64,000 bases of DNA. It comes from a virus. Shown in pieces: positions 1-64,000 of the stretch. Below the pieces are notes generated by a model that saw nothing but the letters and a program-made list of their open reading frames with translations, was not told the origin of the DNA and did no database searches. The translations under genes and the position numbers were made by a program. The stretch spans positions 1 through 64,000 of the IMG/VR virus record IMGVR_UViG_3300044643_000612; one strand, given 5' to 3'. How positions within the stretch are numbered: position 1 is the first letter of the stretch; every line of letters begins with the position of its first letter.

Positions 1-127
1 TGCAGCGGCGGCTGTCCATCTTGTGGATTGTGTTCTGGCTTGGCCCGCCTCTGTATTTCGTCTGGACCAAAGGAGTGCTGGGATGACCTATCCGCCCGAA
101 CTGCAAGCCTACTACGACGCCCACGAC
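1..127 (+). repeat. 127-bp exact direct repeat, copy 1 (copy 2 at 61159-61285)
   Basis: tgcagcggcgg...gcccacgac is identical at both loci; the copies diverge at 128 versus 61286. Confidence 0.95.
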
Positions 128-256
128 GCGATGATGGACGCGGAGCGATGGGATTCTCTGCGTCACCATTGGCCGCGCCTTTACGGCCTCTACAAGGTCG
201 CCCGATACGCCGCCGTCCGTCGCTGGCTATTGCCCGAGACGCCGGAGTTCGGATGA
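83..256 (+). CDS. small hypothetical protein (MTYPPELQAYYDAHD...), allele 1
   Basis: AGGAG RBS before ATG; ATGA overlap with the next gene; diverged homologue at 61241-61414. Confidence 0.65.
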   Translation: MTYPPELQAYYDAHDAMMDAERWDSLRHHWPRLYGLYKVARYAAVRRWLLPETPEFG

Positions 257-1506
257 GGTACCTGTCCCTGTTCAGCGGCATCGAGGCTGCGAGCGTGGCG
301 TGGGAGCCGCTGGGGTGGGAGTGCGCCGGCGTCGCGGAGGTGGATGCGTTCGCCAGCGCGGTCCTGGCACACCGCTACCCGTCCGTCCCGAACCTCGGCG
401 ACGTGACGAAGATCGACGCGGCGGATCTCGCCGCACTGGGTCGCATTGACCTTGTGGTATTTGGATCGCCCTGCCAGGACCTGTCCGTGGCGGGCAAGAG
501 GGAGGGGCTGGCCGGTGAGCGCAGCGGACTGTTTCACGTCGCCGTCGACATCGTGCGATGGGCAAGGGATTACTGCGGATGCCGATGGGCCTTGTGGGAG
601 AACGTCTGCGGAGCCTTCAGCAGCAACAAGGGACGCGACTTTGCAGCAGTGGTTGGCGAACTGGCGGGTGTCGACGTCCCCGTCCCGCCCAAGGGCTGGG
701 GCACGGAGGGCGCCGCCGTTGGCTCCGAAGGAATGGTCGAGTGGGCCGTGCTGGACGCGCAATGGTTCGGAGTGGCGCAACGGCGCCGTCGCGTGTTCGC
801 TCTCGCAGACTTTGGAGACTGGGCCAGTCGACCGCCGGTTCTTCTTGAGCCCCAAAGCCTGCGCGGGGATCCTCCGCCGCGCCGAACGGCGGGGAAAGGC
901 ACTTCCGCCGATGTTGCTCCGAGCCTTGTCTCAAGTGGCCGGGGCGTCGAGCGAGCTGGAGAGACCCGAGGGCAAGACCCTGTAGTGGCGGTTCGCAGCA
1001 TCAGCACCGGAGACGTGTCCCACTGCCTGAACGCCGGCGGCATGGGGCGGATCGACTATGAGAGCGAGACGATGGTCGTCGAGCCCTACACCCTCGCCAT
1101 TCGCGGGCGGGAAGGCGGCGCAACGCTGGAGGCCCGGCAGGACGGCGTGTCGAACGCCATCCTGACACCGACAGGCGGGCGATCCGGTGTTGGCGTCGGG
1201 GCGGTTGCGGTCTGCGCGACCGGCGAGGTCTTCCACACGCTTCAAGCCGACGGGTTTGACGCCAGCGAGGATGGCACAGGGCGTGGTGGTGGTGCGGTTG
1301 TGCAGGCTGGCCTCCAAGTCCGCCGCCTCACCCCCACAGAGTGCGAGCGCCTCCAGGGCTTCCCTGACGGCCACACGCTGATCCCCTACCGCGGCAAGCC
1401 CGCAGCAGACGGACCCCGATACAAAAGTTTGGGAAACAGCATGGCCGTCCCGGTCATGGCCTGGATCGGGCGACAGATCGAAATTGCAGAGAGTGGCTTG
1501 ACATGA
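253..1506 (+). CDS. C5 cytosine DNA methyltransferase
   Basis: motifs LSLFSGIEA (I), GSPCQDLS (IV), WENV (VI), QRRRRVF (VIII), RRLTPTECERLQGFP (IX), LGNSMAV (X). Confidence 0.95.
   Translation: MRYLSLFSGIEAASVAWEPLGWECAGVAEVDAFASAVLAHRYPSVPNLGDVTKIDAADLAALGRIDLVVFGSPCQDLSVAGKREGLAGERSGLFHVAVDIVRWARDYCGCRWALWENVCGAFSSNKGRDFAAVVGELAGVDVPVPPKGWGTEGAAVGSEGMVEWAVLDAQWFGVAQRRRRVFALADFGDWASRPPVLLEPQSLRGDPPPRRTAGKGTSADVAPSLVSSGRGVERAGETRGQDPVVAVRSISTGDVSHCLNAGGMGRIDYESETMVVEPYTLAIRGREGGATLEARQDGVSNAILTPTGGRSGVGVGAVAVCATGEVFHTLQADGFDASEDGTGRGGGAVVQAGLQVRRLTPTECERLQGFPDGHTLIPYRGKPAADGPRYKSLGNSMAVPVMAWIGRQIEIAESGLT
515..985 (+). CDS. out-of-frame polypeptide nested in the methyltransferase (M.EcoHK31I beta-like)
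   Basis: GGAGG at 501-505 then GTG; CSLSQTLETGPVDRRFFLSPKACAGILRRAERRGKALP resembles, from memory, the alternative-frame beta chain of two-polypeptide C5 MTases. Confidence 0.6.
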   Translation: MSAADCFTSPSTSCDGQGITADADGPCGRTSAEPSAATRDATLQQWLANWRVSTSPSRPRAGARRAPPLAPKEWSSGPCWTRNGSEWRNGAVACSLSQTLETGPVDRRFFLSPKACAGILRRAERRGKALPPMLLRALSQVAGASSELERPEGKTL

Positions 1507-1718
1507 TGACCGGCGAAGAGTTGCGGGACGCCCGCGAAGACCTTAAACTCACCCGACAGGAGTTGGCTGACATCCTGCGCTTCGGCGCGAACGGCGAAAG
1601 GCGGATCCGGCGCATGGAGCGAGACGAGATCGAGGTGTCCGGCCCCGTGTCGGTCGTCATGGAGGCCCTGCTTGATGGCTGGTCGCCCGAGGACGGCTGG
1701 CAGTCGGATGACGGCTGA
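1503..1718 (+). CDS. XRE-type helix-turn-helix protein
   Basis: MTGEELRDAREDLKLTRQELADIL...RIRRMERDE HTH pattern; coupled to the upstream stop. Confidence 0.8.
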   Translation: MMTGEELRDAREDLKLTRQELADILRFGANGERRIRRMERDEIEVSGPVSVVMEALLDGWSPEDGWQSDDG

Positions 1719-1956
1719 CGAGGTGGTGGCGCGGCTCACCGGAGAGGCGGCTTACCTGAGCCTCACCCATGGCGTCCTCGTCATGGCCGATGGGCAGCGC
1801 ATCCCGCTCGTGCGCATGTACGACAAGGACGGAGACCCGACGGTCCACGCGACCGAGGCCGTCACCTTCCTGCTGAACGGCCCGGACTGCGGCGCCCCGA
1901 GCGGCTACGTCCTGCTGCCGTGCGACATGTTCGACCTGCTGGGAACCCTGCATTGA
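1708..1956 (+). CDS. hypothetical protein
   Basis: ORF fills the gap and overlaps both neighbours. Confidence 0.55.
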   Translation: MTADEVVARLTGEAAYLSLTHGVLVMADGQRIPLVRMYDKDGDPTVHATEAVTFLLNGPDCGAPSGYVLLPCDMFDLLGTLH

Positions 1957-4493
1957 CAGTCACCCGCGAGCAACTGATGGCCCTGTCCAAGGAGGACCTG
2001 CTGTTCATCGACTGGCAGGGCCGCTGGCGCGCAACGGCCAGGCCGGACCAGTTGCTCCCCGACACCGGGTGGTCGCAGATCGGCGTGCAGGCCGGGAGAG
2101 GATACGGCAAGCAGCTTTGCAAAGAGACGCCGATCCCGGCGCCCTCCGGCTGGCGGCGACTCGGCGACCTGGAGGTCGGCGACGAGGTCTTTGACGAGAC
2201 CGGCGCCCCGTGCCGCATCGTCGCCACCTACGAGCAGCCCGTCACTCGCGCTTACCGCCTGACTTTCAGCGACGGGGCGACGATCACGGCCTGCGAGGAC
2301 CACCTGTGGGTCACTTGGACCCACCGCGAGCGCAAGCAGTTCATCCGCCACCACCCCGAAGCCGACGATTTCCCTGAAAACTGGCCGGCGCACGTCCAGC
2401 CCCTGTGGGATTCCCGCGGCAGCGTCGTCGGCGCCGTCGGACCCGAGGTGCGCACCACCGCCGAGATCGTTGACACGCTGGTTTTCGGCACGCGCGGCGA
2501 CACGAACCACTGCATCCCGACCTGCCACCCCCTGCAATACCCCAAAAAGGCCCTGCCAATCGACCCTTGGGCGCTCGGCTACTGGCTTGGCAACGGTGCG
2601 ACCGTAGGCCCCGGCATCAGCACCCACCCCGACGACACGGACCTCGTCGTGGCGCGCTACGAGGCCCTTGGCTACAGCGTGACGCGCTACGCCAACGGCA
2701 GGGACGGCTACGTCAAGGGCCTTTTGGAGCCGCTCAGGGCCGTTGGCGTGGTCGGCGACAAGCATGTGCCCCGAGACTACCTGCAAGGCTCTGTGAAGCA
2801 GCGCGAAGCCCTCCTGGCGGGCCTGCTGGACAGTGACGGGCACTGCTCGCTGTCGGCGGGTCACATCGAGTTCTGCTCGACCCTGCGCTGCCTTGCCGAT
2901 GCGGTGGTTGAGTTGGCGCGTTCCCTCGGCCAGAAGCCCGTCCTGCTGGAAGACCGGGCGCGGCTCAACGGCAAGGACTGCGGCCCGCGCTACCGGGTCA
3001 AGTGGCGCAGCACCTACCAGCCGTTCTCGCTGCCCCGCAAGGCTGCGGCGTGGCGCACGCCCGGCGCTCAGGCCCTGCGCAACCGGCACCGCATGATCGT
3101 CGCCGCCGAGGAGGTGGCGCCGGTGCCCATGCGCTGCCTGACGGTCGACAGCCCGAACAGCATGTTCCTGTGCGGCGAGGCGATGATCCCGACGCACAAC
3201 ACCCGGGTCGGTGCCGAGTGGCTCGGGCAGAAAGCCTACCGGGACACCAACAAGTTTCCGTTCCGGGTCATCGCCCCGACGCTCAACGACGTGCGGTTCA
3301 CCTGCTTCGAGGGCCAATCCGGCCTGCTCAACGTCATCCCGCCCGAACTCGTCGCCGACTACAACAAGACCAACCTGCTGATCACCCTGATCAACGGCGC
3401 CACGATCCGCGGCTTCGGCACAGAGGAGCCCGAGCGACTGCGGGGGCCAAATAGCGCCGGCGACTGGGGCGACGAGGTCGCGGCGTGGATCCGCGATCAA
3501 GAGGCGTGGGACCAGGCCGCGTTTGGTCGGCGTCTCGGCGTCAACCCGCAGGTCGTCTGGACCTCGACGCCCAAGCCCAAGACCCTGATCCGCAACCTGA
3601 CCGAGCCCAAGCCCGGGCGCATCATCATCCGGGGTTCGACCTACGACAACCGCGAGAACCTCGCAGAGTCGTTCTACGACGAGTTGAAGAAGTACGAGGG
3701 CACCAAACTCGGGCGGCAGGAACTGGAAGGCGAACTGATCGACGCCGAGGAGGGCGGCATCATCGCCCGCTCCTGGTTCAAGTTGTGGCCGGCGAGCAAG
3801 CCCCTGCCCAAGTTCGAGTGGATCATCATGTCCCTTGACACGGCCTTCACCGAGCGCACCCTCGACAAGCGCACCCACGACCCGGACCCGTCGGCCTGCG
3901 CCGTGTTTGGCATTTTCTGGCACGAGGACGTGATGAACGTGCTGGTCCTTGACTGCTGGAGCGACCACCTCGGGATGCCCGACCTCATCACCCGGGTGAA
4001 GCGCGAATTGAACACCGCCTACGGCGACGACGAGGACACGGCGCTCATCAAGCCGATGTTCGGCCCCGCCAAGCCCATGACCAGCGGTCGCAAGCCCGAT
4101 CTGCTCATCATCGAGGACAAGGGCAGCGGCATCAGCCTGCGCCAGTCGCTGTCGAAGGAAGGCATACACGCCTACCCCTACAATCCCGGTCGCGCCGACA
4201 AGCTGGCCCGCCTGCATATGGTAAGCCACCTGTTCGCTCGCGGTTATTTTTGGTTGCCCGAAAGCGAGAAACGGCCCGGCAAGCCGCGTACTTGGACCGA
4301 GCCCGCGCTGGACCAACTTTGCTCCTTCCGGGGCGGGGGTTCCATCAAGCACGACGACTTCGTGGACGTTTTCAGTCAGGCTTCGCGTGTCATTATGGAC
4401 AAGGGCCTACTTTCCGGTGTAAAGCGTGAAAGCAAGTCCGTCCGCGAGGCCCCGGCACCGCCGAAACCCCGCGTGAACCCCTACGCCATCTGA
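1953..4493 (+). CDS. terL: terminase large subunit, intein-containing
   Basis: Walker A AGRGYGK|T, RLRGPN, WGDEVA (Walker B), TSTPK, nuclease SLDTA and HDDFVD; start TTG 1953 or ATG 1977. Confidence 0.95.
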   Translation: MTVTREQLMALSKEDLLFIDWQGRWRATARPDQLLPDTGWSQIGVQAGRGYGKQLCKETPIPAPSGWRRLGDLEVGDEVFDETGAPCRIVATYEQPVTRAYRLTFSDGATITACEDHLWVTWTHRERKQFIRHHPEADDFPENWPAHVQPLWDSRGSVVGAVGPEVRTTAEIVDTLVFGTRGDTNHCIPTCHPLQYPKKALPIDPWALGYWLGNGATVGPGISTHPDDTDLVVARYEALGYSVTRYANGRDGYVKGLLEPLRAVGVVGDKHVPRDYLQGSVKQREALLAGLLDSDGHCSLSAGHIEFCSTLRCLADAVVELARSLGQKPVLLEDRARLNGKDCGPRYRVKWRSTYQPFSLPRKAAAWRTPGAQALRNRHRMIVAAEEVAPVPMRCLTVDSPNSMFLCGEAMIPTHNTRVGAEWLGQKAYRDTNKFPFRVIAPTLNDVRFTCFEGQSGLLNVIPPELVADYNKTNLLITLINGATIRGFGTEEPERLRGPNSAGDWGDEVAAWIRDQEAWDQAAFGRRLGVNPQVVWTSTPKPKTLIRNLTEPKPGRIIIRGSTYDNRENLAESFYDELKKYEGTKLGRQELEGELIDAEEGGIIARSWFKLWPASKPLPKFEWIIMSLDTAFTERTLDKRTHDPDPSACAVFGIFWHEDVMNVLVLDCWSDHLGMPDLITRVKRELNTAYGDDEDTALIKPMFGPAKPMTSGRKPDLLIIEDKGSGISLRQSLSKEGIHAYPYNPGRADKLARLHMVSHLFARGYFWLPESEKRPGKPRTWTEPALDQLCSFRGGGSIKHDDFVDVFSQASRVIMDKGLLSGVKRESKSVREAPAPPKPRVNPYAI
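2112..3200 (+). mobile_element. class 3 intein (363 aa) with LAGLIDADG endonuclease in the TerL P-loop
   Basis: starts QLCKETPIP; block B ACEDHLW; block F MRCLTV; ends IPTHN/T; LGYWLGNG and LLAGLLDSDG motifs; removal restores GRGYGKT. Confidence 0.9.
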
Positions 4494-4500
4494 GGCCCGC

Positions 4501-7005
4501 ATGGATCCCGAAGACGACCAGCCGGAAGAGGGCGAGTTCTACGAGGTCGAGGACGACAGCGAGAGCGATGTCGTCGACACGGAGGACGGCGGCGCTATCG
4601 TCACGCTGGACGAGGGCGACAGCGACGAGCCCTCCAGCGATTTCCTACAGAACCTGGCCGAGACACTGCCTGAGACCGAACTGAAGGCTCTTGCCACTCA
4701 GTTTCTGGACTTTGTGGAGCGCGACCGGGAGGCCCGGGCCAAGCGCGACGAGCAATACGAGGAGGGCATCCGTCGCACCGGCCTCGGGGACGACGCGCCG
4801 GGCGGCGCGCAGTTCCAGGGCGCGAGCCGTGTTGTCCACCCGATGCTGACCGAGGCGTGCGTGGACTTCTCGTCCCGCGCCATCAAGGAGTTGTTCCCGG
4901 CAGGCGGGCCGGCCAAGGACTTCATCCCCGGCAAGGTCACTCGCGAGAAGGTGCTGAAGGCGCGTCGCAAGACGGCCTACATGAACTGGCAGTTGACGAA
5001 GCAGTCGCCGGAGTTCCGCTCGGAACTGGAGCAGCTTCTGACGCAGGTGCCGCTCGGCGGCGCGCAGTACCTCAAGGTCGGCTGGAAAGAGACGAAGAAC
5101 CGTCCCAGCTTCCTGTTCGTCGCCATCGACGAGATGCTCATCCCCTTCGCGGCGACCAGTTTCTACACCGCGCAGCGCAAGACCCACGTCCAGTACCTGA
5201 CGCAACTGGACTACGACCAGCGCGTCAAGTCCGGCATGTACCGCGACGTGGACCTGGTCCCGGCGGGCATGGACCCTGACCGCACCAAGGCCGACGTCGC
5301 CAACGACAAGGTCGAGGGCCGCGAAGAGAGCGCCTTCAACGAGGACGGCCTGCGGACGATCTTTGAGATCCACACCACCGTCGACATCGAGGACGACCGC
5401 ACGGACGGGCCAGCGCCCTACATCCTCACTGTGGACAAGGTGACGTCCAAGGTCCTGAGCATCTACCGCAACTGGGACGAGGAGGACGACGCGCAGGAAG
5501 AACTCCAGTGGTTCGTGGAGTTCCCCTTCGTGCCCTGGCGGGGCGCATACCCCATCGGCATCACGCACATGATCGGCGGGCTGTCCGCCGCGGCGACGGG
5601 CGCCCTGCGCGCCCTGATGGACTCGGCGCACATCAGCAACAGCCAGACCATGCTGAAGCTGAAGGGTGCCGGCATCGGTGGCCAGAGCATCGACATCCAG
5701 CCCACGCAGGTGGCGGAGATCGAGGGCGGCATCAACGTGGACGACGTCCGCAAGGTCGCCATGCCGCTGCCGTTCAACCAGCCCTCCGGCGTTCTGTTCC
5801 AACTGCTCGGCTTCCTCGTGGAGTCGGGCAAGGGCGTCGTGCGCACGACCATGGACGACGTGTCCGACGGCAACGCCAACGTGCCGGTCGGCACGACCAT
5901 GGCGAAGATCGAGCAGGGCATGGTGGTGTTCAGCGCCATCCACATGCGGCTGCACAACGCCATGGGCCGGATGCTCGATATCCTGCACCGCCTCAACGGC
6001 ATGTACCTCGACGACGAGGCGCAGAAGGACGAGATCGGCGAGGAGATCGCGACCCGGGCTGACTTCGCCGGGCCGATGGACGTCATCCCGGTCAGCGACC
6101 CCAACATCTTCTCCGAGACCCAGCGCATCGCGCAAATCCAGACCATCGCCCAGCGGGCGGCGGTGCAGCCGGGTCTCTACAACGCGCGCAAGGTCGAGGA
6201 GCGCATCCTTGACACGCTGAAGGTGCCGAACGCCGCCGACCTCTTGGTGCCTCCCGTCGAGCCCAAGGAGCAGAACGCGGTGGCCGAGAACGTGGCACTG
6301 ACCATGGGTCGGCCCGTCATCGCCTTCCCGCAGCAGGACCACATCGCTCACCTGTCGGCGCATCTCGGCTACATGCTGAACCCGGTGCTTGGTGCCAGCC
6401 GGCTGATCGCCCCGCAGTTCCTGCCCGGCGTGCTGAACCACATCAAGGAGCACATGGCACTGTGGTATGCCCAAAAGGTCTACGAACTGAGCAACGAGGC
6501 TACGGGCATGGACATCGGCGAGGCCGTGCGCGACAACAAGAGCGTCGAGGACAAGCAGTCTTTCGACCGGATGCTGGCGGAAGCGTCGAACACCGTGTCC
6601 GCTCGTGCTGCGGATGCGTTCGGTGCGCTGCCGCCCGTGATTGAGCAGGCCGTGCAGATGCTTCAGGCCATGTCGCCGCAAGGCCCGCAGGATCCGGCGG
6701 TAATGGCCGCTCAGGCCGAGACGCAGCGCCGGGCGGAGGCTGACAAGGCCAAGGCGGAACTGGACGCCCAGCGCCTCCAGATCGAGCAGCAGGACAACCA
6801 GGTCGATGCGCAGATGCAGCAGGCCAAGATGGCCGCTGAGATGCAGGCAGACCAGATGCAGCAGCAGAGCGAAGACCAGCGATCTGCGCTGGAGATGCAA
6901 GCCCGCGTCGCGATGAACGACGCCGACAACCAGACGGCCATGTTGCTTGCCCAAATGGGCGGCGGCGAGCCTGCGGTGAACCCGAACCCCAACCCCCAGC
7001 CCTAG
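4501..7005 (+). CDS. portal protein
   Basis: 834 aa directly after terL; VVHPMLTEACVDF motif; Q-rich coiled-coil C-terminus as in P22-like portals. Confidence 0.88.
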   Translation: MDPEDDQPEEGEFYEVEDDSESDVVDTEDGGAIVTLDEGDSDEPSSDFLQNLAETLPETELKALATQFLDFVERDREARAKRDEQYEEGIRRTGLGDDAPGGAQFQGASRVVHPMLTEACVDFSSRAIKELFPAGGPAKDFIPGKVTREKVLKARRKTAYMNWQLTKQSPEFRSELEQLLTQVPLGGAQYLKVGWKETKNRPSFLFVAIDEMLIPFAATSFYTAQRKTHVQYLTQLDYDQRVKSGMYRDVDLVPAGMDPDRTKADVANDKVEGREESAFNEDGLRTIFEIHTTVDIEDDRTDGPAPYILTVDKVTSKVLSIYRNWDEEDDAQEELQWFVEFPFVPWRGAYPIGITHMIGGLSAAATGALRALMDSAHISNSQTMLKLKGAGIGGQSIDIQPTQVAEIEGGINVDDVRKVAMPLPFNQPSGVLFQLLGFLVESGKGVVRTTMDDVSDGNANVPVGTTMAKIEQGMVVFSAIHMRLHNAMGRMLDILHRLNGMYLDDEAQKDEIGEEIATRADFAGPMDVIPVSDPNIFSETQRIAQIQTIAQRAAVQPGLYNARKVEERILDTLKVPNAADLLVPPVEPKEQNAVAENVALTMGRPVIAFPQQDHIAHLSAHLGYMLNPVLGASRLIAPQFLPGVLNHIKEHMALWYAQKVYELSNEATGMDIGEAVRDNKSVEDKQSFDRMLAEASNTVSARAADAFGALPPVIEQAVQMLQAMSPQGPQDPAVMAAQAETQRRAEADKAKAELDAQRLQIEQQDNQVDAQMQQAKMAAEMQADQMQQQSEDQRSALEMQARVAMNDADNQTAMLLAQMGGGEPAVNPNPNPQP

Positions 7006-7019
7006 AGGACACCCCCCTG

Positions 7020-7133
7020 ATGGCCAAGCCGACCGAGAAGACCAAGGGTCCGGTTCCCCAGCACCACATGCTGGCGACGACCGGAAAGCCGCGCCCTGAC
7101 AACGCGCGCAAAGGGCCGATGCCGCCCAAATGA
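7020..7133 (+). CDS. small hypothetical protein (37 aa, MAKPTEKTKGP...)
   Basis: GAGGA RBS; ATGA overlap with the next gene; below the ORF-track size cutoff. Confidence 0.5.
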   Translation: MAKPTEKTKGPVPQHHMLATTGKPRPDNARKGPMPPK

Positions 7134-7324
7134 CCGCCGACATGCTGATCAGGAGGCTGAAGGAGGCGCAAGCTGAACTCGCCCATGGCCTCCTGATTAC
7201 GCCTGCCGGGCGGGACGCCTTCGAGTATGGCCGAGCCGTCGGCCTCTACGAGGGATACGAGAGAGCCTGGAACTTGATCGCGAACCTTTTTGAGGAATCG
7301 GAACGCGGTAAGTTCGACATCTAA
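7130..7324 (+). CDS. hypothetical protein
   Basis: coupled ORF in the head operon. Confidence 0.7.
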   Translation: MTADMLIRRLKEAQAELAHGLLITPAGRDAFEYGRAVGLYEGYERAWNLIANLFEESERGKFDI

Positions 7325-7333
7325 GGAGCACAC

Positions 7334-7762
7334 ATGCAAAGCATTGCGAACAACATCGCCTTCAACTACGGCACCGTAGACGAGGCATTTCCGCCCTGCG
7401 ACCCGCTGGTCAAGCCGTTCGGGTCACGAGTTCTGGTCCAGTTTCGGACCCCCAAGAAGGTCACGAAGGGCGGCATCATCCTGACCGCCGACACCCGCGA
7501 GACCGAGCACTACAACACTCAGGTGGCTAAGGTCGTGGCCGTCGGCGAACTCGCTTTCAAGAACCGCAACAACATGACGACATGGCCTGAAGGTGCGTGG
7601 TGCGCGCCGGGCGATTTCGTTCGCGTCCCGAAGTACGGCGGAGATCGCTGGACGGTGGCGACGGACGATGGAGAGGATGAAGCCATCCTCGCCCTGTTCA
7701 ACGACCTCGACATCCTCGGCCTTGTGACCGGCGACCCGCTGGCCATCAAGGCTTTCATCTAA
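7334..7762 (+). CDS. GroES/Cpn10-like co-chaperonin
   Basis: KPFGSRVLV...TKGGIILT...AKVVAVG...PGDFV Cpn10 signature; AAGGAG RBS. Confidence 0.85.
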   Translation: MQSIANNIAFNYGTVDEAFPPCDPLVKPFGSRVLVQFRTPKKVTKGGIILTADTRETEHYNTQVAKVVAVGELAFKNRNNMTTWPEGAWCAPGDFVRVPKYGGDRWTVATDDGEDEAILALFNDLDILGLVTGDPLAIKAFI

Positions 7763-7772
7763 GGAGCCGCCT

Positions 7773-8726
7773 ATGTCCGACGTGATGACCGAAGACGACG
7801 ACCTGGAGATCGTGGAGGTCGACGAGATCCCCGAATCCGCTGCCGAGGAGCCTGCGGCACCAGAAGCCGCGGCGCCGGAGCCCGAGGAGCCTGACGAGGA
7901 CGACGATGAGGACGACGAGCGCCTGGCGGAAAGCCAGGACGACTCGGAGGACGACATCGTCAACCGCAACCGCATCAAGCGGCAGAAGCGCCGGCAGGCA
8001 CAGAAGCAGGGCCGGGAGCGGCTTGAAGCCGAGGTCCGGCGCCTAGCCCACGAGAACATGGAGTTGGCCCGCAAGGTCAACACCATCGAGGGCGTCCACC
8101 TCACGCAGGCCGAAACCACTCTCTCGCAGCAGCTTGCTGCGGCGCGCGAAGAGGTGCGGCAGACCGAGGTGATCATCGCCCGGGCGGTCGAGGCTGGCAA
8201 CGGCGAGGACGTGGCTGCGGCCATGCGCCTTCGTGACGACGCGAAATACCGCGCCGATCAGGTCGCCGCCGAGCAGCAGCGGTTCACCCAGACGCGACAG
8301 GCCCCGACACAGCCTGTCGACCCGCGCACCCGCGCCTACGCCACGCAATGGGTGCAGGCCAACCCGTGGTACAGCCAGAACGGCACGGACGAGGCGTCCG
8401 TCCTCGCCCGGCGCATTGACCAGGGGCTGTTGGCGGAGGGCTATGACCCGACGACAGAGGGCTACTACCGCGAGTTGACCCGGCGCGTGGAGGCCCGCTT
8501 CGGGGGGCCAACGGTTTCCGCCGAGGAGCCTGCGCCCCGGCGCAACAAGGCCCCGCCGATGGGCGCCACCCGCGAACACGCCCCGGCCAGCACCCGGCGC
8601 ACCACGGTCCACGTGACGCCGGAGATCCGCCAGTCCCTCGAAGACGCAGGGTATTGGGACGACCCTGTGGTCCGCAACCGAGTGCTCCGCCAGATCGAAG
8701 CGCAGCGCAAGAATCCCACCCGTTAA
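7773..8726 (+). CDS. probable capsid scaffolding protein
   Basis: acidic N-terminus and coiled coil; lies between portal and capsid genes. Confidence 0.65.
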   Translation: MSDVMTEDDDLEIVEVDEIPESAAEEPAAPEAAAPEPEEPDEDDDEDDERLAESQDDSEDDIVNRNRIKRQKRRQAQKQGRERLEAEVRRLAHENMELARKVNTIEGVHLTQAETTLSQQLAAAREEVRQTEVIIARAVEAGNGEDVAAAMRLRDDAKYRADQVAAEQQRFTQTRQAPTQPVDPRTRAYATQWVQANPWYSQNGTDEASVLARRIDQGLLAEGYDPTTEGYYRELTRRVEARFGGPTVSAEEPAPRRNKAPPMGATREHAPASTRRTTVHVTPEIRQSLEDAGYWDDPVVRNRVLRQIEAQRKNPTR

Positions 8727-8740
8727 AAAAGGACGCGACA

Positions 8741-9280
8741 ATGCTCGAAGATGATGATAGGCTTAAGAAGGAAATCGGTGCTGGACGCCGGTCCCGCGCC
8801 TCGGAAGACCGCAACGTCACCGAGGACCGTGTGAGGACCGACGACGACCGGCTCGCAATGTTCCGTATGCAGATGCACAACGATGCGCTGCCTGATCTGC
8901 CTCCAATCCCCGGCTACCATGTGTGCTGGTTGACGACGACGAACCCCCGCGACAGCGTTCATCGCAGGATGATGCTGGGGTACACTCCGGTCACGCTAGA
9001 AGATGCGCCCGGTCTGGACCACGCCACCCTGAAAACGGGTGAGTACTCGGGGCTCATCGGCATCAACGAGATGCTCGCGTTCAAGCTGCCATTGAACCTC
9101 TACGAAGCGTTCATGCAGGAGAACCACCACGACGCCCCCGCCCGCGAAGAAGAACGCATGGCCGACACCACCGAGAACCTGGTGGAAGAGGCCAACCGGA
9201 CGGGGTCACAGGTGCAGATGGGGGATGGCACGGCGGCGCTTCGTTCCAGTCCTTCCGCCCGCGGGGTCTTCACCTCATAG
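8741..9280 (+). CDS. head-module hypothetical protein
   Basis: AAGGA RBS; PPIPGYHVCW motif; position in head operon. Confidence 0.7.
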   Translation: MLEDDDRLKKEIGAGRRSRASEDRNVTEDRVRTDDDRLAMFRMQMHNDALPDLPPIPGYHVCWLTTTNPRDSVHRRMMLGYTPVTLEDAPGLDHATLKTGEYSGLIGINEMLAFKLPLNLYEAFMQENHHDAPAREEERMADTTENLVEEANRTGSQVQMGDGTAALRSSPSARGVFTS

Positions 9281-9319
9281 GGCGGCCCCATAAACCCCCC
9301 TCGAATGAGGTAAGACGCA

Positions 9320-9880
9320 ATGTCCGCGACTTCCCAACCGTTCGGCCTTCGTCCTGTGACTTCTCCTAGCGGCGTGGTTCGTCCCGTCGCTATGTCGATC
9401 CTCACGGCCTACGGCGCGAACATCCTCCAGAACCAGCCGGTGAAGATCGGCACCAACGGGACCATCGAGGCTGCCGCCATCGGCGACCGCTTCGTCGGGT
9501 CCTTCCAGGGTGTCGAGTTCACTGACAGCGACGGTCGCCGTCGCGTGTCGAACAAGTGGACGTCCGGCACGACCGGCACCGACATCATCGCCTACGTCAC
9601 GGTCGATCCGACCATCGTCTACGAAATCCAGTCTTCGGCGGCCATCGCGGTCACTGATATTGGCTCGCAGGCGGACTACACGACCATCACCGCCGGCTCC
9701 ACGGTCACTGGCCTGTCGCAGCTTATGCTCGACGCCGCCACCCTGACCACCTCCGCCAACGCTTCCTTGCGGATCCTCAACGTCTCGCCCGGCCCCGACA
9801 ATGCGTTCGGGGACACCTACGTCATCCTTCAGGTCCAGATCGCTGAACACCAGTTCATCGCTGACCGCGTCGCCTTCTAA
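9320..9880 (+). CDS. putative capsid decoration/cement protein
   Basis: beta-rich ORF starting PFGLRP, immediately before the capsid gene. Confidence 0.6.
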   Translation: MSATSQPFGLRPVTSPSGVVRPVAMSILTAYGANILQNQPVKIGTNGTIEAAAIGDRFVGSFQGVEFTDSDGRRRVSNKWTSGTTGTDIIAYVTVDPTIVYEIQSSAAIAVTDIGSQADYTTITAGSTVTGLSQLMLDAATLTTSANASLRILNVSPGPDNAFGDTYVILQVQIAEHQFIADRVAF

Positions 9881-9894
9881 GGAGGACCCGCACC

Positions 9895-10809
9895 ATGGCT
9901 AATCCTATGAGGTCAACCGACTTCCGGTCCATCGTTGAGCCCATCCTCAACGAATCGTTCAACGGCGTGTACGACCAGCGCGCAGACGAGTGGAAGCAAG
10001 TCTTCACGGAGTTCCAAGGCATTGCCCGGAACTACCACGAGGAAGTGATGCTCTACGGCATGGGCACCGCGCCTGAACTGCCGGACGGTATGCCCGTCAC
10101 CTACCAGTCGGGTGGCGTGCTGTTCGTCCAGCGGTACATCTACAAGGTCTACGGTCTGGCTTTCGCCCTGACCAAGGTCCTTGTCGAGGACGGCGACCAC
10201 ATCCGCGTCGGCCAGACCTACTCCAAGCACCTCGCCCAGTCCCTGGTCGAGACCAAGGAGACCCTCGGCGCCAACATCCTGAACCGTGCCTTCAACGGCT
10301 CGTACACGGGTGGTGACGGCGTGGCTCTGGTGGTGAACAACCACCCCATCGTCAACGGCACGGCCTCCAACGTCCTGAGCACCGCCGCGGCGCTGTCTCA
10401 GACCTCGCTGGAGCAGATGCTCATCCAGATCCGCAACGCCGTCGACAACAACGGCAAGCGCATCCGCCTGACGCCGAAGAAGCTGGTCATTGGTCCGTCC
10501 AACACCTTCCAAGCCGAAGTGCTGCTCAACTCCGCGCTCCGCGCCGGCACCGCCAACAACGACATCAACCCCGTCAAGTCGATGGGTCTGCTGTCCGGCG
10601 GCCAGGCCAACCTCTCGCGTATCACCTCGACCACCGCTTGGTGGATCCAGACCGATGCGCCCGAGGGCCTGAAGCTGGCCAAGCGTCGCGGGCTGGAGAA
10701 GTCCATGGAAGGCGACTTCGAGACCGACTCCATGCGCTACAAGGCCACTGAGCGTTATGCGTTCAACTGGACTGACTGGCGCGGCGTCTACGGGACCGCT
10801 GGCGTCTGA
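9895..10809 (+). CDS. major capsid protein
   Basis: 304 aa; strong GGAGG RBS; highly biased codons; ends YKATERYAFNWTDWRGVYG like Mu gpT-type capsids. Confidence 0.88.
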   Translation: MANPMRSTDFRSIVEPILNESFNGVYDQRADEWKQVFTEFQGIARNYHEEVMLYGMGTAPELPDGMPVTYQSGGVLFVQRYIYKVYGLAFALTKVLVEDGDHIRVGQTYSKHLAQSLVETKETLGANILNRAFNGSYTGGDGVALVVNNHPIVNGTASNVLSTAAALSQTSLEQMLIQIRNAVDNNGKRIRLTPKKLVIGPSNTFQAEVLLNSALRAGTANNDINPVKSMGLLSGGQANLSRITSTTAWWIQTDAPEGLKLAKRRGLEKSMEGDFETDSMRYKATERYAFNWTDWRGVYGTAGV

Positions 10810-10818
10810 TTGAGGCAA

Positions 10819-10840
10819 GCCCGGCGCTTCGGCGCCGGGC
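10819..10840 (+). terminator. GC hairpin with UUCG loop after the capsid gene
   Basis: GCCCGGCGC-TTCG-GCGCCGGGC; no U-tract, so it may be an attenuator or mRNA stabiliser. Confidence 0.55.
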
Positions 10841-10879
10841 GAACCTTGTCAGCCTAACTTCAAGCCAAAGGACAACACC

Positions 10880-11320
10880 ATGGCTCAAACCCACCTAAGC
10901 GGCCCTCTGGCCTCCGGCGACAAGCAGCCCGGTACGCCCGGCGGCAACAACATCGGGCTGGCGGTTCTGTCGCAGACCTTCCTGATCGACTTCGACGCGA
11001 CCTTGGTGCAGACCCGGTCTGTCCTGCTCCCGGTCAACAGCCAGATTGTCAACATCCTCTGCGACGTGCTGACCGCCTACAACAGCGCCACTTCGGCGAC
11101 GCTGACTGTGGGCACCGCTGCGGCGGGCACCCAGTACGCCTCGGGCGTCAACGCCAAAACCGCTGGCCGGACCATCCCGACCTTCACGGCGGCGCAACTG
11201 GCCGCGATGGACGACACCGGGACGAGCGAGGGCGTGTTCGCCACCGTGACCTCCGTCGGCCAGCCGACTGCCGGTCAGGTCCGCGTGACCGTCAACTACG
11301 TCCAGACCACGGGCATCTAA
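10880..11320 (+). CDS. virion structural protein
   Basis: T/A/V-rich ORF with RBS after the capsid gene. Confidence 0.7.
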   Translation: MAQTHLSGPLASGDKQPGTPGGNNIGLAVLSQTFLIDFDATLVQTRSVLLPVNSQIVNILCDVLTAYNSATSATLTVGTAAAGTQYASGVNAKTAGRTIPTFTAAQLAAMDDTGTSEGVFATVTSVGQPTAGQVRVTVNYVQTTGI

Positions 11321-11371
11321 GCCTGGGGGCCGGTCCTCGGATCGGCCCTCACCTCTTTCGGAGACGACACC

Positions 11372-11698
11372 ATGCGTCCAGTGACAGTCAGCCAGACCGG
11401 CGTCGGCAGCAGCACGGTTGTCATCCCTGACTACATGCTCAACCCCTTCAACATCGGGGTCGCGGTCAAGGTGACAGGCACCGTCACCTACACGGTTGAG
11501 CACACGTTCGACGACGTGTTCGCTCCCACATTCAGCCCCGCCTCGGCCACCTGGTTCTCGCACACGACCCTCGCTTCTCTTTCGGCGAACGCGGTCAGCA
11601 ACTACGCTTTCGCTGTCCGGGGGATCCGCGTCACCGTCACCGCCGGTTCCGGCACAGCATCACTGACCCTCGTCCAGTCGGGCGTGGCGTCGAACTAA
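11372..11698 (+). CDS. virion structural protein
   Basis: GGAG RBS; beta-rich composition. Confidence 0.7.
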   Translation: MRPVTVSQTGVGSSTVVIPDYMLNPFNIGVAVKVTGTVTYTVEHTFDDVFAPTFSPASATWFSHTTLASLSANAVSNYAFAVRGIRVTVTAGSGTASLTLVQSGVASN

Positions 11699-11709
11699 GA
11701 GGGTAGGAC

Positions 11710-12297
11710 ATGTCGGACAACGGGTTGTCTGCCGGGGGTGGAGCCTCAGACTTCGCCGCCAAGGTGGCTTTGGCTGCCGAGGGCGGGGTGGCGTTCGCCG
11801 ACCGCATCAACATGTTGCGACAGGCCGAGGAGGCCGCGACCAAGGCCAAGCAGGCGCTGGGCATCGCTGGTGACGCAGCCGAGGCGTTTGAGCAGGCTTC
11901 CGCCAAACTCTCCGCCGCCGCGGATAAGGTCGCCAAGGCCAAGTCGGAAGCCGAGGGCATCACGACGAAGGCCAAGGTCGCCGCCGACGAGATGACCGGC
12001 AAGGCCAACACGCTGCTCACCGAGGCCGGCCAGGTCAAGGTCGCTGCGGAAGCTGCCGCCAAGGCGCTCAAGGCCGAGGCAGACAAGGCGCTCAAGGCCG
12101 CCAAGGCGGAAGCCCAAGAATTGGTGCGAGCCGCCAAGGCCGAGGTCGGCGACATCGAGAAGGCGTCTGGCGCCGCGCAGGCTGCCCTTGCGGATGCCCT
12201 TGCCAAGAAGGCCGAGGCCGAGTCCACCGCCGCGACGCTCGAAGCCGCCAGCCGCGACTTCCTGGCCGTTCTGCGGGGTGTGACCAATGGCGGTTAA
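11710..12297 (+). CDS. Ala/Lys-rich coiled-coil protein
   Basis: composition; position in operon. Confidence 0.65.
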   Translation: MSDNGLSAGGGASDFAAKVALAAEGGVAFADRINMLRQAEEAATKAKQALGIAGDAAEAFEQASAKLSAAADKVAKAKSEAEGITTKAKVAADEMTGKANTLLTEAGQVKVAAEAAAKALKAEADKALKAAKAEAQELVRAAKAEVGDIEKASGAAQAALADALAKKAEAESTAATLEAASRDFLAVLRGVTNGG

Positions 12298-12661
12298 CTA
12301 CAGCACTGCGGTCAAGAACACCCGCATGACGGCGGTGCGCGACGCCATCGACGGCGGCGCTGGCCCCGGCACGTTGGAGATCTGCACCACCAGCTACACG
12401 ACCGTGCTGGCCACTGTCACGCTGGACGACCCGTGCGGCACCGTGTCGAGCGGCGTCTTGACGTTCAGCGCCCTGCCGATCAGCACCACGGCGTCGAACA
12501 ACGGCACGGCGGCGCTGGCGCGGTTCAAGGACTCCACCGGCACCGTGGTCTGCGACGGCCTGACGGTCGGCACCAGCGGCACGAATGTCATCGTCAGCAC
12601 CACGACGTTCACCTCCGGCCAGAGCGTCGACCTGACCGCAGCCACGATCACGCACGGGTAA
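12287..12661 (+). CDS. virion structural protein
   Basis: T/G-rich ORF overlapping the previous gene. Confidence 0.7.
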   Translation: MAVNYSTAVKNTRMTAVRDAIDGGAGPGTLEICTTSYTTVLATVTLDDPCGTVSSGVLTFSALPISTTASNNGTAALARFKDSTGTVVCDGLTVGTSGTNVIVSTTTFTSGQSVDLTAATITHG

Positions 12662-12667
12662 GGGGCC

Positions 12668-13087
12668 ATGGCTGACAACGTAGGCTACACACCCGGGTCA
12701 GGCGCAACGGTCGCCGCTGACGACATTGGCGGGGTGCTGCATCAACGCATCAAGATCGGCGTAGGCGAGGACGGGACGGCGGTTGACGTTTCAGAAGCCA
12801 ACCCCATGCCGTCTAGGGACGCAAACGCGGGCAACACCCTGCTTCGCATCCTGCAAATGCTCATGGCCCCTCTGGGCTACGACAAGTCGCTCCAGCGCCA
12901 GCGCGGAACGGTCCTCGTGGAGTCCGGCACCATAACGACCGTCGGCACGGTGACGACCGTCAGCACCGTCAACACGGTAACCACCCTCAGTAACATTACG
13001 TCGGTCGGCGGCTACCCGGCCCAAATGCAAATCATCGACGGAAACCGTGCAGCCTGGGCGCTGAACGTCCGCTCGCGCATCACCTGA
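12668..13087 (+). CDS. hypothetical structural protein
   Basis: contiguous ORF with TV repeats. Confidence 0.65.
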   Translation: MADNVGYTPGSGATVAADDIGGVLHQRIKIGVGEDGTAVDVSEANPMPSRDANAGNTLLRILQMLMAPLGYDKSLQRQRGTVLVESGTITTVGTVTTVSTVNTVTTLSNITSVGGYPAQMQIIDGNRAAWALNVRSRIT

Positions 13088-13094
13088 GGATCAC

Positions 13095-14705
13095 ATGGCA
13101 AACACCTTCAAGAAGGTCATCGACGCGCAAATCTGGCGTCAGGTTCAGCCCAGCCCCAATGCTCACGCTGCCGGGTCCTCGATGGCGTCGGACCTGCGGT
13201 CCACCCTGCTCCGCAACCCCTTCGTCTACGACATCGTCGGCGCGACGACCCTGAACCGCTTCAACATCATTTCAAAGGCGTGGCAGCCGATGACCTCCCC
13301 TGCTCTGGGAGGCAGTGTTGCGGCTGGAGCCACCTCGGCTTTTGCCCCGTCTCTCGGCTTGGTCGGCACCATTGCGGCAGGCGCGACGACCACGAGCGTC
13401 GTGATCTCGACGGCCTTCCCGACTGCGGTTGGCCTCAACATGCTGGCCAATCGCGGCGGCTCCGGCGACAAGGGCTTCAAACTCCGCATCACCGACACCA
13501 CAGCGGGCAAGGTGGAGGAGCGCTGGATCGTCGGCAATACGGTCGGCACGACCCCGACCATCACGGTCGAGACAGCCTTCACCTTCACCCCGGCTACGGG
13601 CGCTCGCTATGAAATCCTGGCCGGTCGCCTGTATATGCTCAACGCGGGCGCTTTGGCGGCAAACCAGTTCCGGTCCTTTGAGCTCGCCGCGAATACGCTT
13701 TCGGCCAGTTTGACGACGACCAACCTTCCCGCCACCATTGCCACAGACAGTGCGATGCTGGTTCTCGACGAGCAATACACGCCCTACAACATGGCCCCCG
13801 GCGAAGGGATGGTGAAGGGCTCCTTCACCTATGACACCGGCCTGAGCGCACTTGCGGCGACGGCAACGGGCGCTTCGACCCTCACCGGGCAGGCGACGGG
13901 CGGCGACGCGGTTGTGGCGGTCAACGAATACCGCAACTTCCAAATCCGGATCGTGCAGGACACCGTGACCCCGGCGGCGGTTGGCCAGCGGCGGATCATC
14001 GCTTCGCACACTGTCGGGGCCTCTCCGGTTTACACCCTGGGCACGGCTTGGACGACGACGCCTTCGTCCTCGGCAAAATACGTCATCGAACTGCCGAACC
14101 TGATGCTGCTGCGGTCGAGCGCCACCAACGTTGTCTATACCTACAACTACGGCGATGCGACCGTGAACAACGGCACCAACAGCATTGCGGCGGGTGCGTG
14201 GTCCATAACCTACTTCGGCAACGCCCCTGCGGCCCAAGCCGCCGGAGGGCTCTGGGCTCCGTCTTTCGGCATCCAACCCGATGCGGCCCGAAACGCTCGC
14301 CACAGCTTCAACTATTTCTTCCGAGGCGGCGCGGTTGTCACTCTCGACGTTCTGGACATCGCGGGGTCGATCACCGGAACGTGGACCGGGGGAATTACCT
14401 ACGACGGCAACAGCACGGCCATTGGCACTGGAACCACTGGCGTCTATGCCCCGTTTGAGAACGAAGGCCGGATGTTCTACCTGAACGCCTATGTGGCGTC
14501 GGCGCTCAACCAGTTCTTCCGCTTCGATGTGCAGAACAGGGTTCTGACGCCCTACACCAACACCGACTTTGTTCAATCGGGCAGTGCCGCCGTTGGCGGG
14601 CGCATGGCGGCTTACTGTGCCATCGACGGGACGGACACTTACGACGTCCTGCTTCTTAAGGCTCACACCTCCCAAATCTGTCAAGAACTCGTGGTGCTGG
14701 TGTGA
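13095..14705 (+). CDS. large beta-rich virion protein
   Basis: 536 aa, T/G/A-rich; GAGGA RBS. Confidence 0.7.
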   Translation: MANTFKKVIDAQIWRQVQPSPNAHAAGSSMASDLRSTLLRNPFVYDIVGATTLNRFNIISKAWQPMTSPALGGSVAAGATSAFAPSLGLVGTIAAGATTTSVVISTAFPTAVGLNMLANRGGSGDKGFKLRITDTTAGKVEERWIVGNTVGTTPTITVETAFTFTPATGARYEILAGRLYMLNAGALAANQFRSFELAANTLSASLTTTNLPATIATDSAMLVLDEQYTPYNMAPGEGMVKGSFTYDTGLSALAATATGASTLTGQATGGDAVVAVNEYRNFQIRIVQDTVTPAAVGQRRIIASHTVGASPVYTLGTAWTTTPSSSAKYVIELPNLMLLRSSATNVVYTYNYGDATVNNGTNSIAAGAWSITYFGNAPAAQAAGGLWAPSFGIQPDAARNARHSFNYFFRGGAVVTLDVLDIAGSITGTWTGGITYDGNSTAIGTGTTGVYAPFENEGRMFYLNAYVASALNQFFRFDVQNRVLTPYTNTDFVQSGSAAVGGRMAAYCAIDGTDTYDVLLLKAHTSQICQELVVLV

Positions 14706-14866
14706 CAATACCCGACTTGATCCGCCTGATGCAAAACCAACTCGCCACGCTGAACGGCATGTTGGCGACCGCCACGGTTCAGGGTGACGTTGCCCGCGTC
14801 GTGGCTCTTGATGCCCAAATCCTCCAGACCCAAGTGACCCTGGACCAACTCCGCTCTCTGCCCTGA
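14702..14866 (+). CDS. small coiled-coil protein (MTIPDLIRLMQNQL..., 54 aa)
   Basis: GTGA overlap with the upstream stop; fills the gap. Confidence 0.55.
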   Translation: MTIPDLIRLMQNQLATLNGMLATATVQGDVARVVALDAQILQTQVTLDQLRSLP

Positions 14867-14889
14867 GCGCCTAGACAGGAGGGCGTGAC

Positions 14890-15300
14890 ATGCTTCTGAC
14901 CCTCCTCTCCCCGCAGGGCGCTGCCGGGACGATCACCGTCACGCTTGCCGCCACCGAGGCGCAAGACGTTGCGGCGCTGAACGTCACGCTCACTGCCCCG
15001 ATCACTGCATCGCTTGCCGCCACTGAGGCGCAGGATCTCGCCGCGGTCGACGTGGTGGTGCGCACCGTTGTCACGCTGGCCGCCACCGAGGCGCAGGACG
15101 TTGCAGCACTCAGCGTCACGCTGGGGGCCGCGATCACCGCAGCCCTGGCCGCCACCGAGGCGCAGGACGTGGCGACGATCAGCATAACTGTCGGCGGCGG
15201 ACCAACCGAGCAATTTACGGTGAGCGGTCCTCATGTTACAGACATCTTCACCACGACCACCTTGTCGTATCCCTACGACATCAAGAGGCGCACGGCCTGA
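14890..15300 (+). CDS. repeat protein with four LAATEAQD units
   Basis: GGAGG RBS; internal repeats gccgccaccgaggcgcaggac. Confidence 0.65.
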   Translation: MLLTLLSPQGAAGTITVTLAATEAQDVAALNVTLTAPITASLAATEAQDLAAVDVVVRTVVTLAATEAQDVAALSVTLGAAITAALAATEAQDVATISITVGGGPTEQFTVSGPHVTDIFTTTTLSYPYDIKRRTA

Positions 15301-15302
15301 CC

Positions 15303-15626
15303 ATGTACGACCTGTCACTCAGAGAGCAGACGGAGCGGGCCAAGATCGCCATCGACGAAGCCTTGGGCCTGTTCAACGGAGCGCAAGCTGCGCCGCCCGG
15401 ACAGCCTCCCCGCCCGCCTGTCCCCTCCGCAGGTGCGCCCCCGTCTCCCGCTGCTCCTTCGGGACCGGGGGCTGCGGGGCCACCGGGTCAGGCCCAAGGC
15501 ACCCCGTTCGCCGGCGCTGCGTCGAACCCCGCCCTGCGCCAGCAGCAGGGCGCGCTGGGCTCGCTGGAGTCGGCCATGCAACAGCCGATGGTCCGCTCGG
15601 GCGGCCCGCTCATGCCGGAGTTCTGA
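15303..15626 (+). CDS. Pro/Ala/Gly-rich hypothetical protein
   Basis: contiguous ORF. Confidence 0.55.
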   Translation: MYDLSLREQTERAKIAIDEALGLFNGAQAAPPGQPPRPPVPSAGAPPSPAAPSGPGAAGPPGQAQGTPFAGAASNPALRQQQGALGSLESAMQQPMVRSGGPLMPEF

Positions 15627-15628
15627 CG

Positions 15629-15937
15629 ATGAAGGGCTACACGGACACCACGCGCACGGTCTACATGTCAGAGGGCGGCAAGACCCCGGCGTGGACCCGC
15701 AAGGCCGGCAAGGATCCAGACGGCGGCCTGAACGCCAAGGGTCGCGCCTCCTACAACCGCGCCAACCCCGGCAAGCCGGGCCTTAAGCCGCCCGCCCCGA
15801 ACCCCAAGACCGAGAAGGATGCGGCTCGCCGCAAGTCCTACTGCGCCCGCTCCGCCGGACAGGCGAAGATGTTTCCCGAAGCCGCCAAAGACCCAAACAG
15901 CCGCCTGCGCAAAGCCAGGCGGGCGTGGGACTGCTAA
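15629..15937 (+). CDS. basic phage protein (DUF6321-like)
   Basis: PAWTRKAGKDPDGGLNAKGRASYN...RRKSYCAR...SRLRKARRAWDC family pattern. Confidence 0.7.
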   Translation: MKGYTDTTRTVYMSEGGKTPAWTRKAGKDPDGGLNAKGRASYNRANPGKPGLKPPAPNPKTEKDAARRKSYCARSAGQAKMFPEAAKDPNSRLRKARRAWDC

Positions 15938-15953
15938 CCAAGGATCTGATCCC

Positions 15954-16571
15954 ATGAAAGGCTACAAGAACAGCACCAAGACGGTCTACGAGACCGAGGC
16001 GTCCGATTACGATTCCGGCTACCGTAGCGGCAAAGATGTTTACTCCAAAAGCCGTATGGCGTCCTCGATGACGCCCAGCGAAAAAGGCGGCGCGGCGGGG
16101 AAAATCTCGCGGGGCGTTATGCGGGCGACGGTCGTCAAGCCGACGGACGCCGTGGTCAAGGCGTTGTCGCGCACAGGGGCTCTCACCGACGACGGCGGCA
16201 CCAAAGCGTCCCCTGCCTACGTTAAAGGCCAACTGAAAGCCCGCAAGGACACCGTCGGCTACGCCAAGGGCGGCGCGGTCAAGGCTTCCCCGCCCAAAGC
16301 CTACGACGCGGTGAAGGACGAGCCCACCTCGCGCCCGCTGACTGCGGACCAGATGCGCAACCTCCGTAACCGCATGAAGGCTCCGAAGCGCGCCTACGAC
16401 CCGGTGAAGGACGAGCCCACCTCGCGCCCCTTCGCCAAGGGTGGCTACGCCAAGAAGGACATGGCCCAGGACAAGGCCACTGCCGGCAAGGCAGTCCACA
16501 AGCACGAGCGCAAGATGCACCCGGGCAAGCCTCTGACCAAGATGCAGATGGGCGGCAAGGTCGGTTGCTAG
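15954..16571 (+). CDS. basic Lys-rich protein with AKGG motifs and an internal duplication
   Basis: YAKGG, FAKGG, MQMGG; AYDxVKDEPTSRP occurs twice. Confidence 0.65.
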   Translation: MKGYKNSTKTVYETEASDYDSGYRSGKDVYSKSRMASSMTPSEKGGAAGKISRGVMRATVVKPTDAVVKALSRTGALTDDGGTKASPAYVKGQLKARKDTVGYAKGGAVKASPPKAYDAVKDEPTSRPLTADQMRNLRNRMKAPKRAYDPVKDEPTSRPFAKGGYAKKDMAQDKATAGKAVHKHERKMHPGKPLTKMQMGGKVGC

Positions 16572-16593
16572 GCCGACCTTAGTCCTATACAAT
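16565..16593 (+). promoter_or_regulatory. sigma70-type promoter
   Basis: TTGCTA-17 nt-TACAAT upstream of 16651. Confidence 0.6.
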
Positions 16594-16650
16594 CTCACCA
16601 GACAGGTCTGCTGCACATAGCAGACTGCTGACCCCAACAGCGGACCTGCC

Positions 16651-17637
16651 ATGGCCTACTCCGGCACAATCTCGCAGACTGTGTTCGATACCCGCAAGGT
16701 TGTCGACAACGCCTTCCGGCGAGCGAAGATGCTGCCTGAGACGGTCTCCGGCGAGCAGATCGACATCGCTCGGGACCAACTCTACCTGCTGCTCTCGAAC
16801 CTGGCCAATCGCGGTGTGCCGCTCTGGTGCGTCGAGAAGGTCATCGTCCCGCTCTACGAGGGCATCGGTGACGTCACCCTGCCCGCCGGCACTGTCGACA
16901 TCCTCAACGTCAACCTGCGCGTCTTGCAGGAAGTGACCGGCGTCAACACCGTCACCTCGACCACCTACAGCACCAGCTTCGGCACCGACACGCCCGTCAC
17001 CACCGTCGGCGTGCTGTGGTCGGCAGCCGCCGCGCCCATCGCCCTGGAGCGGTCGGTTGACGGCGCAACGTGGACCACCGTCCAGACCGAGACGCCGTCC
17101 GCCGGCGCGGGCGAGTGGACGTGGTTTGACGTCTCGCAGATCATCTCCGCGCCCTACTTCCGGGTGCGCGCCACGACCGGCGTGCTGTCCTACACCCAGG
17201 TCTACTTCGGCAACAACCCGACGGAAATCCCGTTCGGCAGGCTGAACAAGGACGACTACACGAACCTGCCCAACAAGGCGTTCAAGTCGCTCCGCCCCCT
17301 GCAATACTGGTTCGACCGGCAGGTCCCCGCGCCCGTCATGCACCTGTGGCCGGTGCCGGATAGTGGCTCCACCGTCTACCAGATCGTCGCCTGGCGCCAC
17401 CGGCATATCATGGACGTCGGCACCATGACGCAGGACGTCGAGGTCCCGCAGCGGTGGCTCGACGCCGTGATCGCCCTGCTCGCCGCCAAGCTGGCGTCGG
17501 AGATCCCCGAAGTGCCCGCCGACATGATCCCGCTGCTGGACGCCAAGGCCGCGCAGGCCGAAGCGGAAGCCTGGAGCGAGGAGCGGGACAACTCGCCCAT
17601 CCGCTGGGCACCCAACATCAGCGCGTACACGAGGTAG
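16651..17637 (+). CDS. probable head-tail adaptor/connector protein
   Basis: MAYSGT...LYLLLSNLANRGVPLW...HLWPVPD...VPQRWLDA pattern of podophage adaptors. Confidence 0.65.
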   Translation: MAYSGTISQTVFDTRKVVDNAFRRAKMLPETVSGEQIDIARDQLYLLLSNLANRGVPLWCVEKVIVPLYEGIGDVTLPAGTVDILNVNLRVLQEVTGVNTVTSTTYSTSFGTDTPVTTVGVLWSAAAAPIALERSVDGATWTTVQTETPSAGAGEWTWFDVSQIISAPYFRVRATTGVLSYTQVYFGNNPTEIPFGRLNKDDYTNLPNKAFKSLRPLQYWFDRQVPAPVMHLWPVPDSGSTVYQIVAWRHRHIMDVGTMTQDVEVPQRWLDAVIALLAAKLASEIPEVPADMIPLLDAKAAQAEAEAWSEERDNSPIRWAPNISAYTR

Positions 17638-17642
17638 GTTCG

Positions 17643-17945
17643 ATGCCGCTCTACCTCGACACCCGCGGACGCTCGACCCTCGGCATCGCGCTGTGCGCGC
17701 GGTGCAGCCGCAAGTTCTCGCTCGACGACCTGCAATCGGATCCGAACTTCCCGGGACTGATGGTCTGCAAGGCTGACCTTGACGAGTTCGACCCCTACCG
17801 CCTCCCGGCCCGCCAGACCGAGGACATCACCCTTCGCTTCGTGCGACCCGACGAGAGCATCGCCACGAACCCGGCTGGTGTGATCGCAGAGGACGGCGAC
17901 TACTTCCTCGTCACCGAGGACTTTGAGGAGTTCCTGCTCCCATGA
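17643..17945 (+). CDS. Cys-motif virion-associated protein
   Basis: IALCARCSRKF...GLMVC...RFVRPD; GAGGT RBS. Confidence 0.65.
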   Translation: MPLYLDTRGRSTLGIALCARCSRKFSLDDLQSDPNFPGLMVCKADLDEFDPYRLPARQTEDITLRFVRPDESIATNPAGVIAEDGDYFLVTEDFEEFLLP

Positions 17946-19099
17946 GCGTTCCCAGCAACCTCATCCCGACGCGCATCTCCCAACTCACGGAGTACATGGG
18001 CGTCGATGCGAACGGCTACCTGCCGTACATCATCGGCGGCGTCACCTATAAGGTGAAGTTCTCCACGCTGAACATCGCAGGGGCTGCGGTCTCGTCGTTC
18101 AGCGGCGGGACGACCGGCCTGACGCCGTCCTCGCCGACCAACGGCGCCGTCGTGCTCGGCGGCACTCTCGCTCTCGCGAACGGCGGCACGGGCGCCACGA
18201 CGGCTTCCGGCGCGCGCACGGCCCTCGGCCTTGGCACCGCAGCGACGACCAACGCCACGGACTACGCCACGGCGGCGCAGGGCACGAAGGCCGACACCGC
18301 TGTCCAGACTGTCGCCTCGGCGGACGGCACCGTCACGGTCACAGGCACCACGGCCATCGACCTCGCCGTGGCGTCGGTCGCCACGGTCATCGCGCGGGTC
18401 CGCAACAACACCGGCTCAACCATCACCAAGGGCTCGGCGGTCTACATCACCGGCGCCATCGGCCAACTCCCGACAGTGGCGCTGGCGCGGGCCGACACCG
18501 ACGCGACTTCGGCCCAGACCCTCGGGCTGATGGCCGCTGACCTGCCGAACAACACCAACGGCAACGTGGTCGTCATCGGCCACCTGACGGGCTTGAACAC
18601 CTCGGCCTACACGGACGGCCAGCAACTCTACCTGAGCGGCGCGACCGCTGGGGCACTGACGGCCACCAAGCCCTACGCCCCGACGCACCTCGTCTATGTC
18701 GCCGTGGTCGAGCACGCTCACCCGACGCAGGGCGAACTGTTCGTCAAGGTGCAGAACGGCTACGAACTGGACGAGTTGCACGACGTGGCGGCGCAGACGC
18801 CGTCTAACGGCCAGACCCTCGTGTTCAACAGCACCAACAGCCTATGGGAGAACAACACTGTCTCCTTGTCGCTAGGTGTAAACGGCACGCTGCCCGTCGC
18901 CAACGGCGGCACGGGCCAGACGTCCTACACCAACGGGCAACTGCTGATCGGCAACAACACCGGCAACACGCTGACGAAGGCCACGCTCACGGCGGGGACC
19001 GGCATCAGCATCACCAACGGTCCCGGCACCATCACTATCGCCGCGACCGCATCTGGACCCTCACTGGCGCAGGTCGTCGCCATGGCCTCCGCTCTCTAA
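17942..19099 (+). CDS. tail fibre-like protein
   Basis: NGGTG repeats; T/G/A-rich; LDELHDV fibre motif. Confidence 0.65.
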   Translation: MSVPSNLIPTRISQLTEYMGVDANGYLPYIIGGVTYKVKFSTLNIAGAAVSSFSGGTTGLTPSSPTNGAVVLGGTLALANGGTGATTASGARTALGLGTAATTNATDYATAAQGTKADTAVQTVASADGTVTVTGTTAIDLAVASVATVIARVRNNTGSTITKGSAVYITGAIGQLPTVALARADTDATSAQTLGLMAADLPNNTNGNVVVIGHLTGLNTSAYTDGQQLYLSGATAGALTATKPYAPTHLVYVAVVEHAHPTQGELFVKVQNGYELDELHDVAAQTPSNGQTLVFNSTNSLWENNTVSLSLGVNGTLPVANGGTGQTSYTNGQLLIGNNTGNTLTKATLTAGTGISITNGPGTITIAATASGPSLAQVVAMASAL

Positions 19100-19111
19100 G
19101 GACTGAACCTC

Positions 19112-19777
19112 ATGGCTGTCACTCCCACCTCAATCGTCACGCCGCAGCGGCCCTTCACCGCCACGGCGGTCGCCACTACGGCGAACTCGACCTACACGGA
19201 CACGCCGACCAACACGGTCCTGCTCGCCCGTCAGGACCTCCTGCCGCCCAACCCCTTCACGGTGGTCAACGGCTCGCCGACGGTCACGGTGCAGGCTCCC
19301 GACCATGGCCTGTTCACCGGGATGCAGATCACGGTGTCAGGCGCGGCGGCGGTCGGCGGCATCACGCCCTCGGGTGCCTACACCGTCACCGTGACGGGCG
19401 CGGACGCCTACACCGTCACGCACGGCTCCAACGCCACCTCGGGCGCCACAGGCGGCGGCACGGCGTGTCTGGCGCAACTGGCCCGCACCTCGGCCAACGG
19501 GGCGCGGATCACGAGGCTCACGGCCCTCGCCCGCGCCACCAACACGGCGACGGAACTTCAACTTTACGTCTCGAACGACGGCGGCACGACCAAGCGGTTC
19601 ATCCGCTCGGTGCTGATGGCGGCCTACACCGTGGCGCAGACCACCGGCCAGACGGCGACGGACTTCGGCTACTCAGACTCCTCGCCGCTGATCCTGAGCG
19701 CCTCCGAGACGCTCTACGTCGGCATTGGCGTGACGAACACCGGCATCGTGTTCCGCGCTGAGGGCTTCGGCTACTAA
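19112..19777 (+). CDS. virion structural protein
   Basis: HGLFTGMQITVSG...YTVTVTGADAYTV beta module. Confidence 0.6.
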   Translation: MAVTPTSIVTPQRPFTATAVATTANSTYTDTPTNTVLLARQDLLPPNPFTVVNGSPTVTVQAPDHGLFTGMQITVSGAAAVGGITPSGAYTVTVTGADAYTVTHGSNATSGATGGGTACLAQLARTSANGARITRLTALARATNTATELQLYVSNDGGTTKRFIRSVLMAAYTVAQTTGQTATDFGYSDSSPLILSASETLYVGIGVTNTGIVFRAEGFGY

Positions 19778-19778
19778 C

Positions 19779-21125
19779 ATGCCCGTCCAACCCCTCGGTC
19801 CTGTTGGCATGACTGCCCAGTCCATGACCCTCCCGGCCGGCTCTCAGAGCCTGGCCATGGGGGGGATGGGTGTGCGGGCTCAGGGGATGGACGGGCGGAA
19901 GAAGTCGTCAGGACCGGGTAACTGGCTGGGCTTTTCGGGAACGACTTCAGCAGAGTGGGCCTTTCGTGGCGCGGTTGATACGCAAGGCAATCTGATCCTG
20001 ACCGGCGATCGCGGCGGCGGGGTTTTGATTGCCAAGTATAGCGCAAACGGCGAGCGGAACTGGTCAGGGCAAATTGCGGGCGCCGACACTGGCAGCACTT
20101 TAGGCTTTGCCTCGCCGGGCGAAGGGGGCGTCACGACGGACGGGGCGGGAAATGTCTATCTAGTCACAACGGGCAACGCAGCAACAACGCTCGAAACATT
20201 CAAAATAGACGCTTCTGGCAAAATTGTATGGGGCCGATCTTACACAGCGGGAACAGCTGCCTGGGCAAAAGATATTGCAGTTGGAGTGAGCGGAAGTGTC
20301 TATGTGCTTGCCCGTTCGCAAGGTGGCGGCTTCGGCGGGAACAGTGTCCTAGTCGTCAAGTATAGCCCGGCAGGGGTATTTCAATGGTCCCGAAACGTGG
20401 ACCTAATACCGGCCGAAGGCTTGACGCTTGATGCGTCGGAAAACGTTTACGTCCTCACATACATACCGGGCGGGCTTCTGAAGTTAAACAGCGCCGGAAC
20501 CCTGCAATGGAGCGTGCAACGTTCAGGCGGGACGGCACCCAATCAAGTCCAAAAAATAGCCGTAGCTTCTAGTGGCGAGACATATGTTGTCGGCAGCCAC
20601 CCGAGCGGCAGCGGTGCCTGTGCGCTCTGGGCTATTGATGCAAGCGGCGCGGCGCGGTGGTCGCGCGGCTTGGGGACGGATAGCAGCGTTTGGTTTGGTG
20701 TTGTGTTGTCAGGCTCAAGCGTCTTCTGCCTTGGCGCGACCACACAAGCCGGCGCGGGCGGTGCCGACATTCTTTTGGCAGAATACGACACCAGCGGCGC
20801 GCTCAAGTCGCAAAGGACCATCGGTAGCGCGGGCAACGATTACGGTTATGCAATCGCAGATGCTGACATCAACTCGCTAGCGATTTTTGGCTCTACGGCG
20901 CTAGGCGCAGGCAGTGGCGACGTGTTCATCGGTCGCGTTCCCAAGAGTGGTCTGCCCGGCGGGCAGGTGGGGCCTTACACACTCGCGGCGGCAAACTTAA
21001 CGGCCCAAAACCTGACCACCACTTTTGCAAGTGCATCGCCTGCGACGCAGCCGCTCGGCTCTGATGCCGCGTCAAGCCTGAGCCTAACGTCAACAGTTTT
21101 GACCACAGCCATATATCCGCTCTGA
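19779..21125 (+). CDS. beta-propeller repeat protein, candidate receptor-binding protein
   Basis: repeated xDxxGNVY / KYSxxGxxxW blades; visibly more AT-rich codons than the flanks. Confidence 0.7.
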   Translation: MPVQPLGPVGMTAQSMTLPAGSQSLAMGGMGVRAQGMDGRKKSSGPGNWLGFSGTTSAEWAFRGAVDTQGNLILTGDRGGGVLIAKYSANGERNWSGQIAGADTGSTLGFASPGEGGVTTDGAGNVYLVTTGNAATTLETFKIDASGKIVWGRSYTAGTAAWAKDIAVGVSGSVYVLARSQGGGFGGNSVLVVKYSPAGVFQWSRNVDLIPAEGLTLDASENVYVLTYIPGGLLKLNSAGTLQWSVQRSGGTAPNQVQKIAVASSGETYVVGSHPSGSGACALWAIDASGAARWSRGLGTDSSVWFGVVLSGSSVFCLGATTQAGAGGADILLAEYDTSGALKSQRTIGSAGNDYGYAIADADINSLAIFGSTALGAGSGDVFIGRVPKSGLPGGQVGPYTLAAANLTAQNLTTTFASASPATQPLGSDAASSLSLTSTVLTTAIYPL

Positions 21126-21132
21126 GGACCGC

Positions 21133-21564
21133 ATGACCCTCTACCAACGCAAGACCCTTCCCGACACGCTCATGGGCGACCCGGCCCCGCTTCCCGCCGC
21201 TCTGGTGGGCCTTGCGGACGCCAGCCTTGCCGACCTGACCGCCGCTCTCGGCGTGGCGGCGAGCGAACTCGGCTTCGACGGGCAGGGGTTCTTTCCCTTC
21301 ACGCCTGAACCGCCCCCGCCTGCCCCGGTGGATGAACTGAACAAGGTGGACTTCCTGCGGCTGTTCACCCAGGCCGAGCGCATCGCCATCCGGCAGGCGG
21401 CGACGGCCTATCCCACCATTGCCGATTACCAAGCCATGCTCGACGCGGCGTCGCTGGTTCGGCTGTCCGATCCTGACATGCAGGCGGGGGTGCCGATGCT
21501 GGAGTTTGGCGGGCTGCTCGGCGTGGGCCGGGCGGCGCAGATCCTTTCCGGAGTGCGTCCATGA
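21133..21564 (+). CDS. putative tail fibre assembly protein
   Basis: DFLRLFTQAERIAI...RAAQIL pattern, located after the fibre/RBP genes. Confidence 0.55.
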   Translation: MTLYQRKTLPDTLMGDPAPLPAALVGLADASLADLTAALGVAASELGFDGQGFFPFTPEPPPPAPVDELNKVDFLRLFTQAERIAIRQAATAYPTIADYQAMLDAASLVRLSDPDMQAGVPMLEFGGLLGVGRAAQILSGVRP

Positions 21565-21869
21565 TCGAGCATCCGCAGGAAGAAGCGACCATCCCCGGCC
21601 GTCCGATCCTGTCCTATTTCCGGCGGCTGTTCGTGTCGGCGGATCAACTGCTGAACGTCATCCTCGGCGGACACGAGGACGAGACCATCTCCTCCCGCAT
21701 CGCCAAGGACCGCAGGCGTGGGCGCAAGTTCGCCTGCATCCTCTGCCGGGTGCTGGACTGGCTCGACCCGCACCATTGCGAGAAGGCCCTTGAGAAGGAC
21801 GAGGGCAAGCGCCCCGGCCAGTACGACCCCCCTCGTAAAGATTACCCGCCTCGGAGCGATTGGAGTTAA
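21561..21869 (+). CDS. conserved phage hypothetical protein
   Basis: DQLLNVILGGHEDETISSR...LCRVLDWLDPHHC motif. Confidence 0.7.
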   Translation: MIEHPQEEATIPGRPILSYFRRLFVSADQLLNVILGGHEDETISSRIAKDRRRGRKFACILCRVLDWLDPHHCEKALEKDEGKRPGQYDPPRKDYPPRSDWS

Positions 21870-21874
21870 CCGTT

Positions 21875-22108
21875 ATGCAGTGGGACGCCATCCTACAAAT
21901 CTTCGCCGGATTCGTCATGGCCCTCGGTGGGTGGTTCATGCGCGAGTTGTGGGGTGCCGTGAAAGAGTTGCGCACAGACCTCGCCGCCTTGCGCGCCGAC
22001 CTTCCCAAAGAGTATGTGTCCAAGAACGACTACCAGCAGGACATCGGTCGCATCCACGTGCTTCTCGACAAGATTTACGACAAGCTGGACACGAAGGCCC
22101 CCCTGTAA
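21875..22108 (+). CDS. single-TM coiled-coil protein (holin/antiholin-like)
   Basis: N-terminal TM segment, then LPKEYVSKNDY...KIYDKLD. Confidence 0.6.
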   Translation: MQWDAILQIFAGFVMALGGWFMRELWGAVKELRTDLAALRADLPKEYVSKNDYQQDIGRIHVLLDKIYDKLDTKAPL

Positions 22109-22126
22109 CAGCCGCAAGGAGCACCT

Positions 22127-23278
22127 GTGGCCATCCCTTCGATCACACGCGAAGCCGCCGAGGATTTGATCTCGGCTATCGAGGACATCATGGGCGAGGG
22201 GTATCCGTACCCCGGCGTCGCAGGAGATCACGTCAACCCCGGCGCGGTTCACATCTATGCCCAGCGGGAGGTGGTTCCCGCCATGACCATCCGCTCCCGA
22301 CTGAAGCGCATCAAGGAACTCTACGGCATCGAACCCAACCAGAGCGCCTACCGCCCGGCCAAGGCGAAGCCCATCTTCACTGTAGACAGCCTGCCAGACG
22401 ACGGCGAGCCCGAAGCCGCGGACCTCATCGCCAAGCTGGCCGAGCAACACCGCAAGCGCAGCGAACACCACCAGGCCGCCAAGCTGCGCCAAGTCCGGGT
22501 CCACATGGATGGCCCGATCGCCATTGCAGGCTTCGGAGATCCGCACATCGACGACCCCGGCTGCGCTTGGGGCGACCTCGAACGGGACGTTCGCATCTGC
22601 CGCGACACGCCGGGCATTATGGCGGTGAACATCGGGGACAGCACAAACAACTGGGTCGGGCGCCTCATGCGGTTGTATGCCGACCAAGAGGTCACGTCGA
22701 AGCAGGCCCTGAAGCTGATCGAATGGCTCATGACGGCGCTGCCCTGGCTGCTGGACAAGGAGGGCAATCACGACCTCTGGAACACGGAGAAGGGCGACCC
22801 TGCCGAGGTCATTCACCGGCTCATGAAGCTGCCCGGCATCCGCGAGATGGGCTCATCCCGCTTGCGCCTTGCCCTGCCATCCGGGGCTGAGGTGCTGATG
22901 CACGTTCGCCATGACTTCCCCGGCGGCTCGCAATTCAACCCGGCCCATGCCCTCGTCCGCGAGACCCTGTTCGGCTTCCGAGACCACATTCTGATGTGCG
23001 GGCACCGGCACTCGTCGGGCTATATCCCGGTCTTCCACAACGACCCGCGCCGGCTCTGCCACGGCTTCCGCCTCGGGACCTACAAGGACTTCGACCACTA
23101 CGCTGCCGAGAAGGGCTTTCAGGATACGAACTGGGCTCGCAGCATGGGTGCCGTCATCAACCCCGATCACGCCGACGACCCGACCCGGTTCATCAAGCCG
23201 TTCTTCAACCTGGAGGAGATGGCGGAGTATCTGACTTGGCGTCGAGGCAAGTGGGAACTAGGAAAGAGCGCAGCATGA
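22127..23278 (+). CDS. calcineurin-like metallophosphoesterase
   Basis: GDPH, GDSTNN, GNHD and GHRH motifs; AAGGAG RBS before GTG. Confidence 0.85.
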   Translation: MAIPSITREAAEDLISAIEDIMGEGYPYPGVAGDHVNPGAVHIYAQREVVPAMTIRSRLKRIKELYGIEPNQSAYRPAKAKPIFTVDSLPDDGEPEAADLIAKLAEQHRKRSEHHQAAKLRQVRVHMDGPIAIAGFGDPHIDDPGCAWGDLERDVRICRDTPGIMAVNIGDSTNNWVGRLMRLYADQEVTSKQALKLIEWLMTALPWLLDKEGNHDLWNTEKGDPAEVIHRLMKLPGIREMGSSRLRLALPSGAEVLMHVRHDFPGGSQFNPAHALVRETLFGFRDHILMCGHRHSSGYIPVFHNDPRRLCHGFRLGTYKDFDHYAAEKGFQDTNWARSMGAVINPDHADDPTRFIKPFFNLEEMAEYLTWRRGKWELGKSAA

Positions 23279-23808
23279 TCAACCCCCTCGCTTTCATCGC
23301 ACTTGCGGCGATCCCTCTCTACCGTTGGGCTGACCGGCGCGTTGGGTCTGGCGGCGCTAACGTCCTCGGCCCTCTGGGTGGACGGAGCGTCGGCTTCCTC
23401 GGCGGCGCGCTCCTCGGGGCAGCCATCGGCTATGTCGCCGTGGGCCTGTGGGGTGCCCTCCTCGGCCCCTTCTGGGCACTCTACCGCTCGTTGGACTTTA
23501 AGCGCGGCGCCTTGACACCCATCGACGGCAGGGAACGTGTAAACGCAGTCCTCCGCCACGCGCTCGCCCTGCTGATCGCCGTGCCGATCTTCTTCCTCGG
23601 CGGCTCTTGGATTACCGCCCTCGTGGTCATGGCCGTCTACGCTGTGGTGGCCTCTCTGCTGGCGTTCGACCTCGGCGACCGGCTGATCGCCTGCAACCGC
23701 GACGGCGGCGCTTGGAACGACGAGTGGAACAATGAGGCCGAGCGCAGCCGAGGCACAGCCTACGGCGTAGCCTTTGCGGTCCTGTGCCTTTGGGGTGCGC
23801 TATGGTAA
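23275..23808 (+). CDS. multi-pass membrane protein
   Basis: several hydrophobic segments; ATGA overlap. Confidence 0.65.
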   Translation: MINPLAFIALAAIPLYRWADRRVGSGGANVLGPLGGRSVGFLGGALLGAAIGYVAVGLWGALLGPFWALYRSLDFKRGALTPIDGRERVNAVLRHALALLIAVPIFFLGGSWITALVVMAVYAVVASLLAFDLGDRLIACNRDGGAWNDEWNNEAERSRGTAYGVAFAVLCLWGALW

Positions 23809-24059
23809 TCAAAGAGGTCCAGTGGTTCTGGCGTCGTCTGTTCACTTTCCTGTTCGCCGGCATCAACACCGCCACCGTCGGATGGATCGTCCTCAAGGTC
23901 GACGAGCCCGATGCCCTGAAGTGGATCGGGCTGGGCCTGATCGCCGCCAACATCCTGCTCGCCTTCGTCTACATGGCCGGGGCGACGTTGGTCGATCTCA
24001 CGCGGATCAAGACCGAGGCCATCAAGACGGCGGAAGAGGTCAAGGAGATCATCACATGA
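23802..24059 (+). CDS. probable holin
   Basis: two TM segments and a charged C-terminus, in the lysis cluster. Confidence 0.6.
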   Translation: MVIKEVQWFWRRLFTFLFAGINTATVGWIVLKVDEPDALKWIGLGLIAANILLAFVYMAGATLVDLTRIKTEAIKTAEEVKEIIT

Positions 24060-24424
24060 TGCAGATCAACCGCTACCTGCTCGCCTTCTGCGCCATCCTC
24101 GTCGCCTTCGGCCTCATCCTCGCGGGCTACTACAAGGTGATGTTCGACATCCAGCGTAAGCGCGCCGAGGCCGCAGCCGCCGAGATCAAAGCCACGCGCC
24201 AGGCTCTTGAAGCCGCCAACGTCTACACCGAGAAAACCGTCATCATTCGGGAGAAGGGCAATGCAGCCACCCAGCGGATATACAAAGCGCCGAACGCGGA
24301 CAGTCCTGTGCCTGACGGCGTGCTGTCTGCTTGGCGCGACGGCATTGGCCGGCTGCGCGACGACAGCGCCGAGCCAGCCGATCCCGCAGGCGTTCAAGGA
24401 GCCGTGCAAGGGGCCGGAGGATAA
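24056..24424 (+). CDS. i-spanin (Rz-like)
   Basis: N-terminal TM plus coiled coil; overlapped by a lipoprotein ORF. Confidence 0.75.
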   Translation: MMQINRYLLAFCAILVAFGLILAGYYKVMFDIQRKRAEAAAAEIKATRQALEAANVYTEKTVIIREKGNAATQRIYKAPNADSPVPDGVLSAWRDGIGRLRDDSAEPADPAGVQGAVQGAGG

Positions 24425-24560
24425 CGTCAAGACCATCGCCGACCTCGCCGCCTTCTCCGTGCAGCAAGAGGTCGCGCTACAGGACTGCGAGGCCAAGCGG
24501 GTCGGCCTCCTGTCGCTGATCGACAAGCCCGCGAAGAAGCCCTGGTGGAGGTTCTGGTGA
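24261..24560 (+). CDS. o-spanin lipoprotein (Rz1-like)
   Basis: lipobox LAGC and a Pro-rich segment, in a shifted frame within and beyond the i-spanin gene. Confidence 0.75.
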   Translation: MQPPSGYTKRRTRTVLCLTACCLLGATALAGCATTAPSQPIPQAFKEPCKGPEDNVKTIADLAAFSVQQEVALQDCEAKRVGLLSLIDKPAKKPWWRFW

Positions 24561-25054
24561 CTGGACCGCTTTGGTACCGCGTAGCTGGGAAGCAGATCGG
24601 CGTGAAGGAGATCCCCGGCGCCAAGTCCAATCCGACGATCATGTCGTGGGCCAAGGCCCTCGGCGCGAAACTCGGCATCGCCTACACGAATGATGACACA
24701 CCCTGGTGCGGCGTGTTCGTCGGCTACTGCGTGCAGGCCGCGGGCTTCAAGCCCCCGCCCATAGCCGTGCGCGCCAAGGCGTGGGCGACGTGGGGTGAGC
24801 CGCTCATCACCCCGACGCTCGGCTGCGTCCTCGTGTTCGAGCGCCCGGGCGGCGGGCACGTCGGCTTCTACGCCGGCGAGACGACCACCGCCTACCGCGT
24901 GCTCGGAGGCAACCAGTCGAACAGCGTCAACTACGCCTGGCTGGCGAAGGACCGCTGCATCGCCATGCGCTGGCCGGACAACAGCGCCCCCATCGTGCCT
25001 ACGCGCGTCGTGGGGTTCACCGAGCCGAAGCAGGTCTCAACCGACGAGGCTTGA
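24557..25054 (+). CDS. endolysin, TIGR02594-like NlpC/P60-type peptidase
   Basis: IGVKEIPG...DDTPWCGVFV...GGGHVGFY...LGGNQSNSV. Confidence 0.88.
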   Translation: MTGPLWYRVAGKQIGVKEIPGAKSNPTIMSWAKALGAKLGIAYTNDDTPWCGVFVGYCVQAAGFKPPPIAVRAKAWATWGEPLITPTLGCVLVFERPGGGHVGFYAGETTTAYRVLGGNQSNSVNYAWLAKDRCIAMRWPDNSAPIVPTRVVGFTEPKQVSTDEA

Positions 25055-25078
25055 CCCCTCGCGCTGATAGGCTATGCT
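25051..25078 (+). promoter_or_regulatory. sigma70-type promoter in front of candidate sRNA
   Basis: TTGACC-16 nt-TATGCT. Confidence 0.5.
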
Positions 25079-25084
25079 CCTGTT

Positions 25085-25175
25085 CTCACGCTTCGGCGTG
25101 GGTGGCGTCCTCGACAACCCTCACGGCTTCGGGCGTGGGGCGCAGGGCCGGGGGAAACCTCGGCCCTTGCTTTTT
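25085..25175 (+). ncRNA. candidate ~90-nt small RNA
   Basis: two related TTCG-loop hairpins, then a GAAA-loop terminator with a T5 tract; upstream promoter; no credible ORF. Confidence 0.55.
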
Positions 25176-25201
25176 GTGGCGGTGCGGGGCATAGTCCCCT
25201 T

Positions 25202-25420
25202 GTTGGACGGTTTACACCAACTCTCTTTTCTACCGGATCGCCACAATCCACCCTCCCGCCCACGGCTAGCGCAGGCCAAGTGCCGGGAGATACGCCACCG
25301 ACACGCAGAAGGTCGGGGTTCTACAACTCAGGGGCCGGGGGAAACCTCGGCCTCAGCCATTTGTGGCCCACCTAGCTGATCCACAACCTCCTCACACACT
25401 CCCTGCGTCACCTAGGTGGC
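25202..25420 (+). ncRNA. second candidate structured RNA (one or two units)
   Basis: TTGCTT-17-CATAGT promoter-like element; consecutive hairpins; second copy of the 21-nt GAAA hairpin; C-rich loop containing CCTCCT. Confidence 0.4.
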
Positions 25421-25542
25421 CCATAACCGTATGCCCTTCCCCTGCGCTTTCCTTCTCCGGGCTGCCGTGATACACTCTTCGGACTGACGGTCGAGGCCCA
25501 AAAAAGGGCTGCGGCGTCCATCAGCCCCCGACACGGTGCTTC

Positions 25543-26196
25543 ATGGCGACGACGACCACCTTCACGACCCTCAAGGCCGATGTGCAGCGATACCTGGAGC
25601 GCGGATCCACGCTCGGTAACGACCCGGTAATCATCGAGCAGCTTCCCCGCCTCATCAACCTGGCCGAGCGGCGCATCGCCCGCGAACTCAAGGTGCAGGG
25701 CTTCATCAACGTCGTCACCGGCACCCTGACGCCCAGCCAGTCCGTCTACGCCAAGCCCGACCGCTGGCGCGACACCGTGTCGATCAACATCGGCACCGGA
25801 CCCGGCAACAGCACCCGCAAGCAGGTGTTCTCCAGGGCCTACGAGTATGTCCGGCAGTACTGGCCCAACGAGGGCACAACGGGCGAGCCCGTGTTCTACG
25901 CAGACTACAACTCCAGCAACTGGTTGTTCGCGCCGTCGCCCGACGCCGCCTACCCGTTTGAGATCCTCTACTACGAGTTGCCGCCCCTGCTCGACGACGT
26001 GGTGCAGAGCAACTGGCTCACCGAGTACGCGCCCCAACTGCTGCTCTACGGCACGCTGCTGGAGGCGACCCCCTTCCTCAAGAACGACGAGCGCATCCCG
26101 GTTTGGCAAAGCATGTACGACCGTGCTGCCGCCATGCTCAACGGCGAAGACCTCGCCAAGGTGCTCGACCGCAACTCTGCCCGCAAGGAGGCATAG
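25543..26196 (+). CDS. tail adaptor/gatekeeper-like protein
   Basis: LINLAERRIAREL...FAPSPDAAY...NWLTEYAPQLLLYGTLLEA pattern. Confidence 0.7.
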   Translation: MATTTTFTTLKADVQRYLERGSTLGNDPVIIEQLPRLINLAERRIARELKVQGFINVVTGTLTPSQSVYAKPDRWRDTVSINIGTGPGNSTRKQVFSRAYEYVRQYWPNEGTTGEPVFYADYNSSNWLFAPSPDAAYPFEILYYELPPLLDDVVQSNWLTEYAPQLLLYGTLLEATPFLKNDERIPVWQSMYDRAAAMLNGEDLAKVLDRNSARKEA

Positions 26197-27882
26197 GTGT
26201 CCTACACCGAAGTGTTTGGAGGCACGACCCTCTACCCGTCGAGCGTCTCGTACCTCGCTCTCTCGTTGACGGCAGACACCACACTGGAGTGGCCGCTTGA
26301 GGCCAACACGGCCACCCCGGTAGCCGCGTCGATCATCGACGTGACGCCAACCGGCGCGTTCGCCATCACCATGCCCGACGCCACGCTCACCGCCCCGGGC
26401 CAGACGACTCTGTTCAACAACCTCGGCCCCTCGACCGTGTTGGTCAAGAACGCCAGCGGCGGAACGATCCTGTCCATGCTGGCTGGAACCCAGTGGAGCG
26501 TGTACCTTGCCAGCAACACCACCGCCGCCGGAACTTGGCGCACGTTCCAGTCCGGAGCCAGCACCGCTCAGGCCCAAGCCTCCGCTCTCGCCGGATTCGG
26601 CCTCCTCGCCACCGGCTCAACCCTGTCTGTCGCAGAGCCTGTCACTGGCTTCAACACCGACATCACGCTCCCTGCGGGCGCTCGCGGAGCGGCTTATCTT
26701 TGGTCGGGTGGTCTCGGAACCGTAAGCCTGATCTCAGCCAGCACTCTGGGCAACAACTGGTTCGTTGACATTCGCAACGGCGGGTCGGGCAACCTGACCG
26801 TAGACCCTTCCTCTTCGGAACTGATCAACGGCGCCACGACGCTCGTGCTGACGCCGGGCGATAGCTGTCGCGTCGTGACCGACGGAGTGGCTTGGTACAC
26901 CTTCGGCCTTGGGCGCAGCGCGGTCTTTGCGTTCGACTACACGACCATCAGCATGACCGGCCAGACCTCGCCCTACACCCTGAGCGGCAGCGAACTGAAC
27001 CGGGTGGCCTACAAGTTCACCGGCGTCCTGACGGCGAACATGGAGGTCGTGGTCCCGTCCACGACGCAGCAGTACTGGGTGGACAACTCGACCACCGGCG
27101 GATCGTTCACCCTTGGTCTGCGCACGGTGTCGCAATCACCCGCGATTAACGTGGTGCGCGGCTCACGGGCCATCGTCTACAGCGACGGGTCCAACGTCGT
27201 TGACGCCGACACGAGCAACGTCGCCCTGCCCATCGGCATCGCGGACGGCGGCACGGGCGCCACGACGGCTTCCGGCGCGCGCACGGCGCTCGGTGTGGCG
27301 GCGTCTGGGGCCAATGGCGACATTACCTCGCTGAACGGCCTGACGACGCCTCTGGCTATCGCCTACGGCGGCACAGGTGCCACGACCTCCGGTGCGGCGC
27401 TGGCGGCTCTCGGCGCGATTGGGTTGGCCAACGCCAACACGTTCACGGCTCGCCAGACGATGAGCGGCTCGGCGACAGACGTCGGGATCAAGTTGACAAA
27501 CGCCATTGAGGCGGTGACTCTCAGCGCCACGGCGGCAACCGGCACCATCAACTACAACGCGCTGACCCAGTCGAACCTCTGGTACACGACCAACGCCTCC
27601 GGCAACTGGACCCTCAACATTCGCGGTGACGGGTCCACCTCGCTAAACACGCTGCTGGCTGTGGGCGAGAGCATCACTGTCGTGTTCCAAGTGACGAACG
27701 GCGCCACAGCCTACTACCAGACCGCCTTCCAGGTCGACGGCAACGCGGTCACTCCGACATGGCAGGGCGGCGCGGCTCCGGCGGCGGGCAACGCCAATTC
27801 GGTGGACGCCTACGCCTTCTCCGTCATCAAGACCGGCGTAGCGACCTTCGCGGTCCGGGCCAGCGTCTCGCGGTTCGCCTGA
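26197..27882 (+). CDS. tail protein/fibre
   Basis: 561 aa, T/G/S-rich with GGTG repeats; AAGGAGG RBS. Confidence 0.7.
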   Translation: MSYTEVFGGTTLYPSSVSYLALSLTADTTLEWPLEANTATPVAASIIDVTPTGAFAITMPDATLTAPGQTTLFNNLGPSTVLVKNASGGTILSMLAGTQWSVYLASNTTAAGTWRTFQSGASTAQAQASALAGFGLLATGSTLSVAEPVTGFNTDITLPAGARGAAYLWSGGLGTVSLISASTLGNNWFVDIRNGGSGNLTVDPSSSELINGATTLVLTPGDSCRVVTDGVAWYTFGLGRSAVFAFDYTTISMTGQTSPYTLSGSELNRVAYKFTGVLTANMEVVVPSTTQQYWVDNSTTGGSFTLGLRTVSQSPAINVVRGSRAIVYSDGSNVVDADTSNVALPIGIADGGTGATTASGARTALGVAASGANGDITSLNGLTTPLAIAYGGTGATTSGAALAALGAIGLANANTFTARQTMSGSATDVGIKLTNAIEAVTLSATAATGTINYNALTQSNLWYTTNASGNWTLNIRGDGSTSLNTLLAVGESITVVFQVTNGATAYYQTAFQVDGNAVTPTWQGGAAPAAGNANSVDAYAFSVIKTGVATFAVRASVSRFA

Positions 27883-28715
27883 TGCCTTTGGCCACTACCT
27901 TCGCTAACGCCTCGGCGCGCGCTTACGGGCTGTTTGGTAGGAGTGGGCCGGAAAGTGTTTTTGACCTGCTTGTCGTAGGGGGCGGCGCAGGCGGGGGCGC
28001 GGGAAACTACTCCACTTTCGCCGCAGGTGGTGGCGCGGGCGGCGCGGATGTAGGCACCGCTAGTGGGCTCCTTTTCGCTGTGGGCTCGTACACCGTAACA
28101 ATTAGCGGCGGCGGCGCGGGAGGAAGTGGCGGTACTGGGAACAACGGCTCCGCTGGGGGGACTACATCGGTCGGCATGTACTCCGCCGTTGGTCCGTCTT
28201 CGGGAGGCGGCGGCGCTCCGGGCTCCACGGGCGGGAACGGGGGAGTGAACGGCTCCGGTTTCTCAGGGGGTTCTGGCGCGGTGAGTTCCGGCCCGGGTTC
28301 GGGTACGGGCGGCGGCGGCGGCGGACGCGGCTACACAGGCGCTGCGGGGAACGCAAGCAACGCTACGTCCACCGGCGGTGCTGGCGGCGCAGGGGCAACC
28401 TCGGCCATAAGCGGTACGTCTCTCGGCTACGGCGGCGGCGGTGGCGGCGGTTTCTCGTCGATGGGGACGCCGGGAGCAGGGGCCGATGGCGGGGGCAGTG
28501 GTGGTGCGGATGGCACAGCTAATAGAGGGGGAGGCGGCGGTGGCGCGGGAAGCGGCGGCGGTCTGGGCTCAGGCGGCCATGCGGGCGGCTCAGGCGTTGC
28601 CGTCGTTCGCTATCCGACGGGCGCGTTTACCTGCACAGGCGGAACGGTTACGACCAGCGGCATATATACCATCCACACCTTCACAGGCTCCGGTACTTTC
28701 GAGAGGATTGCCTGA
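27882..28715 (+). CDS. glycine-rich tail protein
   Basis: LLVVGGGAGGG...GGSGVAVVRY...YTIHTFTGSGTF glycine-rich domain. Confidence 0.75.
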   Translation: MPLATTFANASARAYGLFGRSGPESVFDLLVVGGGAGGGAGNYSTFAAGGGAGGADVGTASGLLFAVGSYTVTISGGGAGGSGGTGNNGSAGGTTSVGMYSAVGPSSGGGGAPGSTGGNGGVNGSGFSGGSGAVSSGPGSGTGGGGGGRGYTGAAGNASNATSTGGAGGAGATSAISGTSLGYGGGGGGGFSSMGTPGAGADGGGSGGADGTANRGGGGGGAGSGGGLGSGGHAGGSGVAVVRYPTGAFTCTGGTVTTSGIYTIHTFTGSGTFERIA

Positions 28716-28969
28716 TGGCCCATTTTGCTGAACTCGACCAAAACAACATCGTCCTCCGCGTCATCGTCGTGAACAACAGCGACATCATGGTCAATGGCCA
28801 GGAGAGCGAGGCCAAGGGCATTGCCTTCTGCCAGTCTCTGCTCGGCGCTGACACGCGGTGGGTCCAGACTAGCTATAACGGCAAGTTCCGGGGTTGCTAC
28901 GCAGGCATAGGGTACACCTACACTTCTGCGGCGGACATTTTCGTCCCACCTCAAAACACGGGGGCCTGA
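28715..28969 (+). CDS. conserved phage protein accompanying glycine-rich fibres
   Basis: MAHFAELD...WVQTSYNGKFRGCYAGIGYTY. Confidence 0.75.
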   Translation: MAHFAELDQNNIVLRVIVVNNSDIMVNGQESEAKGIAFCQSLLGADTRWVQTSYNGKFRGCYAGIGYTYTSAADIFVPPQNTGA

Positions 28970-28973
28970 TCGG

Positions 28974-30506
28974 ATGCCCGAGAACATCATCCGCATCCAG
29001 TCTCAGCCCGGCATCAAGCGCGACGGCACCATGCTGGAGGGCGACGCCTACGTCGACGGGCAGTGGGTGCGGTTCCAGCGCGGCCTGCCCCGGAAGGTCG
29101 GCGGCTACCGTTCGATCAACAAGTATCTGTCCGAGGTCAGCCGGGCGCTGAACGCCTACACGCAGAACGACTTGACCTACGTCCACTCGGGCTCGGCCAA
29201 CAAGATCGAGCGGTTCTTCATTGACACGTCGAACAACACCTCGGTCATCACCGACCGCACCCCGACGTCCGGCTTCACAGCCAACACCGCGAACACCTGG
29301 CAGTTCGACGTTGACAGCGACACCACGCAGAACCTGATCGTCGCCCAAGTGGCGCCGAACGGCGTGAACATCGCCAACAGCACCGGCGGCGAACTGTTCT
29401 CCGGCCCAATCCTGGGGACCGGCGTCTTGACGTCAATCGCCCTGCCCGCCGGCGGCAACTGCACGGGCGGCGTCGTGGCGCTGCACCCCTACACTTTCAT
29501 CTACGGGACCAACGGCTACGTGGCCTGGTCCGTGGCGGGCGACCCGACCGACTTTGTCGGCGCAGGCAGTGGATCCGCAAACGTCACGGCGCAGAAGATC
29601 GTCAAGGCCATGCCGCTCCGCGGCGGCCCGGGTAACTCCCCCTCTGGCCTGCTGTGGTCGCTGGACGCCGTCGTGCGGGCCACCTTCATAGGCGGCGCCG
29701 AGGTCTTCCAGTTTGACACCATCACCACCGAGTCCTCGATTCTGTCGCCCAACAGCGTCATCGAGTACGACGGGGTATTCTTCTGGCTCGGGGTTGACAG
29801 GTTCCTGATGTTCAACGGCGTGGTGCGCGAAGTGCCCAACGCCATGAACCTCAACTGGTTCTTTGACGGCCTGAACGAGACGCAGGCGCAGAAGGTATTT
29901 GCCATCAAGGTGCCGCGCTACGGTGAAATCTGGTGGTGCTACCCTCGTGACGGGGCCACGGAGTGCAGCCACGCCATCATCTACAACGTGCGCGAGAACT
30001 CCTGGTACGACTGCGAGTTGCCGAACGGCGGCAGGTCCGCCGGCGCGTCGCCCGCCGTGTTCCGCAAGCCGCTGATGACCGGCGTGCAATCCTCGGCCAG
30101 CGGCTACAAGCTGTGGGTCCACGAGACCGGCGTCGACGAGGTGGACGGCACGTCTACTCAGCCGGTCTACTCGTTCTTCGAGACGGCGGAGTTGTCCCTG
30201 CCCATCTCCACCGAGGGCAAGATCAACAAGCAGCTTCAGGTCGCCCACATCGAGCCCGACTTCGTGCAGACCGGCGAGATGGTCGTGTCGGTGCATGGCC
30301 GCTTCAACGCGCGCTCGCTAGAAGTCGAGGGGCCGTTCATGCCGTTCCCGGCGACGGCTACAGACCAGACGGACCAAGTCGTCTACCTCAAGACGCAGCG
30401 GCGCCAGATGCGGTTCCGCTTCGCGTCGAACGTGGTCGGCGGCGACTACCAGATGGGTCTGATCCTCGCGCACGTCCAGCCGGGCGACGGGACGATGATC
30501 GGATGA
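28974..30506 (+). CDS. tail nozzle/stabilisation protein (P22 gp10-like)
   Basis: beta-propeller-like 510 aa; GEIWWCYP motif; precedes the ejection proteins. Confidence 0.65.
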   Translation: MPENIIRIQSQPGIKRDGTMLEGDAYVDGQWVRFQRGLPRKVGGYRSINKYLSEVSRALNAYTQNDLTYVHSGSANKIERFFIDTSNNTSVITDRTPTSGFTANTANTWQFDVDSDTTQNLIVAQVAPNGVNIANSTGGELFSGPILGTGVLTSIALPAGGNCTGGVVALHPYTFIYGTNGYVAWSVAGDPTDFVGAGSGSANVTAQKIVKAMPLRGGPGNSPSGLLWSLDAVVRATFIGGAEVFQFDTITTESSILSPNSVIEYDGVFFWLGVDRFLMFNGVVREVPNAMNLNWFFDGLNETQAQKVFAIKVPRYGEIWWCYPRDGATECSHAIIYNVRENSWYDCELPNGGRSAGASPAVFRKPLMTGVQSSASGYKLWVHETGVDEVDGTSTQPVYSFFETAELSLPISTEGKINKQLQVAHIEPDFVQTGEMVVSVHGRFNARSLEVEGPFMPFPATATDQTDQVVYLKTQRRQMRFRFASNVVGGDYQMGLILAHVQPGDGTMIG

Positions 30507-30733
30507 TCAACCCGCGAAACATGACGCTGACAGACTGGGCGGATAGTGTTATCCTTGTCGTGAGTGATGCGTGGTCCTTCGGCAAGCTGGAGGACGAAGC
30601 GCGTTGGCAAGACTGGGCCATCGGCTTCGTGAGAGCCTCACCGTTCACACAGCAGGCGATTCCCGACCCCTACCTGTTTGCGGACTGGCGCGACTGGGCC
30701 GAGCGCGTCTATCCCATGCTTGAGGTGACTTGA
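30503..30733 (+). CDS. Trp-rich hypothetical protein
   Basis: coupled ORF MINPRNMTLTDW... Confidence 0.65.
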   Translation: MINPRNMTLTDWADSVILVVSDAWSFGKLEDEARWQDWAIGFVRASPFTQQAIPDPYLFADWRDWAERVYPMLEVT

Positions 30734-33027
30734 TGCCTGACTTTGCCGTTAACTTCCCGGGCGAGCCGCGAGAGGACCTTTCCGGGTTCGCCGTCAACGC
30801 GCCTGCGCCAGGCGGGAGCCAACCGGCGAGCGGCATGACCGCGAACATCTCCGGGCTGCCGGACGACCTGTTCAACAAGTACTCGCAAGGGCCGACCGCG
30901 CAGTTGATGCCCGCCGACCCGAAGAAGGGCTACGGCACGTCCTACTACGCGGCCTACACCAATGACGGTGACATGGCGGGCGCCGTGATGGTCGCCGACG
31001 GCCAGAAGGTCCGCCTCGTGGACAAGATGACCGGCGACGTCGTGTTCGAGGGCGTAGGCCCGGAGGGCGCACGGCTGGCCACTTCGGTAGCCAACGGCAT
31101 CTCGCAGGACCTCGGGCGCAAGGCCGCTTGGGCCATCCAGAAGCCGTCCGACGAGGGCGGCTGGGTGTCCATGGCCGAGGAGCGGTACGACCCCAAGGAG
31201 CAGAGCACCCTCGGCAAGCTGGCCGACTTCGCCCTGCCGATCCTTGGCGCTATCCTCATGCCTGTCGTTGGTCCTCTCGGCCCCGTTCTGGCGGCAGGTC
31301 TCGGCTCGGCGGCAGGCTCGGCCCTGTCGTCTATCGCGCAAGGCCGCGACGTCAGCGAGACCGTCAAGCGCGCCGCCATCGCCGGGTTGACGGCGGGCGT
31401 CGGTGCGAAGGTCATGCCGATGCTCGGCAACGCGCTCGCCAACAGCACCAGCCCGGCGGGGCAGGCACTTTCTCAAACCTACTCTAATGTCATGAACCCG
31501 CTCAACGCCGGGGTCAACGCGGTGCGGGGTGGGGCGAGTGCGATAGGTGATGCGGTGTTTGACGCCGCTGGTAACTTGATTGTGCGCGGGGGCAGCAACG
31601 CCCTGACGTCGGCCACGGGCGGCGCCCTCGGCTCGCTCGCGGGGGGCGCGACGAACGCCCTGACGGGCTCCAGCGGCCAGAACGTCGCGCAAGGTGGCTC
31701 AGGCGCTGACACGGTCGGCAACACCATTGAGGGCGTGGACGTCGTTGGGACGGGAGCCGACGCCGCTACGGGCGGCGCTCTCGGCTCGGTCGTTGGCACC
31801 GGAGCCGCCGACACCGGCAACACCGTCTCAGAGGTCGAGGTCACGGGCACAGGGGCCGACACCGCGACAGGTGGTGCGCTCGGCTCGGTCGTTGGCACCG
31901 GAGCCGCCGACACCGGCAACACCGGCAACACCGTCTCAGAGGTTGAGGTCACGGGCACAGGGGCCGACACCGCGACAGGTGGCGGGCTTGGCTCGGTCGT
32001 GGGCACCGGAGCCGCCGACACCGGCAACACCGTCTCAGAGGTTGAGGTCACGGGCACAGGGGCCGACACCGCTACGGGCGGCGTGATCGGGACTGCGGTA
32101 GGCGACGTGCTCACAGGGAGTGAAGGGTCGAACACCCTTGAAGACACGAGTACCGGCGACGACGTAGACAAGTCCCTGACCGACAAGATGCTGGACTGGA
32201 TCAAGGCCAACCCCGTCAAGGCCGCGCGACTTGGCCTGACCCTGGCGGGCGGTATCGGCGGCGGTGCGGCTGCGCTTGACGACACGGACGGCGGCGGAGC
32301 GCCCCTGCCCCCTGGCTTCGCGGCTGCGGGCACACCGGGTTCGCTGTCCGACATCTTCCGCGCCAAGCTGCCGGCGCCCTCCGGGCCGTTCGCCGACCTG
32401 TCCGCTCGCAACGTCAGCATGACGCCCGAGGAGTGGAAGACCTACGGCCAGCGGTCAGAGCAGTCGTTCTTCAACAACGTGCCGCAGCGCCCGTCGGGTA
32501 TCGACAACAGCAAGCGCGCACCTGTCAACCCGGGTCCTGTCGAACCGGAGCCGGGGTTCGCGGTGGCTAACACCCCGAGCGCGGCACCCAACCCCGCAAC
32601 CGTCCCCGGCTTCAGTCCGACTGCACCCTCGTCCGTCAACAGCACGTCAGGCAGCGACATGAACAGGGGCGGCATGACCGCTGCGCAGTTCGCTGTCGCC
32701 ATGAAGCGGTTGGAGAACGACCGCCGCGCACCGCCGATGCCCACGCCGTCCGCCGAGCCTGAGCGATTCGCCCGCGGCGGCTTCGCCGTGCGCGGCATCG
32801 GTTCTGGCCGCGAGGACAAGATCCCCGCGCGACTGAGCGACGGCGAGTATGTCATCGACGCAGAGACCGTGGCCCTGCTCGGCGACGGCTCGTCGGACTC
32901 CGGGGCCAAGCGCCTCGACGCCTTCCGCGCCAACATCCGCAAGCACAAGGGCAAGAAACTCGTCCGGGGCGAGTTCAGTGTGAACGCCAAGAAGCCCGAA
33001 GCCTACCTCAAAGGGGGACGCGCCTAA
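30733..33027 (+). CDS. internal virion/ejection protein with tandem repeats
   Basis: Gly/Ala-rich with a hydrophobic segment; C-terminal GREDKIPARLSDGEYVI motif. Confidence 0.65.
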   Translation: MPDFAVNFPGEPREDLSGFAVNAPAPGGSQPASGMTANISGLPDDLFNKYSQGPTAQLMPADPKKGYGTSYYAAYTNDGDMAGAVMVADGQKVRLVDKMTGDVVFEGVGPEGARLATSVANGISQDLGRKAAWAIQKPSDEGGWVSMAEERYDPKEQSTLGKLADFALPILGAILMPVVGPLGPVLAAGLGSAAGSALSSIAQGRDVSETVKRAAIAGLTAGVGAKVMPMLGNALANSTSPAGQALSQTYSNVMNPLNAGVNAVRGGASAIGDAVFDAAGNLIVRGGSNALTSATGGALGSLAGGATNALTGSSGQNVAQGGSGADTVGNTIEGVDVVGTGADAATGGALGSVVGTGAADTGNTVSEVEVTGTGADTATGGALGSVVGTGAADTGNTGNTVSEVEVTGTGADTATGGGLGSVVGTGAADTGNTVSEVEVTGTGADTATGGVIGTAVGDVLTGSEGSNTLEDTSTGDDVDKSLTDKMLDWIKANPVKAARLGLTLAGGIGGGAAALDDTDGGGAPLPPGFAAAGTPGSLSDIFRAKLPAPSGPFADLSARNVSMTPEEWKTYGQRSEQSFFNNVPQRPSGIDNSKRAPVNPGPVEPEPGFAVANTPSAAPNPATVPGFSPTAPSSVNSTSGSDMNRGGMTAAQFAVAMKRLENDRRAPPMPTPSAEPERFARGGFAVRGIGSGREDKIPARLSDGEYVIDAETVALLGDGSSDSGAKRLDAFRANIRKHKGKKLVRGEFSVNAKKPEAYLKGGRA
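31747..32082 (+). repeat. in-frame tandem repeat, about 3.3 copies of 99-108 bp
   Basis: GTGADxATGGxLGSVVGTGAADTGNTVSEVEVT units start at 31747, 31846, 31954 and 32053. Confidence 0.9.
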
Positions 33028-33028
33028 G

Positions 33029-34066
33029 ATGCCCGACGACAACGGACTGACCAGTTTCCTGAACAGCGGCAACGTGAGCGTCGTGCCGTCCGCGAGCACG
33101 ACCGAGACCGTGCTGCCGGATTGGTACACGAACTACGGGATGCAGCTTCTGGCCAACCAGAACGCGCTGATGAACACCCCGTATCAGACCTACCAGGGTC
33201 CTCGCGTCGCAGGCTTTACGCCCGACCAGCAGGCCGGGTTCGCAGCCACCAAGGACGCGGCGTTCTCCTACCAGCCCGGACTGAACGCGGCTCAGGGCGC
33301 CACAGCGGGCCTGATGAACGCGCCCGGCGGCCTTGAGACCGCCCAGCCCTTCCTCAACCGCGCCGGCCAGACGTCGGCGTCGCAGGTGCAGCAGTACATG
33401 AACCCCTACCAAGATGCGGTGGTCAACCGCATCGGGGAACTCGGTGCGCGCACCCTGCGTGAGCAAATCCTGCCGGAGATCAGCGACCGCTTCATCAAGT
33501 CGGGGCAGTTCGGCGGGTCGCGCCAGGCCGAGATGATCGGTCGGGGGATCCGCGACACGATGGAGGGCATAACGGCCAAGCAGGCCGAGGCCCTGTCGAC
33601 CGGCTACACCGGAGCCCTTGGCGCGGCGCAGACCGACCTGTCGCGCGTCGGCAACCTCGCTGGAACTGCTGGCACCCTCGGTGCGGGCGACATCTCCTCC
33701 CGGCGCGCTACCGCCGCGCAGATGGCGGACATGGCTGCCCGCGAGCAGAGCCTCGGGCTCACCGGCGCCGGAGCCCTGTCCAGCATCGGCGACAAGCAGC
33801 GCGAGATGGACCAAGCGAACCTCGATGTCGGCTACCAAGACTTCCTGCGAAGCCAAGGCTACCCGCAGGAGCAGATCGACAAGGCGGCTGCCACGATGAA
33901 GAATGTGCAAGGTGCAGTGCCCCAAGGCACACTGAAATACGGCTACGGGCCGGAAGGCGCGACGAAAAATCCCGCCGAGCCGACCGACCTGATGAAGTTC
34001 AACACGCTGGTCGGCACCGGGCTCACGGTGGCCGAGGCGTGGAACAAGATTTTCGGAGGCCCGTGA
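33029..34066 (+). CDS. DNA ejection/pilot protein
   Basis: YQGPRVAGFTPDQ, YMNPYQDAV and FGGSRQ motifs; Q/A/G-rich. Confidence 0.65.
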   Translation: MPDDNGLTSFLNSGNVSVVPSASTTETVLPDWYTNYGMQLLANQNALMNTPYQTYQGPRVAGFTPDQQAGFAATKDAAFSYQPGLNAAQGATAGLMNAPGGLETAQPFLNRAGQTSASQVQQYMNPYQDAVVNRIGELGARTLREQILPEISDRFIKSGQFGGSRQAEMIGRGIRDTMEGITAKQAEALSTGYTGALGAAQTDLSRVGNLAGTAGTLGAGDISSRRATAAQMADMAAREQSLGLTGAGALSSIGDKQREMDQANLDVGYQDFLRSQGYPQEQIDKAAATMKNVQGAVPQGTLKYGYGPEGATKNPAEPTDLMKFNTLVGTGLTVAEAWNKIFGGP

Positions 34067-35412
34067 TGGAAGACGAAGAACTGGGTGCCCTGTCGTCGGT
34101 GACGGACGCAGAGTCCGAAGCGATGCCGGGTATGACCGGCAACCCGCAGGCGCTCGCCGTCCTGAACTCGATCCGCGCCGAGCAGAAAAAGCGATACGAC
34201 GACTATGCCGCCCGCATCCGCGCCGCTCGCGCCGCCCAGCAGCCGACCCCCACGTCGGACATGTCGCGGCTCGCCAGCGCGTTTCTGGCCGCCGGCAAGC
34301 CGAACGAGGCGCGCTCCAACTGGATGGCCCTGCAACAGGGCGTTGAGAACTGGAACCAGAGCGGCGAGGCGCAGAAGGCCGCGGAACTGAAGCAGAGGCA
34401 GATCACCGCTGCCGAGGAAGCCGAACTCGCCAAGGCGGCGTTTGAGCAGGGCTCGTCGCTGGAGACCCTGGCGGCGAAGTACGCGCTCGATCCCCGGAAG
34501 TCGGGGTGGAGCGGATCTGCCGGGGTGTCGGCGGCGGGAGAGCCTTACGGCATCTTCAAAGATCCTACTACCGGACGGGTCGTCGTGAAAACCCGAGGCG
34601 GCGAGACGGCGTTTGACGCGCCGGGCACTCCGCCTGCTGGTGGTGGTGGCGCCCCTGCGGGTAACGCTCCGCCTGCTGGCGGCGGCGGCGTGTCCACCGA
34701 GGGCCTCTTCACCGGGCCGGACGGCAAGACCTACCGGAAGGACGCCTTTGGCGTGCCGCGCGAGGTGTTCGGCGCGGTGAACCGTCCGGCGAGCCCGGAA
34801 GAGGCGCGGCAGTTCGGTGCGACGGAGGGGGCCTTTGAGGGCGGCGTGTTCAAGCCGGGCGCGGGTTCCGTGCCGCTGTCGCAACTCCAGTCGGAGATTG
34901 CGAGCGGCGAAGGCAAGATCCAACACATGGGCGAGATGATCGCCCTCGCGGAGGACATCAAGTCCCGTGTCGGCCCGACCACCGCAGGCCCCGTCGGAGC
35001 CGTTGCCGGGTTCATTCCCGGTACCGCAGCCTTCACGCTCAAGGAAGAGATGGTCAAGACGCTCGGCGGCAACATCGCCTTCGACCGCCTCCAGCAGATG
35101 CGCGAAGAGTCCAAGACGGGCGGCGCTCTCGGCCAGGTTGCCGTGCAGGAGTTGGACGCCTTGCGTGCCTCTCTCGGTGCCCTGAACTCGTCAATGAACC
35201 CGCAAGACCTTCAGCGCAACCTTGACCGCGTGATCGCCGGGTATCAGCGCGCGATGGCGGCCTATCAGCGGATGCTGGCAGACAAGCAGCGTCGTCTGTC
35301 CGGCGGCGCTCCGCCGCAAGGCGCGGCCCCGGCGCAAGGTGGTGCGCCTGCGGGTGGAAAAGTGCTACGGTTCGACCCGAAGTCTGGCACGTTCAAACCC
35401 GCAGGGGGCTGA
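34066..35412 (+). CDS. internal virion/ejection protein
   Basis: helical, with GGALGQVAVQELDAL motif; position. Confidence 0.6.
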   Translation: MEDEELGALSSVTDAESEAMPGMTGNPQALAVLNSIRAEQKKRYDDYAARIRAARAAQQPTPTSDMSRLASAFLAAGKPNEARSNWMALQQGVENWNQSGEAQKAAELKQRQITAAEEAELAKAAFEQGSSLETLAAKYALDPRKSGWSGSAGVSAAGEPYGIFKDPTTGRVVVKTRGGETAFDAPGTPPAGGGGAPAGNAPPAGGGGVSTEGLFTGPDGKTYRKDAFGVPREVFGAVNRPASPEEARQFGATEGAFEGGVFKPGAGSVPLSQLQSEIASGEGKIQHMGEMIALAEDIKSRVGPTTAGPVGAVAGFIPGTAAFTLKEEMVKTLGGNIAFDRLQQMREESKTGGALGQVAVQELDALRASLGALNSSMNPQDLQRNLDRVIAGYQRAMAAYQRMLADKQRRLSGGAPPQGAAPAQGGAPAGGKVLRFDPKSGTFKPAGG

Positions 35413-35415
35413 TCC

Positions 35416-38400
35416 TTGGAACCGCAGATCGTAGAACTGCCCGACGGCACCCGGCTAGAGTTCCCCCCGGGCATGAGCCCAGAGGACATGCTGGCCGCTA
35501 CCAAGCAGTATTATAGCCAGCAAGCCCCTGAGCAGCGCGCCACGGGCGACAAGCCCCCCGAAGCGCTGACCGAGACGGCCCCCGGCGAGTTCACCGGCGA
35601 GAGCGGCGCTCGCTACTCCGACAAGCCGCGCCAGCCACAACTCGTCACCGACCTCGAAGAGACCAACCGCCTGAGCCCCGAGGGTCTGCCGTCGGTTGAG
35701 GACCTGCGCGGCAACATCTTCCGCAACATCCTCGGCAAGGAGCCGCCGCCGTCAACCCCGGAACCCCCGCCCAGTCAGTTCGGAGCGGCGGCTCAAGGCG
35801 TCGCGTTGAGCACGCTGCCCACTCTCGCTGGGTATTTCGGTATGCGCGGGGGCGCCGGCCTCGGGGCACTCACCGGCCCCGCCGCCCCTGTCGCCGTCCC
35901 TGCACTGGCTCTCACCGGAGGAGCGGGGAGCGCGCTGGCCGCAGCGGAAGCGCAGCGGCAAGGGCTGGACGCGCTGCCCGAAGATTTCAAAGCCCGTTTC
36001 GGGCTGTCCGAGGAGCAGATCGCCGCGTCAAAGGAGGCATATCCCTACTCGTTCAACGCTGGCGCGCTGGCCCCCAGCCTGTTGGCTGGGCGTCCGATCT
36101 CCGCCGGGAACATGAAGCTGCTCCAGTCGGCGCTCAAGGAAGTCAACCCGGCGCTGGCCGCCCGGGTGTTCGGCCAAGGCATCAAGGAGGCCGTGCCTGT
36201 CGCCGCGCTGTCCGCTGGAGTCGGCGGCTCCATGGAGGCGGGGGGTCAACTCTTCGACGGCGACAAGAACTTCGACCCTGTCAAGATCGGCCAGTCCGCC
36301 GTTGTCAGTGGGCTCACCGGCTACAGCCCCCGCAACGTCACGGCGCTAGAGCGCAGCCTGATCGGCACCCAACAGCCGACCGCAGCGTCCGACACCCTGC
36401 AAGCGGGCACCCTGCGTCTCGGCGGCGAAGCGACCCCCGTTGACATCCTGCCGCCTGACGTCGTCACCAACCTCGCGTCCGACGTCGCCCGGGTCAACCC
36501 GCAGGCTGGTCGCAGCCTCGTGGCGGGTGCCGAGACCCGCCGCGGTCAGATGCCCGGCGCACTGTCCACAACGGCTGAGAGCCTGCCGGGCGTGCCTCCG
36601 GGCGCGACTGTCGCTGGCATCAAGGACGCCGCCAGCGCCGCCCGCCAAGCACGCCAAGATCGCATTGCGTCCGGCAAGACGAGCATCGTCCAAGGCGCGG
36701 AGGCCGAGCAGGCCGCGGCCAAGGCGGCAACTCCCGAGATTACCGAAGGCGCCATGCCCGCCATCACCCGCGGCAAGGCGGGCGAGGTCGTGCGCGACAC
36801 CCTGTCGGCGCAAAAGCAGGCGGACTTCGACAATTACAAGGCTCTCTATGCCGAGGCAGAGGCGAAGGGCGACGTGCCCATTTCACCGAAGTTTGAGCGC
36901 GGGGAGGGTGCGGAGGTGTTCGACCCTGTGTCAGGCAAGTCCGGCACGCCGCAGGATCTCGGGCCGGACGCTACGGGTGTGATCTCGCAGATCGCTGACG
37001 CCGCCATGGGCCGGCGCAGCACACTCCCCCGCACCAACATCCCGAAGACCGAGGGGGTCCTATCGCAACTGAACCCCGACAACCTCACCTTCCGCACGCT
37101 GATCGACGCCCGACAGGCGTTCAGCACGATTCGCCAGGGTAACGCCGACGCCACTGAGGCCGCCGCCGCCCGGGACGCCATCGCGGCTATTGACAGCACG
37201 CTCAAGGACCTGACGGCGGCGGGGCGCTTCGGCGACTCTGAGGCCGCCACCGCGTGGTCGTCGGCCAACTCTGCGTTCAGCGGTTTCATGTCTCGGTGGG
37301 ACGACACCTTCGCCGACCGGATCGTCGCCAGTGACGCCCCGGGTGCCAGCGCCGCGATCTTCGGAGGCCCGGACACCCTGCCCGGCCAGACGCCTAACCG
37401 GGTTCGCGACCTCGCCGACCTGCGCGACCGCCTCGGGCAGGACAGCGCGGAGTGGGCCGCTGTGCAGCAGGAGATGCTGGACCGCGCCCTGAGCCGGGAC
37501 ATGGGCAAGGGCACCTTCGGCACGGCGTTCGCCAAGTGGGAGCGCATCAACCCGGAACTGGCCGCGCTGCTGGTGCCAGAGGGGGGCCGCAACGCCCTGG
37601 TCCGCGCACAAGGAGAAATCAAGGCAGCGACCGAAGCGTCCGTCGCGGCGAAAGCCCGCGGCGTCCGTGCCACCGAGCGCGCCACCACCTTGATGAAGCG
37701 GACAGAGGATGCGTTCAAGGCGAAGGTTGAGCCCGCTTCGCAGGGCCTGAACTTCATGTCGACGGGGGCGCTGGACTTCCGCAACGCTGTTGACGGCTGG
37801 ACACCCTCGCAACGCCAAGCGGCGAAGGTCGGTGTGCGCCAAGCCATGCGCGACGCGGCATCCAAGCCCGACGCCTCGATCCGACTGCTGGCCGACCTGG
37901 CCGACAACACTGATGCGCAGGCCAACCTGCGCTCCCTGCTTGGGAACGCCGAGGCCGACGACATTATCCGCAAGGCCGTTGCCGCCAAGGAGGTCGCGAA
38001 GCGCATTGGCGCTCTGGAGCAGGGCGCCCGGTCGGGTCTCGGCGCCGCACCCACGGAGCGGGACCTTTCAGACATCGCGCCCGACGTCATCGTTAAGTCC
38101 GGGCCGATGGGCAACAAGGTGGAGTTGTTTGACAACTTCTTCCAGTCTGTCTCGCGCCTGCTGACCGCCAAGGGCCTGTCCAGCGCGGAGGCGCTTCAGG
38201 TGTCTCGCGACCTGCTGGACCCGGAGAAGGCGGATCTGGTGCGCGACCAGCTTGCCAAGCAAATCGGCGAGGGGCCAGCGGACGCCGCCCGCCGCCGGGC
38301 GCAAGCGTTCTACGGGCCGATGGCGGAGCGCCTTGGTATCGCCGCCACCCGTGCCGCCGTGACGCAACGCGAGCCCCCACCCAAAGCCGAAGCACCTGCC

Positions 38401-38982
38401 GCGCCGCCGGCGGAAGAGGAAAAGGCCGAGTTCATCTCGCTCACGGCGCCGACCCCGGAAGCCGCGATCACTGTCGCATCAACAATGGAGTTGCCTGCGG
38501 AGCGCGCTGCGGAAATCGCCGCCCCGATCATCGCCAACGAACAGGTTGAGGGCACAGGCGACAATCCGCGATCCAGCGCAGTCGGGTACGGGCAGTTCAT
38601 CGACCCGACCTTTATCGCCTACTACCGCAAGGCTTTCCCTCAAGAAGCGCGGGGCCTTTCCGAGCAGGACATCCTCGCCAAGCGCGGCACCGGCGTCGAG
38701 CGCCCCATGCTCTTGGCTTACACGCAGGACAACGTCGGCGCCTTGGTGCAGAACGGCATGAAGTTGACCCTGCAAAACCTATACGCGCTGCATCACATGG
38801 GCGCGGCGCTTGGGGTAGAACTGCTTCGCGCCCGGCCAGATCAGCCCGCCGAGCAGGTGCTAGGCGCCGACGTGGTCCGGGCCAACCCGCAATTCAGCGG
38901 TATGACCGCCGGGCAGGCCGTGAAGTGGCTCGCATCGCACGCAGCCAAGGGTGTTCCGATCACCCGGCCCGGCGCCGCATAG
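35416..38982 (+). CDS. large internal virion protein with a C-terminal lysozyme/transglycosylase-like domain
   Basis: 1188 aa; NPRSSAVGYGQFIDPTF...NLYALHHMG. Confidence 0.7.
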   Translation: MEPQIVELPDGTRLEFPPGMSPEDMLAATKQYYSQQAPEQRATGDKPPEALTETAPGEFTGESGARYSDKPRQPQLVTDLEETNRLSPEGLPSVEDLRGNIFRNILGKEPPPSTPEPPPSQFGAAAQGVALSTLPTLAGYFGMRGGAGLGALTGPAAPVAVPALALTGGAGSALAAAEAQRQGLDALPEDFKARFGLSEEQIAASKEAYPYSFNAGALAPSLLAGRPISAGNMKLLQSALKEVNPALAARVFGQGIKEAVPVAALSAGVGGSMEAGGQLFDGDKNFDPVKIGQSAVVSGLTGYSPRNVTALERSLIGTQQPTAASDTLQAGTLRLGGEATPVDILPPDVVTNLASDVARVNPQAGRSLVAGAETRRGQMPGALSTTAESLPGVPPGATVAGIKDAASAARQARQDRIASGKTSIVQGAEAEQAAAKAATPEITEGAMPAITRGKAGEVVRDTLSAQKQADFDNYKALYAEAEAKGDVPISPKFERGEGAEVFDPVSGKSGTPQDLGPDATGVISQIADAAMGRRSTLPRTNIPKTEGVLSQLNPDNLTFRTLIDARQAFSTIRQGNADATEAAAARDAIAAIDSTLKDLTAAGRFGDSEAATAWSSANSAFSGFMSRWDDTFADRIVASDAPGASAAIFGGPDTLPGQTPNRVRDLADLRDRLGQDSAEWAAVQQEMLDRALSRDMGKGTFGTAFAKWERINPELAALLVPEGGRNALVRAQGEIKAATEASVAAKARGVRATERATTLMKRTEDAFKAKVEPASQGLNFMSTGALDFRNAVDGWTPSQRQAAKVGVRQAMRDAASKPDASIRLLADLADNTDAQANLRSLLGNAEADDIIRKAVAAKEVAKRIGALEQGARSGLGAAPTERDLSDIAPDVIVKSGPMGNKVELFDNFFQSVSRLLTAKGLSSAEALQVSRDLLDPEKADLVRDQLAKQIGEGPADAARRRAQAFYGPMAERLGIAATRAAVTQREPPPKAEAPAAPPAEEEKAEFISLTAPTPEAAITVASTMELPAERAAEIAAPIIANEQVEGTGDNPRSSAVGYGQFIDPTFIAYYRKAFPQEARGLSEQDILAKRGTGVERPMLLAYTQDNVGALVQNGMKLTLQNLYALHHMGAALGVELLRARPDQPAEQVLGADVVRANPQFSGMTAGQAVKWLASHAAKGVPITRPGAA

Positions 38983-40321
38983 CCTCAAGCAGCACGTCCT
39001 GCACGCTGCGCTTGTTGACGAGTCGGTCCAGCACCATCGCGTCCACCGTCCCCTTGGCGAGGATGTAGTGGATAAAGACAGGCCGGTCGTAGCCGGACTG
39101 CTTCTGGCGCTGCGGGCCGATCCGCTCGATGATCTGGTCGTGTTCCTCAAGGTTCCAGTTCAGGCCGAAGAACGCGAGGATGTTGCCGCCGTCCTGTAGG
39201 TTCAGGCCGTGGCCCGCCGACGCCGGATGCGCGACCAGCACCGGGATGCGCCCAGCGTTCCAGTCCACAATCGTCTTGGGGTTGTCGTCCAGCGGCTTGG
39301 CCCCTGGAACCGCAGCGAGGATCCGCGCCAGATCGCTCTTGAAGTTGTAGGCGACCAGCACGGGCATCCCGTTGGCCTCCTCCACCACGCTCTTGAGCGC
39401 GTCGATCTTCTCGTCATGCACGACGGCCCACGAGCCGTCCTCCTTGTAGACCGCGCCATTCGACAACTGGAGGCACTTGCTGGTGCGCACCGCAGCGTTC
39501 ACGGCCTCCACGCCCTCGCCCTCGATGAGCGCCCACATGTCGCGCTCCATCTCCTCGTAGGTCTTGCGCGCGTCCTTCGGCAACTCGACCTCGATCACGT
39601 TGCGGATCGGCTCGTCGACGTCCAAGCCCTTGACCGTCAGGCACACGTCCTTGAGCCGGTCCTCGATCTCAGCCTGCGCGAACTCGCGTGGCTGGAGGCT
39701 GTAGCCGTCCCAGCCCTTGGTGAACCAGCGCGCCTCGAACGCCGAGAACGTGCGGCCCAGCCGCTCGCCGCGGTCAACGAACCAGACCTGGCCCCACAGG
39801 TCCTTGAGCCCATTCGGTGCCGGCGTGCCCGTCAGGCCGATAAACCGGCGCGACTTGGTGTGCGCCACCTTCGCCAGCGCCCGCGCCCGGGAGCCGCCCT
39901 GCCGGGTGCGGTAGGACTTCAGGCGGGTCAACTCGTCGGCGATCACCGTCTTGAACGGCCAGCCCTCGCCGTAGTGGGCGACGAGCCAGGGCACGTTGTC
40001 GTAGTTGGTGGCGTAGACGTCAGCAGGAAGGCGCAGGGCGGCCTCTCGCTGCTTGGCGGTGCCCAACACTGGCACGACCCGTAGCGCCTGTGTGTGAGCC
40101 CATTTGGCGGCTTCCTGTGGCCATGTGCTGCTCACGACGCGCTTCGGTGCCAGCACCAGCGCGGGGAACACCTCCTCGACCGTGTCCAGCGCGCTCAGGG
40201 CCGTCAGCACCGTGACCGTCTTGCCCCCGCCCATCGGCATCCACAGGACGCTGCGGCGCAGGTTGTAGAGGTGGTCGAGGGCCTCGCGCTGGTAGTCGTG
40301 CGGCGTGAAGGTGCGGGTCAC
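38960..40321 (-). CDS. SNF2-family DEAD/H helicase
   Basis: PHDYQ, MGGGKT, IADE, LTGTP, SAGHGLNLQ, QIIERI; GTG start overlaps the upstream stop. Confidence 0.92.
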   Translation of the reverse strand: MTRTFTPHDYQREALDHLYNLRRSVLWMPMGGGKTVTVLTALSALDTVEEVFPALVLAPKRVVSSTWPQEAAKWAHTQALRVVPVLGTAKQREAALRLPADVYATNYDNVPWLVAHYGEGWPFKTVIADELTRLKSYRTRQGGSRARALAKVAHTKSRRFIGLTGTPAPNGLKDLWGQVWFVDRGERLGRTFSAFEARWFTKGWDGYSLQPREFAQAEIEDRLKDVCLTVKGLDVDEPIRNVIEVELPKDARKTYEEMERDMWALIEGEGVEAVNAAVRTSKCLQLSNGAVYKEDGSWAVVHDEKIDALKSVVEEANGMPVLVAYNFKSDLARILAAVPGAKPLDDNPKTIVDWNAGRIPVLVAHPASAGHGLNLQDGGNILAFFGLNWNLEEHDQIIERIGPQRQKQSGYDRPVFIHYILAKGTVDAMVLDRLVNKRSVQDVLLEAMRRRAG

Positions 40322-40602
40322 ACGAGGTCGCCGCCGAACAGCTTGTCGGCGTCGACACGGAAGCCGAAGCCCCGGCGGTTGATGACGGAGCCCTCCGGCA
40401 CTTTCTGCCGGATGCGGTGGATCACGACCGACAGGTGGGTGTGCGACTTGCGCCAAGCGTCCATCGACGACGAGGTGTCAAGGCCGATGGCCGTGGCCAG
40501 ATGCACGTTGCTGGCGTAACCCTCGTGCTCAAGCAGGTAAGCCAGCACCAGCGCCTCCTGTGGGCCGAGGTTGAACATGTCGGCCAGTTGCGAGATGGTC
40601 AT
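40318..40602 (-). CDS. stand-alone OmpR-type winged-helix DNA-binding protein
   Basis: LSVVIHRIRQKV...VINRRGFGFRV resembles the Trans_reg_C domain. Confidence 0.6.
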   Translation of the reverse strand: MTISQLADMFNLGPQEALVLAYLLEHEGYASNVHLATAIGLDTSSSMDAWRKSHTHLSVVIHRIRQKVPEGSVINRRGFGFRVDADKLFGGDLV

Positions 40603-41039
40603 GCGATGTGCCTTCCGTCGGTCTTGAGGCGAGGGGGTTTGGACATGACGAAGGGGGTCTGCTTCGAGTAGACCACCTTCTGGTGCGCCGGGCAGTAGGA
40701 GCGGTGCCCCTCGGTGTCGGCGCAGCAGGAATAGATCCCGTCGTCCTTGACGATGGGGAAGGCGCACTCACCGAACTTGCGCTCGGTCCACAGGCTCATC
40801 GGCGAGCCCCGCACCGGCGCGACGCTGACGGGCGGCTGCACCTTGGGCGGGCGCGGGGTAGCGGGTCTCGCCGGCTTGGCACCAGGTGCCCCCGGCGCCT
40901 GACGTCGGAGGCCCATGCGGCGCAGCTTGCCGAGGACGGAGTTGCGCGTGGTGCCGAGGACCTTGCTGATCTCCGCGGCGCTCTTGCCCTCGGCCCACAG
41001 GCTTTCGAGGGTGTCGGTGTTTTTATCGGTCCAAATCAT
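40599..41039 (-). CDS. gcrA: GcrA cell-cycle regulator homologue
   Basis: WTD...LWAEGKSAAEISKVLGTTRNSVLGKLRRMGL plus C-terminal CAFP...CC...SYCPAH. Confidence 0.88.
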   Translation of the reverse strand: MIWTDKNTDTLESLWAEGKSAAEISKVLGTTRNSVLGKLRRMGLRRQAPGAPGAKPARPATPRPPKVQPPVSVAPVRGSPMSLWTERKFGECAFPIVKDDGIYSCCADTEGHRSYCPAHQKVVYSKQTPFVMSKPPRLKTDGRHIA

Positions 41040-41349
41040 GCCCGACTGTATCCCTGCTTGTTAGCTGTCCGTCAAGCGCCAATTCGATGAAGGCGTCCAC
41101 CTCCTCGCGGGAGGCGACCACCCATACCCGGAAGCCGTCGGCGCGTAGCCGGTCGCCCTCGACGACCTGGAGCGGGTGCAGTCGGCCACCCGCCCGCTTG
41201 ACCTCCACGAAGTGCAGGTTCGGCCCCGGCCACCAGACCATGCGGTCAGGGGCGCCGCGCCTGCCGATCCATTGCAGTTTGCGTTGCCGCCCACCCGTCG
41301 CCTTGACGCGAGCGATCAGGTAGGCCTCCACCTTGCCTTCGGGGGTCAC
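41023..41349 (-). CDS. VRR-NUC nuclease
   Basis: EGKVEAYL...GAPDR...FVEVKRAGGRLHPLQ. Confidence 0.88.
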   Translation of the reverse strand: MTPEGKVEAYLIARVKATGGRQRKLQWIGRRGAPDRMVWWPGPNLHFVEVKRAGGRLHPLQVVEGDRLRADGFRVWVVASREEVDAFIELALDGQLTSRDTVGHDLDR

Positions 41350-42408
41350 TCAGTCCTCCTTCTTATAGCGATATGTCTCGAACCCCGCTGCGGCAAGGGG
41401 CAGGCCGACCGACCACTGGGTGCCCTGCGACATGAGCGCGGCCAGGCCCTGCGCGCTGAACGACACGTCGTCCGCCGTCTCGCAGAGGATCTCGTCGTGG
41501 ACGTGCAGGACCGGGCTGTAGCCCGCCGCCTCCGCCGCGAGCAGGCCGGCGGCGAGGACGTCGCGAGCGACGGCCTGTGTCAGGTTCTCCACAAGTTTTC
41601 CACCGTATGTGTCCAGCCGCTCCCAGCGTCGGGTGTATTGGTTGGTGCCCATGTAGGACAGGCGCCCGTCCTCGTCGACTTGCGGTGACGGGTAGCAGAG
41701 GTAGCGGCCTGATGGCAGGCGGGCGCGCAGCCAGCCGCCGGAGCGCCGGAAGGCAATGCTGCTGGCCCGGTAGACCTCGCCCGGGTTGCTGATGGCGTTG
41801 CGGGCGGCGCGCTCGCAGTCATACCAGAACTTGACCGTCGCCTTGTGCTTCGCGCGCCAAGCCTTGACGATCTCAAGCACTTTGGGTTCGGGCAGGTTGA
41901 CGCCGTAGATCGCGCCCATAGCAGCGAACGCGCCTATACTGCCCTGAAAACCGCAAGCAAGCTCAGAAACTTTCCCGTTTACTTGCCGCTCGTCCTTGGT
42001 TACTTCACTCGGGTCCTTACCGAGGATGCCACCTGCTGTAATCTTGTAGATGTCGTGGCCTATACCTGCGTCGAAGTCTTTGAACGCCTCCAGCTTCCAC
42101 TGCTCGCCGGCAAGCCACGCTAGGACCCGCCCCTCGATGTTGGACAGGTCGGCCACGACCAGCTTGCACCCTGGCGCCGCGACGATAGACCCGCGCACCG
42201 CACTGGCGCACAACTCCATGACGTCGTCGTAGAACACCGTCTCGACGCCCGCCTTCATGGCCTCGATGCCGAGGTCGATCTGCGGCTGCTTCAGGGTCGG
42301 TCGCGGCAGATTTTGGGGCTGGAAAATGCGCCCTGAGTTGGAGACGATGCGCCCGTTCGCCATGAAACGGTTGCGCGGGCCGGCGTTCACGATGTCATAC
42401 GTCCGCAC
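41350..42408 (-). CDS. polA: DNA polymerase A, C-terminal half, preceded by a 24-aa C-intein
   Basis: GGAGG 7 nt before GTG; MRTYDIVNAGPRNRFMANGRIVSN|SGRIFQPQNLPR; motifs ADLSNIEGR, KVSELACGFQG, VHDE. Confidence 0.9.
   Translation of the reverse strand: MRTYDIVNAGPRNRFMANGRIVSNSGRIFQPQNLPRPTLKQPQIDLGIEAMKAGVETVFYDDVMELCASAVRGSIVAAPGCKLVVADLSNIEGRVLAWLAGEQWKLEAFKDFDAGIGHDIYKITAGGILGKDPSEVTKDERQVNGKVSELACGFQGSIGAFAAMGAIYGVNLPEPKVLEIVKAWRAKHKATVKFWYDCERAARNAISNPGEVYRASSIAFRRSGGWLRARLPSGRYLCYPSPQVDEDGRLSYMGTNQYTRRWERLDTYGGKLVENLTQAVARDVLAAGLLAAEAAGYSPVLHVHDEILCETADDVSFSAQGLAALMSQGTQWSVGLPLAAAGFETYRYKKED
42337..42408 (-). mobile_element. split intein C-fragment (IntC, 24 aa)
   Basis: block F YDI...NRF; block G ending SN; +1 residue Ser. 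Confidence 0.85.
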
Positions 42409-43312
42409 TGGCGAGCCTCCGCTTGGCCGCCGCAGCCGCACGGCGCTGCGCCCCAACTTCGGCGCGACGCTCCGGCGTCCAGTAGGCGATGAGCGCCTCC
42501 TTCTGGCGCCGCTTCCGCTTATCGTGGTCAATGCGCTCCCGCGCCGCGGCAAGTTGTGACTGTCGTTCGGCACGCTGCTCGTCGGGCAGTTGAGCGTTGA
42601 AAGCCACCAGGCTCTCCGAGATTTTGACGCTCACGCCCGCGACCTGTTCAGGGGTGCGTGCGTCCCACACCTTCTTTGCCCGCGCGCGGGCCGCACGCCT
42701 GGCTTTCAACTTTTCAGACGGCGTGCGCTCCGCAAAGTGTTTCAAAAGCCGTTCACTCTGCGCCTTGCGGTCCTCGTCGGTCCACGCCTTGGGGTTTACG
42801 TTTTTGCGTTCGGCTTTCAAAGCCAGCCGCAGGTTCCGACGCGCTATGCGGTACGCCTCGCGCGGGTTGGCCAACCGCCAGTCTCGGGCTAGCGCCGAGA
42901 GTTCGGCGGCGTGTGCCTGATGCGCTTCACTCTCGCGGCAGCCCCGGGAAAGCGCCGCGCGGTAGGCGGCTTCCCACGCCGGGTCGCGGCGAAGTTCTGC
43001 GGTGGCCGAAACCCCTGCGGGGCCGTCAAACGCCCCTCCAGGTGACAGGTTGTACGGGCTGACCAGCGCCGCGATCTCTTCGATCTCGGCGACAAAAGCC
43101 TCCTCAAGCGTGTCGCATGTCCGCAAGACCTCGATGGTGAACGCCTGCGCGCCGTACTTGCGGATAGCCGCACAGAATGGGTGGTGCGCGCCCTTGGCCG
43201 CGCGCCGCACATGCTGCCCCCAGCGAACCTGTAGCGGTTGAGACGTGAGACCGGCGTAGCTGCGCCCGCTAGGACTGGTCAGCCGGTAAATCGTGTAGCG
43301 TTCCCTCTCCAT
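42395..43312 (-). CDS. free-standing GIY-YIG homing endonuclease
   Basis: TIYRLTSPSGRSYAGLT...RWGQH...AIRKYG...E...YNLSPGG; basic helical C-terminus; own RBS; overlaps both intein halves. Confidence 0.88.
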   Translation of the reverse strand: MERERYTIYRLTSPSGRSYAGLTSQPLQVRWGQHVRRAAKGAHHPFCAAIRKYGAQAFTIEVLRTCDTLEEAFVAEIEEIAALVSPYNLSPGGAFDGPAGVSATAELRRDPAWEAAYRAALSRGCRESEAHQAHAAELSALARDWRLANPREAYRIARRNLRLALKAERKNVNPKAWTDEDRKAQSERLLKHFAERTPSEKLKARRAARARAKKVWDARTPEQVAGVSVKISESLVAFNAQLPDEQRAERQSQLAAARERIDHDKRKRRQKEALIAYWTPERRAEVGAQRRAAAAAKRRLASADV

Positions 43313-43566
43313 AGGGGTAGCCCTCTCTGCTTTGCCTCTCCGAGGGTAACATGTTCTGAAGTTGAAACATACACTTTATGTTCAACCGTCGCACAAACCC
43401 CGTCGTGCGTAATCACAGGCTTGTCGCCGGAAAACACCACGCCTTCGTGTCGAACCCACGACTCGCCGTCCCACACCAAGTCGTCGGTCGTGACGTCCTC
43501 TATGGGCCGCTCCAAGATGCGTCCAGTGTCGTCCTTGACCCGGACAAGTGTGCCTTCCGCCAAGCA
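43279..43566 (-). mobile_element. split intein N-fragment (IntN, 95 aa)
   Basis: block A CLAEGTLV; DLVWDG; block B TVEH; followed by TGA. Confidence 0.88.
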
Positions 43567-44511
43567 GAAACGCCCCGTGCGAGACGCCCCGGCGTACTGC
43601 ATGGTGCCCCGCAGCCGCCCGTCGGACGAGGTGCCGCGCACCAGCACCCGGTACTTGGCCGGGCTGGTCGCGGCTGCTTGCAGGCGCACCTCCAGCAACT
43701 CGCGCACATCGTCCGGCACGTCGGTCTTGAGCAGGGCGCCCAGCGTGCCCTTGCGCAGGTCTTCAATCTCAAGGCCCATCGCCTCGCGCAGGTAGCCGAT
43801 CAGGGCGTCCCGCTGCGTGGCGCTGGGCACGGCGCCGTCCGTCATGCGCGCCGACTCCACTGCTAGTCGCTGGCCCGCCTCCTTGGCGGCGCGCAGGGCG
43901 GCGTGGGCCAGGTCCATGTCGATCTGGATGCCGCGGTCGTTGATGGCTTGGTCCAGCCGCCACACGGCCTTCTCGGCGTCGGTCCAGTTGACCTTGGGCT
44001 GGCGAGCGTAGACCTCGCGCATGGCGACGATGTCCATGCGGGCATATTCCTTGAACGCCTCCCACTCCGCCGGATGCGTCTCTTTCGTGGCCCGGCGGAT
44101 CTTGCGCGTCTTGGCCTGCGGCTTGCAGAACAGTTGGATCAGCTTCTTGCCCGCCTTGTCCTTGGCCTTGTCCAGCGGGACGCCGAGGACCTCGCACTGT
44201 TTATCAAGGGCGCCCGGCAGGCTGTGCAGCAGGCCCACGGCGAGGGTGTCGTAGATGCGCTCAACGGGCACACGCACCTGACTGAACGACAGGACCGTGC
44301 GGTCGAAGTGGCTGTTGTGAATGATGATCCGGTCGGCAGCGTCGATGAGCGACTGCATCATGCCGGGGGCCGGGAACTCGACGACCTGGACCTCGTCGTC
44401 GTCCCATGCGTAGGCCAGCAGCAGGATCTCCGCGCTCTCCGCATAGGCCCATGTGCCATGCGTGATCGGCGTCTCGCTGTAGGTTTCGAGGTCGAGCATG
44501 AGTGTGCGCAT
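43279..44511 (-). CDS. polA: DNA polymerase A, N-terminal half (3'-5' exonuclease) fused to the N-intein
   Basis: LDLETYS, HNSHFDR, YARMD exonuclease motifs; DQAINDRGI; YAGASRTGRF|CLAEG. Confidence 0.9.
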   Translation of the reverse strand: MRTLMLDLETYSETPITHGTWAYAESAEILLLAYAWDDDEVQVVEFPAPGMMQSLIDAADRIIIHNSHFDRTVLSFSQVRVPVERIYDTLAVGLLHSLPGALDKQCEVLGVPLDKAKDKAGKKLIQLFCKPQAKTRKIRRATKETHPAEWEAFKEYARMDIVAMREVYARQPKVNWTDAEKAVWRLDQAINDRGIQIDMDLAHAALRAAKEAGQRLAVESARMTDGAVPSATQRDALIGYLREAMGLEIEDLRKGTLGALLKTDVPDDVRELLEVRLQAAATSPAKYRVLVRGTSSDGRLRGTMQYAGASRTGRFCLAEGTLVRVKDDTGRILERPIEDVTTDDLVWDGESWVRHEGVVFSGDKPVITHDGVCATVEHKVYVSTSEHVTLGEAKQRGLPLWRGNATRFTG

Positions 44512-44521
44512 GGCAAGGGGT

Positions 44522-44559
44522 GAGGGGCAGGACGGCAGGAGAAGGACCGCCCTGCCCCT
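44522..44559. promoter_or_regulatory. strong hairpin between gapR and polA-N
   Basis: GAGGGGCAGG...CCTGCCCCTC inverted repeat. Confidence 0.5.
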
Positions 44560-44568
44560 CTGGCTTCG

Positions 44569-44829
44569 CTAGATCAGATCAGCGCAGCCAAGCGCGTTGG
44601 CGTAGAGTTCGAGCATGGCCCGCTCCTCCATCGCCTTGTCGCGGTCCTTCTTGCGAAGGGCCACGATCTTGCGGAGGGTCTTGGTGTCGAAGCCGTTGCC
44701 TTTGGCCTCGGCGTAGACCTCCTTGATGCCCGCGGCGACCTCGCTCTTTTCCTCTTCAAGACGCTCAACGCGCTCGATGATGGATTGGAGTTGGCTCGCC
44801 GCGACGGAGTTGTGACCCAGGTCCGACAT
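44569..44829 (-). CDS. gapR: GapR (DUF2312) nucleoid-associated protein homologue
   Basis: [16 protein letters not shown]...[26 protein letters not shown]...LELY. Confidence 0.92.
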
Positions 44830-45383
44830 CAGACGAAGTCCTCCTCGTCGTCCGCGTCGAACTCGTCAGCCGAAGCTGCCGTCGACCCGCCGAAGCCCTC
44901 GCCGTCAGCGTAGAACTTCACGCCGCGAAGCACGGCGTTGATGCGCCGGCCCCACTTCGGGCTGTCGTAGGCGTAGATCTCGACGCTGGCGTGGACGTAG
45001 CAGCCAGCGTAGATGACCCCGTCGGCTTCCGTGACCGGCTGGCCCTGACGGTCCAGAGCGGTCGGGCGCAGCTTCTCGGAGCGGGTGGACAGGAAGAAGT
45101 TGCCCTCGAAGCCGTCCCACGTGTCGCCGTCCTTGGTCGTGTACGGCCCTTCGACCCATGCCGACCGCTGGTCAGCCTTGAGTTTCTTGACGATGTCGTC
45201 CGCCTTCGGACCCCACTTCTCCTTGGCCGACGCTGAGATGGCCTCGCGGATCGCCGCCACGTTGGGGGAGGCGGGGTCGATGATCAGCTTGGCGCCGTAG
45301 GCGGGGTTGTTGTCGCCGAAGGCTTGGGCCTTGAAGACCGCCGGGAAGGCCAGGCGGACGTTACGCAGTTGCAGAATGGTCAT
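44829..45383 (-). CDS. ssDNA-binding protein (DUF2815-like)
   Basis: NVRLAFP...IYAGCYV...LRGVKF..DGEGFGG with an acidic tail. Confidence 0.85.
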
Positions 45384-45408
45384 GTCGCATGTCTCTCGTT
45401 TCAGGTTT

Positions 45409-46602
45409 CTAGTCGAAGTCCGCCGCCGTGGCCCCGAGGGACAACGCCGGCTTCTTATCCGTGGCCGGGGCCACCGATGGCTTGCCCGGGGACCGCGTGA
45501 CCAGAGCGTTGATGCGCTGGAGGCGGGCTGGGCTGTGCTTGAGCAACTTCTCCGCAACCGTCGGAGAAATCAAGTCGTATTCGTACATCTCGCTGTTCTT
45601 GAAGCGCCAGGACTTCAGCAGCTTGGCGACGTCGTCCGGGTTGGACCACTTGCGGTTGCCCATCCGGCCCTCGACCAGCTTGTAGCCGGGCACGTCAGCG
45701 CCCGCGAACAGGCGCCGCTCAATCTCGCCGCGCACGGCCTTGCACCAGTCCTCGATCAGCCCGACCTTCATCATCGCGCCGGCGAGCCACTCGGGATCCA
45801 CGTTGGCCAGCGTGCCAACGAACGCCTCATCCACGTCGTCGAAGTCCTCCGCCGTCGCGCCGGTGATGGTGTCCAGCACCTCGTCCTTGAGCGCCGGGCA
45901 GACGAAGCGGGCATCGCAGAACCGGCACTGCTTCTCGCCGGGGTCGTAGGTCTGGTCGCCTGCCAGGATGCCCTGCACGACCTCCTTGGTGCTACTGGCG
46001 AAGGCCATCAGGTCGTCATGCGACAGGCTCCACCGGCTGACCGGGTTGCCGTTCTGCGCCCTCGGCTGGTGGATGATCAGGTCGAACTGCTCGAAGGGTC
46101 CGAGGAAGTCGAAACTGTGCATGGCGCCAAGGGCGTAGAGCATGAGTTGCTCGTTGGCCTCGGCGTTGACCAGCACACCCGACCCGTACTTGTAGTCGAT
46201 CATGGTCAGTCTGCCTTCGGCCACGACGATGGCGTCCGCCGTGCCGAAGGCGTCGGGCGCCCCGATGTAAGGCGAGAAATCCACGCGCTGGTCGGCGAAG
46301 GCCCGGCCATCCTCGCCCATGGCCTCAAGAACCAGGTCGCGGAAGGCAAGGCCCCCTTCGATCATGGCGTCGGTGACGGGCCAGTCGGTGTCGTCAACCC
46401 GCACGGTGGTGCCGCGCAGGTTGGCGAACGCCTCGTTGCCGCCCCAGTCCTCCAGCACGATGCGGTTCGCCACGTCATGCGCGGCGGTGCCCTCGTCGGC
46501 GTAGACTGAGGTGCGCGGCGGGACCGTGTCGCACAGGGCGAGCGACCCGGGGCAGCGCAGCCAGCGGTGGGCAGCAGAGGGGGAGAAGCGAGCGTGTTGC
46601 AT
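45409..46602 (-). CDS. Cas4-like PD-(D/E)XK exonuclease (DUF2800)
   Basis: HARFSPSAAHRWLRCPGS, GTAD, IDYKYG, QLMLYALG, CRFC...CP. Confidence 0.9.
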   Translation of the reverse strand: MQHARFSPSAAHRWLRCPGSLALCDTVPPRTSVYADEGTAAHDVANRIVLEDWGGNEAFANLRGTTVRVDDTDWPVTDAMIEGGLAFRDLVLEAMGEDGRAFADQRVDFSPYIGAPDAFGTADAIVVAEGRLTMIDYKYGSGVLVNAEANEQLMLYALGAMHSFDFLGPFEQFDLIIHQPRAQNGNPVSRWSLSHDDLMAFASSTKEVVQGILAGDQTYDPGEKQCRFCDARFVCPALKDEVLDTITGATAEDFDDVDEAFVGTLANVDPEWLAGAMMKVGLIEDWCKAVRGEIERRLFAGADVPGYKLVEGRMGNRKWSNPDDVAKLLKSWRFKNSEMYEYDLISPTVAEKLLKHSPARLQRINALVTRSPGKPSVAPATDKKPALSLGATAADFD

Positions 46603-46793
46603 CAGCCGCACTCCTCCTGCGCCATCTCGTAGCCGTAGACCAGGTCGCTGAAGATGCGGCCCACCATGTCGGTGTCGTCCATGCTGCCTGAGCGGATCGG
46701 ACGGGCCATCAGGTTGGCGTGCGACTTGGACAGCCGCGACAGGGCGCGCTCCCTGGCCAAGACGCGCAGACGCTGCTCGATGTCGGGTGCCAT
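46602..46793 (-). CDS. hypothetical protein
   Basis: coupled ORF MAPDIEQRL... Confidence 0.55.
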   Translation of the reverse strand: MAPDIEQRLRVLARERALSRLSKSHANLMARPIRSGSMDDTDMVGRIFSDLVYGYEMAQEECG

Positions 46794-47260
46794 CACAGTG
46801 CGATCTCCGCAGCGGCCTGCACGGCGGCGACGATCTTCGGCCACATGTCCTCGGTCGTGCCGCGGGCGGTGGTCAGGCCGAGGGTGGCCAGCGCAGCCTT
46901 GGTGGCGTCCGGTCCCTTGCTCTTGGCCAGGGCCAGCACCGCACGGGACATGTCCTCGTAGGTGAGAGGCTCAGAGGCAGTCGTCGCAGAACCAGATGCG
47001 GGCTCGTCCGATCCAGGTTCCGAGGTAGACGCCTGTGTTGCCACAGGCGCATCGACGGAAGGGACGTGCTCCTCCACGATGGGCGTCGTCTCGTAGACCG
47101 GCTCGGGGGCCGCCTCCTCGACGCTCACCTGCACCGGCGCCGTGGCCTTGGTGCGGGTCGCGCGGGGCTTGGGGGCCTCGGCGGGTTCGCCGATGATCTG
47201 GCGGGCTTGGGACACGATCTCGGCCCAGTCAGCGCCTTCAAGCGTGATGATGATAGACAT
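46793..47260 (-). CDS. hypothetical protein with Pro/Ala linker and helical C-terminal domain
   Basis: GAGGAG RBS; usual position upstream of DUF2800. Confidence 0.7.
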   Translation of the reverse strand: MSIIITLEGADWAEIVSQARQIIGEPAEAPKPRATRTKATAPVQVSVEEAAPEPVYETTPIVEEHVPSVDAPVATQASTSEPGSDEPASGSATTASEPLTYEDMSRAVLALAKSKGPDATKAALATLGLTTARGTTEDMWPKIVAAVQAAAEIAL

Positions 47261-47263
47261 GGT

Positions 47264-47395
47264 TCAGTTCTCCTCTTGGTAAATCAGGGTCTCAAAGCGG
47301 TCGACCAACTCCTGCACGAGCGGGTGGTCAAACGCCTCGCGCACGCGCTCGATGAGCGCCTCGTCCTCAAGCCCTGCGGCCTGTGTCCTCGTCAT
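47264..47395 (-). CDS. small hypothetical protein (43 aa, MTRTQAAGLEDE...)
   Basis: GGAGG RBS; fills the gap exactly. Confidence 0.55.
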   Translation of the reverse strand: MTRTQAAGLEDEALIERVREAFDHPLVQELVDRFETLIYQEEN

Positions 47396-47396
47396 G

Positions 47397-47615
47397 TCAG
47401 TCCTCCCACGGCCTGTACAGGGCGCGGTTCATAGCCATGAAGCCCTGCTGGAAGTGCGTCTTTGCGATGGAAGCCCACCGCGTGTTGACCTTCGAGGAGT
47501 CCACCCGCTGGATGTCGCGGAGGAGGCGCATGAGCCTACCCTCGTTCAGGGCGAAAAGGCTCAGGGCCTCGGCGACGGTCAAGGTCTCGGGGTCGTAGTC
47601 CACAGGCTCGGTCAC
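47397..47615 (-). CDS. Acb2/Tad1-like helical hairpin protein (candidate nucleotide-signal sponge)
   Basis: RWASIAKTHFQQGFMAMNRALYRP resembles the Acb2 C-terminal helix; AAGGAG RBS. Confidence 0.55.
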   Translation of the reverse strand: MTEPVDYDPETLTVAEALSLFALNEGRLMRLLRDIQRVDSSKVNTRWASIAKTHFQQGFMAMNRALYRPWED

Positions 47616-47685
47616 AGGTTGTCTCCTTGTCGCGCCAGGCCACAGCGGCCCGACAACAATTATCTAATACCTAACAAGCGGGTTG

Positions 47686-49695
47686 TCACGCACAAAATTG
47701 CACGACGCCATGCTCCAGCATCAGCGGGGCGTCGTCGCCCTTCTGCAAGCTGCGAACTGCGCGCATCACGCTCTGCCGCCGGATGTCGCGGGCGCCCTCC
47801 TCGGGTGCCGGCACCGTGCCCACCACGTAGTCCAGCAGCCGGTCCATGCCCATGCTGGTGACGCTGGGCTCCAAGAGGCCGATGGCGTCCATCACCACCT
47901 GCTCCCACGCCCCCAGCCGCCGCTTGGCCGTCGGCTTCTGCGCCACCGGCACCGTAGCGTCCCGCACCACAAGGCTGCTCATCTCCTCGCCGTCACGGTC
48001 GAGGCCGACCACCACAGGCTCCAGGGTGAACCCCCACGACAGGTCGTCCCTGCCGTCCTTCTGCTTGCTGACCCGCATCACGCGCACAGGCCCCTCGTCG
48101 GGCCGCATGACCTCGAACTCGACGTCCGCGGCGGCGCGGATCCCGCTCCAGCCCCGCGCACCCCGCGCCGCGTCCTTGCCGCTGTGATGGACCAGCAGCA
48201 CCATGGCGCCGGTCGCATCGCGGATAGCGCGGGCGTGACGCAGGGCCAGGCCCATGTCCTCGCCGCTGTTCTCGTTCGCGCCGGGCGTCACCTGTGCGAA
48301 GGTGTCGACCACCACCAGGTCGGTCGGACCCGCAGCGGCCATGGCCTCGACCACGGCGGTGATGTCCTCCTCAATCAGGAAGTTGGGGACCGCGTTCATG
48401 ATGCCAAGCGGCACGCCGTCGAGGCTCAGGCCTTGGTCAAGGGCATATGCCTTGACACGAGACGCCACGCCCCCGCCGCCTTCAGCCGCGACATAGAGCA
48501 CCGCGCCCTGCTTGACGGGCCGTCCGCGCCAGTCCGTCCCGCGCGCCACGGCCAGGGCCATGTCCAGCACGGCGAAGGACTTGCCGCTGCCGCTCGCGCC
48601 GTAGAGCACGCCGAGGTCGGCCCGGGGCAGGACGCCCTTGATGATCCACTCCGGTGGCTCGCGCATCATGTAGTCGCTGGCGGCGACGAAGGGGAAGCGG
48701 CCCGGGTAGCCCGGCGGCGTGGCGTAAGAGGCCGACGGCTCGGCGACCTGCACCTTCTCCGCCAGCCGCTCCAGCCGCTCGGACGGGTTCTGCGCCTCGC
48801 GCGCCTCGCGGGCCATCTTGATGACCGACGCCATGGTGACCTGGCGGCCCGTGGCCTGCCGGCGGGTGAACGAGTCCCATTGCGCCTGTAGCTGGTCGCT
48901 GCCGGGGTATTGCTCGCCGTCGCTGGACCACTCGTCCCACAGGTCGAACCCGTCGCCCTCGGTCTCGTGGTGCAGGGCCATGCCGACGCGGATCCAGTCG
49001 TCGCGACCCATGCTGGCGTCGAGGTCGGCCAGCAGCGCCTTGATCTCGGTCTCGGCCAGGCCAAGGGTGGGCTCGTGCCCGACCATGAAGTCGTCGGGGT
49101 CGCTCGGGCTTGAGGTCTGCGGGCCGAACCGCGCCTCGCAGAAGGCCCGCAGCTTAGGGGTGACGGGCGCCACCACGTCGCCGGTGTCGAACAGGTCCAC
49201 GGTATAGAGCGGGTTGCCTGTGACGGTGACGAAGCCGGAAGCGGTGAATGTCTCCACGCCATAGCGGTCGGCGATGGCGCGGCTCTTGCGGTCGCCCAGC
49301 GCCCCGGCCACGAAGGCCCGGACGCCCTTGCCGCTCGGGCTGTATTCCGCATAGGTGTCGCAGACCAGCGCCTCCAGTTCGGCAGGCAGGTGGCCTTGCG
49401 CGTCTACGCAGGCGTCGAAGTCCAGCGCCGTGATGCCCCAGTCGGCGAGCATGGCCAGACCCACACCGTCCATGCCGCGGGCCTTGGCGCGCTCCAGGGC
49501 GCGCTCCAGTGGCACGAGGGAAGCGCGGTCTCGGGCGTCGCCCTGCCGGCCATAGCGCCTGCCGGCATTGGCGTAGTAAGGCACCTTGATGGCCTTGCCA
49601 GAGCCCTCGATGCGCTCATACCGCCAGCACAGCCAGCCGGGCAGGTCGCGCAAGAGCGAGGGGACGGCGAGGCCCGGAGTCGGGCCAGCCATCAC
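47686..49695 (-). CDS. primase-helicase (prim-pol N-terminus, PriCT-2, RepA/AAA_25)
   Basis: LDFD, EYSPSGKG, WIRVGMALH...WDEWS, GASGSGKS, VVVDT, LVHHSGK. Confidence 0.9.
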   Translation of the reverse strand: MMAGPTPGLAVPSLLRDLPGWLCWRYERIEGSGKAIKVPYYANAGRRYGRQGDARDRASLVPLERALERAKARGMDGVGLAMLADWGITALDFDACVDAQGHLPAELEALVCDTYAEYSPSGKGVRAFVAGALGDRKSRAIADRYGVETFTASGFVTVTGNPLYTVDLFDTGDVVAPVTPKLRAFCEARFGPQTSSPSDPDDFMVGHEPTLGLAETEIKALLADLDASMGRDDWIRVGMALHHETEGDGFDLWDEWSSDGEQYPGSDQLQAQWDSFTRRQATGRQVTMASVIKMAREAREAQNPSERLERLAEKVQVAEPSASYATPPGYPGRFPFVAASDYMMREPPEWIIKGVLPRADLGVLYGASGSGKSFAVLDMALAVARGTDWRGRPVKQGAVLYVAAEGGGGVASRVKAYALDQGLSLDGVPLGIMNAVPNFLIEEDITAVVEAMAAAGPTDLVVVDTFAQVTPGANENSGEDMGLALRHARAIRDATGAMVLLVHHSGKDAARGARGWSGIRAAADVEFEVMRPDEGPVRVMRVSKQKDGRDDLSWGFTLEPVVVGLDRDGEEMSSLVVRDATVPVAQKPTAKRRLGAWEQVVMDAIGLLEPSVTSMGMDRLLDYVVGTVPAPEEGARDIRRQSVMRAVRSLQKGDDAPLMLEHGVVQFCA

Positions 49696-49904
49696 TCACC
49701 CGTCAGGGCAGCAACCATCTTGCGGACGGCGGGGGACACGAGGGCCAGGCCCGGCACGCCGGAGATCTCCGCGATCTGCATGGCGCGCTTCGGCGGGGCA
49801 TAACCCTGCGAGGACCACAGGCAGACGGCTTGGTGGGTCACGTCGAGGAGGCGGGCCAGAGCGGCCTTGCCGCCCACAGCCTCGATAGCGGTGTCGATGT
49901 TCAT
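49692..49904 (-). CDS. Cro-like HTH regulator
   Basis: AIEAVGGKAALARLLDVTHQAVCLW; AAGGAG RBS. Confidence 0.82.
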   Translation of the reverse strand: MNIDTAIEAVGGKAALARLLDVTHQAVCLWSSQGYAPPKRAMQIAEISGVPGLALVSPAVRKMVAALTGE

Positions 49905-49950
49905 GTAGGGCTCCTTGAGCGGCGAAGGTAAACGCTTGCGTTGCGGGGCG

Positions 49951-50355
49951 TCAAGGGCGCCACCACCCTTTGGGCCGTGGCACCTCGGCGAAGGCGCGGA
50001 TTGACTTCCGAAAGCCCGGATCGAGTAGCACCTTGGCGCGCATGGGCGGCAAGATTTGGTTGTCCCTGTCGAGGATAACGACCCAGCGATAGTCGGAGAC
50101 GTCAATGGACCCGCTATCGGGAGAGCGCCACCCGTACGGGGTAGGCGCCGGGTCGGCTTTGAGGCGGGAAACTTCGCTGCGCAGTCGGTCGCGCTCCTTC
50201 CTGTCCACGGTCGCTTCGGCTTTAAGCACCCCGACCTCTAGGGTCAATTCGTCGACCTGTTGCAGCGCGCGATGCGCGGTTTCGTTTCCGAACGCCGCGG
50301 CTCGGCGCCGGACGTCCGTTTCGGTCACGCCGGTGAATGTGACGCTGACGGTCAT
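49951..50355 (-). CDS. hypothetical coiled-coil protein
   Basis: ATGA-coupled ORF. Confidence 0.55.
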   Translation of the reverse strand: MTVSVTFTGVTETDVRRRAAAFGNETAHRALQQVDELTLEVGVLKAEATVDRKERDRLRSEVSRLKADPAPTPYGWRSPDSGSIDVSDYRWVVILDRDNQILPPMRAKVLLDPGFRKSIRAFAEVPRPKGWWRP

Positions 50356-50666
50356 TTGCACGGCCACTTCCCGGTGACGGCTAGGTCCACGGCGAGGAAC
50401 GCATCATCGCCGCCCCGCTTGGGGTGAGCCCGCGCGTAGGCGATGAACGTGCGCCGGAGATCATCGGCGGTCGGGTTGGTGGCGGGGCAGTAATGGGTCC
50501 GCACGCCGTTGAGCGCACGGCGCCAAGTGTTGCCGCGGACAGCGGCGCGCACATAGCCGAGGCAGAAGGACCGCTCGGCGGGCATGGGCGACTCGCAGAT
50601 CGGCAAGAGCCAACCGGCGGTGTCGGGTGCCGCGCTGATAGCGGCGGCGAGGGCGAGGGCGATCAT
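50352..50666 (-). CDS. Rap1a-like secreted protein
   Basis: signal peptide; C...CLGYV...YCP...YARAHP...WPC cysteine pattern. Confidence 0.7.
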   Translation of the reverse strand: MIALALAAAISAAPDTAGWLLPICESPMPAERSFCLGYVRAAVRGNTWRRALNGVRTHYCPATNPTADDLRRTFIAYARAHPKRGGDDAFLAVDLAVTGKWPCK

Positions 50667-50968
50667 CGTGCAGTCCTCTCGTTGGCGGCGCGCGCGCCGT
50701 CGTTACAGTGCTCGTGATAGGCCATGGTCTCGGCGTCGTCGGCCTCGGCGCCCCAGCAGGGGCCGCACCAGGCGTCGGCGTGGGCGTCGGTGGTTACGAG
50801 GTCGCCGTCCTCATGCCAGTCGTCACAGCGCGGGCATTGCACAGCGTCCAGCAGTCGGAGTTGGGTGGCGAAGGACTCGGGGTCCTCGCCCGGGCGCAGG
50901 GCGTCCTGCCAGGGGGCGCCGTACAGGTCCGTCAGCGGCGCGTGGATGTTGTCGGGTGTCAGCTTCAC
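50663..50968 (-). CDS. hypothetical protein with two CxxC motifs
   Basis: CPRC and CGPC; coupled ORF. Confidence 0.6.
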   Translation of the reverse strand: MKLTPDNIHAPLTDLYGAPWQDALRPGEDPESFATQLRLLDAVQCPRCDDWHEDGDLVTTDAHADAWCGPCWGAEADDAETMAYHEHCNDGARAANERTAR

Positions 50969-51156
50969 CGCCCCGCCTCCAGCGCGTCGGCCAGGGCCGC
51001 GGCCTCGGTGGCCAGCTTGCGGGCGGCATAGCGCGCGGCGTCAACGCCGGCCTCGGTGGTGAAGCTGTTGGTCAGCGTGCGGCGGATCACGGACGCCTGT
51101 GCCTCGACAGCAGAGGCGCGGCGGTTCAGGTCGATGGTGACAGTGCAGTAAGTCAT
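50965..51156 (-). CDS. hypothetical protein
   Basis: coupled ORF. Confidence 0.5.
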   Translation of the reverse strand: MTYCTVTIDLNRRASAVEAQASVIRRTLTNSFTTEAGVDAARYAARKLATEAAALADALEAGR

Positions 51157-51229
51157 CTGCGGTTCCCTAGTGAGATGATGAGCATGAGGATGGTGGCGAG
51201 GATCCAGAAGGTAGAGCGAAGGGCGGCGA

Positions 51230-51451
51230 TCATCGGCCCGCCCCCTTCATGTCCTCAAGGGCGCGCGAGATGGCGTCCAGCAAGTCTGCGTTGGTCATCT
51301 CGTTGAGGGTGTCCAGCGAGTATCCCATGGCGAGACGGGCGGGGTGCTGGGTCGCCACCACTACCAACGGGAGGTGGGACCGCATAAGCCGCGCCATGAC
51401 GAAGTCGTCCAGCGTGACAGGCGGGTAGCCCAAAGCGTCTTCAAGTGTCAT
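51230..51451 (-). CDS. hypothetical protein
   Basis: coupled ORF. Confidence 0.55.
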   Translation of the reverse strand: MTLEDALGYPPVTLDDFVMARLMRSHLPLVVVATQHPARLAMGYSLDTLNEMTNADLLDAISRALEDMKGAGR

Positions 51452-51648
51452 TGCGTCCCTCGCATGTTGCGGTGGGCTTCCAGCGTCCGGCGGGCGAACG
51501 AGGCAAGCACGGTGTCAGGTAGGGCATCGGCCAGGGTGTAGAGGCTGGCAGACAGTCCGCGCCCGATGTCGCCGAACGTCTCGGCCTCCTCGATAGCGTG
51601 GATCAGGTCGGCCCGGGCAGGGATGCGCGGGGGTGGGTGGAGCATCAT
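51448..51648 (-). CDS. hypothetical protein
   Basis: coupled ORF. Confidence 0.55.
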   Translation of the reverse strand: MMLHPPPRIPARADLIHAIEEAETFGDIGRGLSASLYTLADALPDTVLASFARRTLEAHRNMRGTQ

Positions 51649-52346
51649 GCGCCCGCCCTCCGCTCGAAGAACTCCAGAATGTCCAGCGTCTCGCGGGCAT
51701 TAACTGTGCCGGGGTATTCGGCGGCGACGTGGGCGCGATATTCGGGGATCGTCAACCAACGACAACCGGCCATGATCTTGTGCGAGCCGTCCGTCAGTCG
51801 GAACAGGTGGAAGGTGTATCCGTCCATGCGCTCGGCGGCGGCGATAAGAGTGGCAAGAGTGTCCTCTTCGTATTTGGCATCGCGCAGGTTGGCATCGCGC
51901 AGGTTGGCACCGCGCAGGTTGGCACGGCTCAGGTAGGCACCGCGCAGGTCGGCACCGCTCAGGTCGGCACCGCGCAGGTCGGCACCGCTCAGGTTGGCAC
52001 CGCTCAGGTCGGCACCGCTCAGGTTGGCACCGCGCAGGTAGGCACCGCGCAGGTCGGCACCGCGCAGGTCGGCACCGCGCAGGTAGGCACCGCTCAGGTC
52101 GGCACCGCGCAGGTCGGCACCGCTCAGGTCGGCACCGCTCAGGTTGGCACCGCGCAGGTTGGCACCGCGCAGGTCGGCACCGCGCAGGTAGGCACCGCTC
52201 AGGTCGGCACCGCGCAGGTCGGCACCGCTCAGGTCGGCACCGCTCAGGTAGGCACCGCGCAGGTTGGCACGGCTCAGGTAGGCACCGCGCAGGGTTCCGC
52301 CGTTCGCCCATGCGACGGCGGCGAGGTAGGTTATGTGCTTGTTCAC
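51645..52346 (-). CDS. pentapeptide repeat protein
   Basis: about 27 A[DNY]L[RS][GRD] units; GGAGG RBS before GTG; C-terminal IMAGC motif. Confidence 0.92.
   Translation of the reverse strand: MNKHITYLAAVAWANGGTLRGAYLSRANLRGAYLSGADLSGADLRGADLSGAYLRGADLRGANLRGANLSGADLSGADLRGADLSGAYLRGADLRGADLRGAYLRGANLSGADLSGANLSGADLRGADLSGADLRGAYLSRANLRGANLRDANLRDAKYEEDTLATLIAAAERMDGYTFHLFRLTDGSHKIMAGCRWLTIPEYRAHVAAEYPGTVNARETLDILEFFERRAGA
51876..52292 (-). repeat. 15-bp tandem array encoding the pentapeptides
   Basis: ggcaccgc[gt]caggt[cta] repeated about 27 times. Confidence 0.95.
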
Positions 52347-52446
52347 AGCGCACCTCCGATAGCGGCTAGGGCAATCAGCAGCCATGCCAGCGCGGTGAAC
52401 GCGGCGGCGGTTAGGATGGCCTCTGCGGCGAGGCGGATGAGGCGGG

Positions 52447-52704
52447 TCATTGGGCGTTCTCCTTGTCGGTGGCCAAGGTCGGGATGGGGAACCAGCGAGT
52501 AGGTTCGGGGTTGGTTTCGGAGCAACATCCGCAGCCGTGAGACGGGAGGACGGCGGGATCCCAATCTTCCCACTTATCGGACGGTCGCCCGCGCCAGTCG
52601 GTCACGCGGCGGACTTGGATCCACTGCCCATCAACCTCGGCGATAACGGCGCTTAGGTCCGGAGGAGGGGGCCAGTCGGCTACGGTCGCGTGATACTCGG
52701 TCAT
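52447..52704 (-). CDS. hypothetical protein
   Basis: AGGAG RBS; coupled. Confidence 0.55.
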   Translation of the reverse strand: MTEYHATVADWPPPPDLSAVIAEVDGQWIQVRRVTDWRGRPSDKWEDWDPAVLPSHGCGCCSETNPEPTRWFPIPTLATDKENAQ

Positions 52705-53078
52705 CGGTCGTTCTCCTGCGCCATGACTTCATCGGGGGCGGCCTCGGCGTATCCGAGCCACTGGAAGCTGTTGTTCACGACCTTGCTGAAGATAGCCGCC
52801 TCGCCGTCGGCACGGTTGTGTGCGAAGGCGTGCGGGGCGGCGGTCACCTCCCCGGGCGGCGAGGCGAGCGGGATCAGGGACGATAGTGCGCCGCTGCCGC
52901 CGGGCTGGCCGACGCGCAGGACGTAAAGCCGTTCACGGACGCGCGGATCCCGATAGCTTTTTATCTCATACCGCCGGCCACCATGCGTCAGGATCAGGCG
53001 GGCGGCGTCCCGCTCGGACAGGCCGGAAGCAAGCACGGTGTCGCCGTGCAGGACGGTGAAGGTCTCGGCGCGGGTCAC
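52701..53078 (-). CDS. hypothetical protein, paralogue of 53075-53413
   Basis: shares GLxExxAAxxILTHxxxxYEI. Confidence 0.65.
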   Translation of the reverse strand: MTRAETFTVLHGDTVLASGLSERDAARLILTHGGRRYEIKSYRDPRVRERLYVLRVGQPGGSGALSSLIPLASPPGEVTAAPHAFAHNRADGEAAIFSKVVNNSFQWLGYAEAAPDEVMAQENDR

Positions 53079-53413
53079 TCTACACCCTCCGCAGCAAGCC
53101 GGGCCTGCATCTCATCCCAATCAGCTTGTGGGATGGCCTCGGCGGTCCAGCCTAACGAGGTGTCAGCGATACGGACAACCTCGGCCAAGATTTCGACCTC
53201 GGCGGCGTCTTGTTCGGCCTCCCACGACGCAACCAGCCAAAGGCTGAAGGCGCCGTTTAGCGACTTGCCCCAAAGAGACCAACCCGCGTTGACAGGGTGT
53301 TTGCGAATCTCATACTGCGCACTGTCGTGCGTCAGGATCTCGTGGGCGGCCTCGGCCTCGGTCAAGCCCTCGGCGATGGGCTCGCCGGATCGGTCAACGA
53401 CTACGTAAAGCAT
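53075..53413 (-). CDS. hypothetical protein, paralogue of 52701-53078
   Basis: ACAGGAGA RBS; shared motif. Confidence 0.65.
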   Translation of the reverse strand: MLYVVVDRSGEPIAEGLTEAEAAHEILTHDSAQYEIRKHPVNAGWSLWGKSLNGAFSLWLVASWEAEQDAAEVEILAEVVRIADTSLGWTAEAIPQADWDEMQARLAAEGVE

Positions 53414-53525
53414 AATGCGGTGTCTCCTGTGAGCGGGCCAGGCTGGCCCTCCTACTGCCTCCGGCCCGCTACGCCGGAGCGCGCGGGCCTGCTGTGGCAA
53501 GTAAAGGCTGAACTTGTGGCGGCTG

Positions 53526-53900
53526 TCAATCGGTAGCTGTGCGGGCTCGCCTGACGGCGGCGTGGGCGGCGTCCCATGCCTCGGACGCCTTGCGCGAGCG
53601 CGGCGGCTCCATAGTGTCAAGAAGATGCTTCAGGGCAGCGAGCGTGCTCGGGGCCTCTGCGATCAGGCGGGCGTCAGCTTCCGCATAGACGTTGCCGATA
53701 TGGCGGGGCGCATGTGCCGGGAGCGTCTCGCTGACGGGCGCTCCGATCATGAAGCCGAGCCACGGCGCATCGTTGCGGGTTGCAACCCAAGGGCCGGGCG
53801 TGTGTCGTGTGGCGAGTGTCAACCTGTGCGGGCCGGGGGTGTCTGCCTCGGCAGCGTTGCACAAATCCACGTCCGCGAAGTGGCCGTAACCGTAAGGCAT
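53526..53900 (-). CDS. HTPGPW-family phage protein
   Basis: HTPGPW...ADARLIAEAP. Confidence 0.65.
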   Translation of the reverse strand: MPYGYGHFADVDLCNAAEADTPGPHRLTLATRHTPGPWVATRNDAPWLGFMIGAPVSETLPAHAPRHIGNVYAEADARLIAEAPSTLAALKHLLDTMEPPRSRKASEAWDAAHAAVRRARTATD

Positions 53901-53905
53901 GGCGA

Positions 53906-54154
53906 TCAGGTCCTTTCGATCAGGTCAAAGCGGGCGGTCTTGCCGGAGGGGGAGAATCCCCAATCTTGAATCCGCGGGTTCTGGTAGCCCATGCGACGGG
54001 CCAAGGCGCGCACGGCGCCGGCGTGCCCCTCCTCCGCCGGGCAGATTGCCGACGGGCCGGAAACGTGGCGCGCTCGATACGTGCCGGCGCCCCATTGGCT
54101 AGCGGGCCGGTCGCGGCATACGGTGACGTTGTAGCCGTAGGTCATAGCGGTCAC
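53906..54154 (-). CDS. hypothetical protein
   Basis: coupled ORF. Confidence 0.5.
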   Translation of the reverse strand: MTAMTYGYNVTVCRDRPASQWGAGTYRARHVSGPSAICPAEEGHAGAVRALARRMGYQNPRIQDWGFSPSGKTARFDLIERT

Positions 54155-54540
54155 TCCCCGTAGTAAAACTGTTGCGCGAAGGTAAGGACGTCTTCCCGCT
54201 CCTCATCGGTGAGCGCATACGGGGTCCAGGGCGTGCCCCAATCCTGATACTCAAGCCGGGCGGTGTCGGGCTGGGCGTCGCCGTCCAGGTCGCCTGTGAT
54301 GCGGACAGAGGGGCCGCCGAATGACAGGAGGATCTGATATTCAACCGACACGGCAACCCGAACGGGATCATGCCAGCTTGAGCGGACTTCGACCGAGAGG
54401 GGCGCTTCGTAAATGGCCTGTGCGGCGGCGTCGATATCGTCGTCTTCGACGGCGGCGCGATCGTTGGCGACAAGTTCGCGGATGGTCTCAAGCCAGGCGG
54501 TTGCGGCGTCGCGCCCGTGGTTGTCAGGGGTGGCGGTCAT
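54151..54540 (-). CDS. conserved phage hypothetical protein
   Basis: EYQILLSFGGPSVRI...YQDWGTPW; ACAGGAGA RBS. Confidence 0.7.
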   Translation of the reverse strand: MTATPDNHGRDAATAWLETIRELVANDRAAVEDDDIDAAAQAIYEAPLSVEVRSSWHDPVRVAVSVEYQILLSFGGPSVRITGDLDGDAQPDTARLEYQDWGTPWTPYALTDEEREDVLTFAQQFYYGE

Positions 54541-54598
54541 GAGGGTTTCTCCTGTGAGGGGGTGGCCCGGCGACCTCGCGCCGCCGGGCCGGGGGTTG

Positions 54599-54793
54599 TC
54601 AGACGTTGACGGGAGCCGCCTCTTTCGTGAGGCTTTCGGCGTGCTTCCAAGCCTTGCCGCCGGCAAGGGGGCCGTCCAGTTGGCGAAGATAGACGACGCG
54701 CCCGCTATTCGGGCCGATTCCGGTGACGGTGGCGCGGCGCGTAATGCCGTAATCTTCGTAGGTCACGCGGTCGCCGGGCTTGAAGTCAGACAT
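54599..54793 (-). CDS. small SH3/KOW-like protein
   Basis: FKPGDRV motif; ACAGGAGA RBS. Confidence 0.6.
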   Translation of the reverse strand: MSDFKPGDRVTYEDYGITRRATVTGIGPNSGRVVYLRQLDGPLAGGKAWKHAESLTKEAAPVNV

Positions 54794-54863
54794 GAGGGTT
54801 TCTCCTGTAGCGCGGGCCAGGCTGGCCCTAGGGTTAAAGCGGTAACTTGTATGGTGGCGGGTG

Positions 54864-55115
54864 TCAATCGCCGGTCGCCTTGGCGATGGCGGCGCGTGCG
54901 ATAGCGAGCGCGGCGGCGGTTTGCCCGTAATCGAGCTGTTGCTCGATTCGCTCCAGGGCCGCCAGCATGTCCGGCGCGGCGGCGATCAGGTAAGCGTTGT
55001 GCGCGTCTGTATCCGCAACGAACGCGCCATGCTCGTTAACGATCAGGGGTTGCTTGCTGTAGATCGTAGTCTGGATTCGCCAAGGCCCCGGCGTGTGCTG
55101 GTGCGATGCAATCAT
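54864..55115 (-). CDS. HTPGPW-family phage protein
   Basis: HTPGPW...NAYLIAAAPDMLAAL. Confidence 0.65.
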   Translation of the reverse strand: MIASHQHTPGPWRIQTTIYSKQPLIVNEHGAFVADTDAHNAYLIAAAPDMLAALERIEQQLDYGQTAAALAIARAAIAKATGD

Positions 55116-55226
55116 TGGTCAATTTCCTGTAGCTAGGCGGGCCAGGGTGGCCAGCCTTCACGCCGGCGGCCTCCGCACGCTAGGCGCCGGAGGCTTTCGG
55201 GCGGGTTGTCCGCGATGGGGGCGGGG

Positions 55227-55451
55227 TTAGTCGAGGATCCCGCGCATAGCCTCGCGAATGCAGGTCAGGTTGTAGCGGGCGCCGTCGGGGGTCCGCTCGC
55301 CGGCAAGGGCGATTGCGAGGCGGGCGGCGCCGCGTTGGGCGCCGTGCTCGCGGGCGAGGTCGCGCGCCCACTGATACAAGCCTTCGTCATTGTTGAGCCA
55401 GAGCGACACGTTCCAAGCGTTCCAGCTACGGTGGCCTTGATATGCGGGCAT
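55227..55451 (-). CDS. conserved phage hypothetical protein
   Basis: YQG...WNVSLWLNNDEGLY...TPDG; ACAGGAGA RBS. Confidence 0.7.
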   Translation of the reverse strand: MPAYQGHRSWNAWNVSLWLNNDEGLYQWARDLAREHGAQRGAARLAIALAGERTPDGARYNLTCIREAMRGILD

Positions 55452-55479
55452 AGGGGTTTCTCCTGTGAGGGGTTGGGGG

Positions 55480-55812
55480 TCAGTCGGCGTCGCGCTCTTG
55501 GGCATAGCCGTTTGCGGCATCCCAAATCAGGTACATTTCGGCGTGTTCGACGTCGCGAAACTCTGTCTCGAAATAGATAGCGCGCGCCGTCTCGGTAATC
55601 TCGTCATCCGTTGCTAGGCGGTTCTCATACTCGCCGGCGGCGTTGCGCGCGACAATGCGAAACTCGGGGCGCAGGTGGCGCCGGACATACTCGCAAGCGG
55701 GCTCACAGTCGCCGGAGCGCGTGCAATCGAGAACGTCGGGGGCGATATCCTCCGGCACGTCGCAGAAGCTGGCGCGCGGCTCGCGGGGGCAGATTTCGAT
55801 AATGAGGGGCAT
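55480..55812 (-). CDS. hypothetical protein, first gene of the leftward early operon
   Basis: GGAGA RBS downstream of a promoter. Confidence 0.65.
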   Translation of the reverse strand: MPLIIEICPREPRASFCDVPEDIAPDVLDCTRSGDCEPACEYVRRHLRPEFRIVARNAAGEYENRLATDDEITETARAIYFETEFRDVEHAEMYLIWDAANGYAQERDAD

Positions 55813-55872
55813 GTTGCCGGTCTCCAGGACGGGGGCGGGCCGCTATTGGCCCGCGCTCCCCGTCTGAATCGA

Positions 55873-55901
55873 TATATAAGGGAAGGCTAAAAAGTGGTCA
55901 A
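55873..55901 (-). promoter_or_regulatory. sigma70-type leftward promoter
   Basis: TTGACC-17 nt-TATATA on the minus strand. Confidence 0.6.
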
Positions 55902-55944
55902 GCGTTCAATTGCACCTTTTACGAGTTAAAGCGGATTGTTATCC

Positions 55945-56118
55945 TTCGCAACGTGCAACGCGACGCATCATGATGCATCGTGTTGCATGTGTTGCAGCGC
56001 CCCTGAAATGCAGCACCACATGCAACACGAGGGGGGCCCTATACGTAGTATAGGCCCCTCCGTGATGCGTGATGCATTTGGCGCTGCGTCGCGTTGCACG
56101 CTGCGTTGCACGCTGCAA
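55945..56118. other. candidate replication origin: nested inverted repeats and TGCA-core iterons
   Basis: 16-bp perfect inverted repeat 55952-55967/56085-56100; central palindrome 56026-56064; many TGCAAC/GTTGCA/ATGCA copies. Confidence 0.5.
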
Positions 56119-56250
56119 AGCCTTTAACTGTCTGTTAGTAGGCGCTGAGACGGTGGCCAGGATGGCGGTTAGTCGGAGGCTGTTAGGTCCGGTTAGCCTT
56201 CTATCGGATAGCAGGTCGCGGCGCCCTTCGCACATATAGGCGCCCGCGCA

Positions 56251-56279
56251 TTGACGCCAGGCCGGTCGGCGGGTATAAC
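56251..56279 (+). promoter_or_regulatory. sigma70-type promoter of terS
   Basis: TTGACG-17 nt-TATAAC. Confidence 0.7.
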
Positions 56280-56310
56280 ACTCGGCTGTAATCCGAAAGG
56301 GATTTGACGC

Positions 56311-56808
56311 ATGGCAGTCAACGGCGTTGGGCGCCCGCACTCGTTTCGGGTGGAAGTTGGCGACGCGATTTGTGAGCGGCTGGTTAATGGCGAGTCGCTA
56401 AGGGCGATTTGCCGGGATCCTGAAATGCCGACCGTTGGCGTTGTGCTAAGGTGGGTAGCTGAGGGGGACGTCCCGGCGGATGAAAGCGGGAAGGGGCTGA
56501 GCGATGCACATACCGCTCTCCGCCGATTCCGCGAACAATACCTGCGCGCTCGCCAGGAACAGGCCGACGTGTTGGCGGATGAGATTATCGACATTGCCGA
56601 TCGCGCCACGGATCCGCAGCTTGCCCGCCTCCAAATCGATTCTCGCAAGTGGTATGCCGGCAAGGTGCGTCCGAAGGTCTATGGCGAGGGCATTGCGCTA
56701 AGGCATACTGGCGCCGACGGATCCGGCGCCGTCCAGGTCGACGTCAACGCCAAATCGGCCCTTGTCGACGGGATCCTAGACGCCATGAAAAAGGCGCCCG
56801 GCGGTTAA
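56311..56808 (+). CDS. terS: terminase small subunit (Sf6 gp1-like)
   Basis: GRP...ICERLVNGESLRAIC..PEMP...LADEIIDIAD...RLQIDSRKWYAGKVRPKVYG. Confidence 0.88.
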   Translation: MAVNGVGRPHSFRVEVGDAICERLVNGESLRAICRDPEMPTVGVVLRWVAEGDVPADESGKGLSDAHTALRRFREQYLRARQEQADVLADEIIDIADRATDPQLARLQIDSRKWYAGKVRPKVYGEGIALRHTGADGSGAVQVDVNAKSALVDGILDAMKKAPGG

Positions 56809-56822
56809 GCCGGGCGCCCCTT
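56791..56822. terminator. hairpin between convergent genes
   Basis: GGCGCCCGGC-GGTTAA-GCCGGGCGCC. Confidence 0.5.
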
Positions 56823-56850
56823 GGCGCGACCTGCTAGGCCAGGCTAGGCC

Positions 56851-57300
56851 CTAGTCTTCGTCGCCGGCCCGGTAGTCCCGCTCCCTCTCGGCGGCATACT
56901 CCGCCGCACAATGCGCGGCGCTGGCGGCGCTTTCCGCGTCGGGATAGACCTCCGGCTCCAATGTCCCGCACATGTTCGCCCCCATGGTCCATCCCGCGAG
57001 GAAGCCGCGGCCAGATGGAAGCCGCGCGATAATCGGCTCTAACGTCGTGTCTTGGTAGTCGTCGGCATAGTAGCCAGACACATAGCGGCGCCGGTCCTGT
57101 ATGTGGTCGTTCGCGTCTTCGAGTCGCAGGGCAAGGGAAGAGCCGCGAGGATCCATCGTCAGGGCGTGCGCGCCGCTATAGAAGCCGCGGCCCTTGCCCG
57201 GCGCTGACGGGCGCCACCTGTAGGGTCCAACATAGCGCCGCGCCGTTTTGCGGTCCGCAAGCGGGCGCCCGTAGTCTAGCAAGGTGATTGTGTCGAACAT
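56851..57300 (-). CDS. conserved phage hypothetical protein
   Basis: GYYAD...ARLPSGRGFLAGW; GGAGA RBS. Confidence 0.65.
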   Translation of the reverse strand: MFDTITLLDYGRPLADRKTARRYVGPYRWRPSAPGKGRGFYSGAHALTMDPRGSSLALRLEDANDHIQDRRRYVSGYYADDYQDTTLEPIIARLPSGRGFLAGWTMGANMCGTLEPEVYPDAESAASAAHCAAEYAAERERDYRAGDED

Positions 57301-57404
57301 GCTCTGTCTCCAATGTAGCTAGGCCACGTCGGCCCTACGCCAAAGGGACCGCACGCGCGTGGCGCCGGTCCCGATAGGCGGTCTGCCCGCTATGTGCGGC
57401 GCTG

Positions 57405-57641
57405 CTAGGCGTAGGGCGTGGCAAGAGCCTCTTCTAGCGTCGGGCGCCATGGTGCCGCCTCGTCAACGAATGACCAAGCCTCCGCTTCCTCGCATTCCAT
57501 ATCTAGCCAACACAGTGCGAAGCCTTCGGCGCGACGAATAACGAACGCGCCATCCGCGCATTGCGTCCCCTCAGACGGGACCGCAACCACAGTTGCCTGA
57601 AGCCCATTGGCATACTCTATCTCTTGTCCCGTGCGATACAT
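57405..57641 (-). CDS. hypothetical protein
   Basis: GGAGG RBS; TAATG coupling. Confidence 0.55.
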   Translation of the reverse strand: MYRTGQEIEYANGLQATVVAVPSEGTQCADGAFVIRRAEGFALCWLDMECEEAEAWSFVDEAAPWRPTLEEALATPYA

Positions 57642-57931
57642 TATGCGCGCCCTCCGGTCATTTCCCGCCACGCTTGCCAAGCGCGATTCCAAGTGTCCAT
57701 ATCCGACTCCGCTTGCTCGTCACACTCAGGAAACTCCCTGCCCGTGACGCGCTGATAGGCGTCAAGCATTGTCATGTTCGCATCGCAGAAATCGTGCGAG
57801 GCGCAAGCGCAAGCGTAGTCAGGTCGCAAATTCCGGCGCCGGACCTCGGCATAATTGAAAGCGCCAATGTCGAGGCGCAATTGGACATCAAACGCTTTGG
57901 CCAGGGCTTGTTCTGTTTCGGTGTAGGTCAT
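57641..57931 (-). CDS. conserved phage hypothetical protein
   Basis: CASHDFCDANMTM...WNRAW motif. Confidence 0.7.
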   Translation of the reverse strand: MTYTETEQALAKAFDVQLRLDIGAFNYAEVRRRNLRPDYACACASHDFCDANMTMLDAYQRVTGREFPECDEQAESDMDTWNRAWQAWREMTGGRA

Positions 57932-58131
57932 GGCGTCATGCTCCCGTCTATCTAGGCCACGTCGGCCCTACGCCATAGGCTCATATCCTAGCCGCCGACG
58001 CAAGCGATTAGTTGCGCCGCACCTATGCGGCGGATTGTCGCACCTAGCTAAGGGGAAGCTACTCTTTATAAATGCACGCAAGGCGGGCGCCCGGCGCCGC
58101 ACGTGCGACACTATGCCGCGGCGACTAAGGC

Positions 58132-58160
58132 TTGACGCCATGGGCCGGCTGGCCTAGGAT
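58132..58160 (+). promoter_or_regulatory. sigma70-type rightward promoter
   Basis: TTGACG-17 nt-TAGGAT. Confidence 0.6.
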
Positions 58161-58285
58161 CCTCTGGCGTGTAGGGCCTTTGGCCCGGACCCCTATACCC
58201 CACCTGGGAACAGCGGTCTGGTGCTGGCATGGCCAGAGATAATTTTTGCAACAGCCCACCCTCAAAGGGCTAACAAGGAGACAAC

Positions 58286-58522
58286 ATGATAGATACTACG
58301 TTCATCAGCATGACGCCCGAAGGCATACGCACGGCGCTGGCCGTCATTCCGGACAGCGACCGCCTCACCCTCGTGAAGGGCGAGGGGTTTGACGCCTGGC
58401 GCGCGGACACCACCCCCGTGTCGCTCGTGTTCGGCGAGCCCACCGTGCCGAAGCGCGACGCCGACATGGCAGCCCTCGTCGAGCACATCCGCGCATGGCT
58501 CGACGGCAAGGAGACGCCGTGA
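58286..58522 (+). CDS. hypothetical protein
   Basis: AAGGAG RBS. Confidence 0.65.
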   Translation: MIDTTFISMTPEGIRTALAVIPDSDRLTLVKGEGFDAWRADTTPVSLVFGEPTVPKRDADMAALVEHIRAWLDGKETP

Positions 58523-58995
58523 TGCCTGACGTCCCCGACGACTACTGGCTCCGCCGCGCCGGCGTGCTCACCGAGGAGGACGACGCCGGGTGGATCCCGC
58601 ACGACGGCGGTTCGTGCCCGGTGCCCTCGGGCACGCACGTCGTCCTACGGCGCCAAGACGGCAAGGAGTTAGCAGGACCCGCGGGCCGCTTTGGGTGGCA
58701 GTGGGGCGTGGAGCTTTGCGAGGACTGCGACATCGCCGCCTACCGCGTCCTCGACAGCGAGCAGCCCGCCTCCCCCAAGCCCACCCCGCCCAACGCCCAC
58801 TACCGCCAGGGCGACATCGAGTGCATCGACGCGATCCGCGCAGCCCTGACCGACGAGGAGTGGCGCGGCTATTGCAAGGGCAACGTGCTGAAGTACGTCT
58901 GGCGCGAGAAGCACAAGGGCGGCAACGAGACCCTCGTCAAGGCGCAGGACTACCTGCGCTGGGCGGTGGCGGGCAAGGCGGAGGGCAAGCGATGA
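58519..58995 (+). CDS. DUF3310 domain protein (T7 gp1.7-like)
   Basis: HYRQGDIECIDAI...YCKGNVLKYVWREKHKGG..TLVKA..YL. Confidence 0.82.
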   Translation: MMPDVPDDYWLRRAGVLTEEDDAGWIPHDGGSCPVPSGTHVVLRRQDGKELAGPAGRFGWQWGVELCEDCDIAAYRVLDSEQPASPKPTPPNAHYRQGDIECIDAIRAALTDEEWRGYCKGNVLKYVWREKHKGGNETLVKAQDYLRWAVAGKAEGKR

Positions 58996-59210
58996 AGCTG
59001 TCTGAAATCCTGCTCACGATCGCCTTCTTTCCCGCCGGGGCGGCCTTCATCGCGTGGCTTTTGGTCGAGGCGGCCTTCGCGTGGAGGCTTGTTTGGCCCC
59101 GGCTGTTCACTTGCGGGCGGTTGAACTCCGACGGCTGGATGGCTGTCGCGATGCTCGCGACCCTCGCGCTTGCTGTGCTGGGCGCCACCCTTCGACACTT
59201 TGGGGCCTAA
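58992..59210 (+). CDS. small membrane protein
   Basis: two hydrophobic segments; ATGA overlap. Confidence 0.55.
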   Translation: MKLSEILLTIAFFPAGAAFIAWLLVEAAFAWRLVWPRLFTCGRLNSDGWMAVAMLATLALAVLGATLRHFGA

Positions 59211-59286
59211 CCCATGACCGACCGCAACTGGCCAATGGTGGCCGGTTACGCACCTTTGAGGCCGACAAGTGGCCTGGAGAGACAAC

Positions 59287-59625
59287 ATGACTGAATGGAT
59301 CAAGCACGACGGCGGACCCCAGCCGGTCGCGGATGATGTGTGGGTAGAGTGCGCTCCCTTCACAGGGGGTCAGGCCGAGGCTCTCAAGGCCGGTGTTGAT
59401 CCGAGCCTGTGGAATTACAAGTTTTTCTACCGCATCCTCAACCAGCACCTGATCGACGCCGCCCGCATAGAAGGCATCCGGGATGGGCTAGAGGCTGCAC
59501 ATATGGCCATTGGCAAGGAACTGAACGACAAGACGCCATTGGAAGTGGCCGCTACAATTATGCGGGCGGAGATAACGATTGTGGAACTAGACCCCGAGAC
59601 CATCGCAAAGGAGACTGCACGATGA
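59287..59625 (+). CDS. hypothetical protein
   Basis: GGAGA RBS; WIKHDGGPQPV motif shared with the 58519 gene. Confidence 0.6.
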   Translation: MTEWIKHDGGPQPVADDVWVECAPFTGGQAEALKAGVDPSLWNYKFFYRILNQHLIDAARIEGIRDGLEAAHMAIGKELNDKTPLEVAATIMRAEITIVELDPETIAKETAR

Positions 59626-60089
59626 CTGAACCCGACGAGGCCCTGCTATGGGCGAGGGGGCAAACCGACGCACCCAGCCTACACCTTGTGTTGGGGCAAA
59701 CCGAGACACCCGGCCTACACCTTATTATGGCCCACGGCTACCGCGCCGGGCAGGCCGCATCCGCCGAGAGGATCAAGGCGCTGGAGGAGGCTCTGGCGAA
59801 GGCGAACAAGCCCGAATGGTTCTATGGCGACCATGAGGCGTCTCCCGCCGACTCTGTGGATGAAGTCATTGAGGAAGCCCTTGAATGGGGCCTTCTCGGA
59901 GAGGCGGAACCGGGCCACATAGAAGTGTTTCAGATCAACACGGCCCGCCCCTGCGCAACCGTTTGGGCCGTTGTTCGCATTCTCACAGTGGATGAGCGCG
60001 AGGCCCGCGACGACGGCTTTCTGTTTGACGTGACGGAGTGCGCCACGGAAGCCGAAGCCGAGGCCCTGCTCAAGGAGGCTGACCAGTGA
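59622..60089 (+). CDS. hypothetical protein ending KEADQ
   Basis: AAGGAG RBS; RIKALEEAL segment. Confidence 0.6.
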   Translation: MTEPDEALLWARGQTDAPSLHLVLGQTETPGLHLIMAHGYRAGQAASAERIKALEEALAKANKPEWFYGDHEASPADSVDEVIEEALEWGLLGEAEPGHIEVFQINTARPCATVWAVVRILTVDEREARDDGFLFDVTECATEAEAEALLKEADQ

Positions 60090-60349
60090 GTGATGATATT
60101 TTTGACCGGGCGCTGGATCGACGGAATGCCCTTATTAAAGAGCAACGCCGCAGGATCAAGGCGCTGGAGGAGGCTTTGCGGGGGCTGGCAAGCGCATCCA
60201 CTGAGAGGATCGGGGCGCTGGAGGAGGCGTTGCGGGAAGTGATCGAAGATTACGATTGGGTCCAAGGCGGACCCGGTGATCGAGATTGGAACGTCCTCGA
60301 CAACACCATAATTCGCGCCCGCAATCTGCTCAAGGAGGCTGACCAGTGA
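60086..60349 (+). CDS. coiled-coil hypothetical protein ending KEADQ
   Basis: AAGGAGG plus GTG junction. Confidence 0.6.
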   Translation: MSDDIFDRALDRRNALIKEQRRRIKALEEALRGLASASTERIGALEEALREVIEDYDWVQGGPGDRDWNVLDNTIIRARNLLKEADQ

Positions 60350-60525
60350 AGATTTCTATTCGTCTCTCACAAACAGCACTGCCGATAACGATTAACAATG
60401 TAGTCAACACCAACACCAAGGGGCTATTCTACTGCGTTTATACAGAAGACGGAATCGTTCGGAAGTTTCCAATAATAACAATCTTCGACGTAACTGAGGG
60501 TTACAAGGAGGCTGCCAGTGAGTGA
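60346..60525 (+). CDS. AT-rich small protein (59 aa, MKISIRLSQT...)
   Basis: AAGGAGG plus GTG junction; open frame read manually. Confidence 0.55.
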   Translation: MKISIRLSQTALPITINNVVNTNTKGLFYCVYTEDGIVRKFPIITIFDVTEGYKEAASE

Positions 60526-60664
60526 CGATGAACGCATTGAGGCACTGGAGGAGGAACTGGCTGTCGCGCTTATGCAAGTGAGCCTGTGGGCGCAGGCGCG
60601 GAGATATCAAATCGGCGGAATACCGACTACCGACGCCTTCCGGGCCCCGCGCTCTGCTCAATGA
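60518..60664 (+). CDS. small protein MSDDERIEALEEE..., possibly frameshifted near its end
   Basis: removing one C near 60645 would give the RALLNEADQ* family ending. Confidence 0.45.
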   Translation: MSDDERIEALEEELAVALMQVSLWAQARRYQIGGIPTTDAFRAPRSAQ

Positions 60665-60673
60665 GGCTGACCA

Positions 60674-61024
60674 GTGAACAGCGCGAACTTAAGGATGGCG
60701 GTTATCACTTACAACGCCACGCTTCTTAACCAGTCACAGGACAGTCGCGACCAACCCGCCGCTATGCGCGCCGCGCTTGCCCCGTTTCTTGAGCGCATCA
60801 AGCAACTAGAGGGCGAAAACGCAGAGTTAAAAGATTGGCGACGCAGGGCCGAAAAGATGATGTCCGTCATGAAGGCAAATGCAATCGACAACATCAACTC
60901 TCGGGCGCGGCCCCTGACCGGATTTGTTTCCACCTTGACCGCAGAACAGAAGGAAGCGGCGATGTCGTATGAAGGTGACGACCACCACGGACCCGAGACC
61001 ACCGCCAAGGAGGCTGACCAGTGA
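60674..61024 (+). CDS. hypothetical protein ending KEADQ
   Basis: GAGG plus GTG junction; ERIKQLE segment. Confidence 0.6.
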   Translation: MNSANLRMAVITYNATLLNQSQDSRDQPAAMRAALAPFLERIKQLEGENAELKDWRRRAEKMMSVMKANAIDNINSRARPLTGFVSTLTAEQKEAAMSYEGDDHHGPETTAKEADQ

Positions 61025-61064
61025 GGCTAATGGTTGGGCGCACGACACGAAAGGACCCTTGGTC

Positions 61065-61244
61065 ATGATGATTTCTCAAGAGACCTGCCTGCTGCTCATG
61101 CTCGTTATCGGCATGATATCTACTCTGGGTTTTCAATGGTGGCCTGACTGGACAAAAGTGCAGCGGCGGCTGTCCATCTTGTGGATTGTGTTCTGGCTTG
61201 GCCCGCCTCTGTATTTCGTCTGGACCAAAGGAGTGCTGGGATGA
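61065..61244 (+). CDS. small two-TM membrane protein
   Basis: AAGGA RBS; hydrophobic; its 3' end is also the window start. Confidence 0.55.
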   Translation: MMISQETCLLLMLVIGMISTLGFQWWPDWTKVQRRLSILWIVFWLGPPLYFVWTKGVLG

Positions 61245-61285
61245 CCTATCCGCCCGAACTGCAAGCCTACTACGACGCCCACGAC
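61159..61285 (+). repeat. 127-bp exact direct repeat, copy 2
   Basis: identical to 1-127. Confidence 0.95.
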
Positions 61286-61414
61286 CGAATGATGAATCAG
61301 GAGCGGACCGCAGATCAATTGGCGTGGTGGCCTGTCCAATACGGCTACTACAAGGTCGCCCGATACAACGCTGTCAAGGCTGGCTATCTGCCCGAGACGC
61401 CGGAGTTTGGCTAA
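61241..61414 (+). CDS. small hypothetical protein, allele 2 of 83-256
   Basis: same length; shares YKVARY and LPETPEFG. Confidence 0.65.
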   Translation: MTYPPELQAYYDAHDRMMNQERTADQLAWWPVQYGYYKVARYNAVKAGYLPETPEFG

Positions 61415-61608
61415 TGGTTGGGCGCACGACGTGGACGGAAGAACAGCACGCTAAGGTGGTGGAGCTGTGGGAGGCGGGGCATACCGCTGCCGAGATAGGT
61501 AAAGAGATGGGCAAGACCCGGAACGCCATCCTCGGACACGTTAACCGGAGAGGTATTAGCCGTAACGGAGCCCTCCAGTCGTGGTGGAGGAAGCCGGATG
61601 AAGGTTAA
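61414..61608 (+). CDS. GcrA N-terminal HTH-only protein
   Basis: WTEEQ..KVVELWEAGHTAAEIGKEMGKTRNAILGHVNR. Confidence 0.72.
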   Translation: MVGRTTWTEEQHAKVVELWEAGHTAAEIGKEMGKTRNAILGHVNRRGISRNGALQSWWRKPDEG

Positions 61609-61846
61609 GGAGGTTCACGCCGGGAGACTGTACCGGGTAAAAAAGACTAAACTTAGCGAGTATGATTTCGTAAAGGGCGGCGGACATCTGTGGGTAGCAG
61701 AAGAGTCTGGAAACCTAATGTCGGGGAACGTTTACGTCGCAAAGGCCTACTTGTTTCGTTCTGTGGCTACTGGAGTAGTCATTCGCGCGAACGGAATACT
61801 TTTTGACTCTCTTGGGCTGGAGGAAGCCGATGGCGGCGACACCTGA
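61598..61846 (+). CDS. hypothetical protein
   Basis: GGAGG RBS. Confidence 0.55.
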   Translation: MKVKEVHAGRLYRVKKTKLSEYDFVKGGGHLWVAEESGNLMSGNVYVAKAYLFRSVATGVVIRANGILFDSLGLEEADGGDT

Positions 61847-62138
61847 GAAGAAGGTTAAGGCCCGGGTGGAGGCCATGCTCAAGGCGAAGGGGGTTTACTA
61901 TTTCTTCCCGGCTACGCATGGTTACGGGCGGAGCGGAGTCCCTGACATCATCGCCTGCGACCGGGGACGGTTCCTCGCCATAGAGTGCAAGGCTGCGGGG
62001 GGTAAGCTTACGGCGCTACAGGAGCGGGAGATTACCCGTATTAGAGTAGAAGGCGGCGTGGCACTCGTCATCCACGAAGACAACTTCCACGAGTTAGAGC
62101 AAGCGTTAGAGCAAGCGCTGGAGTATACATGCCTTTAA
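61830..62138 (+). CDS. VRR-NUC nuclease (second copy)
   Basis: TPEKKVK...GRSGVPDIIAC..GRFLAIECKA...LTALQ. Confidence 0.88.
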   Translation: MAATPEKKVKARVEAMLKAKGVYYFFPATHGYGRSGVPDIIACDRGRFLAIECKAAGGKLTALQEREITRIRVEGGVALVIHEDNFHELEQALEQALEYTCL

Positions 62139-64000
62139 TTGTCTGCGATTTCGAAACATATTACGACTCCGACTTCAGCCTGTCTAAGATGACGACGGAG
62201 GAATACATCCGAAGTCCTCGGTTTGAGGTGATCGGCGTAAGTGTAAAGGTGGATAGCGAGCCGCCCCGGTGGTTCTCCGGTACCATGCCTGACATTCAGA
62301 AGTGGCTCCTGCGCTTCCCGTGGGAAACCTCCATCGCCGTGGCGCACAACGCTGCCTTCGACATGGCCATCCTGAACTGGAGTTTTGGCATTATCCCGGC
62401 GAGGATCGCGGACACGCTCTCTATGGCTAGGGCGATAGACGGACCGGATGCAGGCAACAGCCTCGCCAAGCTGGCAGAGCGCCACGGTCTCGGGGCCAAG
62501 GGCAACGAGGTTATCAACGCGCTAGGCAAACGCCGACTGGATTTCTCCACGGCACAGCTGGCGGCTTACGGCGAGTACTGCTGCAACGACGCCGACCTGA
62601 CCTACGACCTGTTCCAGAAGCAAGTGGCGGGCTTCCCGCTAAGCGAGCTCCGGGTGATCGACCTAACCATACGCATGTTCACCGAGCCGGTACTGCGACT
62701 GAGCCAACCGGTGTTGGACGGCCACCTCACTGAGGTGCTGGACCGCAAGGCGAAACTTCTCGATGGGTTAGGCGTCTCCACCGAAGCCCTTATGAGCAAC
62801 GACAAGCTGGCTAAGGTCCTTGCAGACCTAGGTGTGGAGCCCCCGACTAAGACCAGCCCCACCACGGGCAAAGTGGCTTGGGCCTTCGCTAAGAACGACG
62901 AGGGGTTTAAGGCCCTACTGGAACATGAGGACGAGCGCGTCCAAGCCATTGTGGCTGCGCGGCTAGGGATCAAGTCCACGTTGGAGGAGACCCGGACCGA
63001 GCGGTTCATCGACATCTCCAAGCGCGGGACCCTGCCCGTACCCCTACGCTACTACGCAGCTCACACGGGGCGCTGGGGTGGCGACGACAAGATCAACCTC
63101 CAGAACCTGCCGCGCAAATCCCCACTCAAGAAATCCATGCGCGCGCCCAAGGGGTTCCTGTTGGTGGACTGCGACTCCAGCCAGATTGAAGCGCGGACCC
63201 TAGCTTGGCTGGCCGGACAAGACGACCTTGTCCAGTTCTTCGAGAAGAACAACGCCGAGATCGCGGCGGGCGTTGCCAAGGCGGACATGCAGTTCGACCC
63301 CTACAAGATCATGGCCTCCGGCATCTACGGGGTACCTGTGTCGGAGGTGACGGACGACATGCGCTTCGTAGGCAAGACAACTATACTGGGTTGTATTGCC
63401 GAGGGAACCCCGGTACTAACTGATCGCGGCTGGGTAGCGATTGAGGAGGTAACTACCTCTGACCGGCTGTGGGACGGAGAGGAGTGGGTATGCCACCAAG
63501 GGCTAGTGCAGAAAGGCACCAAAGAAACGTTGAGTCTTTGCGGGCTTTGGTTGACGCCGGATCACAAAGTGTTGTGCGGGACCCAGTGGCTGCAAGCGCA
63601 CTCAGTGGTTCAAGACAGAAATACCCTCTCCCAAGCGTTGGATACAGGAGCGGTCAGCTGGTTGTGTCCGGATACGTCAAAGGGCCAAGGAGAGGGGTAC
63701 TATCCATCATCGTGCGGTGCGACTGCGGGTTCCCAGAATACACCGTTGATAGGCACAACTTCAAGGACTTCAAAAGCACCCGATGCCCCCTCTGCGGTAG
63801 ACGGGAAGGACACCGAAAACGTTATTGGAAGTATATATCGGCGCTCCCCGACACTGCGCACCGAGAGCGACTGCTCAACCGACTATCGGCTGCTATCAGC
63901 CGCTGCCACGCACCCAATAACCGGATGTACGCAGACTACGGAGGTAGGGGTATCGCAGTATACAAACAGTGGAGAGCTGACCGCGCCGAGTTCCTACGGT
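62129..64000 (+). CDS. polA: DNA polymerase A (second, intein-containing, truncated by the window end)
   Basis: CDFETYY, AHNAAFD, YCCND, AHTGRWGG...NLQNLPR, CDSSQIEAR, GKTTILG; no stop before the window end. Confidence 0.9.
   Translation, partial: MPLIVCDFETYYDSDFSLSKMTTEEYIRSPRFEVIGVSVKVDSEPPRWFSGTMPDIQKWLLRFPWETSIAVAHNAAFDMAILNWSFGIIPARIADTLSMARAIDGPDAGNSLAKLAERHGLGAKGNEVINALGKRRLDFSTAQLAAYGEYCCNDADLTYDLFQKQVAGFPLSELRVIDLTIRMFTEPVLRLSQPVLDGHLTEVLDRKAKLLDGLGVSTEALMSNDKLAKVLADLGVEPPTKTSPTTGKVAWAFAKNDEGFKALLEHEDERVQAIVAARLGIKSTLEETRTERFIDISKRGTLPVPLRYYAAHTGRWGGDDKINLQNLPRKSPLKKSMRAPKGFLLVDCDSSQIEARTLAWLAGQDDLVQFFEKNNAEIAAGVAKADMQFDPYKIMASGIYGVPVSEVTDDMRFVGKTTILGCIAEGTPVLTDRGWVAIEEVTTSDRLWDGEEWVCHQGLVQKGTKETLSLCGLWLTPDHKVLCGTQWLQAHSVVQDRNTLSQALDTGAVSWLCPDTSKGQGEGYYPSSCGATAGSQNTPLIGTTSRTSKAPDAPSAVDGKDTENVIGSIYRRSPTLRTESDCSTDYRLLSAAATHPITGCTQTTEVGVSQYTNSGELTAPSSYG
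63392..64000 (+). mobile_element. class 1 intein in PolA motif B (partial)
   Basis: GKTTILG|CIAEGTPVLTDRGWVAIEEV...RLWDG...LTPDHKVL. Confidence 0.88.
63586..64000 (+). CDS. HNH-type homing endonuclease overprinted out of frame in the intein (partial)
   Basis: GQLVV...VRCDCG...STRCPLC...SRCHAPNNRMYADYGGRGIAVYKQW...EF; start GTG 63586 or ATG 63490. Confidence 0.75.
   Translation, partial: MAASALSGSRQKYPLPSVGYRSGQLVVSGYVKGPRRGVLSIIVRCDCGFPEYTVDRHNFKDFKSTRCPLCGRREGHRKRYWKYISALPDTAHRERLLNRLSAAISRCHAPNNRMYADYGGRGIAVYKQWRADRAEFLR

Follow-up and report, generated by a model that had tools for sequence, protein, structure and literature searches.

The locus described here raises the question of how a phage can obtain a continuous DNA polymerase from a gene that is broken inside one of its conserved motifs and carries an endonuclease gene in the gap. 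The window, that is, the whole 64,000-nucleotide stretch of viral DNA analyzed (IMG/VR record IMGVR_UViG_3300044643_000612, positions 1 to 64,000), contains at this locus three overlapping open reading frames on one strand (Table 1), and all coordinates and features given for the split polymerase in the original prediction were recovered. Genes 1 and 2 are in the same frame and are separated by exactly eight stop codons; about eight had been predicted, along with the conclusion that this is not a cis intein, and the two intein halves are expected to lie on two separate polypeptides. The GIY-YIG open reading frame indeed overlaps both halves in another frame, sharing 34 nt with gene 1 and 14 nt with gene 2, and gene 2 has its own GGAGG and GTG ahead of a short C-intein, as had been proposed. 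Within IntN, a conserved core extends to ...LPLWRG, and the tail thereafter is not conserved.

Table 1. Features of the split family A DNA polymerase locus (positions in the window)
Feature	Position	Strand	Description
Gene 1	44511..43279	-	410 aa, 315-aa N-extein plus 95-aa IntN; stop codon 43281-43279
N-extein	43567..44511	-	315 aa; part of a phage family A DNA polymerase (3'-5' exonuclease plus the stretch leading to the TGR motif); C-terminal end YAGASRTGRF
IntN	43282..43566	-	95 aa; Cys1 (CLAEG...) at 43566-43564, block B TVEH
GIY-YIG ORF, free-standing	42395..43312	-	305 aa; frame differs from genes 1 and 2
Gene 2	42408..41350	-	GTG start at 42408
Shine-Dalgarno-like GGAGG	42416..42420	-	7-nt spacer to the GTG of gene 2
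IntC	42337..42408	-	24 aa, start-RTYDIVNAGPRNRFMANGRIVSN; blocks F and G only, ends IVSN with the terminal Asn
C-extein	41350..42336	-	328 aa plus stop; Ser+1 first (SGRIFQPQNLPR); polymerase palm and fingers motifs
Whole mobile cassette (IntN, GIY-YIG gene, IntC)	42337..43566	-	1230 nt

The two exteins belong to one polymerase. N-extein residues 1-315 match the DNA polymerase family phrog_17 (E 6.4e-43) and are 54% identical to the polymerase of Caulobacter phage GB2A, and the C-extein matches both Pfam DNA_pol_A (PF00476; E 1.2e-11) and phrog_17 (E 4.6e-63). The two phrog_17 matches occupy consecutive profile positions, 670-975 and then 976-1232; a Pfam exonuclease match to gene 1 reached only E 0.097, short of the cutoff. 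In an alignment with Caulobacter phage GB2A gp056 and APSE-2 P45, both of which are uninterrupted at the insertion site (GB2A reads ...RTSRF-SGKVFQPQNLPRPTLKQ), joining the exteins restores the PolA motif, as had been predicted. The polymerase is thus broken inside the conserved TGR...QNLP motif and not between domains. The insertion is precise and in frame, and its removal restores the conserved host sequence, which is evident both from this alignment and from a cassette-free allele in other metagenomes: contigs of a 90-95% similar polymerase from runs X23 and X24 skip from 42324 to 43571, which is exactly the letter count required by an intein-less gene. A second, distantly related PolA of 902 aa is encoded in the same phage genome from 62129 onwards. 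Because of this second enzyme, the split polymerase need not be essential.

The inserted halves have the hallmarks of an intein. Judged from the alignments, the residues of class-1 splicing (Cys1, block-B Thr and His, terminal Asn and Ser+1) are conserved: 33 aligned N-halves have an invariant Cys1 and an invariant block-B His, and their block-B Thr is at least 90% conserved (TVEH in the window), the C-terminal end of IntC is ...SN or ...HN in 44 of 44 sequences (43 loci and the window, where ...IVSN is followed by Ser), and the related loci listed have Ser or Cys at +1. The halves are also oppositely charged, with a net charge of -5 for IntN and +3 for IntC in the window; among 33 cassettes, every IntN carries a net negative charge and 32 of the IntC sequences a net positive one. 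A HINT fold is predicted for a contiguous homologue, the 139-aa intein of locus L045, whose IntN and IntC parts are 54% and 83% identical to the halves in the window. The AF2 model of this homologue, and not of the two chains of the window, has a pLDDT of 88.2 and a pTM of 0.82, and the PDB matches listed for it by Foldseek are inteins or other HINT-superfamily domains (bacterial intein-like, Vint), headed by Npu DnaE (4kl5, E 4e-4), gp41-1 and Ssp DnaB with a best TM of about 0.6. The original prediction had proposed intein HMMs as a check; no intein model matched IntN or gene 1 in Pfam at E<=0.1 or in NCBIfam at E<=1, and phmmer found no match of IntN to PDB sequences. A match to a curated model is a sensitivity check rather than a defining feature of inteins. 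Since neither curated intein models nor PDB sequences were matched, the identification rests on the motifs, on the fold of the homologue and on a marginal match (E 0.01) of a profile of the intein family to Npu DnaE among PDB sequences.

The explanation that we regard as highly probable is that a selfish cassette, inserted in frame right after the TGR motif, breaks the gene of a phage family A polymerase into PolA-N plus IntN, a GIY-YIG homing endonuclease, and IntC plus PolA-C, with the halves trans-splicing and the endonuclease driving homing. The earlier reading as a split intein with a free-standing GIY-YIG gene is thereby supported, by the precise insertion, the conserved residues and IntC start, the HINT fold of the homologue, the complementary charges, the lack of a recognisable intron RNA and the agreement of independent assemblies. 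Most likely the two polymerase pieces are stitched together by protein trans-splicing. The acidic IntN and the basic IntC would associate and fold as one HINT domain, Cys1 would form a thioester that is attacked by Ser+1, the terminal Asn would cyclise, and an O-N shift would yield a normal peptide bond, the outcome being an intact polymerase that reads ...TGRF-SGRIF... across the junction. When phages co-infect a cell, the endonuclease would cleave polymerase alleles that lack the cassette, close to where it inserts, and the whole cassette plus some downstream flank would be copied in during repair.

Alternatively, the intein halves might serve merely as a dimerisation module of a non-covalent two-subunit polymerase, with no peptide bond being formed. 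The available text of Dassa and colleagues (PMC2677866) records genes split by endonucleases whose products assemble without splicing, for example the fragmented NrdA of phage Aeh1, and according to the available part of Czernecki 2023 PolA is split into exonuclease and polymerase pieces without an intein in some T7-like phages; in addition, the intein is unusually small and one DnaE-type strand is missing. The break within a conserved motif rather than between domains is nevertheless difficult to reconcile with two subunits, and all residues that are needed only for splicing chemistry are conserved in about 40 diverged cassettes. Moreover, contiguous mini-inteins occupy the same site in five relatives (L043, L045, P0099, P0105 and P0106) and must splice for a working enzyme to result. 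We thus consider the non-covalent assembly improbable.

The related loci show that the split is real and under selection. The polymerase is split at the same site in 43 of 97 of them, a recurrence far beyond chance, and the IntN stop and IntC start are conserved in these 43 loci; 93 of 102 homologous protein clusters consist of N-halves whose end lies 88-131 aa after Cys1. The arrangement is widespread, being found in phages of Alphaproteobacteria, Bacillota and other groups. Decay of the split polymerase to a non-functional gene, with replication left to the second PolA, would be consistent with the presence of that enzyme, with a premature stop at IntN residue 49 in one relative (L017) and with GIY-YIG frames that are broken or shortened in four others (L016, L040, L055 and L070). 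All three open reading frames of the window are intact, however, start codons and Shine-Dalgarno-like sites are conserved, and dozens of loci keep the architecture together with intact exteins that have diverged to 30-40% identity, which requires purifying selection. Decay is therefore even less probable than a non-covalent enzyme. The relatives include empty sites, contiguous mini-inteins, split genes with an endonuclease, in-frame fusions of IntN and endonuclease, split genes with a decayed endonuclease and split genes without one. IntN continues in frame into the GIY-YIG frame in two relatives (L049 and P0091), six loci retain both the IntN stop and the IntC start and have no intervening gene, and several have a shortened or replaced endonuclease gene, so not every copy of the cassette is intact.

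The intervening gene encodes a predicted I-TevI-like catalytic domain (approximately residues 1-95) followed by a C-terminal part, about 210 aa long, that is predicted to be all-helical. The protein matches Pfam PF01541 (E 4.5e-5, 24.1 bits against a cutoff of 22.6) and the homing endonuclease family phrog_314 (1.6e-12); the best NCBIfam match, TIGR01453 ('group I intron endonuclease', 9.9e-8), is below cutoff. The AF2 model (pLDDT 89.8) finds its best PDB match in the I-TevI catalytic domain 1mk0 (TM 0.77 on target, rmsd 2.1 A), and the matches to 1mk0 and 1ln0, both of this domain, range from TM 0.69 to 0.77 on target at rmsd 2.1-2.9 A. Residues Y9, Y19, G21, R30, H34, E76 and N88 are invariant in 23 homologues. 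The modelled I-TevI-like fold thus carries the conserved catalytic residues; presumably the Tyr, Tyr, Arg, Glu and Asn have the catalytic roles of their counterparts in I-TevI. Residues 95-305, approximately, are predicted with high confidence to be all-helical, with no Pfam match and no structural match in the PDB.

Comparison of loci points to horizontal movement of the cassette. Locus L034 and the window differ considerably in their polymerases (54% and 63% extein identity), whereas their IntN, GIY-YIG and IntC proteins are 99%, 91% and 96% identical; at the nucleotide level the cassette is 90-100% identical and the flanking polymerase DNA about 60%. The 5' edge of identity is sharp at Cys1, and on the other side identity decays over about 200 nt into the C-extein, a gradient resembling co-conversion of the flank. 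The pattern is the reverse in another locus (L033), and the polymerase closest to that of the window has a divergent cassette. In 25 loci with an N-extein at most 43% identical to that of the window, IntN is 49-65% and IntC 58-92% identical. A cassette that is near-identical in a polymerase of about 60% identity and divergent in the closest polymerase indicates that it moves horizontally, with cleavage by the endonuclease as the probable means.

GIY-YIG genes are typical of phage group I introns, and the insert might thus be removed at the RNA level and a contiguous mRNA translated. The best NCBIfam match of the endonuclease, albeit below cutoff, would fit this, as would the X23 and X24 contigs, which join across the insert and come from two libraries labelled RNA-Seq. 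An Rfam scan of positions 41000-45000 at E<=10 found no intron family, however, and 11 related loci (141.7 kb in total) gave no gathering-level Rfam match. Because the three reading frames overlap, there is no non-coding room for a ribozyme core, and the insert begins and ends exactly where the intein does at the protein level. The contigs that join across it are about 5% divergent from the window and use other codons at the junction, which identifies them as another allele and not a spliced copy; X24 is marked as probably DNA, and the RNA label of X23 is only a guess. In addition, the six loci without an intervening gene keep the IntN stop and IntC start. RNA splicing is hence very improbable. 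Assembly or sequencing errors in a contiguous intein with an in-frame endonuclease domain, which the original prediction had named as a possible source of the stops, are conceivable for a metagenome assembly with relatives in which IntN runs into the GIY-YIG frame, but have a negligible probability, as contigs from runs X3 and X5 of other studies cover all three junctions with 0 differences across 43162-43955 and 41983-42712, and the relative frames of the three open reading frames vary among loci while stop and start positions are conserved.

By its sequence, the locus conforms to the 'fractured genes' defined by Dassa, London, Stoddard, Schueler-Furman and Pietrokovski in 2009 (PMC2677866), with gp41-1, NrdJ-1 and IMPDH-1 as examples. 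The available text of that paper describes two adjoining host-gene pieces on the same strand that end and begin with split-intein halves, a free-standing homing endonuclease gene (GIY-YIG or Vsr-like) between them with overlapping coding frames, an origin in phage-like environmental DNA, hosts acting on DNA or nucleotides, and oppositely charged intein halves. The hosts it names are gp41, IMPDH, DnaE, NrdA, NrdJ, DNA ligase and terminase, in contrast to the family A polymerase found here. The original prediction of a candidate new split-intein pair thus stands in part: the PolA host and the short IntC are new, while the arrangement itself is already contained in that work and a penultimate Ser is not unusual.

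Among other known systems, the split intein of Npu DnaE is the best structural match of the L045 model and the best match of the family profile; it is likewise of class 1, with Cys1 and a ...SN C-terminus, and also splits a replicative polymerase. Its +1 residue is Cys, that of the window Ser. The genes of cyanobacterial DnaE are far apart and without an endonuclease, according to the available text of PMC2677866. The polymerases of APSE-1 and APSE-2 (P45) and of Caulobacter phages GB2A, RW, RLK and KcrB belong to the same polymerase family (46-54% identity) and contain inteins of the same family, with VWDG..WV.H in the N part and GPRNRF...N in the C part. These inteins are located at another site, however, after ...YGGK and before CEN..., with the site of the window uninterrupted, and each is contiguous, having about 250 aa of in-frame sequence at its centre in place of a separate GIY-YIG gene; the APSE polymerase intein is mentioned in the available part of bioRxiv 10.1101/2020.03.17.996009. 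AceL-TerL and GOS-TerL are likewise natural metagenomic split inteins with one very short half, which in their case is IntN, of 25-37 aa in the available text of PMC11766414, and not IntC; unlike their atypical split, that of the window is at the usual position of endonuclease insertion. The exonuclease/polymerase split of PolA in T7-like S-SBP1 (Czernecki 2023) and the nrdA of Aeh1 split by mobE (PMC2677866) also divide a phage replication gene in two, and in one of the two cases an endonuclease gene separates the parts, but according to these sources the pieces lack intein halves, are separated between domains and assemble non-covalently.

The IntC of fractured-gene inteins (gp41-1, NrdJ-1, IMPDH-1) comprises about 35-40 aa, compared with 24 aa in the window. 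The difference from DnaE noted in the original prediction is real: IntC of Npu DnaE has 13 additional residues, between the positions of LW.G and YDI in our family, which form its first strand ahead of the YDI strand and which the intein family of the window lacks. The penultimate Ser, put forward as a further distinguishing mark, has to be dismissed as such because the Npu DnaE intein chain likewise ends in ...ASN. We know of no characterised intein that works without the opening strand of a DnaE-type IntC. The short form is a consistent property of the family: a start codon (ATG, GTG or TTG) is located exactly 24 codons before the +1 residue in 33 of 40 distinct cassettes and one to three codons further upstream in six more, the start is ATG in the near-identical L034 cassette and GTG in the window, and purine-rich stretches are found in related loci at the place of the GGAGG.

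Although the fractured-gene arrangement itself is not new, the family A polymerase host and the short IntC are. If spliced as proposed, the product of this locus would extend the set of proteins known to be assembled in nature by trans-splicing to a family A DNA polymerase. More tentatively, and with slightly less than an even chance of being right in our estimate, the PolA cassette may carry a split intein smaller than any other natural one so far (112-133 aa in total, its IntC being devoid of the DnaE-type first strand) and be a currently active composite mobile element, in which a splicing domain and a separate GIY-YIG gene home together and whose relatives keep every stage of the life cycle. 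In that case, it would provide a natural C-intein of peptide size. At 24 aa, the IntC can be made by chemical synthesis and, if active, could serve protein semisynthesis and labelling. The related loci provide alleles with and without the cassette, diverged hosts that share a near-identical cassette, and forms in which the endonuclease is fused or absent, making the proposed route from a contiguous intein to a broken gene directly testable, and such a series of life-cycle stages would represent a natural test of the gene-breaking model.

The family A DNA polymerase (PolA) gene of this phage is broken into three overlapping ORFs between positions 44511 and 41350 on the minus strand, and the layout given in the original prediction was recovered exactly with respect to ORF coordinates, overlaps and the eight stop codons in between. 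The middle ORF shares 34 nt with gene 1 and 14 nt with gene 2, and genes 1 and 2 share a single frame in which these eight stops separate them. The product of gene 2 consists of its start residue, followed by RTYDIVNAGPRNRFMANGRIVSN and then SGRIFQPQNLPR... In Pfam, gene 2 matches DNA_pol_A (E 1.2e-11) and the middle ORF matches GIY-YIG (E 4.5e-5, barely over the gathering score), and the two polymerase pieces occupy consecutive positions of the PHROGs family phrog_17 (670-975 and 976-1232).

Features of the split polymerase locus, and gaps of three related loci that hold other ORFs
Feature	Position	Strand	Description
Gene 1	44511-43279	-	410 aa ORF; polymerase N-part ending ...YAGASRTGRF, then N-intein (IntN)
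IntN Cys1	43566	-	followed by 94 further residues (CLAEG..., block B TVEH, ...LPLWRGNATRFTG) and a stop
Middle ORF, GIY-YIG	43312-42395	-	305 aa; frame unlike its neighbours'
GGAGG of gene 2	42420-42416	-
Gene 2 start codon, GTG	42408	-	7 nt past GGAGG
Gap of locus L012	6990-8479		253-aa minus-strand ORF
Gap of locus L015	6978-8092		267-aa plus-strand ORF
Gap of locus L062	2212-2954		138-aa ORF

The split is conserved and not an error. Logan contigs from two lake-water runs of other studies (X3, X5) show no difference to the window across Cys1, across the IntN stop and endonuclease start, or across the endonuclease stop, the start of the C-intein (IntC) and the first C-extein residue (+1), which argues against the assembly errors considered in the original prediction. 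Residues 296-410 of gene 1, used as query, retrieved 102 homologous protein clusters, of which 93 are N-halves ending 88-131 aa past Cys1; one is contiguous, two have longer tails and six lack this intein by the pattern used. The collection of homologous loci that had been proposed comprised 97 loci (30 from genomes, 67 from viral contigs), a set that over-represents intein carriers because intein motifs served to choose it; 43 of them are split at this site.

State of the polymerase site among the 97 related loci
State	Loci
Split, halves separated by a GIY-YIG ORF of 250 aa or more (in one locus an in-frame fusion with IntN)	27
Split, GIY-YIG ORF shortened or broken	4
Split, gap without match to the GIY pattern used	6
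Split, no gene between halves	6
Contiguous intein at site	2
IntN alone (end of contig; in one case a different context)	6
IntC alone	2
Site uninterrupted	23
Site not located	21

Among the six gaps missed by the GIY pattern, two hold GIY-YIG by eye (L051, L064), one has a GIY-YIG ORF (L065), and the remaining three contain other ORFs instead of the usual gene. Hosts in the genome records include Ruminococcus, Lawsonibacter, Blautia, Fretibacterium, Moraxellaceae, Roseicyclus and an alphaproteobacterium. In 40 distinct cassettes (IntN, endonuclease gene and IntC), the codon 24 positions before +1 is ATG in 27, GTG in three and TTG in three, while the start lies one to three codons upstream in six and 12 codons upstream in one; at several loci an in-frame stop follows merely 1-8 codons further up. 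Purine-rich, Shine-Dalgarno-like stretches precede the IntC start, and the endonuclease stop abuts or overlaps it, which suggests translational coupling of the two. The relative frames of the three ORFs vary among loci. IntN (88-109 aa) is net negative in all 33 cassettes counted and IntC net positive in 32 of them; this count excludes L017, L049, duplicate cassettes and five repeats of the L050 type. At locus L017 (1163-2377) the IntN frame stops early at residue 49 in an otherwise complete cassette, which means that either this copy is dead or its MAG contig contains a sequencing error.

The intein models of Pfam and NCBIfam matched neither gene 1, gene 2, IntN alone nor a contiguous homologue, so that the search of both halves against intein HMMs suggested by the original prediction brought no match in these two collections; a phmmer search of IntN against PDB sequences yielded nothing usable either. 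Because the curated models gave no match, identity was judged by motifs, a family profile and fold. An alignment of 33 N-halves shows no variation at Cys1 or the block-B His and at least 90% conservation of the Thr, and Asn ends every IntC sequence examined, followed by Ser or, rarely, Cys. Contiguous mini-inteins are found at exactly this site in L043 (135 aa), L045 (139 aa) and the homologous proteins P0099, P0105 and P0106. The L045 intein, with which the halves of the window share 54% (IntN) and 83% (IntC) identity, was folded with a 46-row alignment of contiguous relatives and separate IntN and IntC rows, including those of the window. The model has a mean pLDDT of 88.2, with low confidence confined to the linker between N- and C-part, and the Foldseek matches listed from the PDB are inteins or further members of the HINT superfamily, with Npu DnaE, gp41-1 and Ssp DnaB at the top (TM ~0.5-0.66). 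The family sequence profile finds Npu DnaE at E 0.01.

In the profile alignment, the Npu DnaE chain has 13 extra residues, its first C-intein strand, between the LW.G and YDI positions of the family. The IntC is indeed shorter than that of DnaE, as had been proposed, and since this strand is absent the 24-aa IntC comprises blocks F and G only; the split lies in the variable linker, the usual seat of endonuclease domains. The penultimate Ser, also singled out originally, is no special feature, for the DnaE chain likewise ends ...ASN. We considered the IntN tail (...NATRFTG) as a source of the missing strand and rejected this, because tails past LW.G range from 0 to ~20 residues and are unconserved, and because the linker of the contiguous homologue is predicted to be unstructured, with low confidence. 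The very short IntC and the small predicted total intein size (112-133 aa) are among the features of interest. We know of no natural IntC as short as 24 aa that has been characterized. Pertinent passages of a review (PMC11766414) describe none, and natural atypical split inteins have there a short IntN, not a short IntC.

In the GIY-YIG protein Y9, Y19, G21, T23, R30, H34, E76 and N88 are invariant among 23 homologues. Its AF2 model (pLDDT 89.8) shows an N-terminal beta-beta-alpha-alpha-beta-alpha unit, whose top PDB matches are the I-TevI catalytic domain (1mk0, 1ln0; TM 0.69-0.77 on target) and then UvrC GIY-YIG domains, and ~210 helical residues without a Foldseek match, which we assume to be a putative DNA-binding part. 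A fully in-frame intein with a GIY-YIG domain was sought among 114 matches to longer homologues and not found: two have an intein at this site, both mini-inteins (127 and 134 aa), and the other 112 have inteins of the same family at other sites. The only IntN-GIY-YIG fusions seen are L049 and P0091. In L049 (4949-6171) IntN reads in frame into GIY-YIG, 387 aa from Cys1 to the stop, with a separate IntC start; such fusions could mark an intermediate on the way to, or from, an intein that contains GIY-YIG in frame. At L050, L052, L053, L054, L056 and L063, all from one metagenome, the intein is split with no gene between the halves (~7086-7433 in L050), and the IntN stop overlaps the IntC start as TAATG. 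Together with the shortened endonuclease genes, these six loci show that the broken state outlasts decay of the endonuclease, and this is difficult to account for without working trans-splicing or, at the least, working assembly.

Judging from its patterns of identity, the cassette clearly moves, and has been transferred recently. Between L034 and the window the exteins share 54% and 63% protein identity, whereas IntN, GIY-YIG and IntC share 99%, 91% and 96%; at the nucleotide level the flanks are ~60% and the cassette 90-100% identical. The 5' boundary, at Cys1, is sharp; at the opposite end identity falls off gradually, over some 200 nt of the C-extein, a pattern that resembles co-conversion. 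For L033 the relation is reversed (exteins 80-85%, cassette 45-70% identical nucleotides), and among the 25 loci with no more than 43% N-extein identity to the window, IntN still reaches 49-65% and IntC 58-92%.

Contigs from two wastewater runs (X23, X24), whose polymerase is 90-95% similar to that of the window, skip from 42324 to 43571 and carry 16 other letters there, that is, one base and five codons, as an intein-less gene needs. We read these contigs as a cassette-free allele of a close relative; their depth is ~70-150, compared with ~6-23 for cassette-like pieces in the same runs. RNA splicing as the source of these junctions was rejected: although both runs bear an RNA-Seq label, their annotation makes X24 probably DNA and RNA in X23 a guess, and on reading by hand the codons at the junction are not those of the window. 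Neither the labels nor the parts of the cassette that lack cover in these two runs were taken to say anything on expression. An Rfam scan revealed no intron RNA at 41000-45000 of the window or in 11 related loci.

The nearest annotated phage polymerases, those of Caulobacter phages GB2A/RW/RLK/KcrB (54% identity) and Hamiltonella phages APSE (46%), bear on the motif which joining of the exteins had been predicted to restore: GB2A (...RTSRF-SGKVFQPQNLPRPTLKQ) and APSE-2 are uninterrupted there, and by this comparison the break is an insertion into a conserved polymerase motif. The GB2A-type and APSE polymerases instead carry a contiguous intein after ...YGGK, where the window polymerase has no insert. 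As this intein is clearly related in sequence to IntN and IntC of the window, one intein family occupies several sites of the polymerase family. P0105 (1020 aa), P0106 (908 aa) and P0089 (676 aa) have two or three contiguous mini-inteins of this family at differing sites (after TGR., after KGK..(E/T)L. and after ...VEN), P0105 three at three sites.

The phage also encodes a second, distantly related family A polymerase of 902 aa (window 62129-64000, plus strand, on to ~64837; L101 277-2985; DNA_pol_A E 2.7e-25). Inserted into it at another site (...GKTTILG|C ... IVHN|CGYG) is a contiguous intein of the same family with a low-complexity in-frame middle, and a 254-aa ORF in another frame of this intein (L101 1617-2381) matches HNH endonuclease families (phrog_374, E 5.6e-28). 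An endonuclease encoded out of frame within an intein, as predicted here, has been described for actinophages (bioRxiv 10.1101/2025.01.02.630785). The replication module around the split polymerase includes DUF2800/PD-(D/E)XK, an Enc34-type ssDNA-binding protein and a VRR-NUC nuclease. Genes at 40599-41039 and 44569-44829 (both minus strand) encode a homologue of the cell-cycle regulator GcrA (PF07750, E 2.7e-15) and a GapR-like DNA-binding protein (PF10073, E 2.9e-31). GcrA and GapR are typical of Alphaproteobacteria, which hints at an alphaproteobacterial host.

The finding is well supported, with anatomy, conservation, folds, alleles and transfer signature all shown, and the split-intein reading of the original prediction was essentially right. 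We propose that the three coupled ORFs are expressed, that the acidic IntN would associate with the basic IntC, and that class-1 splicing via Cys1 and Ser+1, with Asn cyclisation, would produce a 643-aa polymerase, while the GIY-YIG enzyme may cut empty alleles in mixed infections and so bring about homing. The arrangement corresponds to the 'fractured gene' of Dassa et al. 2009 (PMC2677866), in whose pertinent sections split inteins, an intervening GIY-YIG or Vsr-like gene and overlapping frames are described for gp41, IMPDH, DnaE, NrdA, NrdJ, ligase and terminase; these named hosts do not include a family A polymerase. No publication describing a split intein within such a polymerase turned up in our literature search, although supplementary lists might hold one. 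The PolA reclassification (Czernecki 2023) does not use the word 'intein', Novikova 2016 speaks of inteins, though of no split ones, in bacterial DNA polymerase I, and a contiguous intein of the APSE polymerase is on record in a preprint (bioRxiv 10.1101/2020.03.17.996009). The interest of the locus lies also in a new host protein for a split intein, in the clear signs of recent transfer and in an unusually complete set of evolutionary stages.

Follow-up and report, generated by a model that had tools for sequence, protein, structure and literature searches.

The second family A DNA polymerase (PolA) encoded by the viral record IMGVR_UViG_3300044643_000612 very probably contains a complete, non-canonical intein whose homing nuclease is encoded separately, by a gene overprinted on the endonuclease slot in its −1 frame. 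The window, i.e. the whole stretch of DNA that was analysed, comprises bases 1–64000 of this 84,337-base record; the sequence past position 64000 was analysed as well. The 84-kb record looks composite, and its two polymerases may come from different genomes.

Results

The ORF of the second PolA (positions 62129–64837, plus strand), extended past the window, is open throughout and encodes 902 amino acids. Its product matches the Pfam families DNA_pol_A (E 2.7e-25) and DNA_pol_A_exo1 (E 3.3e-07) and the PHROG family phrog_17, DNA polymerase (E 1e-85). The intein starts in this frame directly after ...GKTTILG with CIAEGTPVLT...LTPDHKVL. Because the PolA frame reaches ...GPIIVHN/CGYGMG, the intein can be assigned to positions 63392–64234 (Table 1). 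The insertion point, GKTTILG/C...HN/CGYGMG, lies in motif B of the phage family A DNA polymerase. The initial annotation had described an intein frame that is free of stops up to position 64000 and becomes rich in Ser, Thr and Gly after block B; both features are seen, and the frame remains open on to position 64837. When the sequence is followed past the window the intein frame reaches the C-terminal His-Asn/Cys without a stop, so this is not an intein split by a downstream stop codon, and the shifted frame completes its nuclease motif.

Table 1. Features of the PolA locus and its nested nuclease gene (positions beyond 64000 refer to the record).
Feature	Position	Strand	Remarks
N-extein of the second family A DNA polymerase (aa 1–421)	62129..63391	+	ends ...RFVGKTTILG
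Contiguous class 1 intein, 281 aa	63392..64000, on to 64234	+	Cys1 to ...IIVHN
N-terminal splicing region	63392..63634	+	blocks A and B, WDGEEWV motif; selection on intein frame
Shine-Dalgarno-like GGAGAGGAG	63476..63484	+	5 nt upstream of nested ATG; read from sequence
Nested ORF, putative homing endonuclease, 247 aa	63490..64000, on to TAA 64231–64233	+	−1 frame of intein
Nuclease-homologous core	63634..64000, to 64125	+	selection on nested frame; intein frame merely stop-free
Intein-frame filler, residues 94–246	63671..64000, to 64129	+	Ser/Thr/Gly-rich, predicted disordered (AF2)
C-extein of the second PolA	Cys 64235–64237, on to 64837	+	

The intein displays the features of class 1 in a single frame: an N-terminal Cys, the Thr-x-x-His of block B, and a C-terminal His-Asn followed by the Cys of the C-extein. 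Residues C1, T55, D57, H58, Y257, D258, H280 and N281 are invariant in the aligned homologues (20/20), and an intein profile matched the Mtu RecA mini-intein at E 6e-05. Pfam and NCBIfam yielded no match to the intein region in either frame. In the AF2 model of the intein-frame product, residues 1–93 and 247–281 have pLDDT values of 85–95, and residues 94–246, located between the splicing blocks where an endonuclease domain would normally sit, all stay below 50 (block means 25–31). Among the PDB matches listed by Foldseek for this model, inteins and Hint-type domains dominate (best E 8e-03, prob 1.00, TMt 0.39–0.46), and a Hint fold is predicted for the splicing domain. The two N-inteins of the window had been considered related despite their different PolA sites, a relationship that is borne out by 45% identity over 69 aa (E 2e-12).

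The nested frame is offset by +2 (i.e. −1) relative to the PolA frame and is open from position 63469, with an ATG at 63490 and a GTG at 63484. It contains the motifs RCDCG, RCPLC and RCHAPNNRMYADYGGRGIAVYKQW, the last of which is completed past the window end to EFDMDRTDNNRGYEPGNIRFVSRAENHANRR. The TAA that terminates the ORF is formed by CAT AAC, the terminal His-Asn codons of the intein. Its start signals are likewise built from intein codons: in the intein motif WDGEEW, the codons for Gly-Glu-Glu make up GGAGAGGAG, and purine-rich GGGAYGGNGARGA-like runs occur at the matching place in every locus among those listed. The nested ATG is present at +92 or +98 in 25/25 loci. In loci with Val-Cys, the Val codon is GTA in 11/11 cases against a GTA share of 0–40% among extein Val codons, and in the remaining loci codon 31 ends in A in 14/14 cases against an extein background of 16–57% for A-ending Glu/Lys codons; these loci are phylogenetically related and hence, in these as in the stop tests below, not independent trials. 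The codon tests set aside SS3e (L013; L numbers designate individual loci), the APSE locus with its different insertion site (L036), loci cut by contig ends, and mini-inteins. Conservation of the start codon is partly due to the conserved Trp (TGG) that follows Glu/Lys codons, as the third base of these is always A or G. Of the 13 loci listed, 11 also have a start codon at +194, so that the ATG at +92/+98 is a putative start.

The product of the nested ORF resembles the PHROG 'HNH endonuclease' families phrog_374 (E 5.6e-28), phrog_2081 (E 8.6e-21) and phrog_3377 (E 8.6e-20). Its AF2 model has a mean pLDDT of 83.6. A BFVD search with this model returned 96 matches at E<=0.001, predicted viral proteins of which many are named HNH, homing or AP2, and the ESM Atlas contributed viral clusters without names and one 'Homing endonuclease family protein'. 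According to DSSP, two strands (residues 183–187 and 199–203) are followed by a helix (204–236); with N198 and N207 invariant and N210 almost invariant, this gives a predicted beta-beta-alpha element with conserved Asn. The catalytic His of the HNH motif is located at the end of the first strand (D/H-H). At the place expected from this canonical motif the nuclease has an Arg, and the pair D186-R187 is invariant in 17/17 aligned members; because D-R replaces D-H, catalysis by the classical HNH mechanism is uncertain. The D-R motif was also observed in a free-standing copy of the nuclease between split-intein halves.

Pfam searches gave no family at E<=0.1 for the nested protein and an HNH family at E<=1 in 0/17 relatives, and NCBIfam gave none. 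Against PDB chains, the nuclease sequence profile produced chance-level rows only, and Foldseek found no PDB match at E<=0.001 for the whole nuclease model. VIA wide matches of the whole model are dominated by the long C-terminal helix. The name 'HNH' thus rests on the PHROG labels and the beta-beta-alpha topology. The earlier description of the shifted frame as a typical phage HNH protein stands with respect to RCDCG, RCPLC and the PHROG match, and has to be amended with respect to the Pfam HNH model, which is lacking, and the catalytic His, which is an Arg.

Across the 164-codon nuclease core of this locus there are 0 stops in the intein frame and 8 in the third frame. Synonymous resampling predicted 4.0–4.1 intein-frame stops here, with P(0 stops) = 0.0024–0.0068; for 12 loci 2.4–6.9 stops were expected, with P(0) ranging from 0.0000 to 0.046 under extein codon usage, and the third frame of these loci contains 5–23 stops. 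A weaker test, in which the codons of each locus were permuted among themselves, gave P(0) values of up to 0.30 (L011) and 0.10 (L005). Among the IMG/VR contigs, several of whose loci are interrupted by contig ends (L017, L021, L032, L034), the intein frame is free of stops across the nuclease match in 25/25 loci, and the whole intein is stop-free in 20/20 loci having both intein ends.

Substitution patterns across homologues differ by region and frame. In the first 240 nt, intein third positions change most in every pair that shows more than a handful of substitutions; L002 and L006, for example, differ there by [3,2,14] substitutions, mainly at intein third positions. In the nuclease core the same two loci differ by [16,73,23], mainly at the intein second position, which is the third position of nuclease codons. 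Nuclease third positions change most in this middle region in 10/11 pairs, the near-identical L003 and L015 being tied with 8 changes. In the last 81 nt of the intein, changes again fall mostly at intein third positions. These patterns suggest that the open intein frame and the nested nuclease gene are both kept by selection in many phages. Together with the conserved start and its SD-like run and with predicted folds that are specific for the frame, they support the proposal of the initial annotation that a nuclease gene is nested in a contiguous intein.

A tblastn search with the intein-frame product retrieved 192 phage records, 166 of which were covered to >=80% in one piece. The nuclease-frame product matched the same places of Jerseyvirus and other phages with 46–48% identity, as compared with 29–31% for the intein frame. 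Individual inspection covered 9 GenBank and 25 IMG/VR loci, against the 192 matching records, and revealed the two-frame layout in Jerseyvirus, Dhillonvirus, Pseudomonas and Vibrio phages and in the 25 IMG/VR contigs. Of eight GenBank phage loci matched by tblastn, seven have both frames open with the same offset as the locus of the window; the eighth is SS3e.

The loci L016 and L028 show a single difference in 200–2622 and none in 3518–5700, and 441 differences in 2623–3517, an 895-nt block holding the cassette. That otherwise identical sequences carry different cassettes points to recent mobility, and the cassette appears to have been transferred independently of the extein; the extent of the block suggests co-conversion of some 136 nt on its upstream side. 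Decayed derivatives also occur. In L007 a premature stop interrupts the nuclease frame but the intein frame stays open, and L033 (158 aa) and L035 (137 aa) are mini-inteins in which the nuclease core has been deleted in register and the intein frame is open. At another site of the same polymerase type, L007, L016 and L028 carry a split intein together with a same-family nuclease that is free-standing. In the APSE-7 polymerase an intein at a third site is combined with a nuclease of this family in the +1 frame, which appears to be an independent recurrence of the out-of-frame layout.

Discussion

Our data are best described by an intein that should be spliced normally and a nuclease that is probably translated on its own from the same DNA. 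Ribosomes in the polymerase frame would produce a precursor in which the intein combines a normal Hint fold with a stop-free, disordered loop of about 150 residues, and splicing in cis would yield intact polymerase of 621 aa. A minority of ribosomes may initiate at the internal ATG at position 63490 behind the SD-like run, both of which are built from codons of the conserved intein motif WDGEEWVC. The resulting 247-aa nuclease is predicted to comprise a Cys4 zinc-ribbon-like N-domain, a YGGRGI/AP2-like region and a beta-beta-alpha motif. By cutting intein-free polymerase alleles it would cause the complete cassette to be copied. In this scheme the internal start, the splicing, and the cleavage with its target are inferred.

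Other interpretations were considered. It is unlikely that the nested ORF has ceased to encode a working homing enzyme and that the element is now a mini-intein with a large tolerated loop. The invariant Arg at the position of the catalytic His, the missing Pfam HNH match and the decay seen in relatives (the nonsense codon of L007 and the deletions of L033 and L035) would fit such a relic. However, close relatives differ mainly at nuclease third positions (e.g. [16,73,23] for L002 versus L006), the ATG is kept in 25/25 loci, and the ORF is intact at this locus; moreover, L016 and L028, which are otherwise identical, carry different cassettes, and D-R is shared with a free-standing copy. A split, trans-splicing intein is improbable. 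Its C-part would start at the Met before block F (NLM-TYDIAY, position 64154) and read-through of its N-part would be incidental, in which case stops in the filler would be harmless; yet none is present in the locus of the window, in 7 intact-frame GenBank loci or in 25 IMG/VR loci, where 2.4–6.9 are expected. Met does directly precede block F in this clade, and true split versions with a free-standing same-family nuclease exist at another site in L007, L016 and L028, but the homologues of Jerseyvirus, Dhillonvirus, MR14, Vibrio and EBPR lack this Met. Programmed −1 ribosomal frameshifting, which would fuse N-extein, N-intein and nuclease, would be compatible with the −1 frame of the nuclease and with its overlap of about 150 nt with the N-intein. 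We regard such frameshifting as very improbable, and a canonical −1 slippery site was rejected on a heptamer scan of 25 loci: an in-frame X XXY YYZ heptamer is absent from the first 330 nt in 23/25 loci, the heptamers of the remaining two are unlike in place and sequence, and the conserved ATG with its SD-like run offers a simpler route.

Sequencing or assembly indels might conceal that the nuclease is really an ordinary in-frame intein domain, and the annotation of Salmonella phage SS3e as three ORFs, with N-intein and nuclease in one frame, could be taken as a hint in this direction. Compared with its relatives, SS3e contains two single-base insertions in short runs, and the frame of the C-extein would be lost; the −1 offset is found in every other related locus examined at this site (site b). 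Furthermore, a 1101-base stretch of our locus is present in contigs of four separately assembled public runs (2020–2024; possibly including the source sample) with 0 differences and 0 gaps, which excludes an assembly slip; no RNA run was among the public runs listed for the stretch. An in-frame HNH domain disguised by an indel, a caveat raised by the initial annotation, was thus rejected as extremely improbable. The same slight credence is given to a group I intron carrying an HNH gene, a notion that derives from the note 'type I self-splicing intron' on gp38/gp39 of Sodalis phage SO-1. It was rejected because the host frame is uninterrupted and carries the intein residues Cys1, TxxH and HN/Cys, and because no Rfam match at E<=1 was obtained on either strand of 63200–64400 (weak if taken alone); in addition, the homologous region of phage Ent1 is annotated as an intein.

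An out-of-frame LAGLIDADG endonuclease in a cyanobacterial dnaX intein was reportedly noticed by Gorbalenya as early as 1998, and out-of-frame intein nucleases are a kind already known, from preprints of 2025–26. In the accessible text of Phillips et al. (10.64898/2026.09.14.751524), the nuclease of this cyanobacterial dnaX intein with an out-of-frame LAGLIDADG endonuclease is, as here, read from an overlapping frame, and mini-intein relatives exist; the two cases differ in nuclease family, host gene and organisms, the dnaX case being cellular. Actinobacteriophage inteins with a homing endonuclease in another frame are the subject of Gosselin, Arsenault & Gogarten (10.1101/2025.01.02.630785). 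According to the available part of that preprint they share with our locus a splicing domain in the extein frame, a same-strand nuclease ORF in the slot (their 'frame 3'), an in-frame slot reading without recognisable structure, and evident continuing transfer; as to the origin, it is proposed that a nuclease gene, once free-standing, invaded an intein. Their same-strand out-of-frame case is endonuclease VII-like and found in actinophage genes, with the listed HNH inteins being in frame, whereas here, set against the main text of the preprint, a phrog_374 nuclease resides in PolA motif B, and the carriers are phages of Gram-negative hosts and freshwater contigs rather than actinophages. Our locus has what characterizes non-canonical inteins whose homing endonuclease is out of frame, namely an off-frame ORF in the slot, a stop-free intein frame and, in the AF2 models, a nuclease frame that folds next to an unstructured in-frame slot reading.

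Further parallels come from elements without a contiguous intein. The ShiLan domain is an HNH endonuclease hidden, out of frame, within a mycobacteriophage DNA methylase (Arsenault, Gosselin & Gogarten 2025, PMC11855218). As described in the accessible portion of that article, the insertion is stop-free in the host frame, its HNH gene, read in the third frame, begins several codons in, and its TAA falls within the last four bases (TAAC), exactly as with the intein end CAT AAC. ShiLan has no detectable splicing domain or RBS there, and a leaderless GTG start is proposed; by contrast, our element has complete intein flanks and an ATG with an SD-like run. In 'fractured genes', a free-standing endonuclease gene lies between the halves of a split intein (Dassa et al. 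2009, PMC2677866), and in the sections of that article available its ORF overlaps the coding end of the N-intein and the start of the C-intein, as does the nuclease ORF here. Exactly this layout is found in L007, L016 and L028 and, with a GIY-YIG gene, in the first polymerase of the window. Unlike in fractured genes, the intein frame of our locus contains no stop after the N-intein, and no separate start is needed for the C-intein. The accessible part of PMC3025963 contained nothing relevant.

The same polymerase site has been annotated before: in Salmonella phage vB_SenS-Ent1 gp37 is labelled 'intein, encoding splicing domains' with no nuclease listed, in Sodalis phage SO-1 gp38/gp39 are called a group I intron, and in Salmonella phage SS3e the site is broken into orf41–43 by the two single-base insertions. 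None of these three annotations mentions an intein and an out-of-frame nuclease gene sharing the same DNA. Within the literature covered, which included few subscription journals, we found no paper reporting that the PolA intein of Jerseyvirus, Dhillonvirus, APSE or their relatives contains a nuclease read out of frame.

The evidence seems evenly balanced as to whether the out-of-frame layout is a stable, selected design or a short-lived chance stage preceding an intein that is split or has its nuclease in frame. That the out-of-frame intein is an intermediate toward the split state, as the initial annotation suggested, is plausible in view of the split relatives L007, L016 and L028. If the layout is a stable design, we propose that the conserved intein motif WDGExW(VC) lends the nuclease its RBS and start codon, and that the terminal His-Asn codons of the intein lend it a stop codon in this clade; the borrowed signals would uncouple the dose of nuclease from that of polymerase. 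The design would then have outlasted the divergence of Jerseyvirus, Dhillonvirus and freshwater phages, would still be moving between genomes, and would have at least two origins, one at motif B (−1 frame) and one at the third site of APSE (+1 frame). As a bolder corollary, it is tempting to speculate that such inteins, on losing their splicing blocks, gave rise to the ShiLan-type 'hidden HNH' insertions that end in TAAC.

The loci described here constitute a well-populated natural series for the gain, retention and loss of homing nucleases by inteins, which leads from an intact nested gene via a nonsense allele to an in-register deletion that leaves a mini-intein, with a split version nearby in the same polymerase. 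For annotation, the finding concerns over 160 deposited phage genomes, from phages employed in work with Salmonella and E. coli, in which the gene is mostly missed or mislabelled. Because culturable Jerseyvirus phages carry the element, internal initiation, splicing and homing are directly testable. About 150 residues of the precursor of an essential protein appear to be constrained solely against stop codons, which bears on the evolution of overlapping genes and on the length of disordered insert that a cis-splicing intein may tolerate.

Anatomy of the intein and of the nested reading frame

The intein in the second polymerase of the window is complete and contiguous, and a nuclease-like reading frame is written over it in another register. 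DNA_pol_A and its 3'-5' exonuclease domain were detected with Pfam in this polymerase. After ...RFVGKTTILG its frame gives CIAEGTPVLT...LTPDHKVL, followed by about 150 Ser/Thr/Gly-rich residues (the filler), and the C-terminal side reads ...NLMTYDIAYAGPRNRYTVATDAGPIIVHN and then CGYGMG. The insertion point is presumably the site of PolA motif B. The TAA of the nested frame is built from the final two codons of the intein, CAT AAC.

Coordinates of the window locus and of homologous polymerases with two inteins
Feature	Position	Strand	Remarks
Second family A polymerase gene	62129-64837	+	stop-free, 902 aa
Complete intein	63392-64234	+	281 aa, in polymerase frame
Nested frame	open 63469 to TAA 64231-64233	+	+2 (= -1) relative to polymerase
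Polymerase with two inteins, split and contiguous nested (motif B)	L007 489-4186		homologous locus
Polymerase with two inteins, split and contiguous nested (motif B)	L016, L028 about 480-4200		homologous loci

The initial annotation had quoted nuclease motifs in the shifted frame and proposed a separately translated, HNH-type endonuclease. These motifs are real because the nested-frame product matches PHROG 'HNH endonuclease' families (phrog_374, E 5.6e-28; also phrog_2081, 3377 and 953). A downstream stop in the intein frame was looked for and is absent; the frame remains open to 64837, and the contiguous intein stands. The search for a frame error, i.e. an indel whose correction would put the HNH in frame, was likewise negative. 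Twenty runs labelled lake water metagenome contain every sampled word of a 1101-base stretch, and contigs assembled from four of them (2020 to 2024) carry this stretch with no other letters and no gaps; the record itself may stem from some of these runs.

The window makes up bases 1-64000 of an 84,337-base IMG/VR virus record, whose continuation supplied the sequence past 64000. This record looks composite. Its bases 1-127 are repeated exactly at 61159-61285, G+C falls near 60 kb from about 0.65-0.69 to 0.57-0.62, and the tetranucleotide correlation is 0.96-0.97 inside 1-58 kb and 0.75-0.82 against 61-84 kb. Each of the two parts has a polymerase and a SNF2-type helicase, and Logan contigs of 23,823 bases start near 60,953. 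A circular phage of 61,158 bases may have been joined here to a roughly 23-kb piece of another phage. Because of the repeat, the G+C drop and the tetranucleotide break, the two polymerases of the window may come from two different phages.

Nuclease family and predicted folds

Four cysteines (C-x-C...C-x-x-C) are invariant in the nuclease family, and its members also show a YGGRGI...W region and DR-x-D...Y-x-P-x-N-x-R-F...N-x-x-N-x-R. Phage proteins with HNH, homing endonuclease or AP2-domain names are its neighbours in BFVD, the best being the nested ORF of Salmonella phage LPSE1, which is annotated there separately. Since Pfam HNH models matched none of 17 family members and an invariant Arg occupies what we take to be the position of the catalytic His of the HNH motif, the nested product is assigned to the phage 'HNH endonuclease' PHROG family, its nuclease chemistry being putative. 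Its structure, predicted from an alignment of 17 relatives (mean pLDDT 83.6), contains a strand-strand-helix element at the DR...N...N motif. For the intein-frame product (20 relatives), residues 1-93 and 247-281 were predicted confidently (pLDDT 85-95), with every residue of 94-246 below 50. The PDB matches listed for this model are mostly inteins and related Hint-type domains, and the intein profile matches the Mtu RecA mini-intein.

Conservation of the two-frame layout

A tblastn search of 50,697 phage records with the intein-frame product matched 192 records, 166 of which contain at least 80% of the query in one piece (28-36% identity). Most are Salmonella Jerseyvirus phages; further records are Escherichia, Shigella and Sodalis Dhillonvirus phages, Pseudomonas MR14, Vibrio 97.13 and EBPR siphovirus 2. 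With the nuclease-frame product, matches fall at the same places (46-48% identity). Eight GenBank phage loci were examined in detail along with the window's own locus. In the latter and in seven of the eight, the polymerase frame is uninterrupted and a frame of about 250 codons is open inside it at the same -1 offset. The exception, Salmonella phage SS3e (NC_006940.2), has two extra bases relative to other Jerseyvirus phages, inserted singly in short runs of G and C (locus 2497 and 2770), hence its three-ORF annotation (polymerase / HNH / polymerase). Because these insertions would cost the polymerase its C-extein frame, they are most simply explained as old sequencing errors, which they probably are. 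Two scans of IMG/VR yielded 25 further loci, none of which has an intein-frame stop across the nuclease match; in all 20 loci with both intein ends (the window's own counted), the whole intein is free of stops.

Frame-specific selection

Synonymous codons were resampled over the nuclease core (163-166 codons) of 12 loci. Between 2.4 and 6.9 intein-frame stops were predicted per locus; the probability of none was 0.0000-0.046 under each locus's extein codon usage and 0.0000-0.30 in the conservative test, which permutes only the locus's own codons. The third frame over the same core contains 5-23 stops. When relatives are compared in 11 pairs, changes within the final 81 nt of the intein lie mostly at intein third positions, and the same is true of the first 240 nt in every pair that has more than a handful of changes. 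In 10 of the 11 pairs, most changes in the intein middle hit the second codon position of the intein frame, the third of the nuclease frame; the remaining pair (L003/L015, near-identical with 8 changes) is tied there. Between the window locus and its relative L006, differences by intein codon position are [3,2,14] in the N-terminal part, [16,73,23] in the middle and [0,0,5] in the C-terminal part. Taken together, the codon-position differences and the missing stops indicate that the splicing blocks are maintained as protein in the intein frame and the nuclease as protein in the nested frame, the filler being constrained solely to stay stop-free.

Probable start of the nested gene

All 25 loci have a nested-frame ATG at +92 or +98 from intein base 1, which arises within the codons that specify the conserved motif W-D/N-G-E-x-W-V of the intein. 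Val is encoded by GTA in all 11 loci with Val-Cys (in the exteins, 0-40% of Val codons are GTA), and in all 14 others an A-ending codon precedes Trp, one GCA and one TCA included. Upstream of the ATG stands a purine-rich run from the Gly-Glu codons, which in the window locus is GGAGAGGAG, 5 nt 5' of ATG 63490. A canonical -1 slippery heptamer is not conserved, being present in 2 of 25 loci at differing places. The nested nuclease is probably made from an internal ATG behind the purine-rich run, with ATG 63490 as the putative start. The intein's own residues force part of the ATG conservation, and a second start codon, an alternative candidate, lies at +194 in 11 of the 13 loci displayed.

Mobility, decay and other architectures

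The cassette of intein and nested ORF is probably mobile, as suggested by two loci from different samples. L016 and L028 show 1 difference in 200-2622 and none in 3518-5700, so that identity spans about 2.4 kb on the upstream side and 2.2 kb on the downstream side of a block (2623-3517, 895 nt) with 441 differences. This block comprises 136 nt of N-extein and the intein except its last 84 nt. Since the flanks match and the block differs, one polymerase backbone carries two cassette alleles, the pattern expected of nuclease-driven gene conversion, and the block marks a recent allele replacement. Decay is seen as well: L007 has a premature stop in the nuclease frame, yet its intein frame is open. 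The mini-inteins L033 (158 aa, 2708-3181) and L035 (137 aa, 2747-3157) have lost the nuclease core by in-register deletion, and their -1 frame still shows what is left of the two nuclease ends.

The same polymerase in L007, L016 and L028 has an additional, true split intein at TGRF/WGG|C...HN|S. Its two halves flank a free-standing nuclease that also belongs to this family and shares 40% identity over 85 aa with the nested product (E 6e-17). The main distinction between nested and split forms is the presence or absence of an open filler frame. In the polymerase of Bacteriophage APSE-7 (LR794151.1) yet another site, the third, holds an intein: YGGKS|C...HN|CEN (about 2040-3100 of the locus). 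This intein has a same-family nuclease in its +1 frame, and its own frame is open and Lys/Arg/Ser-rich. This case indicates that nuclease nesting in inteins arose more than once. In Salmonella phage Ent1 the helicase gene (4706 onward) has an annotated second intein with an in-frame LAGLIDADG endonuclease; with the PolA intein, this genome thus contains both a canonical and a non-canonical intein.

Relation to known systems

An intein with an out-of-frame nuclease is real here, selected and widespread. GenBank annotations of the homologous region vary: Ent1 has an intein but no nuclease, SO-1 a group I intron, and SS3e three genes. The literature searched yielded no description of an out-of-frame nuclease in the PolA intein of these phages. 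Out-of-frame nucleases, same-strand and antisense, have been described in actinophage inteins (10.1101/2025.01.02.630785), and an out-of-frame nuclease likewise in a cyanobacterial dnaX intein (10.64898/2026.09.14.751524); the split counterparts are called 'fractured genes' (PMC2677866). The ShiLan insertion of a phage methylase is reported to hide an out-of-frame HNH, to lack splicing blocks and to end in TAAC (PMC11855218). The nested ORF described here likewise stops in a TAAC, formed by the final His-Asn codons of the intein (record 64231-64234, just past the window end), and the two may share an origin. As out-of-frame intein nucleases have recently been described as a kind, the PolA case adds a member to it.
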